Below, one piece after another: positions 1 to 64,000 of a stretch of DNA of 64,000 bases. The stretch is taken from the NCBI GenBank assembly GCA_963835065.1, contig CAWIEK010000016.1, forward strand, positions 1 to 64,000, in the 5' to 3' direction. This stretch comes from an uncultured Chthonomonadaceae bacterium (GTDB lineage: Bacteria; Armatimonadota; Chthonomonadetes; Chthonomonadales; Chthonomonadaceae). The notes below the pieces were generated by a model, which was not told the origin of the DNA, searched no databases, and saw only the letters and a list, made by a program, of their open reading frames with translations. A program made the translations under genes and the position numbers. Positions within the stretch are counted from its first letter, which is position 1. The number at the start of each line of letters is the position of its first letter.

Positions 1-552
1 GGTGAAGGTGTAGGAAAGGTCATCGCCCCAATGCACGCTCACGTTGCTTGACAGCCCGAACCCGCCGCCGCTGACCAGGTAGAGGTCGTAGCTGTGCGTC
101 CACTTCTGCCCCACTTCGCCGTTGTGCGTGGACTGGCTGTTGTGGTAGAGCGTGAACTCGACGGGAAAGCCGCCGCGTTGTGTCCAGCCGACAAGGGGAA
201 CACTGGTGAGTTTGTTGCCGTTGCCGGTGTTGGTTCCGGCGACGTTGCCTTCCCAGGGGAACGTGGAACCGGAGGCGAAACTCACCGATGTGGGATGAAA
301 GCCGCCTTGTGCCCCCACCATCTGCCGCATTTCTGCCACAGACAACGCGCGAACGCCAACCCGCTTCACCGGGGCAGGGTGCGCCAGCACTTGCGCAGGC
401 GTGGCAAGCAGCGCCATCCATGCGAAGACAAGCGACATAAGCAGGGCAGTGCGCCGCAGCCAGAGGGGAGAGCGGGGCGGCGAAGAAGCCTTGCGCCTTA
501 CGAAGTGGTCGGCACAAAGGTTGTGCCGCCCTGTTGACGAAGAACCTGTCAT
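1..552 (-). CDS. N-terminus of an RHS/YD-repeat-type secreted protein (DUF6531-like region); runs off the window start
   Basis: Absent from the ORF track because it has no stop in the window. ATG at 552 with SD AGGAGAAAGGAAGG; reads MTGSS...LRRTALLMSLVFAWMALLATPAQVLA (signal peptide)...NTGNGNKLTSVPLVGWTQRGGFPVEFTLYHNSQ...GQKWTHSYD, the typical pre-RHS N-terminal motif. Confidence 0.8.
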   Translation of the reverse strand, partial: MTGSSSTGRHNLCADHFVRRKASSPPRSPLWLRRTALLMSLVFAWMALLATPAQVLAHPAPVKRVGVRALSVAEMRQMVGAQGGFHPTSVSFASGSTFPWEGNVAGTNTGNGNKLTSVPLVGWTQRGGFPVEFTLYHNSQSTHNGEVGQKWTHSYDLYLVSGGGFGLSSNVSVHWGDDLSYTFT

Positions 553-647
553 GAGTCCTTCCTTTCTCCTGTCGTCGTGACAGGAAAGGAACCTGCGGAA
601 CACGCCGCAGATGAACGGGGACAACGACCAACAGTGCCGTTGCCGGG

Positions 648-676
648 TTGACAGGCCGGAAGCGCTCAGGTACAAT
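648..676 (+). promoter_or_regulatory. sigma70-type promoter TTGACA-N17-TACAAT
   Basis: TTGACA 648-653, 17-nt spacer, TACAAT 671-676. Confidence 0.6.
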
Positions 677-701
677 CTTGGTTGAGCCTTCGGGCCATAA
701 G

Positions 702-756
702 GCCGCTTCCTCTCCTCCTTATTCTTGACGGGAGGGGGAGGAGAGGGCGGTTTGTT
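702..756 (+). terminator. GC-rich hairpin with a short U tail
   Basis: gccgcttcctctcctcc...gggagggggaggagagggcggtttgtt. Confidence 0.5.
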
Positions 757-804
757 GACTTCGATTACAATGCCGAAGCCACATCGGTATAACTCAGAAC
801 AAAT

Positions 805-1597
805 CTACTTGCGAAATAAGCACTGCAGAAGCAGGTAGCCACTGCAAAGCCTCAGAAGCCGCTCTTGGGAAATGGTTTCTTCCTGCGCGTGGTTGGGATC
901 GTGAATACGGACGGTTCCGCTTTCTCCCCTGCCCTGCATCTCCTCAACAAGTACAAAATGATTGCTGTTGACGTAAGCCAACGCGGGCATGTCCACGTCC
1001 GGCAAGGCTTCGCGGCTGACCTGCACTCCTTCTGCCTGCAACCCTACCGCTTTCGCCGCCTGCGCCAAGTCCTTCCACACTGCTGCCCTGCTCCGTCGTG
1101 CCTGCAAGCTGTCGTAGCTGCGGCAGGGTTGCCTTACACGCCAACTGTTCACACGCCAGCAACAGGGCGCGTGGACCACAATCGGCGTTGGTGGCTGGTG
1201 GCTGGTGACTGGTGATTGGAGTTGCTGTTCTCTGTTGCCTGTTTCCTGTTCCCTTGCTCACCGGCAGTCCGGCGTCTTTGAGGCACAGGTCGCGTTGTTC
1301 TTCCACAAAGGCAAGCTGTTCGGGTGTCAGGGAAGAAGACGCGGCGAGTTGGGAAAGAAGGTGAGCGGCGGAACGGAAGTCACGAAGTTTGCAGGCTTGC
1401 TGCGCTTGTCGGTACAGGGGAAGAGACTGCACGACTGCAAGGGCATTTTGCTGTGAGGACGTGACGAGCGCGGCAGGCGTGGTGCGGCGTGGAGACGCGG
1501 CGTTTGTAGCGGAGGCAGGCGCAGGAGCCGTTCGGGAGCAGCCGACAAGCAGGGGCAGTCCGCAAAGCAGAGCCGGGAACCAAGCGTAACGAGGCAT
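805..1597 (-). CDS. C39 family peptidase, predicted lipoprotein (frameshift near 1066, probably an assembly indel)
   Basis: MPRYAW...LLVGC lipobox; catalytic motifs DCGPRAL (Cys), NHFVLV (His), HDPN (Asp) are split over ORFs 944..1729 and 805..1179; removing one G gives ...SVEGLAQAAKAVGL... Confidence 0.8.
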
Positions 1598-1981
1598 TGT
1601 ACGAACAGGATAACCGACCATGCACCACCGTGACTTTCCTAACGACACACGGGTGAACAAAGCAAGCAAACACAATCCTGATGAACAACAAGGCGGCAAA
1701 ACAGCGAATGGATGATTTTGGAATTGCAATCAGGAAGCGTCCTGCGTTGGTGCAAAAGCGGCTTCGAGGATGATAGGTACGGCGAACAGCAAGGATACGC
1801 CGAAAGTAGTACAAACGCGAACAACTTGTAGAATGTAGCACGGCCTCGCTGCTTTGTCAAGGCCGTTTATAAAAAATTTCCTGCGTTTTTGCTGCCTATC
1901 CCCGCGTTCTTTTGTGAAGACCCAAGTTTGGTTCAATCTCCTTCAGAAAAAACAGGCTTCGCGTAGGCTTGCAATCCGGGC

Positions 1982-2782
1982 TTACAGGCGGAAGAGGCTG
2001 TCGCTGAGGCCGATGTTGACGCGGGTTTTGCTGTAGGCGGTTTCGCCCGCTTTCTGGTTCTCGTTGTTGTAGAGTTCGATGCGCGTGGGGAAATACACGC
2101 CGGGGGCGACTTCCTGCGGATCGCGGTACAGCCACACGTCGCGCAGCTTGCCGCCCCGCGTGTCCTGCAGGTACTCCTCGCGCTTGAGCGTGAGCTTGGT
2201 TTTGGGGTCTATCCAGACGATGCGGTGGGACGTGTCGAGGCTGCGGTCTTTGAAGGTGATTTTGAACACGGCGCACGGGATGCCCTCAAACGTTCGCTCG
2301 CCGATAAACTCCCCCTGCGCATACGTGAGATAGTAATGTGAGATCAGGCCCACGTCGAGCAGGCTTTTGCGCTTGCCGGGAGCCGCGCCCAAATCTTCGT
2401 TCTTTTTGATGCCGAGCGACAGGCGGACGCTCTGCTTGTTGTCGTTGATAATCAGGCTGGCATGGTTCGCGCCGATCACGCCATCGGCGCGAAACTTGTT
2501 TTCTTCCTTGTAGCGGATGTGGACGTTGCTTTTCAGTTGGTAGATCAGCCCCGCGTCCCGGTCAATCTTGCGGGCGGCGTTATCGTCGTGGAAGGTCGCC
2601 TTCATTTCCGTCTCGAAGTCTTCCAATTTGGAAACTTCGTAATCGCTGAGTTTACTGCTCAAAGGCGCGCGGGGCGCGGCAAAGGCCATCGTATCACGGC
2701 GCGGCGCGATCAGCCCGCTTCCCAACAGGGCGAACACTCCCGCCAAAACGCCCAACCGGGCCGAACGCATTGTTACCGACAT
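1982..2782 (-). CDS. Secreted LolA-like / outer-membrane lipoprotein-sorting-fold protein
   Basis: Signal peptide; WIDPKTKLTLKREEY...YFPTRIELYN...VNIGLSDSLF C-terminus typical of the LolA-like family. Confidence 0.7.
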   Translation of the reverse strand: MSVTMRSARLGVLAGVFALLGSGLIAPRRDTMAFAAPRAPLSSKLSDYEVSKLEDFETEMKATFHDDNAARKIDRDAGLIYQLKSNVHIRYKEENKFRADGVIGANHASLIINDNKQSVRLSLGIKKNEDLGAAPGKRKSLLDVGLISHYYLTYAQGEFIGERTFEGIPCAVFKITFKDRSLDTSHRIVWIDPKTKLTLKREEYLQDTRGGKLRDVWLYRDPQEVAPGVYFPTRIELYNNENQKAGETAYSKTRVNIGLSDSLFRL

Positions 2783-2890
2783 AGCAAAACCTTGAAAAAC
2801 CTTTCCTGTAAAATCCTGGATCACGGCTATAAGTCTACGGTTATAGACTGCCTTATTTCCCGCTTGTTACCATTAGTTGCGCCTGCGTGT

Positions 2891-3724
2891 TTAGCCTGTC
2901 CAGCTTGGGTTCGGCCACGGCGCTATCCATGTATACGCTTGCCAATCCGGCCATGCTGCCTTGATTTCTCGGAGCAGCCAGTCGCCGGCAATTGTGGTGG
3001 AGTTTTCGTGCGTGGCGTATAGAAGCCAATCCAACTCGTCCGTACACCAGTACCGCTCCGGCCATGCGCTGGTCGGCTTCCAAAGCGACAGTTCCATCTC
3101 CCGGTCCGGTTCTCTGCCAAATTCCCAAAGTTCATAAACGCGCGGAATGTCCCTTCGGGCGAGTATCTGTTGCAGGGCGGCATACCCCAACTGATCGCGG
3201 ACGGCGCGGGAGTCCAGCACAATCAACTCATAAGGAAACTCGTACTTCTCGAACGGAACCCACCACTGCCCGTAATCCCCCAACGTTCCCGCAGTGTTGC
3301 CATAAGATGCTGACTTTCCTCCGGCAGCAGGGTGCGCCGATAGGGAAGCGGCTCGACGCGCCAGTGTTTCCAATCCTTTTGCGCGACGAATTGGCGCAGG
3401 CTGTCGGTAAAAAGATCGCGCTCTGCCTGCATCGCGGGCAGATAGGGAGGCTTTTGCCATGACTTCTGCGCGGTAAATTGGTTTTGCGCCGAACTGCGCG
3501 GTTTCCATCAGCCGCGCCGCCGCGTGTCCGCGTGAACGGAAATCAGCGGGTGTCAGGCGCTCCACTTCCACAAGGATGGCCTGTAGGACGAGGCGGCGGC
3601 AGCCATACGTAACGTCCTTGTCCGCGCCTGCCGCTTTTGCCTGATCGTACTCCTGTTTGAGCGCGGCGAGACGGTTCAGGCAGCAGTGGCGGGCAAAGGT
3701 GTGAACGGCTTCAATGGGTTTCAT
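2891..3724 (-). CDS. Hypothetical protein (probably two compensating indels near 3435 and 3268)
   Basis: 277-aa ORF; alternative frame 3223..3432 (EPLPYRRTL...LRERWGI) looks like the true middle; C-terminus YWCTDELDWLLYATHENSTTIAGDWL. Confidence 0.6.
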   Translation of the reverse strand: MKPIEAVHTFARHCCLNRLAALKQEYDQAKAAGADKDVTYGCRRLVLQAILVEVERLTPADFRSRGHAAARLMETAQFGAKPIYRAEVMAKASLSARDAGRARSFYRQPAPIRRAKGLETLARRAASLSAHPAAGGKSASYGNTAGTLGDYGQWWVPFEKYEFPYELIVLDSRAVRDQLGYAALQQILARRDIPRVYELWEFGREPDREMELSLWKPTSAWPERYWCTDELDWLLYATHENSTTIAGDWLLREIKAAWPDWQAYTWIAPWPNPSWTG

Positions 3725-3766
3725 GGGAGTGTGATGTTGGTATAATGAGGGTGGATGTGGAGAGGC

Positions 3767-4104
3767 AAAAAAAGAGAGGGTAAGTTTGGCGACTTAGCCC
3801 TCTCTGTTCAACTCTTCGCGTATGCGCGGTACGGTTCAGGCGCGCATACCGCGTAAGGACATTCGCGTCTCACCGCGATGTATCCCTGTGGCAGCGCCGT
3901 AAGGAGAAGATATGGAAACGATCTTCCATGTCCTGGGCATCGTGTATTACACGATGGCGATTACTCACCTTGTCTCTGACTACATCCAGAAGAACAAGGC
4001 TAAAGAGTAGGCCCTAGCCCGCAGCCCCGTCAGGAACTCTACTTCTTGGCGGGGTTTGTCTCAACCTGAGATATCCGCATACGCACAAGAACTTGCGTTC
4101 TTAC
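3767..4104 (-). ncRNA. Putative antisense RNA spanning the peptide ORF (candidate antitoxin)
   Basis: Minus-strand extended -10 TGATATAAT (4119-4111); minus-strand hairpin plus U7 terminator at 3805-3767; both conserved in copy 2. Confidence 0.55.
3912..4010 (+). CDS. 32-aa hydrophobic peptide METIFHVLGIVYYTMAITHLVSDYIQKNKAKE (putative type I toxin)
   Basis: SD AAGGAG upstream; the second copy differs by 4 synonymous changes and one D>E. Confidence 0.75.
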   Translation: METIFHVLGIVYYTMAITHLVSDYIQKNKAKE

Positions 4105-4181
4105 AGTGTTATTATATCACAAAATGGTCATTTCTGGAGGCAGGAAACGAGCAGAACCGTTTAATTTTTCGCAAACATCTC

Positions 4182-5718
4182 TTAAACGCTTCGACGCCGG
4201 AGTACCTGACCGGGATGCGCCCCCGTGATTTTGTTGTTGTCCAGCACGGGCGTTCCGTTCACCAGCACGTAGGGCAAGCCGACGGGCGGGGAAGCGGGAT
4301 TTGAGATGGTGGCGGTGTCCTGAACGGCCTGCGGGTCGAACAGCACAATGTCCGCTTTCTTGCCCGGCGCAATCTGGCCGCGATCCGCAAACCCCATGCG
4401 CTTGGCGGCAAGCAGCGTCATTTTGTGGATGGCCTGCTCCATTGTCAGGATTTTGCGTTCGCGGACGTACACGGCAAGGATGCGGGGGAAACTGCCCGCG
4501 CCGCGTGGATGCGTGGGGCGCAGCGAGCCATCCGTGCAGAACATCAGGCGCGGGCTGGCGACAAACTTATCCAAATCCCCTTCCGTCATGGCCGTCACAA
4601 CAACGCTTTCCCGCCCCGTCGCGCCCTCGCCATGCGTTTTCTGTACGATCTCCTGAATGATGGACACGGCATCCCGGCCCGTTGACTGCGCAATGTCGGC
4701 AATGGTCTTGTCTTTCCACATCGGGTCGGGCGTGTACTCGGTCAGGCGAACGTGTTCCGGCCCGCCCACTTCCGCCAATCCCTGCTGCCAGAGCGCGCGG
4801 TTGTTCCAGTCGCGGGAGGGGATCAAGACGGTAATAGTGGACTGCCAGTAGAGATACGGGTACACGTCCGCGCTGATGTCCAGCCCCTCCCGGTTCGCGT
4901 TTTCGATGCGCTGGAGAACGGCAGTGCGCATGGCCCCAACTCGGCGCGGTATCCAGCTTGATATGCGAGATTTGCGCGGGCAATTTGGCGCGGCGGGCGA
5001 TAGTAATCAGTTCCTCAAACGATTCTTCCGCCTTGTCGCCTTCGTCGCGCACATGGCTGATGTACAAGCCGCCATGCCGTCCCGCGATTTCCGAACAGGC
5101 AACAAGTTCGTCCGTCGTGGCGTAAAACCCCGGATCGTATTCCAGCCCCGTAGACAGTCCCAAGCCGCCCGCTTCCATTTCCTGCGCAACAAGCGAGCGC
5201 ATCTTTTCCAGTTCGCTGCTCGTGACCGGGCGCTTGTAATCGGTTCCCGTCGCCGCGCCGCGCACCGTGCCATGCCCGACGAAACTGGCGATGTTGAGCG
5301 CAACGTGTTTGGCTTCCAATTGCGCGAACCAGTCTTTGAGGGGCAGATGCGAACTTCCGTCCTGCCCGACAACGGATGTGGTAATGCCCTGCCGAATGTG
5401 GGTTTCCGCGTCGGGGTTTTCCAATAGCCCGCCGTCCACATGGCTGTGCGTATCTATGAAGCCCGGAGCCACGATCAGCCCCGTCGCGTCAATCACGCGC
5501 TCGTCCTTGCGCGGTTTGAATTTGCCGATACCCGCTATCCGCTCGCCCACAATGCGAACGTCCGCCCTGCGACCCGGCTTGCCCGTTCCATCCACAACCG
5601 TTCCGCCCGTAATCAGCAGCCGATTGGACGCGGGTTCCACCGCCCAACTGTCAGCCGAAAGCCCCAACACGCCCCCTGCTGCCACGACCCGCAAAAACTC
5701 ACCGCGCGATAAACTCAT
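4182..5718 (-). CDS. N-acyl-D-amino-acid deacylase (amidohydrolase family); frameshift near 4935
   Basis: VAPGFIDTHSH, GLSTGLEYDPG, SHVRDEG, ISHIK, DVYPY, HPRGAGSFPR, IAPGKKADIVLFD; Tat-like MSLSRGEFL N-terminus. Confidence 0.9.
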
Positions 5719-5859
5719 TTGTTGTTTTCTCCCTCTCTTGCCGCGCACACCTGCTGTTCAGGCTGCAAAGGAACTTTATGGTTCCATAGCGAAATGTCTG
5801 TCAACTCCGCTCTGGTTTGTATGCAGGTATACGCTACAGGAATGGCCGAGATTGCCGAA

Positions 5860-6001
5860 GTTTAGGCGATGGGCTGAACCCCTTCGCTGTATGGCCTGCG
5901 GCCCAGTGTCCTTCGGACACAACTTTGTAGACAGGGAATCTCTGTCCGAAGGACAGTCGGCGGAACGCCATCAAGCGAAGGGTTCAGTCCATCGCCTAAA
6001 C
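5860..6001. repeat. REP-like nested palindrome
   Basis: Terminal inverted repeat gtttaggcgatgggctgaaccc / gggttcagtccatcgcctaaac with inner tgtccttcggaca / tgtccgaaggaca. Confidence 0.75.
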
Positions 6002-6144
6002 CTGAAGGGAATAAAGAACCATCGAAAGTTTTCGTTTACTTTCGGGTATTATCTATTTAGCGCTATTAGAGTGGCAAGTGTTTGCGTTTGAGCGCGAATG
6101 GAAGAGCGAACAACGTTGCAACGAATGTCAGAGGAGACAAGAGA

Positions 6145-8383
6145 ATGGAATTGAAATATCTGAAAGATTTGTGGAACGACGCGGATACGGCGGGCATGGA
6201 CGAGCCGGAATTGCTGCGTTATCGCTCCAATTTGCTCGGCAGCGACAAGCGGCTGACCAATTTTGGCGGCGGCAATACGAGCGCGAAAATCCCGATGCAG
6301 GACCCGGTGACGGGCGAAACCGTTGATGTGCTGTGGGTGAAAGGCAGCGGGGGCGATCTGGGAACCATCAAGCGCGACGGATTTGCCACCCTGTATATGG
6401 ATCGGCTCAATGCGCTGAAAAAGCAGTACAAAGGCGTCGCGTTTGAAGATGAAATCCCGGATATGTACCCGCTTTGCACCTTCGGCCTGAACCCCCGCGC
6501 CGCCAGCATTGACACGCCCCTGCACGGCTTTCTGCCCTTTGCGCACGTAGACCACCTGCATCCCGATTGGGCGATTGCCATTGCCGCCTGCTGCAACGGC
6601 CCGGAACTGCTTGCCACGCTTGCGGAAGAAACGGGCATCAAACTGGTGTGGCTGCAGTGGAAGCGCCCCGGCTTTGAACTCGGCCTGTGGCTGCAAAAAG
6701 CCGTAGAGCAAAACCCCGATATTGACGGCATCCTGCTCGGCAGTCACGGCCTGTTCACATGGGGCAACACAGGACGGGAAAGCTATCTGAATACCCTGCG
6801 CGTGATTGACGGCATCGGGCAGTTCGTCTTAAAGCGCGTGGAAGCGGACGGCGAACAGACGTTCGGCGGGCAAAAATATGCGACGCGCCCGGATGCCCGC
6901 GAACTTGCCGCCAGAGTGATGCCTGCCCTGCGCGGACAGGTCGGCCCCAACTTAGGCCACTTCGACAACAGCCCGGACGTGCTGCAATTCATCAACAGCC
7001 ATCGGGGCAAGGCGCTGGCGTATCAGGGCACAAGCTGCCCGGATCACTTCGTCCGCACCAAAGTACGCCCGCTGTATGTGGAGTGGGACGCGCAAAACGG
7101 CAATGCGGAAGACATTTTAAGCGCCATCAAAACGGGACTGGCGCAGTACCGCCAAGATTACGCCGACTATTACGAAACCAACCGGGAAGCCAACTCGCCC
7201 GCCCTGCGCAATTCCAACCCGACCGTTGTACTGGTTCCGGGTGTCGGCATGTTCAGCTTCGGGCGCAATAAAGCCGAAGCCCGCATTACCGGCGAGTTCT
7301 ACACCAACGCCATTCATGTAATGCAGGGAGCGACGGCGCTGCAGGAGAAGGGAGTAAGGGAGTAGGGAGTTAGGGGTAGGAACACCCCACACCCTACTCC
7401 CTACTCCCGCAACAGTGTTCGTTGGCGATGTGGAACTGCCCGCTGACCGGGTAGTGGACAACTATGTGGCGCTGACGCCCAAAGAAGCGTTTGGGATCGA
7501 ATACTGGCTGCTGGAAGAAGCGAAATTGCAGCGGATGCCGCCGGAAAAGGAACTGAGCCGCAAGGTGGCGCTGGTGCTGGGCGCGGGGCCGGGGATCGGG
7601 CAGGCGGTCGGGGAGCGATTGGCGAAAGAGGGAGCGCATGTCGTGCTGGCCGACATCAACCCCGCCAACGCCGAAGAAACCGCAAGCGCGGTGCAGAAGA
7701 AGTACGGCAAGGAAACGGCGCAGGGCGAAACCGTAGACGCCACGAACCGCGAAAGCCTGCGGCAGATGCTCGACAACGTGAGTTTGCGCTACGGCGGCGT
7801 GGATATTCTGGTCATGGTGGCCGCTGTGTTCATCGCGCCGGACGCGGCAACGGGGCGTAACACGGATGAGCAGTGGAGCAAAACGTTTCAGGTGAACGTG
7901 TTAGGCTCGTACATGGCGGTAGACGAGGTGCAGAAAATCATGGCGGCGCAGGGCACGACGGCCAGTATCGTGCTGATCAGCAGCGCCAACGCGGTTGTGT
8001 CCAAGAAGGGCAGTCTGGCGTATGACACCAGCAAGGCGGCGGTCAATCACCTTGCCCGCGAACTGGCGATTGAGTACGCGCCCAAAATCCGGGTCAACGC
8101 TATTGCGCCCGCAAGCGTCGTGGAAGGCTCGCAGATGTTTCCCCGCGACCGCGTGATCGCCAGCCTGACCAAGTACAACATCGGCTTCGCGGAAAGCGAA
8201 ACGACGGAAGCCTTGCGCGACAAACTTGCCGATTTTTACGCCAGCCGCACCCTGCTCAAAATTCCCGTCACGCCCGCCGCCATCGCCGAAGCCGCGTACC
8301 TCGCCGCCAGTCCGCGCCTTTCCCTGACGACGGGACAGGTGATTCCCGTAGACAGCGGCCTGCCTGAAGCCTTTCTGCGGTAA
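6145..8383 (+). CDS. rhaD: Bifunctional rhamnulose-1-phosphate aldolase / short-chain dehydrogenase (one-base frameshift near 7357)
   Basis: RSNLLGSD..TNFGGGNTSAK, WVKGSGGDL, SIDTPLH, DHLHPD, GTSCPDHF, IEYWLLEEAKLQRMP, SDR motif YDTSK. Confidence 0.9.
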
Positions 8384-8471
8384 CCTATTCCTTCAGGCGT
8401 GAGTAAACCTCCTTACTGATTTATGCGAAAATGAAACGCGCAGAACGGTAAGGAGGTATAAGGAGAATGAA

Positions 8472-8672
8472 ATGCCATCACAGCGAGATGTTATGCGAAC
8501 GTTGGTAACTCGTTTCGGCTGGAATGAGACTCGCGTTGTTGAGGAGTATGCCGATATGGAAAGGCGAGGTGAGGTCACGCGCATAAGCAACGATGATTAA
8601 ATAACGCCTGAACAATACGCGCGAATTATGTGGAACGACGGAGTGCGCAAAGGGTGGCTGAGAAGGTCGTAG
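8472..8672 (+). pseudogene. Small hypothetical gene with an internal TAA (8598-8600)
   Basis: SD AGGAG; MPSQRDVMRTLV...EEYADMERRGEV...*ITPEQYARIMWNDGVRKGWL stays in frame across the stop. Confidence 0.5.
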
Positions 8673-8693
8673 AAAGAAAACGGAGGCAGAACA

Positions 8694-8906
8694 ATGGCAG
8701 ACATGACATATATGCAAATCACGCCGCAGACAGATGCAGAGTACGAAGCGGCCATCGAGCAAATGTTAAGCGAAATGAAGCATTTACGTACGGTGATGGA
8801 TAGCGATCAGGCGGAGATTGACCGGCTGAAAGTGGAAACTCAGGCTCTAAAAGCGGAAACGCGGGCTATGCTGACCAATTTGAAGGGAATGGTGCAGTCA
8901 TGCTGA
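8694..8906 (+). CDS. Small coiled-coil hypothetical protein
   Basis: SD GGAGG; 70 aa with a heptad pattern. Confidence 0.65.
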   Translation: MADMTYMQITPQTDAEYEAAIEQMLSEMKHLRTVMDSDQAEIDRLKVETQALKAETRAMLTNLKGMVQSC

Positions 8907-8955
8907 AGCCTGCCTTCGACTTCGGCAATAAACAGCATAATTTGGGAGAATAAAC

Positions 8956-9597
8956 ATGGCGAATCTGTTACTGGAATGTGAAACCGAACAAAGCATTGAG
9001 GCGCGGACTGTCCACGTTGGCGAACAGGCCATTCCGTTCGAGCGTTTTCTGGACATGGCGGAGGACCGATTCGTCGAACTCGTCAATGGCGTGATTGTGG
9101 AGAAACCAACGATACAACTGGATCATGAACGCTGTTTGCGCTGGCTCTATCAGGTAGCGGGACTCTACGCGACGAAACGTGGATTGGGCGAGATGTTGAG
9201 TTCGCGCATCATGGTCAAGACGGAAACCTTTGGCGGCAGAATGCCCGATTTGCTGTTCGTGAGGCAGGAAAACATCGCCATTGTGCAGCAAAAAGCCGTG
9301 CGTGGTACGCCGGATTTGGTGATTGAGATCGCATCGCCGAGCGACCGTCCCTCACATTTGCAAGAACTGGAAGCCGACTATTACTTGCTCGGCGTCCCGG
9401 AGTTAGTTTTTATCCATCTGAGCAAGCAGGAAATTCATCTGTTACGTCGCGGCGACACGGGTTACGCCAAAACAGTAATTACAGAGGGGCCGGTGACATT
9501 CGAGGCGTTACCCGGCCTGACTTTAGAGGCCGAATGGATACTGCGCGAACCCCGCCCCGATGGACTTGATACCCTCAACGCGCTGTTTCCACGATGA
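8956..9597 (+). CDS. Uma2 family (DUF820) endonuclease-like protein
   Basis: VELVNGVIV, RMPDLLFV, PDLVIEIASPS, YYLLGVPE. Confidence 0.9.
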   Translation: MANLLLECETEQSIEARTVHVGEQAIPFERFLDMAEDRFVELVNGVIVEKPTIQLDHERCLRWLYQVAGLYATKRGLGEMLSSRIMVKTETFGGRMPDLLFVRQENIAIVQQKAVRGTPDLVIEIASPSDRPSHLQELEADYYLLGVPELVFIHLSKQEIHLLRRGDTGYAKTVITEGPVTFEALPGLTLEAEWILREPRPDGLDTLNALFPR

Positions 9598-9674
9598 CAT
9601 GGATGCCGCCTGGCCTTTTGCCATTTACACTCGTATTACGTTCCCGCCGCCGCAGGCCGAAGAAGTACGAAACC

Positions 9675-11015
9675 ATGAAAAAATTACGCTCTGCCCACCA
9701 AATCAGCGGCATGGTCGCCGCCGCCATCATTTTTGGCAGTATCCTCTTTAATAGCGTCGCCGCGTATGCCCAGACCATTACCGTCCAGTCCGGCAAACCG
9801 GGTGGCGTGTACAATGTCGGCGAAAAGATCGTCTGGCATCTCACGGTGACAGGGGATGGCGCGTCCAATGTCAGCAAGATTGCCTATGTCCTGAAGGAAG
9901 GACAGATGAAGGAAACCGGACGCGGCGAACTGACTCTCAAGGATGGCGCGGCAGACCTGGAAACGACGATGAGTACGCCCGGCAGCATTATGGCCTACCT
10001 GACGGCAACAGGCGAGTCGGGCAAACCAACCCTCAAGGAACGGGCCGGGGCGCTGGTCGCGCCGGAGCAGATCAAGCCCTCCGCGCCCCCTCCCGACGAT
10101 TTCGACGCCTTCTGGAAGTCCAAAGTCGAGGAACTGCACAAAGTTCCGATGAATCCGATCCTTACGCCGGGTGACAGCGGTTCCGACACTGCGGACTACT
10201 GGAAGATCACGCTGGACAACATTCGGGGTACGCATATTCAGGGGCAGCTTTCCCGGCCTAAGGGGGATAAGAAGTACCCGGCGCTGCTGATCGTGCAGTG
10301 GGCGGGCGTTTACCCACTCCAGAAGAATTGGGTGACGCAGCATGGCGCGGAAGGCTGGCTGACGCTGAACATCAACGCGCACGACCTGCCCATTGACCAG
10401 ACGCAGGCGTTCTACGACGATGCCCTGAAAACGAAACTGGAAAAAAACTATACTGCCATTGGCAACGAGGACAGGGACAACAGCTACTTTCTGCGAATGT
10501 ACCTGTCCTGCTATCGCGCCATTGAGTATCTGAAGAGCCGGCCCGACTGGGACGGCAAGACGCTGGTGGTGATGGGCACCAGCCAGGGCGGGCTTCAGAC
10601 GCTGATGATCGGCGGGCTGTATCCCGGCAAAATATCGGCGCTGATCGCCAATGTCCCCGCCGGGTGCGATCAGACGGGACCCGTCATTGGACGACAGGCG
10701 GGCTGGCCTATGTGGTGGTGGCAGACGGCGAACCGGGACATCGTCAAGGTGCGCGAAACGTCGCGCTACTACGACGTGGTGAACTTCGCCAGCCGGATTA
10801 CAGCCCCAACTCTTGTCGCGACCGGCCTCATTGACGAAACGTGTCCCGTTCACGGCGTCTGCGCGGCGTTCAACCAGATGAAAGGCCCCAAAGAACTGGT
10901 CGTGATGGAGCGGTCGGACCATCAGGGCCACAACAACTCACAGGCGCCCTACTATAATCGCTCCTCGGCATGGCTGCGAGAATTATCCAAAGGCAATCCG
11001 CCGCCCGCGCATTAA
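9675..11015 (+). CDS. Secreted acetylxylan esterase (CE7/AXE1-like)
   Basis: PDDFDAFW, GTSQGG nucleophile motif, YYDVVNFA, GLIDETCP. Confidence 0.85.
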   Translation: MKKLRSAHQISGMVAAAIIFGSILFNSVAAYAQTITVQSGKPGGVYNVGEKIVWHLTVTGDGASNVSKIAYVLKEGQMKETGRGELTLKDGAADLETTMSTPGSIMAYLTATGESGKPTLKERAGALVAPEQIKPSAPPPDDFDAFWKSKVEELHKVPMNPILTPGDSGSDTADYWKITLDNIRGTHIQGQLSRPKGDKKYPALLIVQWAGVYPLQKNWVTQHGAEGWLTLNINAHDLPIDQTQAFYDDALKTKLEKNYTAIGNEDRDNSYFLRMYLSCYRAIEYLKSRPDWDGKTLVVMGTSQGGLQTLMIGGLYPGKISALIANVPAGCDQTGPVIGRQAGWPMWWWQTANRDIVKVRETSRYYDVVNFASRITAPTLVATGLIDETCPVHGVCAAFNQMKGPKELVVMERSDHQGHNNSQAPYYNRSSAWLRELSKGNPPPAH

Positions 11016-11047
11016 AGAGCAACCTTGTGACTCTCAAACGAACTGCT

Positions 11048-11608
11048 ATGAAACTTGAGCAACAACTTGCATCCCTGGCCGAACTTGGCTTCAGACTCAA
11101 CGAGGGAGTTAGTGTCGGTGACTTCCTCAAGGAGTTTGATCGCGAAGAGTATGAAAAGCAGCCCTTTGACCTTCTCCTGTTCGTTCTTGGCGGGCAGGTG
11201 GAGCGCGAGTATGGTTGGCAATGCATTTGCTCACGGGTTTGGAATTTCGATACCGAGTGTATCGAAAATCCGGGCGATTATGTACATATCGTTAAACGCT
11301 TGTGCGAAGTTGCTGGCAAGCCTGATTATCTTACCGATGTCAGCGATTTCGTTGATCTGGACACTGGCGAAGCCTGGCTAAAATATACCGTAAATGGGAT
11401 ACAACGAAATTGGAACGTTGAAATCAATGACGATTGGGTGGACATGCTTACAGTTGCTTACGTCATGGATGATATTGAACAGGATGATTTTCACTTCTTT
11501 TTCAAGGACAATGGGCAAGCGATGATACTATTCTATCTTGATCCAGCCAGCGCTGTAGAGTTGAACAAATTATCAAACAACGCCCTGGAACCCGTTCTTA
11601 ACTCCTGA
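11048..11608 (+). CDS. Hypothetical acidic protein, lower GC
   Basis: 186-aa ORF (WNFDTECIE...DNGQA). Confidence 0.7.
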   Translation: MKLEQQLASLAELGFRLNEGVSVGDFLKEFDREEYEKQPFDLLLFVLGGQVEREYGWQCICSRVWNFDTECIENPGDYVHIVKRLCEVAGKPDYLTDVSDFVDLDTGEAWLKYTVNGIQRNWNVEINDDWVDMLTVAYVMDDIEQDDFHFFFKDNGQAMILFYLDPASAVELNKLSNNALEPVLNS

Positions 11609-11863
11609 TACTTCGCTTCCGGCAAACGCTCCTCTTTTCCACAGCGCTATCAGCGCATGGTAGCGCTGCTATTCCTGTTCGTTCCAATCCTGATTGATTT
11701 GCTCAAGAAGCTGGGCTTCGGACAATTTTGGCGCGGGCGTTGCTGCCAGCGAAGTGGCTAACAATCCGGCGGCGAGTTCCTCTTTTTTGCGCCCTTCCTG
11801 AAGGCTGCGTTCCTGCAAGCGGTTCTCGGTCAGGCTGTCCAATTCAATAGTCAGGGTAGACAT
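11600..11863 (-). pseudogene. Decayed paralog of the antitoxin-like gene at 12334-12729
   Basis: MSTLTIELD start shared; premature TAG at 11669, then QRYHALIAL and a shifted EERLPEAKYQEL. Confidence 0.65.
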
Positions 11864-11909
11864 GGGGTTTCCTCTCCTGCGCTGAATAGGCAACTTCATT
11901 TCGACTCCA

Positions 11910-12341
11910 TCATTCCACAGGCGGCGGATGTTTTCCGGCAAGAAGCAGCAACTCGCGTAAATTGACCACGCCTTCGCGGTTAAGCAGCAGATGTGCCACT
12001 GTAGCGCGTCCAGTCGGTGTCAGTCCCAACATCGTCAGCGTGTCTTCACTCAAACAAAAATGCTCTGCCCACCGATGTTGGCGCGGATCATAGAGGGGTG
12101 CCATTTCCTGCGTCAGCGGGTCTATTGCTTCTGTACTGACGAACTTCTGATTGTTGCACTGCTGACAGGAAAGCGCCAAATTTTCAGGCAGGTCACTCCC
12201 CTGCCGCGATACAGGCACAATATGCTCAACGGAAAATGCGTTCGGCGAATGTGATTCGGGACTTAGGCAGTATTCGCATCGAAAACGGGCGCGTTCTTTA
12301 ACATGTTGCCGAACACTGGCCTTGACGCGAGGATTAGGCAT
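11910..12341 (-). CDS. HNH endonuclease (toxin-like)
   Basis: RCEYC, VEHIVP, NLALSCQQCNNQK, LYDPR, GLTPTGRAT. Confidence 0.9.
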   Translation of the reverse strand: MPNPRVKASVRQHVKERARFRCEYCLSPESHSPNAFSVEHIVPVSRQGSDLPENLALSCQQCNNQKFVSTEAIDPLTQEMAPLYDPRQHRWAEHFCLSEDTLTMLGLTPTGRATVAHLLLNREGVVNLRELLLLAGKHPPPVE

Positions 12342-12729
12342 GGCGTGGCCCAACCCCTAGAAGTTTCATTAACTCCTCGAAACCACACCCCCATAATTGC
12401 GACAGTTCCCAAACGGCTTTCAGCCGCCTGGCATGGTGAACTTCAATTTGATTGCCCGATTCAAGCAGTTCCGCGTATTCTTCGAGCGTAATGGTTTCGG
12501 CCCGCCGCTTTCTGCTTAGTTTGCGATAGCGCTTCCAATGCGTGTCGGACAGTTCTTCACGCGCCACGCGCAGCAGATTTATTTCCTGTGGCGTGAGACG
12601 TTTATCTGAATGTGTCGCGTTCGCCAGAAGATGAGCCGCAACTTGTTCGATAGCCGTTCCTTCTTTCGCGCTGATGTGAGATAAATTTTGCTCTGTCGCT
12701 TGGTCCAATTCAATGGTCAGGGTAGACAT
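12334..12729 (-). CDS. Putative antitoxin/regulator overlapping the HNH gene
   Basis: MSTLTIELD (ribbon-helix-helix-like) ...RYRKLSRKRRAETITLEEYAELL...RRLKAVWELSQL; overlaps the HNH start. Confidence 0.7.
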   Translation of the reverse strand: MSTLTIELDQATEQNLSHISAKEGTAIEQVAAHLLANATHSDKRLTPQEINLLRVAREELSDTHWKRYRKLSRKRRAETITLEEYAELLESGNQIEVHHARRLKAVWELSQLWGCGFEELMKLLGVGPRHA

Positions 12730-12749
12730 GGGAGTTCCTCTCTGGTCGG

Positions 12750-12776
12750 TCTCTGAAAATAGTATACTTACAGAGA
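12750..12776 (-). promoter_or_regulatory. Palindromic operator overlapping a TATACT -10
   Basis: TCTCTG...AGTATACT..CAGAGA; second copy at 14516-14542. Confidence 0.5.
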
Positions 12777-12973
12777 ACGCGAAAACCACCGATTTAGTTC
12801 TTTTGAAGTGATTGGTACGATGACGAAATAGTTGCTCTGCCGTGTTTGGAGAGAATAAACCCGCGTGACAACTTCCGGTTTCTGACCGCTTGCAAGGAGT
12901 AGCACAAGGTGTGCGGCGCAACCCAACGCGCCCGAACACAATTCCCTCATCAAGATAAACAAAGGAGACAGCC

Positions 12974-13753
12974 ATGAAAGCAGCGCCCCCTATTGTTGAC
13001 CGTGAGATTTGGAATGCCGAACTCGCCGCGCTCCGGGTTCGGGAAAAGGCCCACACCCGCGAGGGCGACGCCATCGCCGCCGCGCGCCGCCGGCTGCCGA
13101 TGGTCGAGGTGGATGCGGCTACGCTGGTCATAGGAAAGTCCGGCGCAATCTCGCTGCTCGAAACGTTTGAAGGCCGCTCCCAACTGTTCGCGTCTTACCA
13201 CATGTGGCACACGGGCCTCCCCGCCGCCAGGCAATGCGAAGGCTGCACGTTCAACTCCGGCCAGGTGCGGGAGTTAGCGTACCTACACGCGCGCGACGTC
13301 ACATACGCCGTCTTCTGCGAGGGGCCGTACGACGAGAGCAACCGCTACCGCGAGTTCATGGGATGGGAAATGCCGTGGTATTCCGTGCCCGATACGTCGG
13401 CGGAGCGGCTGATCGCCGGACGTCATTTCGGGATGAAGGTGTGCTATCTGCGTGAAGGCGACCGCGTGTTCGAGACATATTGGACCACCGCGCGTGGGTG
13501 CGAAGTGATGAACGGCAGCTTCGGGATGCTCGACATGACCGTCTACGGCCGACAGGAGCATTGGGAGGACTCGCCCCCAGGCTGGCCGGTAATCTACGGC
13601 CCCCACAGCAATTCGTACCGGCTCATGGAGGATGGGAGCGCGCCTCTATCTGGGAAGGAGGGGCGTCCCACCCCGCAGTGGTCCCGCCTCGCCGCCGGTC
13701 ACAGCGACGACCTCGGCAGCGCCGCTGCGGCTAGCGAACACCACTGCCCCTGA
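12974..13753 (+). CDS. DUF899 family protein (thioredoxin-like)
   Basis: REKAHTREGDAIAAARRRLPM, FEGRSQL, CEGC, LDMTVYGRQEHWEDSP. Confidence 0.9.
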   Translation: MKAAPPIVDREIWNAELAALRVREKAHTREGDAIAAARRRLPMVEVDAATLVIGKSGAISLLETFEGRSQLFASYHMWHTGLPAARQCEGCTFNSGQVRELAYLHARDVTYAVFCEGPYDESNRYREFMGWEMPWYSVPDTSAERLIAGRHFGMKVCYLREGDRVFETYWTTARGCEVMNGSFGMLDMTVYGRQEHWEDSPPGWPVIYGPHSNSYRLMEDGSAPLSGKEGRPTPQWSRLAAGHSDDLGSAAAASEHHCP

Positions 13754-13806
13754 GACCGATTTCGACTTCTCATAGCGACTCACGTACAAAGAATAGGAGA
13801 GGCATC

Positions 13807-14478
13807 ATGAAGTTACTTCTTACTTCCGCCGGCATCAAGAACACGAGCATCCACGACGCGCTGGTCGACCTACTGGGCAAACCGATTGCCGAGTCCAGCG
13901 CCCTCTGTATCCCCACCGCGGGGTACGGGCACCCCAAGGGCAGTCCTGGTGGGGCATGGCGTTTCATCAGCGGACGAGAACCCAACTGCCCCATGTGCGA
14001 ATTGGGTTGGAAGTCCCTGGGAGTGCTGGAACTTACCGCGCTGCCCAGCATCGATGAAGAGCGCTGGGTCCCCTGGGTCCGAGAGACAGACGTCCTGCTG
14101 GTGAACGGTGGCGACGCCCTGTACCTGTGCCACTGGATGCGGCAGTCCGGGCTGGCGGATCTCTTGCCGTCGCTGCGCGAGACGGTCTGGGTGGGACTGA
14201 GCGCCGGGAGCATGGTGATGACCCCTCGCATCGGGGAGGATTTCGTCGGCTGGAAGCCGCCCACCGGTGGCGATGAAGCGCTGGGCATGGTTGATTTCTC
14301 GATCTTCCCGCACCTGGATCACGAGGACCTGCCGGAGAATACCATGGCCGACGCAGAAAAGTGGGCCGCCGGCATGCCGCTGCCGTGCTACGCGATTGAC
14401 GATCAGACCGCCATCAAAGTGACCGATGGCGCCGTCGAAGTCGTCTCCGAGGGGCACTGGAAGCTGTTCAACCCCTAA
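13807..14478 (+). CDS. Peptidase E / S51 (type 1 glutamine amidotransferase-like)
   Basis: MKLLLTSAG, LCIPTA, VNGGDALYL, GLSAGS, FPHL, YAIDDQTAI. Confidence 0.9.
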   Translation: MKLLLTSAGIKNTSIHDALVDLLGKPIAESSALCIPTAGYGHPKGSPGGAWRFISGREPNCPMCELGWKSLGVLELTALPSIDEERWVPWVRETDVLLVNGGDALYLCHWMRQSGLADLLPSLRETVWVGLSAGSMVMTPRIGEDFVGWKPPTGGDEALGMVDFSIFPHLDHEDLPENTMADAEKWAAGMPLPCYAIDDQTAIKVTDGAVEVVSEGHWKLFNP

Positions 14479-14698
14479 TAGGGAAACCCAATATTGGGGT
14501 TTCCTCTCTGGCCTGTCTCTGAAAATAATATACTTTCAGAGAACGCAAAAAGTCGCCGGTTTATAGTAACCCCAAGGCGTGGGAGGATGCAAACGAGGCA
14601 GAGGACTTTGTTTACGTGGGGAGGAAGACGTAAACGGAAAGGGGCGGATACTCAGGTATGAGATTGACCATCGGGTTACAGGCTCCTGCGAGAGATCC

Positions 14699-15778
14699 TC
14701 ATAACATTTCAGAGGGGGCTCCAAGTTGAAGCTGCGTCACAGTCGCCGTGTTTCCATTGTTCTGTTCGCTATTTGCCCTCATAGCAATGGGAACGCTCTG
14801 GCTCTGGACGGCGATGGCCTGTGATGGCAGCGGCTCCACAACAGCCACCACAGGAGGATCAGGTGGAGGCTGTGCAGGACAATATAGTTTGCTGAGGATG
14901 GTGTTGAACTCTCGATTGATCAGTACACATAAAACAAACTGTAATAGCGGAATCACCACCAGAATCGCAGACCGGACAAAAATCGTGCGTGGCATACCCC
15001 AAAAGCTACTCCGCGTGTCCAGATGCATTTGTACAACATCTATTATCAATACCGTGAAAGTGAGCAGAAAAGGCCACCAAATGGCAGATTTGAGGAAGAA
15101 TGAAGACACACGGTCGCGTACTTCCACATCTTTGACGCCGGTGAAGACTAGATGCAGACGCAACAATTGAGGTATCTCCGGGTTGCCTCGGCTCAACAGA
15201 AAATCCAGGGGGGCATTAATGGAACGGGCTGTCAGCCACAATGCGCCCAAGAATACCAAAATAATCAGGCTGATGACCGTAGGGAAATCGTTTTCCGGCA
15301 CACTGACAGGAACGAGGGGAAGTGTGTAATCTCGTAACTTCGATTGCACAAGCATGTTTTTCGCCCGATCATTGGTGAACTTGTCGGCAGCATAGTCCGC
15401 CGCCATCTGGTCGAAGTCCTTCTCGCTTACAGCAGCGGGTTCCAGTACCTGGATACGGGCTTGGTAGGAGCCGATTGTGTTGGTAGAGTCGGTAATGGAT
15501 TCATTAATAACCGTATCCTTCATTTTCTCCTGTAACCGGCGAATTTCCAGCCGGTTCTCCAACTTCTGCTTTCTGTCATTTTCCGTGCGTTCCGTGTCAT
15601 GCTGCATCCGATATACAATGGCCTGCTCCAACTGCGTATCGGTGAAGGCATGTTCCAGGTAGGCATGGATCAGCAGCAAACTGGTCAACATGATTGTCGT
15701 GAAGATCAGCCAGCGAAACCGCTTGATGGCATCCAGAAAAGCATCCAGCACTTTATTTTCCACATCTTTGGCTTCCAC
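14699..15778 (-). CDS. Hypothetical multi-pass membrane protein
   Basis: 359 aa, about four hydrophobic segments and a coiled-coil loop; SD GGGAGG. Confidence 0.7.
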   Translation of the reverse strand: MEAKDVENKVLDAFLDAIKRFRWLIFTTIMLTSLLLIHAYLEHAFTDTQLEQAIVYRMQHDTERTENDRKQKLENRLEIRRLQEKMKDTVINESITDSTNTIGSYQARIQVLEPAAVSEKDFDQMAADYAADKFTNDRAKNMLVQSKLRDYTLPLVPVSVPENDFPTVISLIILVFLGALWLTARSINAPLDFLLSRGNPEIPQLLRLHLVFTGVKDVEVRDRVSSFFLKSAIWWPFLLTFTVLIIDVVQMHLDTRSSFWGMPRTIFVRSAILVVIPLLQFVLCVLINREFNTILSKLYCPAQPPPDPPVVAVVEPLPSQAIAVQSQSVPIAMRANSEQNNGNTATVTQLQLGAPSEML

Positions 15779-15836
15779 GCTTTACATGCCCCTCCCTTGT
15801 TCGTGGCATAAAACCTACATGCCACGAACTCAGCGA

Positions 15837-16317
15837 TTACCTGATTGTTTTAGGTGCCTTGTCCACACAAAACGGACAGGGACATGTTTCTTTGCACTCG
15901 CATTTCTCTTTGCCAGTTTCCTTGCAAATAGGTTTTGATGGGGTGCGGGTGGTGTGGGGATTGCTAGGCGGATAAGGCCCGGTTGTGTTACCACCCACAG
16001 GATGTTGATGGTCACTTCCCACACCAACTTGATTTTCACCCCCCACGCCATGTTTATGGTCATGTGCGTCCATGGTGAGTATAATGATTTTAAAGTCATT
16101 ATCCATGCTAAATTCTTTAATGGATATGCTATTTTTTGTATTAATGCTGGCTTTAAGTTCGCCAGAGAACTTGTTGATAGTGCTTTTATCAAGAGTTCTA
16201 CTCCCCAGTTGACCTGAGAGAGTGGACTGTGCGCTGATGCTCAACGGTTCTAACGAGAAGCATAGTCCGAAAAAGCATAGGCAGGACAGTGCGGTAGGAA
16301 CAGTGATTCGGTTCATG
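15837..16317 (-). CDS. Hypothetical secreted protein with a His-rich segment and a Cys-rich tail (start approximate)
   Basis: Signal-like N-terminus; HDHKH, DHQH, CKETGKEKCECKETCPCPFC. Confidence 0.55.
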
Positions 16318-16929
16318 TTATTTCTCTCCAAGGGATTGTCTTAGTAGATAGCCCAATATGTACATCTGCCAAGAGATAAGAACGTGCATCATCGCCAGAA
16401 TGTGACATCAGTTAATAATATATTCTAGGCGATATTTTCTCAGAGTATAGAATGATAGGCTTCCAGGTTCAAGGCAATGCAATGCCCGTGCAATATTACA
16501 TGGCGGCTGACTACAGTGATATTGGATTCCCATGTATCGTTACTCTTGATTCTTAGAATTATACCTTATTTATTCTGCGTTGTAAACTTATAGTTTTGAG
16601 AATAAATTTTAATCCTGTCTTAAGTGCAGACTCAGAAAAAATTTATACAATAATCCTTCACCCTTTCCTACTGTGTATTATAGGAAAGATACGCCCGTCT
16701 GCTTGTAGACATTCATGCAGGCGCTTTCTCCGCCAGGCCACAACATCTTTGACACTCACCCTTTGTAGGGATATGAGGCCTCTACAAAAGGTCTAAATCG
16801 CTATTTCCCTGTTCAGCATAAACCGACGCCTTGTAATTCAGGAAGATTCTTCAGGCTTTTATGTGGTACGATAATAAATCATTCACTATCCCCGGCTACA
16901 GCCTGAGAATCTTTCTGGATTTATCTGTT

Positions 16930-19499
16930 ATGAAAATTATCCCCAAGCCTGTGAAAATTTGCGCCACTATCGGGTTCGTCTTGACCGCCGGGCTGTTTTC
17001 CACGCTGGTTATTGCGGCAAGCCCGCCACAAACGGCCAAGCCTCCTGTTCCCGCAACGAACGCCGGGGAAGCGGAGTATCGCCAGCAGATTCAACCCCTT
17101 CTTAAGAAGTATTGTTACGCCTGTCACGCGGGGGGCGCGAAGTCCGGCGGCGTGATGCTGGATGGCGTTTCCTCTTACGCGGCCTTGCGGCAGGATCGCA
17201 AACTTTTCCAGAAGGTCTTGAAAAACATGCGCAGCGGCATCATGCCCCCGGCGGGAATGGAACAGCCGACCCCGGCGGAAAAGACCCGTATCGCGCAGTG
17301 GATCAAGACGCAGGTCTACCATATTGATCCCGCCAACCCCGATCCGGGGCGCGTCACCGTCCGCCGCCTGAACCGCGTCGAATACCACAATACCATTCGG
17401 GATTTGATCGGCGTGGAGTTCGACACGCAGACGGAGTTCCCGCCGGATGATGCGGGGCATGGGTTCGACAACATCAGCGACGTACTCACGATTTCGCCCC
17501 TGCTGATGGAAAAATACCTCAACGCCGCCCAAGCCATCATTGCGCAGGCGGTTCCGACGGCCTCTAAAGTGGTGGCGGAAGCAGAGATTGCCGGGGCGAA
17601 TTTTGTACCGGCGAACGCGACCGTTGCCCCCGCGAACGCGAGCGTTCCCCCCAACAAGGCTGTTGGCTTCCGCTCGCTGTCCTACTACGAGCCTGCCACT
17701 GTTGCCCACACCCTGCAAATCGAGCATCCCGGCAGTTATCAGCTTGTTCTGGATATGGCTGCCAACGAGCGGTATGTTGACAACGTATTCGACTACAACA
17801 AATGCCGGCTCATCGTCAAGGCGGACGGACAGGAACTGCTGCGCAAGGATTTCAACCGCGAAGGCGGCAAACTCCTGCATTACACCTTCGATCAGAAGTG
17901 GCAGGCGGGAGGGCATAACCTTTCGTTTGAAGTGCAGCCGCTTACACCGGGCGTGGAGCAAATCCGCTCGCTGACGCTGCGGATCAATAAAGTGACCCTG
18001 CGCGGCCCGTTAGACGCCAAGTATAATGTCGAGCCGCGTAACTACCGGGCTTTCTTCCCCAAACCCGTGCCTGCCGGTGTCCCGGAGCGCCGCGCTTATG
18101 CCCGCCAACTGCTCGGAGATTTTGCCCGCAAAGCGTTTCGGCGGCCTGTGGACGAAAAGACGCTTGCCCGGCTGACGGCGTTGGCGGAAGGCGTTTATAC
18201 CCAACCCGGCCAGACGTTTGAGGCGGGCGTGGCGCAGGCAATGGTCGCCATCCTTGCTTCGCCCCGGTTCCTGTTCCGCGAAGAGGGAATGGCTGCGGCG
18301 CAGAATAACCATCCGTATGCGCTGATTGACGAGTATGCGCTGGCCTCGCGGCTCTCCTATTTCCTGTGGTCGTCCATGCCGGATGACGAACTGTTCCGGT
18401 TAGCCGGACAGGGGCTGTTGCGGAAGAATCTGGCTTCGCAGGTGCAGCGGATGCTGCAAGACCGCCGCTCGGAAGCGCTGGTGCAGAATTTCAGCGGGCA
18501 GTGGCTGCAAACGCGGGATATTGAGAAGGTTCCCATCAATCCGTTTGCCGTGCTGGGACGCGAAGTGGACCCGGCTGCCGCTCCCGCAGGGGGCAATGGC
18601 AACCGGCGCGGGGGCAACCGTCCGCGCGTTCGGTTCGACGATACGGCTGCGTAAGGACCTGCGGCGCGAAGCGGATCTCTATTTCGGCTATATCGTCCGG
18701 GAAGACCGCAGCGTTCTGGAATTGATAGACAGCGATTACACGTTCCTCAATGCGCGTCTGGCGCAGTATTATGGGCTGGCGAGACCTGGGCGTGAGCGGC
18801 GAAGAATTCCGCAAGGTGACGCTTCCTCCCAACAGTCCTCGCGGCGGGATGCTGACGATGGGAAGCGTACTGGCGGTGACTTCCAACCCCACGCGAACCT
18901 CACCCGTCAAGCGCGGCCTGTTTATTCTGGACAACTTTCTGGGCGCTCCGGCCCCGCCCCCACCCCCGGACATTCCCCCGCTTGAAGCGGCTATTTCCGG
19001 CCTGAAAAACAGCAAGCCGACCCTGCGTGAAGTCCTCGCGGCGCACCGCAGCAAACCGGAGTGCGTTTCCTGCCATAATCGTTTGGACCCGCCCGGTTTG
19101 GCGCTGGAAAACTTCAACGCGATGGGCTTGTGGCGCGACAAGGAATACGGCCAGCCGATTGAAGCCGGAGGAAAGCTGGTCACGGGCGAGTCCTTCAAAG
19201 ACATTCGTGAGTTGAAGCACATTCTGGTCAGTCGCCACAGCGCGGAATTTTACCGCTGCCTGACCGAAAAACTGCTAACTTACGCGCTTGGGCGCGGTCT
19301 TGAAGATTATGACGTGGAAGCGGTAGACCGCATCGAAAAACGGCTGGAACAGGACAACGGACGCTTTTCGACTCTGCTGACGGGCATTCTCGAATCCGCG
19401 CCCTTCCAAAAGTGCGAAAATGCGTCACAGATTGCCTTGATGTCGGGTAACTATTCACCACCAAGACGCCAAGAACACCAAGAGAAAACAGGCCGCTAA
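16930..19499 (+). CDS. DUF1592/DUF1588/DUF1587/DUF1595/DUF1585 planctomycete-type cytochrome c protein (frameshifts near 18645 and 18780)
   Basis: CYACH, RRLNRVEYHNTIRDL, LASRLSYFLWSSMPD, TSPVKRG, CVSCH. Confidence 0.9.
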
Positions 19500-19594
19500 A
19501 CAGGCTTGGAATCGAAGACAGTTTGTTCTCTCCTGCAATTTTACAATTTCTTCTTATCGTTTTTCTTGGTGTTCTTGGCGTCTTGGTGGTGAAT
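19453..19594. repeat. Long palindromic element built of 9-mer (caccaagaa-like) units
   Basis: attcaccaccaagacgccaagaacaccaag / cttggtgttcttggcgtcttggtggtgaat. Confidence 0.8.
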
Positions 19595-19618
19595 AATTCC
19601 AATATTTGAAGGGAGGAA

Positions 19619-21040
19619 GTGAAACCCATGCACGATAAACACGCTCTGCAAGCGGAACTTGAGGCGCAGCGCCGGGACAGTTTCAGCCGTCGCCACTTTC
19701 TGCGCGGCGTGGGGGCTTGCCTCGCGCTGCCGGCGTTCGAGTCGCTGCTGCCGGGGAAAGCGCTCGCCGGCGTCACGGAAGCGGGCGCGAAAACGGGCGG
19801 ATTGGCGACAACGCGCGCCGGAGCGCCGCTTCGCTCCGCTTACGTTTATTTCCCGAATGGCGCGATTCAATCGAACTGGTGGCCGGAAGGAACCGGCGTC
19901 AACTTCAAAATGAATGCCACACTCAAGCCATTGGAACCGCTGCGGGAATATGTTCGCGTGTTAGGCGGGTTGGATCACGCTTGCGCTGTGGGAGGCGCGG
20001 ATGGCGGCGGCGACCATGCCCGCGCCAACGCCGTTTTTCTTTCGGGCGTCCGCGCGAAAAAAAGCGCGACGGATATTCACCTGGGCATTTCCATAGATCA
20101 GATCATGGCGCGGCAGGTGGGGCATCTGACCCGGCTGCCTTCGCTGGAACTGACGTGCGACGATACGCGCAAATCCTCGGCCTGCGACTCGGATTACGCC
20201 TGCGCCTACCAATATAACATTTCGTGGAGTTCGCCCACCACGCCGGTCAGCGCCGAAGCGAATCCGCGCCTGGCCTTTGAGCGTTTGTTTGGGACGGGTT
20301 TGCCCGGCGAGCGCGCGGAAAACAGCAAGCGCCGCCAACTGGCGCAGCAGTCCGTGCTGGATTTCGTGCTGGAAGACGCGCGCAGTATGCAGAAGCGGCT
20401 GGCGGCCAATGACAAGGCAAAACTGGATCAATACCTGACCGGGGTGCGGGAAATCGAAGCGCGTATCCAAAAGGCGGAACGCTTCGGAACCGTCCATGAC
20501 CCGGCTGTGGAAACCCCCGAAGGCGTCCCGTCCGATCAGGGGGAGTACGTCGGGCTGATGTTTGATCTGATGGTCATGGCGTTTCAAACCGACTCCACGC
20601 GCGTCGCCTCGTTCTGCCTGGCGCACGACGGGGACAATCGCTCGTTCAGCCACATCGGGATTCCCGAAGGGCATCACGACCTGTCGCACCATCAAAATGA
20701 CCCGGACCGCGTCGAGAAAGTGGCGAAGATAGATCTGTGGTATGTGCAGCAGTTCGCCAAATTCCTGGCGAAATTGCGGGACACCAAAGATGTGGACGGC
20801 AATTCCCTGCTGCACAATTCGATGATCGTGTACGGCAGCGGGGATGCGGATGGCAACCGCCATACGCACAACAACCTGCCGATTGTGCTTGCGGGCGGTG
20901 GCGGCGGCACGCTGTCTCCCTCCGGCTACGTCAATTACAACGCCGCTCCCGCCTGCAACCTGTTCCTGAGCATGGCCGACCGCATGGGCATGAAAAACCT
21001 GGAGCGTTTCGGCGACTCGACGGGCCGGATCAGTCTCTAA
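19619..21040 (+). CDS. DUF1552 family Tat-exported protein
   Basis: SRRHFLRG, YFPNG, SIDQ, PSLEL, HHDLSHH, DGNRHTHNNLP. Confidence 0.9.
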   Translation: MKPMHDKHALQAELEAQRRDSFSRRHFLRGVGACLALPAFESLLPGKALAGVTEAGAKTGGLATTRAGAPLRSAYVYFPNGAIQSNWWPEGTGVNFKMNATLKPLEPLREYVRVLGGLDHACAVGGADGGGDHARANAVFLSGVRAKKSATDIHLGISIDQIMARQVGHLTRLPSLELTCDDTRKSSACDSDYACAYQYNISWSSPTTPVSAEANPRLAFERLFGTGLPGERAENSKRRQLAQQSVLDFVLEDARSMQKRLAANDKAKLDQYLTGVREIEARIQKAERFGTVHDPAVETPEGVPSDQGEYVGLMFDLMVMAFQTDSTRVASFCLAHDGDNRSFSHIGIPEGHHDLSHHQNDPDRVEKVAKIDLWYVQQFAKFLAKLRDTKDVDGNSLLHNSMIVYGSGDADGNRHTHNNLPIVLAGGGGGTLSPSGYVNYNAAPACNLFLSMADRMGMKNLERFGDSTGRISL

Positions 21041-21073
21041 CCGTTTGTAACCTTTGGGAAGGCGACAAAAACA

Positions 21074-21995
21074 ATGCGTAATCAAACTCCTTATTGGCCT
21101 GGCGCTGCTTGTCATACCGTTTGCAATCCCGATGCCGGGAAGGGCGCAGGGAACCGCAGCGGGCGCGGCTCAGAACACTCCGGCGAACGCGCGAACCGTC
21201 GTGCATCTGTGGCCGAATGGCGCTCCCGGTTTCGAGGCGCGGAAGGACATTCCCGAACAAGCGGCGAGTTACTGGGTGAAGAGCGTGAACAACCCCTCCC
21301 TGACCGTGTTTCTGCCTCCGAAGGAGAAGGCGACCGGGGCGGCGGTGATCCTGTGTCCCGGCGGCGGTTTCAAGGAACTCGGGTTTGTCCCGGAAGGCAT
21401 TCAGGCGGCGGAATACTTCAACAGTATCGGCGTGGCGGCATTTGCCCTGAAATATCGCCTGCCCCGCGAGGATGGTTCCGTTTACAACATGACCCATCCG
21501 CGTCAGGACGGACTGCGCGCCATGCGACTGGTGCGCAGCCGGGCGAGCGAATGGGGCATTGACCCGAACCGGATTGGCATGGTGGGCTTTTCGGCAGGCG
21601 GCGAAGTGGTTTCGATGACCGCGTTTGGCGATACTGCCGGGGATACGAGCGCCGCGGACGCGATTGATAAAGTCAGCGCCCGCCCGGATTTCATCGTAGA
21701 AATCTATCCGGGCGGCGCGGGAATCCCGCAAACGCTGTCACCCAACGCGCCGCCCGCGTTCCTGCTCGTGGCGAACGACGACAACCATACCGATTCGGTC
21801 TTGAAGATTTTCCGCCTGTACCGCGAGGCCAAACTCCCTGTCGAAGTCCATGTTTTCACCAAAGGCGCTCACGCTTTCAACATGGGCGGCCGCTCGAAAC
21901 TGGCAACCATCAAAAACTGGCCGCAGCGATTAGCCGAATGGATGGGCGACAACAACCTGCTTGACCCCGCCGTACCCGCCAAAAACGTGAAGTAA
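21074..21995 (+). CDS. Secreted alpha/beta hydrolase (esterase); probable indel near 21080
   Basis: CPGGG, GIDPNRIGMVGFSAGG, HVFTKGAHAF; removing one A gives MRIKLLIGL. Confidence 0.85.
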
Positions 21996-22087
21996 TTTAA
22001 TAGGTTGCGGCAGGCGTGGAAGGAAGTTCGTCGGGATTGCCTCCTGCAAATTGATAACAGAATACATTTGAATAGTGGAGCAGGCAG

Positions 22088-22810
22088 ATGCAGCGATTGT
22101 GGAGCGCATTACGCATAACTTTAGCGTTGTGTTTCATGCCCCTACTGATGGGCGCTGCTATTTGCCTGCTCTTTTTTCCGCCGACGTGGGTACTCTTGTG
22201 GTTAATCACCCGTCCGAAACATCGGGCGGCATGGCTGCGGTTCAAGGTCGCCGTATGGGAAGAGTGGTGGCATATACGCGGGGCATTTTTGCCGCAGAAA
22301 GTATCCGCGCAGACACGAGGCTTGTACGCGGCCATCCAATCGGGAGACGCGGGCACAGTGGAACTGCTGCTGGAACGAGGCGCAGACCCTCATGCCTGTC
22401 TGTTTTATGGAATTCCGCTGCTGATTCAGGCGGCGGATTGCGGACATACGCGGATCGTCAGAACGCTTCTGGAGGCCGGAGCGAAAATTGACGCAAAAGC
22501 ACCTGTACTGCATTACACGGCGTTGATACAAGCGGCGCGAGGTGGGTATGAGGACACAGTTCGCTGCCTGTTGGAACGTGGGGCGGATGCCCGTGCCAGA
22601 GACATCTATGGATATGAAGCCTTGATTGTCGCTACAATCGCTAACAACAGCGGAGTTGCGCGTGTGCTGCTCGAACACTTCAAACAAGAGTCTGTTTTGC
22701 CTTCGGTTTGCCGCCTTGCCTTGATTCTTGCCAGTAAAAATGATTATCGGGAAATTTGCGCTATGCTGCAGGAAGCCGGGGCCATTCCGCTTCCCCACAA
22801 ATTGAATTGA
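22088..22810 (+). CDS. Ankyrin-repeat protein with an N-terminal membrane anchor
   Basis: LLERGADP, TALIQAARGG, LLEAGAKIDAK repeats. Confidence 0.85.
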   Translation: MQRLWSALRITLALCFMPLLMGAAICLLFFPPTWVLLWLITRPKHRAAWLRFKVAVWEEWWHIRGAFLPQKVSAQTRGLYAAIQSGDAGTVELLLERGADPHACLFYGIPLLIQAADCGHTRIVRTLLEAGAKIDAKAPVLHYTALIQAARGGYEDTVRCLLERGADARARDIYGYEALIVATIANNSGVARVLLEHFKQESVLPSVCRLALILASKNDYREICAMLQEAGAIPLPHKLN

Positions 22811-22875
22811 TACATCAACCTCCTGAACCCCAATAAATTCGTTAGATGCGAGTGCAGCCATACGCAGGCAAACAT

Positions 22876-22968
22876 TGTCTTGAACCATGATTTATGTAAT
22901 TTTGATGATTGCCATGAGGAACGCGCCTCCTCAATCATGCTAATCACATAAATCATGGTTCAAAACAA
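22876..22968. repeat. MITE-like palindrome, copy 1 (related to 57703-57864)
   Basis: tgaaccatgatttatgt...acataaatcatggttca. Confidence 0.8.
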
Positions 22969-22975
22969 AAGTTCC

Positions 22976-25900
22976 TTAGTTGAAGAACAGGCCGCTGAGA
23001 ACCGCGTTGGGGCCTTGTCCGGCAACCGTATTGGTCAGGCGGAACTTGACGTGTCCCTTGATGTTCCACACCATGTACACGCCGTTCTGCATATTGCTCA
23101 TGCTTTGCGTGCTGAGAACCGCGTTCGTGGTGGCGTCCAGAACGTCAACAGATTGGGCGCGATTCCAGTGGTTGTAGGCATCGTAGTCCGTCGCATATAA
23201 GGTCACTTGATGCGCGTTGCCGTCCGTCAGGTTCACGTCTACGATGAAGTTTGTGCCGGAGTACCAGCAGGCGCAAAAACGGTCTGTGGCAGAATCCGGT
23301 TTTTGCAGGGCGGGCAGGTTGGACGTGGAGGAGTCCCATGTCCAGGTGGCGTTGCCACTCGCGCTGACAGTCGCGTAGCCGGGATAGGAAGCGGCGTAAT
23401 TGATGATGTTGTAACCGTCCGCGCCATACTTGCCTTTCCAGGTTCCCTGCGAAGTCGTGTCGCTTTTCAGGAACGTGGCGGAAGCGGCGGACGAACCGCC
23501 GGTGTTTTGCGCGTCAAAGAACAGGCCGGTGAGAACCGCGTTGGGTCCTTGTCCGGCAACCGTATTGGTCAGGCGGAACCTGACGTGTCCCTTGATGTTC
23601 CAGACCATGTACACGCCATTTTGCATAGTTGCTCATACTTTGCGTGCTGAGAACCGCGTTCGTGGTGGCATCCAGTACGTCAATGGTTTGGGTGCGATTC
23701 CAGTGGTTGTAGGCGTCGTAGTCGGTGCAATACAGCGCTATTTGATGCGTGTTGCCGTCCGTCAGGTTCATGTCTACGATGAAGTTTGTGCCGGAGTACC
23801 AGCAGGCGCAGAAACGATCCGTCGCCGCGCCGGGTTTTTGCAGGGCGGGCAGGTTGGATGTGGAGGAGTCCCACGTCCAGGTGGCGTTGCCACTCGCGCT
23901 GACACTGGCGTAGCCGGGATAGGAAGCGGCGTAATTGATGATGTTGTAGCCGTCCGCGCCGTACTTGCCCTTCCAGGTTCCCTGCGTTGTGGTATCGCTG
24001 CCCACGAATGACGCGGCATTGGGCGACGCAGCGGGCGGGGCTTGCGCGGCGGGCACGGTGACGAACGTGATGCTTTGCGCGGGCAGGTTCAGCGTCAGGG
24101 ATGGGGTGGCGTTTGCCGGCTGGTTCACGGTAACATCCGCCAGGCTGTTGATCGCGTTGGCGGAAGTGAGCTGCCAGGCTTTCGCCGTCGCGCCGGGCGT
24201 GAAGTTGGCGAGGCTGACGGTTGTTTGCGCGGTTCCGGTCAGGGCTTTGTTGATGAGCATGACAGTCAGAGCGCCGTCGCTGCTGCGCACGGACGCGAAA
24301 CTGCTCAGGTTATCCGGGTTGGGAACCACGTCGGATACGCTCACGTCGCCGAAGCCGTTGTTGTTGCCGTCCGGGTTGCGGTACATTTTAATCGCTTTGT
24401 AGGTCGGCGTTGTCGGGTCGGGGGTTCCCCACCGGGCGGCCATGTCCAAGCCTTCACGCCCGAAGATTCCCAGGATGTCGGCCTGCGTGGTCGCGCCGTT
24501 GATGTGTCCGTCCGCGCCCCAGTTGTACTCCGTTACGGCTGTCTTCAAGCCGGGGTAATACGTACTCACCCACCCCTTCATGCGCGGAATGAGCTGCACC
24601 TGCGTATTAATCCAGCTTGCGTCCACATAATTCGGGTCCCACAGGCTGCGTGTGCTGCGGTTGCGAAGAAGCTGCGTATTGGTGGAGGTATCGCTGCCGA
24701 ACTCGCCACTCTGCGGGTAGTAGTGCAGGCTGAACACGTCCAGAGACTTGGTTTTGTTGGTTGTATCGTAGCTTTTCAGCGAACTGAGCAGCCAGGGCAT
24801 CATGTCCATGTTGCCGTGCGAACTGCGGTCCGGCAGATTACTCCAGCCGTGCGCCGCGCCGTACTGCGTATCGTAGCCGCTGTACAGATAGCCGCTCCAG
24901 CCCCATTCTTCCGGCCCGACAACGAGTGCGTTAGGATCGGCGGCCTTGATTTTCGCCGCGTAATCTACCGTTTTACTGAATATTTCGTTCATGGTCGCGC
25001 CGACGGGATGAATGTCGCGGTGCGTGGAGTGCCAGATACCCGGCTCGTTATCCAGCAGGTAATAGGTCACGCCGCCCTTGCCGGCCATGCCGAACAAGCC
25101 CATGATGTGCTTGATCCAATTCTGCTGAAACGTGGAATCCGCTGCGACGTTGGCGTCGTTGGGATCGTTGCCCGTGACGTTCTGGCCGTTGGTCAAGACG
25201 CCGTTGCCCGCGTCGGGCATATAGCCGTCCGTAGACTGCTGCGCGCCGTATTTGCCGACCGAATAACTCGACAGTTTGCTGCGGTTCGCGCCCAACTTGG
25301 CGACCCAGCCGATTGTCGGGATCGTCACCATCGCCTGCGCTTTGCCCGTCAGCGTAGCGTAAATAAAGTTGTCTACCATGTCGCCCGCGTTGGCGCTTGA
25401 TTCGGGGATGCTTTCAAAGTACCAGTCGCTGGCGTGGTTGGAAGCGTTTTGCAGCCAGTTGTAGGTGGTTGCGGTATTGCCGCCGTAGCGGTTCAGGCCG
25501 ATGTTGAGATCGGTCAATTCCTGCGTGGACGCGCCCTGCGTGCCGTAAATGAGCGGGTTGATTGCATGGCGATTGACCGCCGCGTCCACGACAATCGTTG
25601 AGGACGTGGTTTGATTGACGGAGGCAAGCGTGATGTCGTCAATGTAAAACGGGGGCTGCGCGGTTCCGCCCGTTTCGGCGATCCAGAAGCCCGTCATGGC
25701 CGATGTTTTGCTCAGGCCGATGGCGGACAGGGGAACGGTCACTTGCCGCCACGTATTGGCCGCGACTCCGCCGCCCGAAATGTAGGGCGCGAGAGGCACA
25801 TTCGGCCCCGCCGTGCCGTTGACGATGCCGGCAATGCCCAGATTGCGCCCGCTTGTCGCGCCGCCATTGATCCAGAAGGTAATGCCGGCGTAATTGGTGG

Positions 25901-26156
25901 TGTCGGTGTTGTTGCAATGCAGGTACAACGCCTGCCAGCTGGCGGTATACGTGACTTTCACGCTTGCCGCGCCCGTATGCACATAGTCATGCGAATTGAA
26001 GTCCGTCGCGCACCATGACCAGTTCTGCCAGTTGGACGTGAGCGCGTCCGCGTATACGGATTGATCGCCCTGCGCAAACGCGCGGGTCGGGGTTCCAAAG
26101 GTAAGCAGGCCAATGCCTGCCAGCATAGCTGCCGCGAGGGACACTTTGTGTCGCAT
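22976..26156 (-). CDS. Secreted GH44 endoglucanase/xyloglucanase with an N-terminal CBM-like domain and two C-terminal tandem domains (frameshift near 23628)
   Basis: INPLIYG, RYGGN..TTYNW, LDNEPGIWHSTHRDIHP, LHYYPQ, TEYNWG, ADILGIFGREG. Confidence 0.9.
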
Positions 26157-26815
26157 TTCCATCTCCAGTTCGCGGAGCTGATTCAGCCGGGAAGGGCAAC
26201 AAACGTTGTAGCCAATCGTTCCCGCAAAAAGGCGCGAAGCCGTCAACAAACCGAATTCGCGCGGATGCCGCAGCCCCTCTCCCGCAATGTCCGCGCCGCA
26301 GAAATCGGCGGCTTGAACAGCAGGCAGGAGTATGGCGCAAAGCGCATCCGCAGGAAGCCGGTTACAAATAATGTTGGATACAGTGGAAGGTTGGAAATAA
26401 CAGGGCAGCGGCAGGGCTGACCCGGCATTTTCGGTGTGCGCGGCGCTGTTCGGCGGCAGCAAAACAGTCAGCGTCGGCGGTTAGATTGCAGCAGTGCCGG
26501 GAAGCGAGGGGAGAATTGGCTAACGGGTAATTCGCGTACATAAGTGCAATCCGAACGCGCAAAAGTGGAGGCGCGTCAGAGCCTTGAAGTAAAGGTTCTG
26601 TGTTCGGCAGTGCAGAGTCCAACAATGCGAGTGTGCCGCAATCGAGAATTATGAAACACGCGGCGGAGCGTGTTCAAAGGCGAAAGCAAGAAGCCACACA
26701 AGGCGTGTTTATTTCAAGAGCAGTGGACAGGCGACAGTGGCAAGTATGTTAGCAAAGCGCATCGCAGCGCGACATGGGCGACAAATACAGTCATATCACT
26801 CCGGTCTAATCTATC

Positions 26816-28711
26816 TTACACTATGGATAAGCAAAAGTCAAGAAACGTCACCGGTAGCCAGCCGCGAACGCTGTTTACCAGCCAGAGGCGGGAGGCGCGG
26901 CTCAGGTCGGCGGGCGTCAGGAGGCGTTCTCGAATGGTTTGTTGCGCCAGCAGTTCGGCGCGGAACGTGCCGGCAAGCAGGCCACATTCGACAGGCGGCG
27001 TCCACAACCCCCTTTCCAGTTCCAAAACAACATTGCCGGTTGTAAATTCCGTGAGATAACCGCGTTCGTTCCACAGCAGTGTGTCGTATGCTTCCGCCAA
27101 GCGCGGGTTGATTTCGCGCCGGTGCGTTTCATAGACCTCCCGATGCGTCGTTTTGTGGTACAGAAAGCGGTTTGCGGAGTGGATGGGGCTGCGCGCCAGA
27201 GTGACAAGGCGCGGGATTTCGCTGTCAAAACGAAATGCGTCTGCATTGGGGATGAACGCCCCCGTATTAAGTGTAAACGGTTCTGCGCAGTGGTCGGCAA
27301 GCGGGAACACTTCAGTTCGGGTGCTGCCGTTGGCCGCGAGAAGCAGCCGGACGCGCCAGGTTCCCGTCGGATAGTGACGCGCAATTTGGGCAAGTTCCTC
27401 CGTAATACGCGCCGTTGAATTCGCATAGCCGAAGTACGATGCCGATTCTTCCATGCGCAGCAGATGCCGCTCCAACAGCCTGAATTGCCCGTTTTCCAGC
27501 CGCAGGGTTTCCAGCAAATCGAATGGGGGCGTGTTTTCGGTCAGCACAGCGGCTTTCGCCAGCAGTTCGGCGTACTCGTCCTGCGGCGTTGAGTCCCATG
27601 TAATGCCGCCGCCAACGCCGTATTCCGCCTGCTGTATTTGCGTATCCAGCAGCAGGGTGCGGATAGCGACGCTGAACGTGGCGGTTCCATTTGGCGTCAC
27701 CAGCCCAATCGCGCCGCAATAAACGTGGCGGGGCGCGGCTTCCAATCGGGCAATGTGGCGCATGGTTTCGATTTTGGGAGCGCCTGTTACGGAGCCACAG
27801 GGGAATAAAGCGCGAAATATATCGGTAAGCGTGGTATCGGGAGGAATCTCGGCTTCAATGGTAGAGGTCATCTGCCACACGGTCGGATAGCGTTCCAGCG
27901 CGAACAGTTCCGAGACACGAACAGTTCCCGGCAGCGCCAATTTACCAAGATCGCTGCGCAGCAAGTCCACGATCATGATGTTTTCCGCCCGGTTTTTGGC
28001 GGAAGTTTGCAAGGCTTGCGCCCGTTCGCGGTCTTCTGCCTGCCAGCGTCCGCGCGCGGTTGTGCCCTTCATCGGGCGCGTGATAATATGCCTGTTCTCC
28101 CGATGGAAAAACAATTCGGGAGACGCGGAAAGGATGCGGTAGCGGCCCAAATCCAAATACGCGCCATACCCCGGCTGCTGCGCCCGGAGCAATTGTTCGT
28201 ACAGCGCATAATCGTCGCCCGCCAGTCCCGCGCGCAGCCGCAGCGTGTAGTTCACTTGATACGTTTCGCCCGCGCCAATCGCTTCTCGGATCGCCTGTAT
28301 ATTTTGGTCGTAATGTTCGCGCGTTATGTTCGGCAGCCACTCCGAGACCGCAAATGCCTGCTCGCCCGCCGATGCAGGCTGTACTTCCTCGCGCCCTTCC
28401 GCGTTGGCCTGCGGCTGCGTGAATATCCCGAACCAGAGCAGAGGGAAATCGGCAGCCACAGCGGGCGCATGAACGCGCATGGCATTGTCGAACGCGGGCG
28501 CGGCCTCGTAAGCCACATAGCCCGCTGCATAAAAACCCTGCCGGGTCGCCTTCTCAACCTCCTGCAAGGCAGGCAGCACATCCTCAAGCCGATAAGCGGC
28601 TACAATCTTTTCAGGAGCAGTGAAAACAAGCGATTGCGGGCGGCTTTCCCTGTCGTCAGGATGGAACCGAAAATCAAACCGGAGGCGGGGGCAGGAACCT
28701 ATGTCGCGCAT
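26816..28711 (-). CDS. pabB: Aminodeoxychorismate synthase component I fused to ADC lyase (aminotransferase IV)
   Basis: YQVNYT, SPELFF, PMKGT, AENIMIVDLLR, FPCGSVTGAPK; C-terminal LETLR, HKTT, LLAGTFR. Confidence 0.92.
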   Translation of the reverse strand: MRDIGSCPRLRFDFRFHPDDRESRPQSLVFTAPEKIVAAYRLEDVLPALQEVEKATRQGFYAAGYVAYEAAPAFDNAMRVHAPAVAADFPLLWFGIFTQPQANAEGREEVQPASAGEQAFAVSEWLPNITREHYDQNIQAIREAIGAGETYQVNYTLRLRAGLAGDDYALYEQLLRAQQPGYGAYLDLGRYRILSASPELFFHRENRHIITRPMKGTTARGRWQAEDRERAQALQTSAKNRAENIMIVDLLRSDLGKLALPGTVRVSELFALERYPTVWQMTSTIEAEIPPDTTLTDIFRALFPCGSVTGAPKIETMRHIARLEAAPRHVYCGAIGLVTPNGTATFSVAIRTLLLDTQIQQAEYGVGGGITWDSTPQDEYAELLAKAAVLTENTPPFDLLETLRLENGQFRLLERHLLRMEESASYFGYANSTARITEELAQIARHYPTGTWRVRLLLAANGSTRTEVFPLADHCAEPFTLNTGAFIPNADAFRFDSEIPRLVTLARSPIHSANRFLYHKTTHREVYETHRREINPRLAEAYDTLLWNERGYLTEFTTGNVVLELERGLWTPPVECGLLAGTFRAELLAQQTIRERLLTPADLSRASRLWLVNSVRGWLPVTFLDFCLSIV

Positions 28712-28836
28712 AATGTATCAGAAACTCACTGTCGGACAAATTGATAGCCTGCGAGGTTCCGGGCATTGAAAATACCCGGCAGGAAAATACAAGCGTCTTG
28801 CGGACGCGAACCTTTGTACAACACCGCAAAAGTTTG

Positions 28837-28865
28837 TGTAACCCAAGCGTTTTCTCGCCGTCTAA
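28837..28865 (+). promoter_or_regulatory. ECF sigma-type promoter TGTAAC-N16-CGTCTAA
   Basis: Fits the AAC / CGT consensus of ECF promoters. Confidence 0.55.
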
Positions 28866-28869
28866 CCCC

Positions 28870-29001
28870 ACAGCAGCTCGATTAGGGGAAACCCTCTCCT
28901 CTTCATGTATTGGAACGCTGTGCCTGCGTTCCGATGCCACCATGCAGAGATGCCGATGGAAGCCAACCGCGTGCCAAACGCGCTTCCATCGGCGTTTTTT
29001 T
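28870..29001 (+). ncRNA. Candidate ~130-nt small RNA
   Basis: Lies between the ECF promoter and a strong intrinsic terminator; no + strand gene to serve. Confidence 0.5.
28952..29001 (+). terminator. Intrinsic terminator
   Basis: gccgatggaagc / gcttccatcggc 12-bp stem followed by T7. Confidence 0.8.
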
Positions 29002-29117
29002 GTGTAGGGAAGATAAGAGATATAGAGATAGAGTTAAAAGCTATTAGCGTATCGCTTACTCAACTCTCTTGAACTTCTCCCTCTACTCATATCTCATATC
29101 TCTTATCTCTTATCTTC

Positions 29118-29411
29118 CTAAAAGCACTTCCACGCCGATACCGCTTGTCCGCGCCGCAGCCGACGCGCAATCAGGCCGGCGTCGAGTATCGCGGCAACCC
29201 ACAAAATGGCTTCGCCCGGACCGGCGAGAAGCGCGGTGACGTGATTGGGCTGGAACGTGATCGCGTACAATCCCGCAAAAAACAGAACGATCAGCAGAAT
29301 CCCTTTGATGGTTTGCCCGTTGTACAACTGCCCCGCGCCCGGCAGAAACAAGGACATGCTAATCGCCGTGCTGATAACGTGATGCTCATGCGCAATGTGA
29401 ACGTTTGCCAT
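29118..29411 (-). CDS. Small membrane protein (TM2/DUF5683-like)
   Basis: SLFLPGAGQLYNGQTIKG; SD AGGAG. Confidence 0.8.
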   Translation of the reverse strand: MANVHIAHEHHVISTAISMSLFLPGAGQLYNGQTIKGILLIVLFFAGLYAITFQPNHVTALLAGPGEAILWVAAILDAGLIARRLRRGQAVSAWKCF

Positions 29412-29529
29412 AAAACTCCTGTCTGGTCGTCTCCCCTAGCGCCCTGATGCGCTCCCCTTCCAGCCATTACCAACCAACACCCGAACACCGAACACCGAAT
29501 ACCGAACACCCTACCCTCAACCCTCAACC

Positions 29530-30294
29530 TCACTGCCCCTTCTGCATAGCGCGGCGGAGCGCCTGCGCCAGCGGGCTGTTGGGATCAATAGCGGCTTCCG
29601 CTTCCGTTTCTTCAGCGTCTGCTTCCGTTTCTACAGTTCTTACGCTGTCTTTTTGGGAAGTGTCCGCATACTGCCGCCATTCTTCGCGTTCCGGGTCTTC
29701 CACGTAGCCTTCGCGGGATTCCGGTTCGCGCCAGTTTTCGGGCAGTGTCAGTTCCAGTTCCAATGCAGCGGCTTCAATGGCGGCAGTCGGAACCCAGATT
29801 ACGCCCAATTCTTCATACTCATCATTTGGTTCCAGAACGGGCAGATCGTCCAGAACCGGCACGGGTTCATCCGACACGTACACCATGCGCTTCAAAATAT
29901 ACTGGTACTTTCCCGACTCGAACAATATCTCCTGCGCGATATTTAACTGCTTCAAGCCCACGCCCCGCATCATGTTTTCGGGAAACGTGAATTTAATCTC
30001 GAACAGGCACAGGGATTCTGCGTCAATCTGCCACACGCCATCCAGTTCGCGGTACAAGCGCCCCGCCCGTCCGGTCCGCATCCGCTGTTCCCACGTCAGA
30101 ATATGCTCGTCCAGCAGGGTCACATAGCCGCGCAGCCAATGCTGTACACACTTTTCGACCAAGCCGCCCATCATCTCCCCGGCGTGGCGCGGCCCGCCCC
30201 GCGACGGGCGCTTGTCCGCCATGCGCCGCCGCCAGGCGACATATTCGGCATCATCGGTACGCACGAGTTGGATGGCGTGGTAGTTAGTAGGCAT
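29530..30294 (-). CDS. Hypothetical protein with a PD-(D/E)xK-like motif and an acidic tail
   Basis: GGLVE...RELDGVW...LCLFEIK. Confidence 0.65.
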   Translation of the reverse strand: MPTNYHAIQLVRTDDAEYVAWRRRMADKRPSRGGPRHAGEMMGGLVEKCVQHWLRGYVTLLDEHILTWEQRMRTGRAGRLYRELDGVWQIDAESLCLFEIKFTFPENMMRGVGLKQLNIAQEILFESGKYQYILKRMVYVSDEPVPVLDDLPVLEPNDEYEELGVIWVPTAAIEAAALELELTLPENWREPESREGYVEDPEREEWRQYADTSQKDSVRTVETEADAEETEAEAAIDPNSPLAQALRRAMQKGQ

Positions 30295-30390
30295 TAGGCA
30301 TCAGGCATCAGGCATTAGAGACAAGGCGTTGAGTGGCAAGTACGTCACGAAGCGTGATTTACTAATGCCTAATGCCTGATGCCTAATGCC
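30291..30390. repeat. Heptamer inverted repeat (ggcatta/ggcatca vs taatgcc/tgatgcc)
   Basis: Four units per arm, complementary. Confidence 0.85.
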
Positions 30391-30393
30391 TTT

Positions 30394-31416
30394 TTAAGCG
30401 TGTAAAAAACTCCTCAAGTCCGCCGCGCTGACGCCGGGTTCGCCGGGGGCGACGTTGTTGAGCTTACCGGCGCGCATCCAGCGTTCCAGTTCGTCCACTA
30501 GGGCAAAAAGATGCTGAAAATCGCGCACAATGAACAGCAAGGGCTGGTAATGGTCAATTTCAAAGGACTGGTTGATTACCCATTCCAGTTGAAGCGGATA
30601 GCGCTGCACGTCCGGCGATTCAATGCTGTACTCAATCTCGCCATGCGAACTCAGCAGCCCACTCCCATAAACTTTTAATTCGCGCAGCTTATGCGTTTCC
30701 CCTTCCTGGCTTTCTCCTTTTTCCTTTTTCCCTTTTTCCTTTCCCTCCTCACTCCTATGTATTATCTCAACTCTTCTATCTTCATCCTGTTCCCTGTTTC
30801 CTGTTCCCTGTTCCCTCTCCTCCCCCTGCATTAAGCCGAACTCAATGGTGAACCAGAAGAAGCGCGCCATCGCCTTGATAATGCTGGTCAGGCGGCGGAC
30901 TTTTTCGGCTTCGTCCGCAATGTCACTGACGATTTCGACGGCGGTATGGGCGCAGTCTCCGAAGCGAACGAGAGCGTCGGCAAACGCGGGGTCGGTGTGC
31001 ATGGGAACGTGGCCGGCAATGTCGTGGAAAATGTCAGGTTCGGGCAGGTAGTCCAGATGGCCGGGGTCGCGTATCGTAATTGTGGTGGGAAATTCGCGGT
31101 TACGCAGGCAACTGAAGAACTGAAAGGCGGGAATGTAGCCGCTGACAGCTTTGGCGCGAAAGCCGGTCAGCGGACACAGAAAGCGGTTCACGTCTTCCAG
31201 ATCGGGAACATGACCGGGGTTCAGGCAGAGGTTGGCAATACCTTTCAGGAAATAGGGATTGGCATACCGCTGCCAGGGTTCGATCATGCGGGCGTACAAT
31301 TTGCGCCACGCCTCATGGTTGGCGGCATCATACTGTTCGTAAGGCTGCCGAATGTAGAGTTGTCCATTCCGCCGCGCGCTTTCGATGAACGGCGCGGCAT
31401 TGGTTGTTAGCGTCAT
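30394..31416 (-). CDS. phhA: Phenylalanine 4-monooxygenase with an in-frame low-complexity insertion
   Basis: DYLPEPDIFHDIAGHVPM, FWFTIEFGL, YGSGLLSSHGE, YQPLLF. Confidence 0.9.
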   Translation of the reverse strand: MTLTTNAAPFIESARRNGQLYIRQPYEQYDAANHEAWRKLYARMIEPWQRYANPYFLKGIANLCLNPGHVPDLEDVNRFLCPLTGFRAKAVSGYIPAFQFFSCLRNREFPTTITIRDPGHLDYLPEPDIFHDIAGHVPMHTDPAFADALVRFGDCAHTAVEIVSDIADEAEKVRRLTSIIKAMARFFWFTIEFGLMQGEEREQGTGNREQDEDRRVEIIHRSEEGKEKGKKEKGESQEGETHKLRELKVYGSGLLSSHGEIEYSIESPDVQRYPLQLEWVINQSFEIDHYQPLLFIVRDFQHLFALVDELERWMRAGKLNNVAPGEPGVSAADLRSFLHA

Positions 31417-31417
31417 A

Positions 31418-32047
31418 TCACGATACCCAGCCCCCCAGGATCTCCTGACGTGTCCATTTACCCTGCTTCTTCACCAGCACAGCCCATGCTCCTTCCGCGT
31501 TCAGCCCGTCGGAATGTCGGGCAACATACACCAGCGCCGTTTGGTGGTTCGCCGAAAAGCCGGGCAGGGAAACTTCCAGAAAACCATCCGTGTGCGGATA
31601 TTTCTTGTAGAAGTCTTCCCACCAGTGGTGTTCAAATATCTTGTCTATGTCGCTCCCCGCGACGACCTTCAAGGGTTTGCCAATGTCGAGAGCAGGAACC
31701 GTGTGCGAGGCAGCATTGCGTCGTTTGAAATCCTGAATAGCTTCCCGAACGGCGTCTGCGTTCAATCCGCGTCGGCTCACGTCAAGCGAGGATATGTCAC
31801 TGAGCTGTTTCAGCGGCAGCGTTTCGCGCCGAAGTACAAACGCATGCTGCCATCCGTAGAACTGCTTCCTCAGAATGGAACTCAGAATAGCCGCGTCTTC
31901 ATCGGGCACAGCAACAGCAGACCGCTGTGCAGGAAGAGTGGCGGAAACGGATAGCGGGCGAACATCGGCGCGGGGCTGTCGCGCAAGGCACAAACCGGCC
32001 GCCAGAACGGGGAATAACCAGACGCCGCGTGAAGACATTTTCATCAT
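31418..32047 (-). CDS. Secreted hypothetical protein, paralog A
   Basis: Signal peptide; WEDFYKKYP..DGFLEVSLPGFS. Confidence 0.75.
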   Translation of the reverse strand: MMKMSSRGVWLFPVLAAGLCLARQPRADVRPLSVSATLPAQRSAVAVPDEDAAILSSILRKQFYGWQHAFVLRRETLPLKQLSDISSLDVSRRGLNADAVREAIQDFKRRNAASHTVPALDIGKPLKVVAGSDIDKIFEHHWWEDFYKKYPHTDGFLEVSLPGFSANHQTALVYVARHSDGLNAEGAWAVLVKKQGKWTRQEILGGWVS

Positions 32048-32243
32048 CAGGCTCCTTGTGTGCTGCCACACGGTTCCGATGCTGCCATCCAGGATAAAAC
32101 AAAACTGGAACTGTATTCAGGCAAATTGTACCAGATGTACTTTTGTGATGCAAGCGACATCCCGAACCGCTATTTATGTACGTGCCAGAACTCCTGCATG
32201 GATTGCAGGTTTTACCGGCATCACCCTTCGGCTAAGGACTGCA

Positions 32244-32861
32244 TTACGCCATGGAGCCGGCTACGATTTCCCTCAGTGTCCACTGCCCCTGCTTCTTTTC
32301 CAGCAGGATCAAGTCGCTTTCTCCACTCAAACCACCAGAACTGCGAGAAATGTACACCAGCGCCGTTTGGTGGTCTGCTGAATAACCGGGCAGGGAAACT
32401 TCCAGAAAACCATCCGTGTGCGGATATTTCTTGTAGAAGTCTTTCCACCAGTGGTGTTCAAATATCTTGTCTATGTCGCTGCCGGGCACAGGGGTAAGCG
32501 GAACCCCCATGCTAAGGGCAGGGACTTTGTGCGGCGAAGCGTTGCGGCGGGCAAAGTCCTCGAAAGCTTCTTGCATTGCCTTTGCGGGATGCCTGCGTTT
32601 GTGTCTATCAAAGGAGAAAGCGGCGCGAAGATGTTTCAGCGGTATCGTGTCGCGCTTGATGACAAAGCCCTGATGCCACTCGGTATACTGCTTTGCGAGA
32701 ATAAAACTCAATACTCCGCTGTCCTCAGAGGAAACAGGAACAGCGGAAGATTGCGCCGGCCCGGTAGTGATAGCCACAGCAGGGCGGTCAGCGGGTTGGG
32801 TTTGCCAACAGGGAAGACAGGCGCAGACGGCGAGAAATAGATCGGCTTTAAACATCTTCAT
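32244..32861 (-). CDS. Secreted hypothetical protein, paralog B
   Basis: Homologous to 31418-32047; ATGA overlap with the upstream ORF. Confidence 0.75.
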   Translation of the reverse strand: MKMFKADLFLAVCACLPCWQTQPADRPAVAITTGPAQSSAVPVSSEDSGVLSFILAKQYTEWHQGFVIKRDTIPLKHLRAAFSFDRHKRRHPAKAMQEAFEDFARRNASPHKVPALSMGVPLTPVPGSDIDKIFEHHWWKDFYKKYPHTDGFLEVSLPGYSADHQTALVYISRSSGGLSGESDLILLEKKQGQWTLREIVAGSMA

Positions 32862-33238
32862 AGCTTTATCGGCGGTAAAGACAGCAACGCAGAAACATAA
32901 CCGAACCACAGCACTGCATAGAACAACGAAACTTCCACGGACGCAGGCGTAGTACACAACAGGCTCCATACGATTGAAAATAACAGCCGCTTCCCCCACG
33001 CCAACGACCCTCTTTGTTCTCGCCAACGTTTCACAAATAACAGAGGAGGAAGGAGAAACCATAGCAGCGAACCGACAGTTATCCACCAAGTCCATCCGCC
33101 GCAACTATGAAAGAATTCTTGTCCTATAGATACATAACGCGGAAGGCAAGAAGGAGCAGGCATGATCCCGACTACAAGAACAACAATCAGGTACATCAAG
33201 ATTTTTGTCGGTATGGATGATTTACCGTGAAATTGCAC
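32858..33238 (-). CDS. Small membrane protein
   Basis: Hydrophobic; overlaps the stop of the ankyrin gene and the start of paralog B. Confidence 0.6.
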   Translation of the reverse strand: MQFHGKSSIPTKILMYLIVVLVVGIMPAPSCLPRYVSIGQEFFHSCGGWTWWITVGSLLWFLLPPLLFVKRWREQRGSLAWGKRLLFSIVWSLLCTTPASVEVSLFYAVLWFGYVSALLSLPPIKL

Positions 33239-33699
33239 TACTCTTTGGCTCCCGCCTGTTGAAGAAGGTGAACAATATCGGCCTCGTCGGAATTCTGCGC
33301 CTGCTGCAATGGCGTGAGTTGGGACTGATTCCGAACTTTTACCTTCGCGCCCTGCTCAAGAAGCGCAGCCATAATTGGCGCGTAGCCCCGGTGTTTCTGG
33401 ATCGTGATGCAGCGGCCATTTGCGGACATGGCATTGGTGGTAGCTGTGACGGGCGACTCAGCGGCCAAACTTATCACGTACTGCCCGCTTGCATCCTTCG
33501 CGTTTACGTTTGCGCCTTTGCGCAGTGCCGCCTGTACTTCCTCAACATCGCCCCGACGAACGGCTGCCACAAGTTCGGCATCGCGCTGCGCCTGTGACTC
33601 CATCAGTCGCCAAGGCAAGCCACTCCGTACAGCCAACAGCGCGAACAGCAGACCACAAACGGGCAGGGCAAAACGGGAGTAAAGGAGGGATGTTGTCAT
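33238..33699 (-). CDS. Ankyrin-repeat protein
   Basis: LRKGANVNAKD, TPLQQA, LLQQAGAKE. Confidence 0.85.
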   Translation of the reverse strand: MTTSLLYSRFALPVCGLLFALLAVRSGLPWRLMESQAQRDAELVAAVRRGDVEEVQAALRKGANVNAKDASGQYVISLAAESPVTATTNAMSANGRCITIQKHRGYAPIMAALLEQGAKVKVRNQSQLTPLQQAQNSDEADIVHLLQQAGAKE

Positions 33700-34298
33700 G
33701 GCTGCTTCTCCTCAGAAACGAGAAGCGGCTGCCAGCGAATCTCACTCACTCTGTATGAATTGCGCAGCTTCGCGTGACCGTCCATTAAGCCGTAAGTATT
33801 GCCGCCACTATGCCGCGCTGTGGGAGGCAGGTTCGCCTTTCCACCGGTGACATTCCAAATGCTTGCGTCACTCTCGAAAAGATAAATAGTCGCTGCGGGT
33901 TCGTCCATAGCCGTCATTGTCTGCCCGCCGATGGCTTGATTGGAAGCGTAACTGAATGGTGACGCGCTGTCCCGGCAATGCCATACATTAGAACCGTCCG
34001 GTTTCACTACATATCTGTCGGACAATGCGGCCCACTGTGAGGAAGTAGGAAACGTCTCGTCCCAATCTGCGCAGTATTGCAGAGCGCCAAGTCCTATCTG
34101 CTTGACATTGCTGAGACAGATGGATTGATGAGCTTTTTCCCGCGCCGATGCGAAACAGTGAATTAGACCGCCCACAAAGAACCAGACGAAAGGCAATGCC
34201 AACAACGCGCAGCCCATCCTTCGGATTGGACGGGAAACACGCAAACCTCGCAGCGACATAACCGCCTCCGTTCTCAACAAAACACGCGCAAACCTCAT
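33696..34298 (-). CDS. DUF1559-like / H-X9-DG prepilin-associated protein
   Basis: AREKAHQSICLSNVKQIGLG..QY..DWDETFP; RHSGGNTYGLMDGHAK. Confidence 0.85.
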   Translation of the reverse strand: MRFARVLLRTEAVMSLRGLRVSRPIRRMGCALLALPFVWFFVGGLIHCFASAREKAHQSICLSNVKQIGLGALQYCADWDETFPTSSQWAALSDRYVVKPDGSNVWHCRDSASPFSYASNQAIGGQTMTAMDEPAATIYLFESDASIWNVTGGKANLPPTARHSGGNTYGLMDGHAKLRNSYRVSEIRWQPLLVSEEKQP

Positions 34299-34356
34299 TT
34301 CCTCATTCGCCGCATCCTGTAAAGTTCCTGCTTGCCTTTATAGAGGAAAGGTGAAG

Positions 34357-34462
34357 GAATAGACAGGATTAACAGGATTTTCAGGATTAGACAGGATTAT
34401 GAAGAAAACTTCAAAAGAAATCCTGTTTAATCCTTCTAATCCGTGTTAATCCTGTCTATTTC
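34357..34462. repeat. Palindromic element of acaggatt units
   Basis: aatagacaggattaacaggatt / aatccgtgttaatcctgtctatt. Confidence 0.8.
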
Positions 34463-34566
34463 TCTTCTTTGGTTCGCTGTACCGGGAAAACGGCTTGAAA
34501 AGCAAACCGGCAAAGCGCAATCAACAGCGCCCTGCCGGTTAATGGAAGGTGTATACGGTATGTGGA

Positions 34567-34791
34567 TTACGCAACCTTTGATTTCAGCTCTTCGTCTTCG
34601 CAATTTTTAACCTTCTGGTCACGATACCATTGCGCCACTTCCTCGTTCATGTCGGTTTCTTCCACGCCTTCGGGACGGCGGCGCAGCATGGCGTCCAGTT
34701 CTTCCGGTGACAGGGCGCGTAAGTCATTCAGAACCGCAGCAACCACCTTTGGATGATCGGGAGGAAAATTCAGTTTGCCGTTTTTCTTCAT
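34567..34791 (-). CDS. Small protein, paralog of 34967-35191
   Basis: HPKVVAAVLNDLR..EELDAML..MNEEVAQWYR. Confidence 0.75.
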   Translation of the reverse strand: MKKNGKLNFPPDHPKVVAAVLNDLRALSPEELDAMLRRRPEGVEETDMNEEVAQWYRDQKVKNCEDEELKSKVA

Positions 34792-34970
34792 TATCGCACC
34801 TGTTGCCGCACTGAATGAGTGGCGCGTAGCCCCGCTTCTAACAGCGCAGTCAACTCTTCTTCACTTTCGCCACTTTCAGCAAAACCCTGACGTATGGGCG
34901 CAAGCACGGTATCAAAACTTTGAGCCGTGCTGAATGTGTTCTCGTGTTCTAACTCTGATTGTGAAGTCAC
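34791..34970 (-). CDS. 59-aa acidic antitoxin-like protein (below the ORF-track cutoff)
   Basis: GTG overlaps the upstream TGA and TAA overlaps the downstream ATG; MTSQ...SFDTVLAPIRQGFAESGESEEELTALLE. Confidence 0.65.
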   Translation of the reverse strand: MTSQSELEHENTFSTAQSFDTVLAPIRQGFAESGESEEELTALLEAGLRATHSVRQQVR

Positions 34971-35191
34971 GCCGCCTTGTCTTCAACCTTGACGCCTTCC
35001 CCGCATTTTGCCCTTTGCTCCCGATACCACTGCGCCAGTTCCTCATTCATATTCGTCACTTCGACACCTTCTTTGCGGTAGGAGAGCATAGCGTCCAACT
35101 CTTCTATGGGCATCGTGCGCAAATCTTCAAGAACAGCAGCTATAACTTCAGGATCGTGAGGGTCACGTTTACGCGCCTGTTTTCTGCTCAT
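34967..35191 (-). CDS. Small protein, paralog of 34567-34791
   Basis: SD GGAGG; DPEVIAAVLEDLR..EELDAML..MNEELAQWYR. Confidence 0.75.
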   Translation of the reverse strand: MSRKQARKRDPHDPEVIAAVLEDLRTMPIEELDAMLSYRKEGVEVTNMNEELAQWYREQRAKCGEGVKVEDKAA

Positions 35192-35226
35192 TAATCTTCC
35201 CTCCATTTCATCGCCAAGCACATTGA

Positions 35227-35766
35227 TCAATCGAATTGTACCAGATGTAGATGTGATAGACAAGAGGCGTCACGAACGGCGATTTGAGTATGGGCCAGAC
35301 TTAGGATTTTCGAGCCGGGATATACAGGTTCACCCTCCGGGTAAGAACCGCGAACGGTTTGATACTGTATTCCACTGTTTTTCTTTACCCTCTCACAGTA
35401 CGTATTGACTACAGCACAATCCAGCATGTAGCGTCCACTATCTAAATTGCGCGGCAGTCTTCGCCCAGTATAACGCTTTTCCACAACACTGTAAGCGTTG
35501 ATTAACTCTTGAGAGTATTGTGTATCCAGCAGATTTAGGCAGCGACCAAGACGAATGGTGACGCCGACCACGGCCGGTTCCCCACCTTGACGGGCACACA
35601 ATGCCTGTGCCCAATCTAAAGCGCGGTAGGGTGCGTACTCCCAAAAATAGATGCCTTCTCCCAACCAATCATATACGTTCGTCGAAGTCACGAAACGATT
35701 TTCGGAGAGAATTTTCACGGCTACTTCCCGCCTACAGCCATGAAAGCCGACGACATTACGCGGCAT
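35227..35766 (-). CDS. Putative ADP-ribosyltransferase-fold (DUF3990-like) protein
   Basis: VVGFHGC, DWLGEGIYFWE, CLNLLD, HTQIAVR. Confidence 0.65.
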   Translation of the reverse strand: MPRNVVGFHGCRREVAVKILSENRFVTSTNVYDWLGEGIYFWEYAPYRALDWAQALCARQGGEPAVVGVTIRLGRCLNLLDTQYSQELINAYSVVEKRYTGRRLPRNLDSGRYMLDCAVVNTYCERVKKNSGIQYQTVRGSYPEGEPVYPGSKILSLAHTQIAVRDASCLSHLHLVQFD

Positions 35767-35818
35767 GAATGTCGGGCGTTTGGTAAGAAAAGTTTCTGCG
35801 TCCAAGTCAATCCTTGTA

Positions 35819-35883
35819 AGTGAGAGTGAGAGTGGAGAGTGAGAGAAAGACTTGTTTACTCTCACTCTCCACTCTCACTCTCT
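35819..35883. repeat. Short-unit inverted repeat (gagagtg / cactctc)
   Basis: Complementary arms downstream of the DUF1501 gene. Confidence 0.8.
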
Positions 35884-35890
35884 ACTTCCT

Positions 35891-37474
35891 CTACGCAATC
35901 AAATCAGCAATGACGCGGGCGGGTTCTACGCCGCTTAGACGCTGATCGAGTCCCTGATACTTGAAGGTGAAGCGCTCGTGGTCGAAGCCTAACAGACGCA
36001 TGACTGTTGCGTGGAAGTCGTGGATGTGGACGGGATTTTGCACGATGTTGTAGGAAAAGTCGTCGGTTTCGCCGTACACGGTTCCCGGCTTGCTGCCGCC
36101 GCCCGCCATCCACATCGTAAAGCAGCGCGGATGGTGGTCGCGCCCGTAGTTTTCGTGCGACAGGCCACCCTGCGAGTAAATGGTACGCCCGAACTCGCCG
36201 CCCCAAATGACGAGGGTATCTTCCAGCATCCCCCGCGCTTTCAAGTCCTGTATCAAGCCCCAGCACGGCTGATCCACGTCCTTGCACTGGCTTGGCAATC
36301 TGCCCGCGACATTTGAGTGCGTGTCCCAGTTGTTGTGGTAAATCTGCACGAAGCGGACGCCCCGCTCCACCATGCGCCGCGCCATCAAAACGGAATTGGC
36401 GAACGTGCCGGGCTTGCGGGCTTCCTCGCCGTACAATCCATACGTGCTTTCGGGTTCGCTTTTGATGTCGGTCAATTCGGGAACACTGGCCTGCATCCGA
36501 AACGCGAGTTCGTACTGCTGGATGCGGGTATGCGTTTCCTCGTCGCCCACGATTTTGTAGTTCATTTCGTTGAGCGATCTCAGACCGTCGAGGGTATCGC
36601 GGCGTACCTGCGACGTGACGCCAGGCGGATTGTTGATGTACAATATCGGGTCACCGGCGGAGCGGAACGACACGCCCGCGTGTTGTCCCGGCAGATACCC
36701 GGACGACCAAAGACGGGCGGAAATCGCCTGTACCTGATCCTGATTGGAGGGGCGGGCGACAAGCACCACAAACGTCGGCAGGTTGTGGTTCAGAGAACCC
36801 AGGCCATACGAGACCCACGACCCCAGACACGGACGTCCCGTAACCTGATTGCCTGTTTGCATATAGGTAATGGCGGGTTCGTGATTAATGGCATCTGTGT
36901 GCATGCTGCGAATGAAGCACATATCGTCCACCATGCGAGACGTGTACGGCAGCAGTTCCGACACCATCATGCCCGATTTGCCATGCCGTTCAAACTTGTA
37001 GCGCGAGGGGGCAATCGGAAACCGCGCCTGTCCCGAAGTCATGGTCGTCAGGCGCTGGCCGTTGCGGACGGATTCGGGCAGGTCTTTGTCGTAGTACGCC
37101 TGCATGTTGGGCTTGTAGTCGTACAGGTCCATTTGGGGAGGCCCGCCTACCATGTGCAGGTAGATGACGTGCTTGGCTTTACCGGCGAAATGCTGCACGA
37201 CGGGCGGCAGGTCGGTCGGCGAAACCACATCGCCCAGGCCGGAATGGGGGTCAATTTTAGCCGCCTTGACGCGCCCATTGCCCGCCCCGTTCGGGTTCTG
37301 CGCGGCGAGGGCGCTTCCACCAAGTGAGGCCATTGCCGCCATGCCGAGCGCGTTCATGCCCCGGCTGAGGAACTGCCGTCGTGATTCCAGCCTCACCCAT
37401 TCTTCCACGTCGGGATGAATGATCTCTTTGTCGCCTTTGAAGTGACGCCAGTTGTCGTTACTATTTTTGCTCAT
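35891..37474 (-). CDS. DUF1501 family Tat-exported protein
   Basis: SRRQFL, GGPPQMDLYDYKP, ARRMVERGVRFVQ, WGGEFGRT, GRDHHP. Confidence 0.92.
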   Translation of the reverse strand: MSKNSNDNWRHFKGDKEIIHPDVEEWVRLESRRQFLSRGMNALGMAAMASLGGSALAAQNPNGAGNGRVKAAKIDPHSGLGDVVSPTDLPPVVQHFAGKAKHVIYLHMVGGPPQMDLYDYKPNMQAYYDKDLPESVRNGQRLTTMTSGQARFPIAPSRYKFERHGKSGMMVSELLPYTSRMVDDMCFIRSMHTDAINHEPAITYMQTGNQVTGRPCLGSWVSYGLGSLNHNLPTFVVLVARPSNQDQVQAISARLWSSGYLPGQHAGVSFRSAGDPILYINNPPGVTSQVRRDTLDGLRSLNEMNYKIVGDEETHTRIQQYELAFRMQASVPELTDIKSEPESTYGLYGEEARKPGTFANSVLMARRMVERGVRFVQIYHNNWDTHSNVAGRLPSQCKDVDQPCWGLIQDLKARGMLEDTLVIWGGEFGRTIYSQGGLSHENYGRDHHPRCFTMWMAGGGSKPGTVYGETDDFSYNIVQNPVHIHDFHATVMRLLGFDHERFTFKYQGLDQRLSGVEPARVIADLIA

Positions 37475-37535
37475 GGTTTGTTCTCACGGATCGTTCTCGC
37501 AGGTAGTTCTCACAAAGCATTGTCACGAATGATTT

Positions 37536-40500
37536 TTACTGATTGAGAACTTCGTCCAGGTTCATCAGTTGGTTCGCCAGCATTGTCCACGCGGCCAGAG
37601 TTTCGGGCTTGATTGTGGCATCGGGCTTGGACTCGCCCGTTGCGATCAGTTCCTGCGCTTCTTTGGGATGGCCGGCATAGAACGTCAGCAGAGCCGACAG
37701 CGATTTACGGGCAACGGCCAGTTCTTCGGGCCGGAACGGGCGGGAAAGCAATCGTTTCGCCATGTAGTTGATGCGGGCGTCTACGCTTATGGTATTAGCC
37801 GCAAGCGCCTGAATTGCTTCCCGTCGTTGTGGTTTGCAGACTTACTTGCTTGATGGTGGCGCTGCCGGTGGGTTGGACTGCCTTGCGTGAGGGCGTGTTG
37901 CGCTAAGACGCGGGCGGCTTCCACAAACTGCACGTCGTTCAGTGTTACCAGGGCTTGCAGCGGCGTGTCGGTGCGTTCGCGGCGGACGACGCAGGTTTCG
38001 CGGCTTGGGGCGTTGAAAATGTCCAGCGAGGCCGGGGGCGCGGAGCGTTTCCAGAAGGTGTACAGGCTGCGGCGGTACAGGTTTTCGCCCATGTCGCGCT
38101 TGTAATCGCGCGTGTTGCTGCCGATGATGGCAACGGCTTCCCACACGCCTTCGGGCTGATAAGGCTTCACGCTCGGCCCGCCGATTTTGGGAACCAGCAG
38201 CCCGCTTGCGGACAGGGCGTAATCGCGCACCATTTCGGCATCCATGCGGAAGCGCGGCCCGCGCGACAGCAGCAGGTTCTTCGGGTCTTTGCGGTTCTTT
38301 TCCGGTGTCGTCACCGCCGACTGCCGATACGTCGCCGACATCACCATCAGTTTGAAGAATTTCTTTATATCCCAGTTGCAGGCGAGTGATGAGTGATGAG
38401 TGATGAGTGATGAAAGGGGATTGGCTTCATCCTTCATCCTTCCGCCTTCATCCTTGCTTGCGAACGTGACTGCCAGCCAATCGAGCAGTTCCTGATTGGA
38501 GGGGAGTTCGCCGGTGACGCCGTAGTCGCCGGACGTGCGGACGATGCCGGTTCCGAACAATTCCTGCCAGAAGCGGTTGACGGTGACGCGGGCGGTGAGC
38601 GGGTTCGTCGGGGATACGAGCCAGCGGGCAAGGCCGAGCCGGTTTGCGGGCAGGCCGGTGGGGAGCGGACCGAACACGGCGGGCGGCAGGGCCGTGACTT
38701 TTTCCTTGCGCTTGTCGTACTCGCCCCGGGCCAGAATAAACGCGGCGGCTTCCTCGCTGCGCTCGTTCATGATGTGGGCTTCCGTGCCGCGCTTTTTCAG
38801 CATCTGCGACTCGGTTTCCAGCGCGACGAGTTTGGAGTTCAGGCCGCGATAGGCTTCATCCTTGCCCCCCAGCCACCATTGGAACAGTTCGTCCTTTTCG
38901 CCTGCGGCCAGAGTTGCGCCCTTGCCAAGCAGGTACGCGGCGCGAGTTGAAGTGGCAAGGGAATTCGCGTCTTCAGGGGTCAAGGCTTTGGCGTACAGGC
39001 GCACGTCCTGAATGGAAACGCCATCTACGCCGGATGTGGAATGGCGCTGCCCGATCTTGAACGGAACCGTTGTGCGGATGGTATCTTTGAGGGCGTTGGC
39101 TTCATCGGTAGTGACTTTTGCCACGCCGTCAATGTAAATGCGAACGCCGCTTGTATTGCCGTTGCCGTTGTAGGTGATGCAGACGTGATGCCATTGGTTG
39201 GGCGACAGCGGCTCCATGACAACGGTTTTCAGGGCGTTTTCGGGCCACTTGTTGATGATGTGGGTGGCGACGCGGCTGCCTTGCAGCCACATATCCCAGC
39301 CCCGAAAAGCGTGTAAATCGTCCATGCGGGCCATAATCGCGCCGTTGGCATTGCCATCCGGGACTTTCACCCACGCGGCGTAGGAAAAGGCTTGATTGCG
39401 GTCAAAATCGCCCGCGTTCGGGACTTCGATCACGCTGCCGGCTTTGCGCTGGAACGCTTTGGGCGCGACCTGCCCCTCGGCCCACGCGGGATCGGCAAGC
39501 GCGGTCAGTTTCAGCGCCTTGCCGTCGAGCGTGGCCTGAACATCGCGGCCCTGCCCCTCGTTCAAGGGCGCATGAAACAGCAGATTGTCGGCGGGAATGG
39601 CGGAAGCAACGACCTGCGCGTTGGCTTTGCCCATCCATTGCTCAAAATCGGGTTGAGCCTGCTGCTTGCGCTGCTCGATCTGCTGCCGGGCGGCGGTGAT
39701 TTCCCCACCAATCGCGTCGAAACGGGCGCGGTCTTCCTCGCGGGGAACCATGATGACGGGCGGCGTGTTCTGGATGTTGCCGTCCATGACCGGCTGCGTG
39801 GTATTGTTAAAAAAGGCCGAAAACGCATAAAAGTCTTTTTGCGTGAACGGGTCGAACTTGTGGTCGTGGCACACGGCGCAGCCCAATGTGGAGCCTAACC
39901 AGACCTGCGTGGTGGTTTCCGTGCGGTCACGGGCGTACAGGACGCGGTACTCTTCCTCAATCGCGCCGCCCTCGTTGGTGGTGATGTTGCACCGGTTAAA
40001 GCCCGTTGCAATCTTCTGGTCAAGGGTGGGGTTGGGCAATAAATCGCCGGCAAGCTGCTCTATGGTGAACTGATCGAAGGGCAGGTTGCGGTTGAAGGCG
40101 TTGATGACCCAATCGCGATACGACCAGATTTCGCGGTAGTTGTCGAAGTGGATGCCGTTGGTGTCGGCGTAGCGGGCCGCGTCCAGCCAGTAGCGGGCGC
40201 GATGCTCGCCCCAGTGCGGATCGGCAAGGGTTTTGTCCACCAGTTTTTCATAGGCGTTGGGGGATTTGTCGGCGACAAAGGCGTCCACGTCGGCGGGTTC
40301 GGGCGGCAGGCCGGTCAGGTCGAGGCTCAGGCGGCGGGCAAGGGTTCGCCTGTCGGCTTCGGGCGCGGGGGATAGGCCGGCTTTTTCCATGCGGGCAAGC
40401 ACGAAGCGGTCAATGGGGTTACGCGCCCAGGCCGCGTTCTTGACGGGCGGCAGGGCGGGACGAACGGGCGGAATGTACGCCCAATGCTGCTCATACGCCG

Positions 40501-40888
40501 CGCCCTGCGTAATCCAGCGCTTCAAGGTGGCGATTTGCGCGGCGGTCAGCGCCTTGTGGCCTTCGGCGGGCGGCATGATAGCGCCCTGCCCGGTCACGCG
40601 CCGGATGAGTTCACTGGCGTCGGGCTTGCCTTTCACGATGGCGGCGTGTCCGCTCCGGTCCATTGTGGCGTCGGCAAAGCGGTCCAGGCGCAGGTTGGCC
40701 TTGCGCGCGGCGGAGTCCGGGCCGTGACAGGTGAAACAGTTTTCCGCCAGAATGGGCCGTATGTCGCGGTTGTAGCGCAATACGCCCGGCTGTGGCGCGG
40801 ACTGACTGCGACCCGCGACAAGCAGCAAAGCAAATGCCGCCCATTTCGTCGTTGAATGTGGTAAACGTGTGCTATGTGCAGCCGTCAT
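37536..40888 (-). CDS. PSCyt1-DUF1549-LamG-DUF1553 protein (frameshifts near the 3' end, ~37790-37870)
   Basis: CFTCHGPD, WLDAARYADT, CAVCHDHKFDP, ARVTVNRFWQ, YRRSLYTFWKR, TPLQAL. Confidence 0.92.
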
Positions 40889-41124
40889 GCGTTGCCCTGC
40901 CTCCTGTGGCGTGATGCGATGGCGCGTTGGTATCAGCGCGGGGAGTAGTTTCGCGAATATTGTATCATATCGCGCGACGGATGTGCCGAACCGTCGCGCT
41001 TCTCTCTTCTGTCAGAGCGCGAAACCTGCCACCGGTTACAGCATTTTGGGTTAATCTTTCGGAGCGAACATGATATACTAAATGGACAAACCCGTTGATA
41101 TAAAAAATTGAGGAGAATCAAGCC

Positions 41125-41685
41125 ATGTTTCGACCCGAAATTGCGGCGGCAATGGCAGCCTACTTTTTAAGGCAAGCGCCGGAACAGAAACTCACCGATC
41201 TCGCGCTGATGCGGCTGATGGTTCTTTCTGAGCGGGAGTGTATGGCACAAACCACGTCACTTCTCACCGGCAGCGCGTTTGTGAGTACGCCGCATGGCCC
41301 GGTGTTGTCCGAAGTGTTGGATTTAATGACGGGAAGGATCGTTTCTCCCGCGTGGGATCGCTGTATCGGGTATGTCCCTCATGGCGAGTGGGGTACACGC
41401 GCGAATTACTGCTGCCTGCAACAAAACCTTGATGTTGGGGAAACCCTGAGCGAATTCGAGATTGGCCTTCTGGAGTGTGTCTGGAACCGGTTCGGGCAGA
41501 AAAGCAGGTGGGAGATCGCCGATATTCGCCATGAATTTCCAGAATGGGACAGCGCCTGTGCCGAAACACAAACCTCACGTCCGATTTCTATCCAATCCAT
41601 CTTTGAATTAGGGTTGCAGGAAAGCCGGCAAGTAGCCACAGAGCGAACGAGTGAACTAGAATACTTCGAGGCGGTATCCGCGTAA
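41125..41685 (+). CDS. Panacea (DUF4065/SocA-like) antitoxin
   Basis: AAYFL, LTG..FVSTPHGPVLSEVLDLM, LSEFEI, HEFPEW; extended -10 TGATATACT at 41071-41079. Confidence 0.75.
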   Translation: MFRPEIAAAMAAYFLRQAPEQKLTDLALMRLMVLSERECMAQTTSLLTGSAFVSTPHGPVLSEVLDLMTGRIVSPAWDRCIGYVPHGEWGTRANYCCLQQNLDVGETLSEFEIGLLECVWNRFGQKSRWEIADIRHEFPEWDSACAETQTSRPISIQSIFELGLQESRQVATERTSELEYFEAVSA

Positions 41686-41686
41686 C

Positions 41687-42157
41687 GTGGTGAATACAGG
41701 CGCTAAAAACGGAGTGGCTGAAGGGAATGTCTACAAAATTGACTTGCAAAATGGCAAGCCAGCCCACTACTACATCATCCTGAATGAGCCTCGAATTTTA
41801 GACGGAAAATTTCTGGCGGCTTCCTTTACGGATCGTCACAATTTTCCGTCCAATACCGATGTTTGGCCTCTTGACTATCCTTTATGCCCCACCCTTCTCC
41901 TTGCAAAACCTTCTGTGATTGCTCTGCGTTACGTGGAACTGAGGGATCAGCATTGGCTCAACGCGGATACCGTCGAATTCGTAAGCCGCAGTACGCCTGA
42001 CGCACTTAAGCGAGCAAGGTGTAACATCTTCTGGTTTTCACAGTTTTTGAGAGTAGATGTTCTGAAATTTGCGAGGTTCTACGAAAGCGAATGGAAACCC
42101 ACTTGTGGGGCGGTTCCGCAAGGAACACCGAAACCTATGGAGAACGCTTCTCCCTGA
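41687..42157 (+). CDS. Hypothetical protein, candidate Panacea-neutralised toxin (possibly PemK/MazF-like)
   Basis: Starts 1 nt after the Panacea stop; GNVYKI...KPAHYYIILN...AASFT...LLAKPSVI. Confidence 0.55.
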   Translation: MVNTGAKNGVAEGNVYKIDLQNGKPAHYYIILNEPRILDGKFLAASFTDRHNFPSNTDVWPLDYPLCPTLLLAKPSVIALRYVELRDQHWLNADTVEFVSRSTPDALKRARCNIFWFSQFLRVDVLKFARFYESEWKPTCGAVPQGTPKPMENASP

Positions 42158-42574
42158 GTCCTCTGGCCGAATGGGAGTAGATCACGGACGCGCGGAACCG
42201 GCGCAAGCAAAGGATGAAAAGACAAGGATGAAGGATGAAAAAGGAAATATGTAGAGGCAGCGTCGAAATCTTGGCAATACAGCGCTTCCAGCCCGATGTC
42301 TCGTTGTGTCAAGTTGTAGAAGAGAGGCGTCGTGACCTCAACAGCGTCAGGGCGAACGGGAGGGGTGGAGCATGGGCCTGTACCTCCTTTACTGTATAGT
42401 GGACGCATGTATTCTATAGACAGGGCATGTGGGGCAAAAGGTTCGCTTTTTTCGCGTTGTTTGGCTCTTTTTTCTGTCTTTTGTCTCTGTTTGCGGGATC
42501 GTTGCAAATCGGAGGAGGCTAATACATTCATTCGCCTAAATTATTGGGGTAGATCAGAGTTGACCATCGAAGAG

Positions 42575-42742
42575 CGCAACGAAATGAATTTCTTTGCTGT
42601 AGGGCCTGCGGCCAAGTGTGCTTCGCACACGCTCTTTTATTGAAAGTTGATTGCATGAAGGGGTGTCCGCGCGGGCGGACATTGGGACGTCAGGGGCGCA
42701 GCAAGCAAGCGCCCCTACAGCAAAGGAATTCATTTCGTTGCG
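42575..42742. repeat. REP-like palindrome
   Basis: cgcaacgaaatgaatttctttgctgtaggg / ccctacagcaaaggaattcatttcgttgcg. Confidence 0.8.
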
Positions 42743-42786
42743 ACCTTCCGCCTGCACAATATCACAGTATTCTGGTTAAGAAGGCA

Positions 42787-43713
42787 TTAATCCGCTGTAG
42801 TTGCTGCCTCATCAATCGCAGCGGCCAACGTGTCGTAAGTGGCGATAGTGTGCTGTACTTTCAGCAGACTGCTGAGACTGACGCCCTTTTGCTCCGCGAA
42901 CTTGGCGTTCAGCGTGGACGCCGCCACAACGTAGAACGTCCATTGCGCGATGTTGAGCGGGTCAATACTCTGCTTGTCCGTATGGTGCAGTAGGCAGAAT
43001 ACGTACACATCGGCCTGACGGCGCTTTTCTTCCTCGTACTTGCCGGTTGTCCTGTCCCAAGAGAGAGAAGGACTGATGCTGAACTGAATAGTAGACAGGC
43101 GGGCATGTGACCATGATTGCAGGTACGCACATGACTTTACTTCTACCTTCACGCCCTGCTCTGTTTTGACATCGTAGGCATCCCACTCGTCTCTCACTCC
43201 CTGCGTTTGTCCCAACGCGGAAGCGACAAGAAACTCCGCAAAAATGCCTCGTGTGGCATTGCTAACCAAGTCCGAAACAGACCACCGCCAGAAATTCAAC
43301 ACCGTCGCGTTAAGTGGCTGCCCGTTATCATGTATAGTCTCACTCCCTTGCAGCGGGCTAACTTGCAGAGCCGGGTAGTCATGCGCTTTCACTTCTTCCA
43401 TGATTTTGCTAACCTCCACAAGTGGCGTAACGTCCCGATTAGTAGTAAGCCCCGGCTTACAACGTTTGCAAACAACTATCGTCACATTATTGTTTTTAGC
43501 CCATACCTCAAGTTCATTACGGTCATCGGAGGCGATCTTAGGATTTTCAGTGCTGCCGTACCCCTCAGCAGGATTCATGCCACTACAGCCAACCTTGTGC
43601 AGCATCCACTCGCCCTTCTTCGGACGCTTGTTCAGATAGAAGCCGTGAAGATGTTGTGCCAGCCAAAGTTGGCACTGCATATCTTGTTCTTTGTTAAAGA
43701 ATTCCTCTACCAT
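42787..43713 (-). CDS. Two-domain protein: His/Cys N-terminal domain plus a restriction-endonuclease-like domain
   Basis: LHKVGC, CKRC; RGIFAEFLVA...WDAYDV...VEVKSCAYLQSW...ADVYVF; SD GGAAGG. Confidence 0.7.
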   Translation of the reverse strand: MVEEFFNKEQDMQCQLWLAQHLHGFYLNKRPKKGEWMLHKVGCSGMNPAEGYGSTENPKIASDDRNELEVWAKNNNVTIVVCKRCKPGLTTNRDVTPLVEVSKIMEEVKAHDYPALQVSPLQGSETIHDNGQPLNATVLNFWRWSVSDLVSNATRGIFAEFLVASALGQTQGVRDEWDAYDVKTEQGVKVEVKSCAYLQSWSHARLSTIQFSISPSLSWDRTTGKYEEEKRRQADVYVFCLLHHTDKQSIDPLNIAQWTFYVVAASTLNAKFAEQKGVSLSSLLKVQHTIATYDTLAAAIDEAATTAD

Positions 43714-43821
43714 GTTGCTGCCTTCCTTGAGGGGTAATTCTTAATTGCCTGCTCACCTTACGTGAGGAAAATTCTCCCTATCGCGCTGGAATGAATTCTT
43801 TAGTAAATTTGATTGATGGTT

Positions 43822-44130
43822 CTATAACAAACAGAAATCTTTGAGAACGGTTGGAATGTGGTCGGCGGCCCAATCGGTTTCCAGATGAACGCGGATGTGG
43901 TCGCCGGGGCTGACTTCGCGGCGTAAACGTTCCTGCAAAATGGCATCCGTTACCCACACCGCTTTGGAGAAGTGCCTGATTGCGCCATTGTCCAGCGTGA
44001 GCGCCAGAACAAAGGTCAGGTGGAGAGGGTTGCCGTACTCTATATGCGAAACCGTCACCGGCAGCCACCGCGTATACAGGCGCGACGGTCCCTCTGTAGC
44101 CGCGTCCGGCGAAAGAATGGTTTCACTCAT
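43822..44130 (-). CDS. Hypothetical protein
   Basis: SD AAGGAG; 102 aa. Confidence 0.6.
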   Translation of the reverse strand: MSETILSPDAATEGPSRLYTRWLPVTVSHIEYGNPLHLTFVLALTLDNGAIRHFSKAVWVTDAILQERLRREVSPGDHIRVHLETDWAADHIPTVLKDFCLL

Positions 44131-44329
44131 TATCTGCTCCTTAATCCAACGTTATGCGGTCTTCCTGTTCCAATCGCTGCAAGCGCTTGCTGGTAGGCTC
44201 GCCGGTTCCCTAATCAGACAAGAGGGTATCTGTCAGACTGTCGGCGTTGTTCTCGGACATTCACCTTCCTTCACCATAGTAGTTTATAATGTTGCCATGC
44301 AATCAGGCTTCTATTATACCTTTCTGCGT

Positions 44330-44449
44330 TTACAGGCGGAACGGGCTGGCGCTGAGGCCGATATTGACGCGGGTTTTGCTGTAGACGGTTTCGCCCGCTT
44401 TCTGGTTCTCGTTGTTGTAGAGTTCGATGCGGTGGGACGTGTCGAGGCT
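44330..44449 (-). pseudogene. Internally deleted 3' remnant of the LolA-like gene (1982-2782)
   Basis: Matches 1982-2083 joined to 2218-2242 at the microhomology CGATGCG. Confidence 0.8.
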
Positions 44450-45347
44450 AGCGGTTTTCCAGCAGGCGAGCTAAATAGCCTTCCTCTTTCCGTATCGGCT
44501 TCCAACCCGAAGAACTCCGAGTGAGCCAGACAACAACATGCTTGGGCAAGTCCTTTTCGGCCTCTAATCCATATACTGCAACGTGTGAGGAGACAACCAT
44601 AGATTTTACCTGGGGAACATTCGTACCTATATGCCGCGACCATTGCAGGAAATCAAAAACCAGAGAGCCAACCTCGCTGTTTTGATAACTTCCATCCGGT
44701 TGCTTCACCGCCAGGTCAAATGTAGAGGAAGTTTTTTGATAATGTTCGGCAAAACTGACGACGGAATAATCAGATGTCCAGGCGATTAACTGATCGTAGT
44801 CCCGGTTGTCAAAGATATCAACCGAGAAATTATCAATTAAGTCGTCTGTTGGACCACCTATATCAACACCAACTTGGATAGCAGGATACCAGTGTTGTTG
44901 TTTCATAATCCGATGGATTTCCGTTTGGACAGCGGGATTCAAGGCTCCTTTGCTGAGAAAACTGTCGTCAGCCTGCTCCTGCGTAATGGGTTCTGAGGAT
45001 TTACTCGGCAGCGACAGCAGAATGACTTTCCTGGTGGTGGGATCTCCCATCGTGCAATAAAGGTGTCCGCGATACACCAGGAGCGTACTCAGCGGCTCCA
45101 GCGTTTGTGGCAGTTTCCAGTCCGCTACCCTGCGACCTTTTGCCGTCCACTCTTTGACGTGATAGCCGTCTGTAAACCGCGCGTAAGTGTACAGGTGTTT
45201 CGATTGTAAACCATAAGCCAGATCGAACACCTTATCAACCTCTATAGAGCGCATGTGGAGAACATTCTGGCCTTTGCTGCCTGCAAAGACTTGCGACGTT
45301 TGAATTTGCGCGGAGAATAGCAGGCAAGTCAGGGCTGGAACAAGCAT
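44448..45347 (-). CDS. Secreted hypothetical protein
   Basis: 299 aa, short signal-like N-terminus, SD GAGG. Confidence 0.7.
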   Translation of the reverse strand: MLVPALTCLLFSAQIQTSQVFAGSKGQNVLHMRSIEVDKVFDLAYGLQSKHLYTYARFTDGYHVKEWTAKGRRVADWKLPQTLEPLSTLLVYRGHLYCTMGDPTTRKVILLSLPSKSSEPITQEQADDSFLSKGALNPAVQTEIHRIMKQQHWYPAIQVGVDIGGPTDDLIDNFSVDIFDNRDYDQLIAWTSDYSVVSFAEHYQKTSSTFDLAVKQPDGSYQNSEVGSLVFDFLQWSRHIGTNVPQVKSMVVSSHVAVYGLEAEKDLPKHVVVWLTRSSSGWKPIRKEEGYLARLLENR

Positions 45348-45412
45348 TTTGCGCCTCTCAATAATGCGAACAATGAGTTGTTCGTCTTTCTCGCTTTGTG
45401 AAAACAGCTACA

Positions 45413-45800
45413 GGTATAATGTTGCCGGATGAGGAGAGATGAAAAAAAGAGAGGGTAAGTTTGACGACTTATCCCTCTCTGTTCAACTCTTCGCGTATGC
45501 GCGGTACGGTTCAGGCGCGCATACCGCGCAAGGACATTCGTGTGCAACCACGATGTATCCCTGTGGCAGCGCCATGTAGGAGAAGACAATGGAAACGATC
45601 TTCCATGTCCTGGGCATCGTGTATTACACGATGGCGATTACTCACCTCGTCTCTGAGTACATTCAGAAAAACAAGGCGAAAGAGTAGGCCATAGCCCACA
45701 TCCCCGTCAGGGTGTAGCGCCCCTGGCGGGGTTTGTCTCAACCTGAAATATCCGCATACGCACCGGAACTTTCGCCCCGATAAGTTATTGTATCACAAAA
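45413..45800. repeat. Structured repeat element, copy 2 (candidate type I toxin-antitoxin locus)
   Basis: Homologous to 3738-4124; TATAAT at 45415-45420 and minus-strand TGATACAAT at 45795-45787. Confidence 0.85.
45589..45687 (+). CDS. 32-aa peptide METIFHVLGIVYYTMAITHLVSEYIQKNKAKE (putative type I toxin)
   Basis: SD AGGAG; conserved with 3912-4010. Confidence 0.75.
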   Translation: METIFHVLGIVYYTMAITHLVSEYIQKNKAKE

Positions 45801-46007
45801 CCTGCGTTTCTACAGAGTTGAGATGGGCTGGATTTCATAATTTTCTGGAAAAACCTGCGGCGTTTTGAAACCGCCGGCCTGAAGCGGCTGCAACAAGACG
45901 TTTCGGGCCGGGCAAACAAAAGCGCGCCGACTGCGTATCTCCAAAGGATTACGCCATTCCAAGTAGTCGCCGAGTACACAGTGTTGTGCCACAGGAGCGC
46001 GTTCGCC

Positions 46008-47478
46008 ATGACTGCCAACCCCATGCCGCCGTTTGATTTACGCGCCCGCGCGCATCAGGCTATGCTTGATAACGGGTTCACGCCCGACATGACTCCCGAT
46101 GTGGCCGCGCAGGTGCGGCAGTTGGCGCAGCATACCGATACGTCGGCAGCATCCAATGCGCGCGATTTGCGGCATTTGCTGTGGTCGTCCATTGACAACG
46201 ACGATTCGCGGGATTTGGATCAGATCGAAGTGGCGGAAAGTTTGGCGGACGATGCGATTCGCGTTCTGGTGGGCATTGCCGATGTGGACGCTTATGTTCC
46301 CGACGGCTCGCCCATTGACCGCCATGCGCGGGCAAACGGCGTAACGGTGTATACGGGCGTGGAAACGTTTCCCATGCTGCCGGAAGAACTGTCTACCGGC
46401 CTGACTTCGCTTTTGGAAGACCAGCCCCGGCTTGCCATTATCATTGATATGACCGTTGACGCGAAAGGCACTGTTACCGCCAGTGACGTGTACCCCGCCC
46501 TGACGCAGAACCGCGCCCGTCTGACGTATAACGCGGTTGGCGCGTGGCTTGATGGACAAGCCCCTATTCCCCCGCCCGTCGCGCAGGTTGCCGGGTTGGA
46601 AGACCAGATACGGCTTCAGCACCAGGCGGCGCAACGTATCCATGCGTACCGGCAGGAGCAAGGCGCACTCGAATTTGAAACTGTCGAGGCCATGCCCGTC
46701 ACGCAGAACGGGAATGTGGTTGATCTAACCGTGAACCGCAAGAACGCGGCAAGCAGTTTGATCGAAAACTTCATGGTGGCCGCCAATACCACGATGGCGA
46801 CGTTTTTGGAGGCCCGTAAAGTGGCGTCCCTGCAGCGCGTGGTTCGCGCCCCGCAGCGCTGGGACAGGATCGTGGAAATCGCGCGGCAATTCGGCGATAC
46901 GCTTCCCGATACGCCCGATTCCCGCGCCCTTGCCGATTTCCTGACACGGCGCAAAGCCGCCGATCCCGACCATTTTCCCGACCTGTCGCTTTCCATTGTG
47001 AAGCTGCTCGGTCCGGGCGAGTACGCGGTTGTGGACGATCCTTCCGATCCGCAGGGGCATTTCGGATTGGCCGCGTACCGCTATACGCACTCCACCGCGC
47101 CCAACCGCCGCTATCCCGACCTGATTATTCAGCGCCTGCTTAAAGCCGTCGTTCACCAGACTCCCCCACCCTACTCCCTTGACGCCCTGAACGCCATCGC
47201 CGCCCAATGTAACCTGCGCGACGCGGCTTCCCGCAAAGTGGAGCGGCTGATGCGCAAAGTGATCGCCGCCACGCTTGCTCAGTAAGCACATCGGGCAGGA
47301 ATACGATGCCATTGTCACGGGCGCAACTCCCAAAGGCACGTTCGTTCGCCTGCTTTCCCCGCCCGTCGAAGGCCGCATTGTCCGCAACGAAGCCGGCCTT
47401 GACGTGGGCGACAAACTCCGCGTCCGCCTGCTGTCCACCGACGCCGAACGCGGCTTCATAGATTTCGCAAGGGAGTAG
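46008..47478 (+). CDS. RNB-domain exoribonuclease (RNase II/R family); frameshift near 47278
   Basis: SIDNDDSRDLDQ, VGIADVD, LIENFMVAAN, HFGLA, YTHSTAPNRRYPDL; C-terminal S1-like part in 47275..47478. Confidence 0.9.
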
Positions 47479-47564
47479 GGTACACTCTCAAAACCATACA
47501 ACCCTAAAACCATAGAACCCTAACACCCTAACACCCTATTCTTTGAAACGAGGATCGAACGCGC

Positions 47565-57702
<10,138 letters not shown>

Positions 57703-57864
57703 TGTCTTGAACCATGATTTATGTGATTTTTAGGATTATCATGATTCTATGGCACATTCCCTGTCTTCAACGATACAAGGTATGTGATCAGAGGAAAAAC
57801 ATCAGGAACGCGCTTCCTCAATCATGGTAATCACAATAACCACATAAATCATGGTTCCAGACAA
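57703..57864. repeat. MITE-like palindrome, copy 2; supplies the stop codon of the convergent gene
   Basis: tgtcttgaaccatgatttatgtg...cacataaatcatggttccagaca. Confidence 0.8.
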
Positions 57865-58457
57865 AAACGGGTGTAATCTTCGGGCGTATCCACATCCAAA
57901 GCGCCCTGTGGAAACGGGATGGTAGCAATATCGTCGGGATGTTTGGTGAAAATCTGTTTTGCGCCCGCCGCGCCCTGTAAAGCCAGCAGTTCAGGATACA
58001 GCGAACTGTCTAATAACGCCGGTACGCCTATGCTGCCGCCGTATTCACAGGCGACAATCGGCTTGCGTGTTTCGCGCCACGTTACTGCCATTTCCGTCAG
58101 CAGTTGGGGCGTGACGAACGGCTGATCGCACAACATGAAGAGTAGGGAGTAGGGAGTAGGGAGTAGGGAGTAGGCCGTTGTTGCGCCGGCTTGCAGGGAA
58201 CTGCTCATGCCTTGCTGCCAGTTGGGATTGAGGGCAATGTAAACCTCTAAGCCGTTCAGTTCGGGGCGGAGCAGGTCGGCGTTTGCGCCTAAAACGACAA
58301 TGACGGGGCGGAAGGGTGTGGCAAGCGCGGTTTGGGCGGCATGGCGCAGCAGGCTTTGCCCGCGAAACAACAGCAGTTGCTTGGGCTGTCCCATGCGCGC
58401 CGACTCGCCCGCCGCCAAAATCACAATCGCCACAGTGTGGCGCACAACTGCTTCCAT
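57849..58457 (-). CDS. MocA/YgfJ-like molybdenum cofactor cytidylyltransferase family protein
   Basis: ILAAGESARMGQPKQLL, GMSSSL, LCDQP, DVDTPEDY. Confidence 0.88.
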   Translation of the reverse strand: MEAVVRHTVAIVILAAGESARMGQPKQLLLFRGQSLLRHAAQTALATPFRPVIVVLGANADLLRPELNGLEVYIALNPNWQQGMSSSLQAGATTAYSLLPTPYSLLFMLCDQPFVTPQLLTEMAVTWRETRKPIVACEYGGSIGVPALLDSSLYPELLALQGAAGAKQIFTKHPDDIATIPFPQGALDVDTPEDYTRFCLEP

Positions 58458-58493
58458 AACAACTTATGCCATTTCCGCCGTAATCAGCGCCGT

Positions 58494-59997
58494 TTAGAAT
58501 GTACGGACGCCCTTCTTGAGCGTGTTGTCCCAGCGATGGGCGCAAAGGTAGTCCAGAGCGGCGTGGAGGGCGCGGGGCGTGTTTGAGCGCCGCAGGATTT
58601 CCACGCCGAAGCCGCCGACATAGCCGCACTCATCCGGCAGGGTGGCAATAATCAAGTCCAGCCACTCGTCAGACTGCGGTTTCAGGCGCAATAATGCCAT
58701 CATTGCGTTTGTACGCACCTGATTTTGCCCGGTCCAGGCGCGGCGCAGGGGCGTTTGCCAGTCGGGGTTCGTCTGTCAGCAGCAGGCGGCGGAAGTGGGG
58801 CAGCGCGTCGTCCGTGAGAACGCCGATTTGTCCGAGCGCGTCAAGGGCAGTGCGTACTACCGGGTGTGAGGGATGCTGCAATTTGCGCAGAATAGGCGGA
58901 TAAGCGTCTTTGGCCTCTGACCCGATCTCGCCCAATGCGAACAGGGCATTGATCTGCACCCATTCACTCGCATTATCCAGCAGGCCGACAAGCGGGGGAA
59001 CGGCGGACGCGCCCATAGCGGCAAGGGCATACGCGCTGTTCTCCATCACGATTGCGCCCTCGTTCCAGCCGTCCTTTGTACGTCCGGCAAGGTCTGCAAT
59101 CAAAGGCTCAACCGCCGCTTTTCCTATTGCCGCCAGCGCATAGATAGCGTTTTGGCGAATGGGGTCATTGTCCTCCATTGCCGCCTTCAGGCCGGGAATG
59201 GCAGCCGTATCCGCTGATGCTTCCGGCTCCGGCTTGCGCCCACACAGCCAGTCCCACTGCCGACGCCACACGATTTCGGAATCAGCGGGCGCTTCGTGGC
59301 TTTCCGGGGTTCGCCATTCGGGTTCCCGGCAGTCCCATGTCGGCGCGGTTGGTTCTTCGACGCGCGCAAAAACGAACTTTACCATGTGCCGCGTCCGGTC
59401 GGCGGAATTGAAAGAGCCGCCATGCACGGCGTCAAAATGGACAAGTACGCAGGTTCCCCTGCCGCCGCTGCACTGCCTGCCGCGTTCACGGTCAGCAGGC
59501 GTGTGAGTACGATAAAGTTGCGTGGCGGGAATTAGTTGGGTTGGCCCCATTTCGTTCGGGGTGTCCTGCGGATAGTAGAGGAGCATGGCATAGCGCGGAA
59601 AATGGTGGCGCGGGCGCGAGAGCGGGCTGTGGTCGTCCTGATGCCAGCCGACAAAGGTATGGGACCCCTTGCCGACTCTGGTTTCTTTCGCCGTGACCTC
59701 GCCGCCCGGCTCGTTGTTATGTGCAAAACGGTGCGGATGCAACACCGAATTGCGGCCCAACACGCTTGTCAGCGCCCCGCGTATAGTCGGGCTGTCCAGC
59801 ACAATCTGCATTTCCGGCACGGCAGGCAAGACGTTGTTGCCGGGGTTGCTTTCCTGATGCATCAACCATTGCAGCCGGTCATAAATGGTCTGATGAATCT
59901 CCCCGTCCACGTCCGCATTCAGTATCAAATAGCCATCCGTGATGAAACGGCGCATCTGCGCATCCGTCAGCAATACCTCGTCTTGTGTCCTCGCCAT
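58494..59997 (-). CDS. Phytanoyl-CoA-dioxygenase-like domain fused to HEAT repeats (frameshift near 58720-58765)
   Basis: FITDGYL, WHQD, YYPQD, GPTQLIPAT, HGG; HEAT-like NAIYALAAIG, NALFALGEIG, TALDALGQIG. Confidence 0.8.
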
Positions 59998-60068
59998 ATT
60001 TTTGCCTCTTCCAACACGCTTTACAGTTGCCGTCTTTTCGCCACACGTGAGGTTCATTCCTCCCCCGC

Positions 60069-62560
60069 ATGAAGGAAAAAGGAAAAGGAGCGAGAGTTGC
60101 CAAAGATTATGCAGGAATTAACCGACGGCTTCTACAACATGTTGTTGCGGCTATGCTGTGTCCCGTAAATGTAACAGGAGTATTCTATTTGACAGCGATT
60201 GTCCCCCTCATAGTGTGCGGCGTGGCGTTCCTCGCGGCAGCCTCTTTCCCGGCGGGTGACGCGGTGGATTCGCGCGGCCCTATCGTCACGCCCGGTATGC
60301 AGCCCGTTGTGAGCGCATCCGGCGTACAGGCTCCGGGTTATACCTTTGTCAATGACTGCCGCAAGCCAACGCCGTGGAAGGCGCTTTGGATCGGGCCGGA
60401 TGCCGGGGCGTCTGCGGCTGTGTGCTTGTTCCGCAAGGAAGCGGTGTTTGACGCTGCGCCGACAAAGGTGACAGCATGGCTTTCGGCAGACTGCAAGTAT
60501 CGGCTGTATATCAACGGGCGGCTGGTTTCGCGCGGACCCGTAGATATGGGACGCGATTATGCGGGCGGCTCCACAGGCCGTTGGTTTTATGATTGCCGCG
60601 ACCTGACGCCGTTCTTCCACAAAGGCGTCAACGTGATCGCCGCCGAAGTCTTCCGCGCGTGGCCGATTGGATTTACCGTTTCGCGGGGACAATCCGGTTT
60701 TTTATTCGAGGCGCAAGCCACGCTTCCCGGCAGGAAGCAGCAGACGGTTGCCTCCGATACGAGTTGGCGCTGCCTGCCCGCCCCGCAGTACCCCGATCCT
60801 TCCACCTATGACTCTGCACGGGAGCCGACCGGATGGCGGATGGCAGGCTATAACGATTCCGCCTGGCCGATGTGCCGCGCGGTTAAAGATGTATGGGAGC
60901 CGCTGACTGCCAAGCGAAATACCGTCCCTGATGGAAGCGCGGTATCCGGTTCTGCGCGTGGAGGGATTGCCGGACAGGACAATTAGCGCCGACACCCATT
61001 TTCGCGTTGTTTTTGACCGCGTACTCAGCGCGTATCCCACGCTCAAAATTCGGGGCGGCAAAGGCGCGGTGATTACCATACGGGCGACCCAATCGGCGAC
61101 CTTTCTTTCCGGCGGGGGCGAACAGGAATTTGAATTCCCTTATATGACCGAGATCGCTCCGGCCTACACCGTCGAGATCAAGCATGTCACCACGCCGCTT
61201 GAGATCGTGGATGTTGGGGCGAATTTCACCTCGCAGCCCGTCGCGTATCGGGGCGCGTTTGAATGTAGTGATCCGCAGTTGAACCGTATCTGGGACGTGT
61301 CGCGGTGGGCGGTGCAAATATGCCTGCAAACGCACCATCTGGATTCGCCCAACCATCAGGAGCCTATCAGCGACCCCGGCGATTACCTGATTGAAGCGAT
61401 GGTGAACCATTACGCTTTCGCGCAGCCCTGGCTCACGCGGCAGGATATTCGCAAGTTCGCCTGGCTGCTCAAAGACGAAAAGTACCACAACTTCCACACC
61501 AGCTATTCTATTGGCTGGCTGCAGATGCTGATGGACTACTACGATTACACGGGCGACAAAGCGCTTGTGATCGAAATGGCTCCTTACGTTCATGAACTGC
61601 TCGACACCTACGCCACCTGGCGCGGCAAAAACGGCATTATTTCCGAAGCGCCGAATTATATGTTTATGGATTGGGTGACTATCGGCGGGTTTGAGTGCCA
61701 TCATCCCCCCGCTGTAATCGGGCAGGGCTATCTCACAGCCTACTACTATCATGGGCTGGACATGGCAGCCGCGCGTGGCCGCGTTGATGGACGACACAGC
61801 GCGCGTCCAACACTACGCGCTTTTGCGCTCCGAGATTAAGGCAGCGTTCAATCGGGAACTGTGGGCCGGGGAAAAGGGTCTGTACCGGGATGGCAAGCCG
61901 TTCCAGACTTCGGTAAAGCCGCACCAGTGGCTGCCCGCCGACAAAGACATTGAGACGTTCAGCCCCCATGTCAACCTGCTGGCCGTGCTGTACGATCTTG
62001 CGCCCAAAGAACAGCAGAAGGCGATTGTGGAAAAGGTAATGGCCGAGAAGCCGCTTAACACGCAGCCCTGGTTCATGCACTGGGTTTTTCAGGCGATTGA
62101 CCACGCGCGGCTATTCGATCAGTATGGTACGCCGCAGATGCGCCGCTGGAACATCGTTGCGCCAACGCAGTCTTTCCACGAGATGTGGACGGGAGGCGAT
62201 CTGAGTCATGGCTGGTGTTCCACGCCGCTCGTTCAGATGTCGTCTCGCGTGCTTGGCGTGACACCCGCCTCGCCGGGTTTCAAAACAATCGCTATTCACC
62301 CACAGCTTTGTGATTTGACGTGGGCTAAGGGCCGCGTACCCACGCCGCATGGCGATGTTGCCGTCTCGTGGACGCGGGAAGCCGGTAAATTCACGCTGGA
62401 AATCCACGTGCCGACCGGCAGCGCGGCGGATGTTACCCTGCCTGTTCTGCCGTTTGCGCAGCCAACATTGCGCGTGGACGGCCACGCGGCGACAGGAACG
62501 ATGCGCGTAGGCGCGGGAAACCATCATTTTGAAGTGCGCGACAAGTCAACGAAGATTTAA
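60069..62560 (+). CDS. GH78 alpha-L-rhamnosidase-like glycoside hydrolase (frameshifts near 60912 and 61770; start uncertain)
   Basis: SADCKYRLYING, FECSDPQLNRIW, LDSPNHQE, FMDW, DLSHGW, AKGRVPTPHGDVAVSW. Confidence 0.85.
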
Positions 62561-62593
62561 AATCGCTTATCGCGTTAAAGGGGGGATCAGCAG

Positions 62594-64000
62594 ATGCGAG
62601 TCAGTTTCTTCGGAACGCGGGGTTCTATCGCCACGCCGGGCGTCGGCACGCTTCGCTATGGAGGGAACACCTCCTGCGTTGAAATTGTATCGAACGCCGG
62701 CACGCGCGTGGTTCTCGATGCCGGAACCGGGGCCGTCGCGCTTGGCCGCCGTATCTCCGGTGAGGGGAAGCCGGGGCGGGCGCATCTGCTGATCAGCCAC
62801 ACGCATTGGGATCATATCCAGGGCATCCCGTTCTTCTCGCCCCTGTTCGTTCCCGGCAACGAATGGGACATTTATGGCCCGCGCGGGCTGGGCCAGAGCC
62901 TCAGCCAGACGCTCGCCGGCCAGATGGAATACACCTATTTCCCGGTAGCGATGGACCTGATGGGCGCTGTCATCCGCTATCACGATCTCGTGGAGGGTAC
63001 GCTGTGCCTGGGCGACATTCTTGTCACCTCCCACTATCTCAACCACCCGGCGCTCACCCTGGGCTATCGCCTGGAAGTGGACGGAGCCGTCGTGGTCTAT
63101 GCCTGTGACCATGAACCCTATGCGCCTGGCCTGGCCTGCGGACAGGGCGACATCGTGGGCGCGGACCTCCGCCATGCCGAGTTTCTCGCAAACGCCGATC
63201 TGGTAATTCACGACGCGCAGTATCTCGCGTGTGAGTACGAGGGAAAGCACGGATGGGGGCATAGCACGGGGGCGTATGCTTTTGCGGTTTCGCGGTTCGC
63301 CGGCGTCAAGCGGCTTGCCCTGACCCACCACGACCCGACCCGTTTGGACGCGGAGATTGACAGCCTTGTGAGCGCCCTCAAAGCCGAGTTCGCCGGCAAG
63401 GGCGGGCCGGAAATATTTGCCGCAGCCGAGGGGCAGAGCCTCGAATTCAACGGTAAAGCCGGACACACTCCGCTTCCCATCACGTCCTGCGACATAGAGC
63501 CGGTTCTGAATGCCCTTGCCGACCGATCCGTGCTTTTGGCGCTGGCCGACGAGAAGCAGCGGGCGGCGTTGGCGGAAGTGGCGGCAGCCGATAACTTCAC
63601 GGTATTGACGGCAGCGCCATCGGACGCGGTAGCAATCGCGGCGAGTGAACACCCGGACGTAATCGTCATCAGCGAGGATTGCGACGATGCCTTCCCTATC
63701 TGCCGCGCCATTCGCGCCCTCCCCGATTACGGCGACGAGGTTCCGGTAGCCCTGGTAACGCGCAATGCCGCGCCGAATTCCGACCCGGCGCCCTTTACCG
63801 ACAGGCTGATCGCGCCCTATTCGCCCGCGTATGCCCGAACTCGCCTGCGCGCGTGGGCGATGCGCGTTACGTCGTGTTGGGAGCCAGCCCCGGTTCCCCA
63901 CGACGAGGACGAGCGGCTTGCGGCAACCCGGGCGCTCGGCCTGCTGGACACCCTGCCTGAAGAGCGGTTTGACCGTATTACCCGCCTCGCTTCAGCCCTC
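62594..64000 (+). CDS. MBL-fold metallohydrolase fused to a degenerate receiver domain and a GAF domain; runs off the window end
   Basis: Absent from the ORF track (no stop). MRVSFFGTRGS, YGGNTSCV, SHTHWDHIQG, WGHS, HHDP; ends PVPHDEDERLAATRALGLLDTLPEERFDRITRLA. Confidence 0.88.
   Translation, partial: MRVSFFGTRGSIATPGVGTLRYGGNTSCVEIVSNAGTRVVLDAGTGAVALGRRISGEGKPGRAHLLISHTHWDHIQGIPFFSPLFVPGNEWDIYGPRGLGQSLSQTLAGQMEYTYFPVAMDLMGAVIRYHDLVEGTLCLGDILVTSHYLNHPALTLGYRLEVDGAVVVYACDHEPYAPGLACGQGDIVGADLRHAEFLANADLVIHDAQYLACEYEGKHGWGHSTGAYAFAVSRFAGVKRLALTHHDPTRLDAEIDSLVSALKAEFAGKGGPEIFAAAEGQSLEFNGKAGHTPLPITSCDIEPVLNALADRSVLLALADEKQRAALAEVAAADNFTVLTAAPSDAVAIAASEHPDVIVISEDCDDAFPICRAIRALPDYGDEVPVALVTRNAAPNSDPAPFTDRLIAPYSPAYARTRLRAWAMRVTSCWEPAPVPHDEDERLAATRALGLLDTLPEERFDRITRLASAL

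Follow-up and report, generated by a model that had tools for sequence, protein, structure and literature searches.

Across the Armatimonadota, a double-glycine-type leader motif at the N-terminus of Rhs proteins is tied to a neighboring gene for a stand-alone C39 peptidase, the two occurring together throughout the phylum. Sequence features and structural modeling further suggest, with a probability that we put at about 65%, that an exported C39 lipoprotein would trim this pro-leader from a Sec-exported Rhs toxin. An earlier note on a single locus had proposed that an exported C39 protease matures a polymorphic-toxin-like protein by bacteriocin leader logic; co-occurrence and a predicted complex now lend support to that idea, at a locus whose own protease gene is frameshifted.

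An Rhs gene with a leader motif beside a C39 lipoprotein gene

The locus lies in the window, the 64,000-nucleotide stretch of DNA analyzed here, which forms the start of contig C16 in a Chthonomonadaceae genome of 8.0 Mb (71 contigs, 91.9% complete). Its features are as follows.

1..552, minus strand: 5' part (184 codons) of a DUF6531-Rhs gene; ORF from the ATG at 552 with a purine-rich SD close upstream, cut by the contig end
4..231, minus strand: DUF6531 (PF20148), the Rhs N-terminal plug/lid domain; amino acids 108-183, 34.1 bits against a cut-off of 24.1, E 3.5e-8
310..381, minus strand: predicted pro-leader, amino acids 58-81, ending in a double-glycine-type motif at 345-310; predicted cut after G80-A81
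382..552, minus strand: predicted Sec signal peptide, amino acids 1-57, read from the sequence and hydropathy
648..757, plus strand: antisense sigma-70-type promoter, then a predicted RNA (about 75 nt), both between the protease and Rhs genes; z -3.78
805..1597, minus strand: gene for a C39 lipoprotein made up of a lipobox, a small helical domain, a linker and the peptidase domain; two frames in the assembly, start at 1597 or 1621
898..1180, minus strand: catalytic triad codons Cys 1180-1178, His 960-958 and Asp 900-898; invariant in 28/28 aligned domains
1066..1072, minus strand: frameshift of one extra base, from alignment to the paralogue on contig C53 and a same-genus homologue
1538..1549, minus strand: lipobox-like LVGC, from the sequence, with its Cys at 1540-1538
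1832..1860, minus strand: promoter-like site upstream of the C39 gene, a possible operon promoter; 10/12 consensus with extended TG, a consensus match only

The Rhs reading frame runs off the contig at base 1, so that the RHS repeats and toxin tip lie outside the window. Its predicted signal peptide comprises a long basic n-region, an h-region with a 12-residue Kyte-Doolittle mean of 2.32 and a putative cut after VLA (residue 57). Signal peptides were judged by eye and hydropathy; by the latter measure, an h-region of at least 1.5 lies upstream of the motif in 28/30 loci linked to a C39 gene. The earlier note had described a leader-type motif behind this hydrophobic segment, and it is indeed found there: residues 70-81 of the ORF (minus strand 345-310) read LSVAEMRQMVGA, placing L at -12, E at -8, M at -7 and -4, G at -2 and Ala at -1. 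The hydrophobic residues at -12, -7 and -4 (L70, M75 and M78) and the Gly at -2 (G80) fit a leader of the double-glycine type. The note's own pattern has 4 matches in the 16.0 million six-frame positions of the genome, and Rhs N-termini supply 5 of the 12 matches to the textbook pattern; by these counts, the window motif is more than chance.

The label "RHS-type" given to this protein is borne out by DUF6531 in the window and by the RHS repeats of paralogues and homologues, the truncated window copy itself containing no repeats. Three linked homologues have 9-17 RHS stretches, and the variable C-terminal tips, small downstream genes and orphan cassettes of Rhs polymorphic toxins are present in paralogues and relatives. 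Paralogues on C53, 89-92% identical, go on into RHS repeats, variable tips and orphan cassettes. The remainder of the window gene was looked for and not found; the start of C53 was considered for it and rejected, being a separate copy (288/300 bases identical after the leader, 90% over 434 bases). In linked loci, the protease gene is followed by an Rhs gene (about 1050-1300 residues, variable tips), by small genes and, at times, by orphan tips. Several tips in linked loci L211, L218 and L220 and on genome contig C41 are Gly-rich and hydrophobic, recalling membrane-active bacteriocins, and small hydrophobic ORFs lie behind some of these Gly-rich tips.

The C39 protein belongs to a family with at least 159 homologues (length 120-450 residues), those with an organism-bearing source name being Chthonomonadales; close relatives occur in Chthonomonadaceae, Capsulimonadaceae, Armatimonas and Chthonomonas. 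Intact homologues in relatives span about 220-325 codons, and one scores 71 bits on PF03412 (cut-off 22). Cys, His and Asp are invariant in 28/28 aligned domains, at only 23-72% identity to the first sequence. Among the homologues listed, the triad pattern is found in 111/120, a loose lipobox pattern in 80/120 and a Gln six residues before the catalytic Cys in 0/120. In a longer subfamily, the lipobox form gives way to a signal anchor with TPR-like repeats (weak TPR_6 match). The lipoprotein signal peptidase gene lspA (LspA) was found in 4/4 genomes searched. In a homologue model (pLDDT 86.1, pTM 0.57), four helices form a domain that a flexible linker joins to the C39 domain; the best Foldseek matches of the latter are the domains of PCAT1, HlyB, LahT147 and ComA, with an rmsd of about 2.2 A for PCAT1, LahT147 and ComA. 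The homologues stop directly after the C39 domain, with no fused ABC membrane or ATPase domains, which sets them apart from PCAT/AMS exporters. None of the 6 PF03412 matches in the 91.9%-complete genome is ABC-fused; all 6 are lipoprotein, TPR-C39 or Rhs-fused forms.

In the window, the C39 reading frame is not intact. An extra base near 1069 leaves the catalytic Cys in frame 1597-944 (PF03412 positions 10-52, 21.9 bits against the cut-off of 22) and the His and Asp in frame 1179-805 (positions 46-127, 45.5 bits, same cut-off). The upstream lipoprotein with C39 motifs and no ABC part, as it had been described, therefore stands as to lipobox, residues and missing ABC part, its residues being split between two ORFs. 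We lean toward an assembly error. The assembly splits near-identical Rhs copies again and again; among 24 genes, 4 are multi-frame, 2 of these being Rhs genes, and the alignment reveals a compensated indel pair within a G-run near the frameshift; such pairs are a typical long-read error in repeats. The triad, lipobox, promoter-like site and leader are moreover all unaltered. It is less likely, though a reading to be taken seriously for this locus alone, that the locus is a decaying duplicate and its C39 gene a real pseudogene: the one-base insertion speaks for it, as do rpoC and secA, uninterrupted in the same assembly, and a C39 remnant that precedes another Rhs gene on C41. Public contigs from 4 runs included none across 1068-1164, and the public read runs listed included none with half of the region and no RNA run. 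Should the frameshift be real, activity in trans would be required, either from the C39 domain on C53 (92% identical) or from another C39 copy.

Elsewhere in the window, a LolA-like protein (PF17131 match) is encoded at 1982-2824 on the minus strand, upstream of the C39 gene and on the same strand; no such neighbor of the C39 gene is evident in 7 listed loci. The gene at 4182-5748 (minus strand), which we take to be amidohydrolase-like, is spread over two frames, a further frameshift in the assembly. Two large neighboring ORFs of 1521 and 1841 codons occupy 47565-57699 on the plus strand.

Leader and protease across the Armatimonadota

The association was assessed in 401 Armatimonadota genomes, searched with an alignment of the post-leader Rhs region, a query that contains neither the motif nor the neighboring gene. 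The search gave 197 Rhs matches, of which 47 were unlisted and 2 unfetched, so that 148 were examined among the 150 matches listed. Leaving out 11 with less than 1.1 kb upstream and 2 fused genes yields 135 scorable unfused DUF6531-Rhs genes. Of these listed matches, 31 are preceded within 1 kb by a separate C39 gene and are termed linked; the other 104 are unlinked.

The textbook motif L[ST]xxE[LM]xxxxG[GAS] is present in 17/31 linked and 0/104 unlinked genes (p 1.6e-13), counted among the matches listed, as are all motif frequencies in this paragraph. Relaxing it to LxxxE[LM]xxxxG gives 27/31 against 4/104, and a family-fitted pattern, fitted after some loci had been seen, gives 27/31 against 3/104. 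The exact form LSxxEMxxxxG[GA], which the earlier note had proposed to look for in homologues, occurs in 6/31 linked and 0/104 unlinked genes; many loci depart from it by having T at -11, or R, S or T at -1. Kinship was controlled for with a FastTree of 133 rows (2 more were dropped as too short), built on 147 columns only and containing several long branches. In 11 independent tree pairs, the motif goes with the C39 gene in 8.0 and against it in 0.1 (median sign-test p 0.008); the looser pattern gives 7.1 for and 0.0 against (p 0.016). Conservation of the motif and its co-occurrence with a C39 gene, two of the three points named at the outset as able to refute the idea, did not refute it. The 3 strict motif-bearing unlinked exceptions come from genomes that have a stand-alone C39 gene at another site; in G371 and G315 it lies some 5 kb downstream.

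A second set, overlapping the first in part (for example L271 and L244), comprises 59 metagenome loci found via the protease. A DUF6531-Rhs gene lies downstream in 39/59; 14 are too short and 6 have none. The fitted pattern is present in 27/33 non-duplicate loci, the misses being degenerate versions or cases with an insert before DUF6531. The leader profile, in which L-12 and G-2 are set by the extraction pattern, shows R-14 in 26/29, E-8 in 27/29, M or L at -7 in 28/29 and I, L or M at -4 in 28/29. At -1, the 30 linked genome loci have A in 14, R in 9, S in 3, T in 2 and G in 2, so that G, A or S accounts for 19/30; among the metagenome leaders the figure is 22/27. About 100 related Rhs genes are without both the leader and an adjoining protease, which indicates that the step is dispensable for the wider family. 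These protease-less relatives have different N-termini, many bearing RRxFL, presumably a Tat-like signal.

Linked genes travel together, and many of the linked loci are confined to a few clades, so that leader and protease gene might be no more than a co-inherited cassette, the protease having another substrate and the motif another role. This seems improbable: the conserved positions -12, -7, -4 and -2 are exactly those read by C39 enzymes, the motif is gone where the C39 gene is missing in sister branches, and it is back in cis behind fused C39 domains. The fused domains occur in two proteins of about 1500 residues in G264, which carry the signal, TPR, C39, a leader ending in GG (LSxxxLxxAWGG), DUF6531 and RHS in one chain. 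Among 3387 candidates, a search for more leader-bearing fused proteins returned only the two known ones, a weakly informative result. A second fused type is organized as signal-TPR-C39-like-Cys-rich-DUF6531-RHS; CG...HDH...SDCG replaces the usual motifs, and no clear double-glycine leader is seen in the 4 inspected, which are as follows.

C48:91019-92704, genome: second fused type
C3:96583-98209, genome: second fused type
L050: second fused type
L030: second fused type

Other arrangements were also observed. At C41:58954-62497 in the genome, an intact 1124-codon Rhs ORF with a leader ending in G-R is preceded only by a remnant of the lipoprotein N-terminal part. A 756-codon ORF at C57:98339-100606 opens with the lipoprotein signal and helical domain (71% identical) and goes on into unrelated sequence with no C39. 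In L299:645-3612 and L295:144-1614, a small ORF, rich in Cys and bearing a signal and a leader-like motif that ends in GG, stands directly before an 816-codon C39-ending protein, another exported-C39 layout without Rhs.

The gap between the protease and Rhs genes contains a conserved element on the opposite strand. In the window, TTGACA-17-TACAAT at 648-676 (plus strand) agrees with the promoter consensus at 11/12 positions, and the predicted RNA has a short hairpin followed by a long G+C hairpin and a U-run; these hairpins fold better than 200/200 shuffles. An antisense promoter of at least 10/12 is present in 14/31 linked loci versus 0/31 on the sense strand, in 11/31 metagenome loci (3/310 shuffles) and in 3/104 unlinked Rhs loci. 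The long hairpin keeps 15 pairs, 12 of them with two-sided changes, in 23 sequences picked for the promoter, and a hairpin profile finds 5/19 linked loci outside the alignment, 0/104 unlinked loci and one site before another Rhs gene in the genome. An Rfam search with the element gave no match, and a simple terminator scan did not call its hairpin. Promoter and hairpin are also present ahead of Rhs genes at C53:470599-470723 and C53:544871-544969. The promoter spacer and the 5' end of the RNA that the promoter is predicted to drive are complementary, which makes a hairpin possible on the mRNA strand too. A cis-antisense RNA appears to be the simplest reading of the conserved element, which may instead be a structure in the operon mRNA.

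Proposed maturation of the exported Rhs protein

The protease and Rhs genes are adjacent on one strand and probably co-transcribed. The lipobox on the protease and the Sec-type signal on the Rhs protein suggest that both would be exported and the protease lipidated. Signal peptidase would then expose residues 58-81, and L70, M75 and M78 (-12, -7 and -4) would fit into the C39 groove in the manner known from LahT147, as a strand and a short helix. Finally, Cys, His and Asp would cut after G80-A81, giving a mature N-terminus some 26 residues before the DUF6531 lid. Most plausibly, if speculatively, the leader would serve as a grip, keeping the newly made Rhs chain at the membrane enzyme up to the cut that releases it.

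The docking step draws on a model of the window leader with the C39 domain of the C53 paralogue, a check proposed along with the original idea; the model puts the leader inside the groove of the peptidase, next to its catalytic Cys and His. The complex scores 0.84, against 0.02 for the best of 3 controls; the mark used for this score is reached by 116/157 solved pairs and 2/215 mismatched pairs. Contact agreement between runs is at least 71%, and partner pLDDT at least 63. In the prediction, L-12 lies paired to the GVQV strand, the helix that follows a conserved Gly packs against M-7 and M-4, and the interface includes both the catalytic Cys and His and leader residues 19-30, G-2 and A-1 among them. 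The hydrophobic groove of LahT147 receives leader residues -4, -7 and -12 (PMC6363468), and these are the conserved leader positions here. The leader is predicted to dock in the LahT/PCAT1 groove, with a score that possibly reflects memory of the solved complexes 6mpz and 6v9z; since like complexes are already solved, the model shows likeness and not binding of this leader-paralogue pair.

Co-occurrence and docking indicate recognition, not catalysis, and the main rival account builds on this distinction. According to PMC10885120, C39 enzymes cut after GG, GA or GS, so Arg or Thr at -1 in 11/30 leaders counts against simple cleavage, as does the missing oxyanion Gln (0/120 among the homologues listed). 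With HlyB among the structural matches, the C39 lipoprotein could, in the manner of the HlyB C39-like domain, bind the leader to tether the Rhs chain or help it fold, and cut rarely or never. We consider this unlikely, though the strongest of the competing accounts of the leader. Cys, His and Asp are invariant at as little as 23% identity, whereas non-catalytic C39-like domains are described as being without catalytic activity (PMC5557850), and Gly-2 is kept throughout, with a small residue at -1 in most metagenome leaders. As to the oxyanion, Gln21 of LahT lies 4.3 A from it, and His may serve instead (PMC6363468).

Leaders of this kind are known as export signals. That the motif here is a PCAT export signal is unlikely because an h-region precedes it in 28/30 loci, 4/4 genomes searched have LspA and yielded no T6SS sheath gene, and 6/6 C39 matches in this genome are non-ABC. 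In its full form, this account has a PCAT or type I exporter recognize the motif on the cytoplasmic side, the real start codon lying past the hydrophobic segment. It can draw on the reliance on eye and hydropathy for signal peptides and on G001, which has a C39 match in a 1037-codon ORF, and it is very improbable given the h-regions, the lipobox or signal anchor of the partner enzyme and the lack of ABC-fused C39 among the genome's matches. Nor does T6SS delivery of the Rhs protein fit the data: the sheath family PF05943 has no match in 4/4 genomes searched (PF05954 has one in 3/4), and the Rhs protein bears a Sec-type signal.

Trimming by the exported lipoprotein remains the preferred reading. 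A more ambitious version of it, to which we give even odds, is a phylum-wide Rhs module that would combine a Sec-exported toxin, a membrane-tethered C39 acting in trans or, when fused, in cis, a relaxed -1 pocket that accepts Arg, and an antisense sRNA that tunes output.

Comparison with known systems

The closest precedent is FapD of the Pseudomonas Fap amyloid system, a periplasmic stand-alone C39 protein with an export signal and a required Cys; its target is stated as unclear, and the Fap proteins are without a canonical leader (PMC5557850). As with FapD, a stand-alone C39 protein with a predicted export signal is encoded here beside its presumed substrate. Unlike in the Fap system, the candidate substrate has a canonical-type leader, and the enzyme would be a lipoprotein with a helical N-domain and an Rhs partner. 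It also differs from FapD in its NF058616 score, 14.5 bits for the window C-terminal frame only, against a cut-off of 330. No FapF-type barrel or amyloid subunits are evident in the ORF lists of 7 loci. If the proposal is true, exported stand-alone C39 peptidases would gain a defined enzyme-substrate pair, a matter left open by the FapD target.

The system resembles the PCAT/AMS peptidases LahT147, PCAT1 and ComA in fold, in Cys-His-Asp, in the hydrophobic -12, -7 and -4 and Gly -2 of the leader and in the predicted binding mode (PMC6363468 and PMC10885120). It differs in that the C39 domain is predicted to be extracytoplasmic and has no transmembrane or ATPase domain, that the substrate exceeds 1000 residues, that -1 is often Arg and that the oxyanion Gln is missing. 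The leader, lying behind a Sec signal, would not be an export signal as in PCAT/AMS; if the proposal holds, it would instead serve as a second tag that acts after export. Leader-removal tools, a wider set of which is sought in PMC10885120, could be joined by natural stand-alone C39 enzymes, some of them paired with Gly-Arg sites, and the protease and Rhs partner are small and amenable to E. coli work.

Among Rhs proteins, Tse5, Rhs1, TseI, RhsA and S. suis WapA are cut just before DUF6531, a cut attributed to self-cleavage whose mechanism is unsettled (PMC10684867 and PMC12704120). The proteins described here share with them the DUF6531 lid, the YD shell, a variable tip and the removal, here proposed, of an N-terminal piece near DUF6531; they share with WapA a Sec export that is predicted here. 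They differ in the dedicated neighboring protease that is proposed to act on them. Among the matches listed, xP[VI]NxxxG, which starts at the WapA cut, occurs in 0/135 unfused members, with or without C39, and in both fused ones. The protease as a specific replacement for a lost self-cleavage site was accordingly discarded, the site being missing in all 135 unfused members, linked or not. If the proposal is correct, it would provide a trans-acting route for the N-terminal Rhs cut, the mechanism of which is called poorly known in PMC10684867.

C39-type domains have also been noted in polymorphic toxins and large secreted proteins. Tox-PLC39 is listed as a toxin domain of polymorphic toxins (PMC3482391), and giant Omnitrophota proteins with an N-terminal C39 beside signal peptides have been proposed to process their own chain (10.1101/2023.11.21.568195). 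Unlike in those cases, the C39 domain here sits on a separate lipoprotein and is matched by a leader, a combination not described in the available parts of these two sources. A literature search of passages, listings and abstracts found no description of a C39 lipoprotein paired with a leader-bearing Rhs protein, though the supplement of Zhang et al. 2012 may list architectures of this kind. An exported stand-alone C39 protein is known from FapD (PMC5557850), and what appears to be new within the scope of that search is the pairing with a leader-bearing Rhs protein.

Follow-up and report, generated by a model that had tools for sequence, protein, structure and literature searches.

Two members of one element in a Chthonomonadaceae genome

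Does a short element that occurs twice in the window, by which we mean the whole 64,000-nucleotide stretch of DNA analysed, encode an undescribed type I toxin-antitoxin system? A sequence-only reading of the window had proposed so, pointing to a hidden 32-aa peptide and a full-length antisense RNA. The two elements lie at positions 3739-4124 and 45413-45800 and share 86.9% identity over 389 nt, and the DNA just outside them is unrelated. The signals that had been listed for them were recovered in both copies (Table 1): a plus-strand TATAAT box, an A7 run and a hairpin that read as a minus-strand terminator, two 5' UTR hairpins with the covarying arms TCGCG/CGCGA and TCGTG/CACGA, an AGGAG Shine-Dalgarno (SD) sequence, a 3' stem that is preserved while its loop is altered, and a minus-strand TGATA[T/C]AAT. 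The ORFs encode 32 aa each and differ by four synonymous changes and the conservative substitution D23E. A consensus scanner, which also demands a -35 hexamer, flagged neither -10 box and no minus-strand terminator at the window copies. Compared with shuffled sequences, the element folds with z-scores of -7.2 for the sense RNA and -5.4 for the antisense RNA. A contig of a related strain that covers copy 1 showed 0 changes in 3699-4143 vs 26 in the remainder of 3560-4330; this is a single, low-depth contig with 66 patchily placed changes in 2201 nt overall.

Table 1. Predicted features of the two element copies, with positions in the window
Copy	Feature	Position	Strand	Evidence or remark
1	Toxin-side -10 box TATAAT	3741-3746	+	Sequence; mRNA start predicted near 3753
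1	Predicted antisense intrinsic terminator, hairpin + U7, within mRNA 5' UTR	3767-3805	-	-17.5 kcal/mol, z -4.7
1	5' UTR hairpin 2	3824-3853	+	5/8 pairs compensatory; left arm alternatively pairable with 4065-4084
1	5' UTR hairpin 3	3857-3885	+	4/5 pairs compensatory; TCGCG/CGCGA vs TCGTG/CACGA
1	Upstream anti-SD candidate AUCCCUG	3882-3888	+	Predicted SD pairing 0.55-0.74 in both window copies
1	Shine-Dalgarno AGGAGA	3902-3907	+	Sequence
1	ORF, 32-aa hydrophobic peptide, Lys-rich tail, predicted single helix	3912-4010	+	55 related protein clusters
1	mRNA 3' hairpin	4021-4059	+	98.5% of cells paired
1	GNRA-loop hairpin at predicted antisense RNA 5' end	4087-4102	-	GCAA loop; GAAA in copy 2
1	Predicted antisense promoter, extended -10 TGnTATAAT	4111-4119	-	Sequence
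1	Predicted antisense RNA, ~338 nt	3767-4105	-	Inferred from promoter and terminator positions
2	Toxin-side -10 box TATAAT	45415-45420	+	Sequence
2	Predicted antisense terminator	45442-45480	-	-17.5 kcal/mol, z -4.5
2	5' UTR hairpins 2 and 3	45499-45560	+	45493-45515 predicted to pair with 45742-45761, probabilities 0.86-1.0
2	Shine-Dalgarno AGGAGA	45578-45583	+	Sequence
2	ORF, 32 aa, E at residue 23	45589-45687	+	Sequence
2	mRNA 3' hairpin	45698-45736	+	Flagged terminator-like on sense strand
2	GAAA-loop hairpin, minus strand only (G-U pairs)	45764-45779	-	-8.4 kcal/mol minus vs -2.2 plus
2	Predicted antisense promoter, extended -10 TGnTACAAT	45787-45795	-	Sequence

Family size, distribution, and subtypes

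The element had been described as twice repeated. Both window copies are real, but the 8.0-Mb source genome carries six: besides the window pair, there are two copies on contig C37 and single copies on C3 and C9, that on C9 being divergent. BLASTN, the proposed means of counting copies genome-wide, found two close copies only, and the other four came from profile searches and a small-ORF scan. Searches for relatives added loci in 11 further genomes, and a DNA pattern search added two metagenome contigs. The family as delimited here comprises 34 DNA loci, 32 of them in 12 Chthonomonadaceae genomes (seven genera, 1-7 loci each) and 2 on the metagenome contigs. This count is a lower bound, since the short-type profile was run over 42 genomes and the long-type profile over 32. 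The carriers, 12 of the 42 Chthonomonadaceae genomes searched, are distributed patchily, and no verified locus was found in 369 sampled genomes from other families of the Armatimonadota.

Protein searches yielded about 55 clusters, none with a Pfam domain and none named beyond "hypothetical"; a search of 50% representatives returned seven matches, two of which were repetitive artefacts. Ten weak matches were discarded as false after inspection before the set of 34 loci was settled. The candidates dropped as false matches were L016, L017, L037, L098, L099, L101-L105, P0002, and P0005, and P0001 proved to be a fused duplicate. All locus counts given below are non-independent, as the loci are mutually related; in the first 26 loci, the places of the -10 boxes and hairpins were picked after inspection.

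The loci share one layout: a toxin-side -10 box, a structured 5' UTR, an SD sequence, a peptide of 30-43 aa, a 3' hairpin, and an opposing -10 box. Three types of peptide occupy it, one of 30-36 aa, one longer by about one heptad, and one of 43 aa that lacks the G-x-x-Y-Y motif and occurs in two genomes. The short- and long-type profiles align with each other at 96.6% probability. The 43-aa type, encoded by L069 (301-429, minus strand; G000:C9) and L114 (1501-1629, plus strand; G001), has the same layout of promoters, terminator, and hairpins, and no further relatives of this peptide were found in the protein database. A tree of the family displays within-genome expansions, and the window pair clusters with a copy from another genus, not with its genome-mates (support 96/83 and 98/96).

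The ORF is coding and specifies a predicted membrane helix

For 13 short-type loci, pN/pS over the core codons was 0.71, with pN<pS in 71 of 78 pairs; for 11 long-type loci it was 0.46, with pN<pS in 55/55 pairs, the pairs being non-independent in both sets. These codon comparisons indicate that the family ORF is coding and under purifying selection. Disruption of the ORF in other copies had been named as a finding that would speak against the proposal. Damaged ORFs do occur, in 7 of the 34 loci (by a premature stop in one, a frameshift in another, and loss of the stop codon in five, all possibly sequencing errors), and the antisense promoter is kept in them, a combination that we count in favour of the type I reading.

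Among the 42 peptides of at most 40 aa, the best 19-residue hydropathy exceeds 1.6 in 36, and 34 have a positively charged tail. AlphaFold2 predicts one helix, spanning residues 2-31, with a pLDDT of 90. The peptide length of 30-43 aa and the mRNA span of 259-402 nt are in keeping with the size range used for type I toxins (20-60 aa, one hydrophobic helix, a charged tail, and an mRNA of 150-400 nt).

Such a peptide could instead lack toxicity and act as a small membrane protein that assists or regulates a transporter or kinase, with its expression tuned by the antisense RNA. Hydropathy is no more than moderate in the window peptides (1.51 over 19 residues), the conserved face H-x-L-G-I-V-Y-Y-T-x-A could be a binding surface, and the source genome encodes proteins of this kind, e.g., KdpF. 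Some type I-like loci are also harmless: YhzE (PMC2887945) and four of six predicted toxins (PMC12390103) are reported as non-toxic. Harmlessness in a single host is weak evidence, however, as BsrG and TxpA show no toxicity in E. coli (PMC12390103). An accessory role is, however, hard to match with 26 loci that have no neighbour or partner gene in common, with a patchy multi-copy spread (1-7 per genome, 12/42 family genomes), and with an antisense promoter that is better kept than the sense promoter, while the ORF itself is damaged in 7/34 loci. We consider this explanation unlikely.

A conserved opposing -10 box and a predicted antisense RNA

An opposing -10 box with a match of at least 5/6 is present in 34/34 loci, and a toxin-side box in 23/34; in this tally one locus is clipped by a contig end, and toxin-side boxes without the first T are left uncounted. 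The asymmetry extends to the quality of the boxes, with a perfect -10 hexamer at 18 opposing vs 5 toxin-side positions and a TG extension at 21 vs 3 (of 34 loci). The chance of encountering an opposing box was 7.9% in genome windows and 26/503 in flanks (5-8%). Among candidates retrieved by a protein profile after the test window had been fixed, the box occurred in 7/7 members and in 0/7 false matches from the same search. A stronger, never-lost antisense promoter combined with a weaker toxin promoter and occasional broken ORFs is the pattern predicted for a toxic gene, and from it we infer that the peptide is probably harmful to its host.

The antisense promoter lies 165-250 nt downstream of the start codon, and a minus-strand A-run with a hairpin, scored as a terminator, was found in 24/26 loci. 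From the positions of these two signals, the antisense RNA is predicted to be 242-384 nt long, which exceeds the usual range of 60-200 nt given for type I antitoxins in PMC8594479. The conserved minus-strand terminator sits upstream of the SD sequence and mostly inside the mRNA 5' UTR; in one subtype (G001a, G001b, G000e, and G000f), it lies upstream of the toxin -10 box. ORFs on the antisense strand occur in 8/34 loci and are not conserved.

The minus-strand transcript might itself be the real product, either a stand-alone sRNA or a leader or attenuator for the gene past the terminator, with the peptide ORF being incidental. The minus-strand promoter is the best-conserved signal, and both window copies, like most loci, have a same-strand gene past the terminator, as this explanation would have it. 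Set against these points are the purifying selection on the ORF and its strong SD sequence, the G-U pairs of the sense hairpins, which are specific to the sense strand, and the downstream genes, which are functionally unrelated and in several cases oppositely oriented. Its probability appears very low to us.

Predicted RNA structures on both strands and predicted masking of the SD sequence

In the 12 aligned long-UTR loci (of 34), five helices were 92% paired, and 22 of their 42 pairs showed compensatory changes, a level that was reached by 0 of 500 shuffles; slid controls were 39-51% paired. The helix structure was derived from the same alignment in which the covariation was tested. The hairpin of the antisense terminator (3767-3805 in copy 1) accounts for compensatory changes at 7/10 pairs across the 12 loci. 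Strand preferences differ among the hairpins. In 25/26 loci, it is the sense strand that gives the more stable 3' hairpin. The predicted antisense RNA starts with a segment of 36 nt, often with a GNRA loop, whose fold is better on the minus strand in 12 of the 14 loci possessing it. The terminator hairpin shows no preference (13 vs 10 of 24), as would follow from its presence in both RNAs. Together, the covariation and the strand preferences indicate that both strands are under structural selection.

Masking of the SD sequence is predicted as well, and we regard it as less secure than the strand structure. The SD sequence is predicted to be paired at P>0.5 in 12/12 full-length long-UTR (subtype-A) mRNAs. 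In most relatives, a CU-rich anti-SD tail follows the 3' hairpin, and it is predicted to pair with the SD sequence at P>0.5 in 15/26 loci. Its removal lowers the computed cost of opening the ribosome site in 22/26 loci (16/26 when compared with shuffled tails), and a locus's own tail outdoes 95% of flank windows in 13/26. Pairing of SD sequences with their own vs other loci's tails was not significant (p 0.09 and 0.13), and neither was the co-variation of the two segments.

The window copies have a degenerate tail, and their SD/tail pairing probabilities are 0.00 and 0.05. Their predicted SD partner is an upstream UCCCU (0.55-0.74) together with the early coding region; upstream anti-SD pairing above 0.4 was predicted in only 2-3 of 12 loci. 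The 5'-3' long-range pairing that had been proposed as an alternative fold holds for copy 2, with a probability of about 0.9-1.0, but is absent from the ensemble of copy 1, and in neither window copy does it mask the SD sequence. Across the family, long-range pairing is marginal (p 0.04; 0.067 without near-duplicates). No conserved U-tailed terminator was found at the mRNA 3' end, and among the window copies the 3' hairpin was flagged as terminator-like only in copy 2.

Comparison with databases and known systems

The peptide had not been recognised as a member of a named family, and the searches matched it to none. Rfam gave no match at its gathering score in the 20 loci examined of 34, and a KDPG-aldolase RNA candidate at the window was rejected (16.7 bits vs a cut-off of 54.6, not above chance). 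The window peptides had no match in Pfam, PADLOC returned none for the peptide, a PDB sequence search with the family profile gave nothing at E 10, and the ESM Atlas gave no usable match and was uninformative.

The closest likeness, far under its cut-off, is to PepG1 (NCBIfam NF041589). Sub-threshold matches to this profile were found in 24/45 members, at profile positions 18-45 (best E 1.3e-4), and in 0/20 control small hydrophobic ORFs drawn from 28 non-family candidates. The element may accordingly be a type I pair whose toxin is a distant SprG1/PepG1 homologue, from the group of TxpA and holin-like peptides, with a rearranged antitoxin; matches to Pfam Hol_Tox in 1/45 members and to a holin PHROG in 6/45 point the same way. 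However, the best score is 21.5 bits vs a cut-off of 70, and the window peptide is unmatched. The profile misses the window copies in their genome and rings in 9/14 control genomes, so that the resemblance could reflect homology or convergence. The family profile found nothing in PDB, the best PepG1-scoring member found nothing in phages or plasmids, and SprF1 overlaps the 3' end of its target only (PMC8309996). We assign this origin a small probability. It is compatible with the type I reading and reduces its novelty alone.

In architecture, sprG1/SprF1 of S. aureus and TxpA/RatA likewise have a single-helix peptide of about 31 aa with a basic C-terminus and an antitoxin promoter downstream of the toxin gene (PMC8309996), but the antisense RNA predicted here spans the SD sequence and the 5' UTR. 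The Ibs/Sib loci of E. coli are likewise multi-copy and chromosomal, with an antisense RNA over the whole ORF and the ribosome-binding site, as predicted here (PMC4147584, PMC2943612). Ibs peptides, by contrast, are about 19 aa long and lack a basic tail (PMC8309996), and the Ibs/Sib repeat of about 140 nt, with an mRNA of about 160 nt, is shorter than our predicted antisense RNA, which sometimes runs past the toxin promoter. No Ibs family appeared in the Pfam and NCBIfam matches of the 45 members, and no Sib match in Rfam among the 20 loci of 34. The aapA/IsoA system of Helicobacter resembles the family in its peptide of about 30 aa, its several anti-SD elements (local and far downstream), and a long-distance pairing between 5' and 3' ends that is predicted to keep the full-length mRNA silent (PMC6733600). 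It differs in that IsoA3 is 80 nt long with a promoter inside the ORF (PMC6733600), whereas the antisense promoter here lies downstream of the 3' hairpin, and no sequence match to it was found in Rfam (20 loci of 34) or Pfam. Fst/Ldr/SprA1 peptides are alike in size, single helix, and charged tail (PMC8309996). Their APxxxG motif is nevertheless found in 0/82 distinct family peptides, and no shared bidirectional terminator is evident here. In hok/sok, the antisense RNA is confined to the leader and the peptide is longer than here. The conserved leader ORF of hok/sok also has no counterpart, leader ORFs being present in only 4/34 loci and mutually unrelated, and no Hok match was found in Pfam. 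What hok/sok does share is a 3' element that masks the ribosome-binding site (PMC8594479).

Genomic context and local duplications

The neighbours of 26 loci are unrelated genes, and flanks are common only to two near-identical pairs. Neighbours this diverse do not fit an element that regulates a single pathway in cis, and a cis-leader role was rejected on this ground. Several copies lie in or between local duplications. In L039 (G017:C12; G017b), the element sits between dnaN and a 417-bp, 88% identical duplicate of the dnaN 3' end; the C37 copies are associated with a 2.5-kb, 97% tandem duplication, and G020d with a 108-bp repeat. In the window, the 3' end of a LolA-like gene is duplicated over 108 bp at 94% identity (1982-2089 and 44330-44436), and the spacing of 42.3 kb between the duplicates is nearly the same offset as the 41.7 kb between the two elements. 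Directly upstream of the elements are two orphan ORFs, 2891-3724 and 44448-45347, which differ from each other, have no Pfam match, and are single-copy. This arrangement suggests a segmental duplication with replaced middles.

The dispersal of the copies and their occurrence in or between duplications would also fit a non-autonomous mobile repeat or a functionless duplication, including one made by the assembly. Yet short flanking direct repeats are absent in 24/26 loci, the window copies are 13% apart with compensatory and synonymous changes, and an independent contig spans copy 1. Selection at the level of codons and base pairs contradicts this explanation, and we regard it as extremely improbable. 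None of seven pattern matches on viral contigs was confirmed, and the one member searched against phage and plasmid collections, the best PepG1-scoring one, had no match.

A proposed type I toxin-antitoxin module

Several comparative findings support the type I interpretation of the sequence-only reading: the layout recurs in 34 loci, the ORF is under purifying selection, stems covary, both strands have hairpins specific to them, every locus carries an opposing -10 box, and no described family was matched. On these sequence-derived grounds, we think it probable that the element is a self-contained two-promoter module of an undescribed type I toxin-antitoxin family. Its predicted anatomy fits the definition of type I systems given in PMC8594479 and the hallmarks of SD masking described in PMC6733600 and PMC8309996. 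The family is likely Ibs/Sib-like in its overlap and AapA-like in its SD masking, with a long predicted antitoxin.

In the proposed mechanism, the sense mRNA would encode a peptide of 30-43 aa with a single predicted membrane helix, which is likely toxic, and the stronger opposing promoter would produce an antisense RNA against the 3' hairpin, the ORF, the SD sequence, and most or all of the 5' UTR. Folding of the mRNA would mask its SD sequence, with the 3' CU-rich tail as the partner in most relatives; in the window copies, this part would fall to the early coding region and the upstream UCCCU. Any translatable form of the mRNA would be paired by the antisense RNA, which would block ribosomes and probably invite cleavage by RNase III, as in Ibs/Sib; head-on transcription may also damp the toxin promoter. 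Once antisense synthesis stops, through loss of the locus or transcription shut-off, the peptide would be made and would enter the inner membrane, with its basic tail as an anchor, and the cell would be arrested or killed.

The role of the module is likely addiction, i.e., self-maintenance, and a response to stress or phage is possible. More tentatively, and with considerable doubt, we suggest that this lineage-specific addiction module, in a phylum without a reported type I system, might be a reusable RNA chassis. Head-on promoters and near mirror-image transcripts would form its frame, the antisense RNA of one subtype would cross the toxin promoter and add transcriptional interference, and the peptide cargo (32 aa, one heptad longer, or 43 aa without the family motif) would be exchangeable; such a module might keep in place local duplications that recombination would otherwise remove.

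Reports of type I systems come from Proteobacteria, Firmicutes, and Tenericutes, with one cyanobacterial candidate, and there is a suspicion that so narrow a range reflects biased searching (PMC12390103). No description of a toxin-antitoxin system from Armatimonadota or Chthonomonas was found in the literature searched, the supplementary lists of PMC2887945 and T1TAdb lying outside that search, and the passages of PMC2887945 covered by it do not mention the old name of the phylum. A multi-copy type I family confined to the Chthonomonadaceae (Armatimonadota) would back the view of a search bias. Its class of mechanism is already known; the family is likely new. The layout, with opposing extended -10 boxes, a terminator inside or beyond the toxin 5' UTR, and strand-specific hairpins, offers a search target that does not depend on peptide similarity, and at about 390 nt the whole module is easy to test.

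Other features of the window and source genome

A 17-nt perfect palindrome lies inside the ORF at 3939-3955 and 45616-45632 and recurs across the family, in some places with compensatory changes; it may act as an mRNA hairpin or as a site for protein binding. Compared with G001 and G024, an amidohydrolase gene at 4182-5748 (minus strand) is interrupted by a frameshift near 4927, and the related-strain contig lacks one base at 4925. Related genomes contain many copies of a palindromic repeat, about 140 bp long, that occupies 5860-6001. The window also has two sets of direct repeats, one of 483 bp (90%; 22983-23464 and 23517-23999) and one of 208 bp (82%; 31450-31657 and 32276-32483). A low-GC (51%) orphan at 42787-43713 (minus strand), 1.7 kb from copy 2, has a weak PADLOC match to a methyl-directed restriction enzyme (E 0.003). 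Elsewhere in the genome, L081 (301-402, minus strand; G000:C15) is a 34-aa hydrophobic ORF outside the family, without an NCBIfam match, that has an SD sequence and a strongly basic tail.
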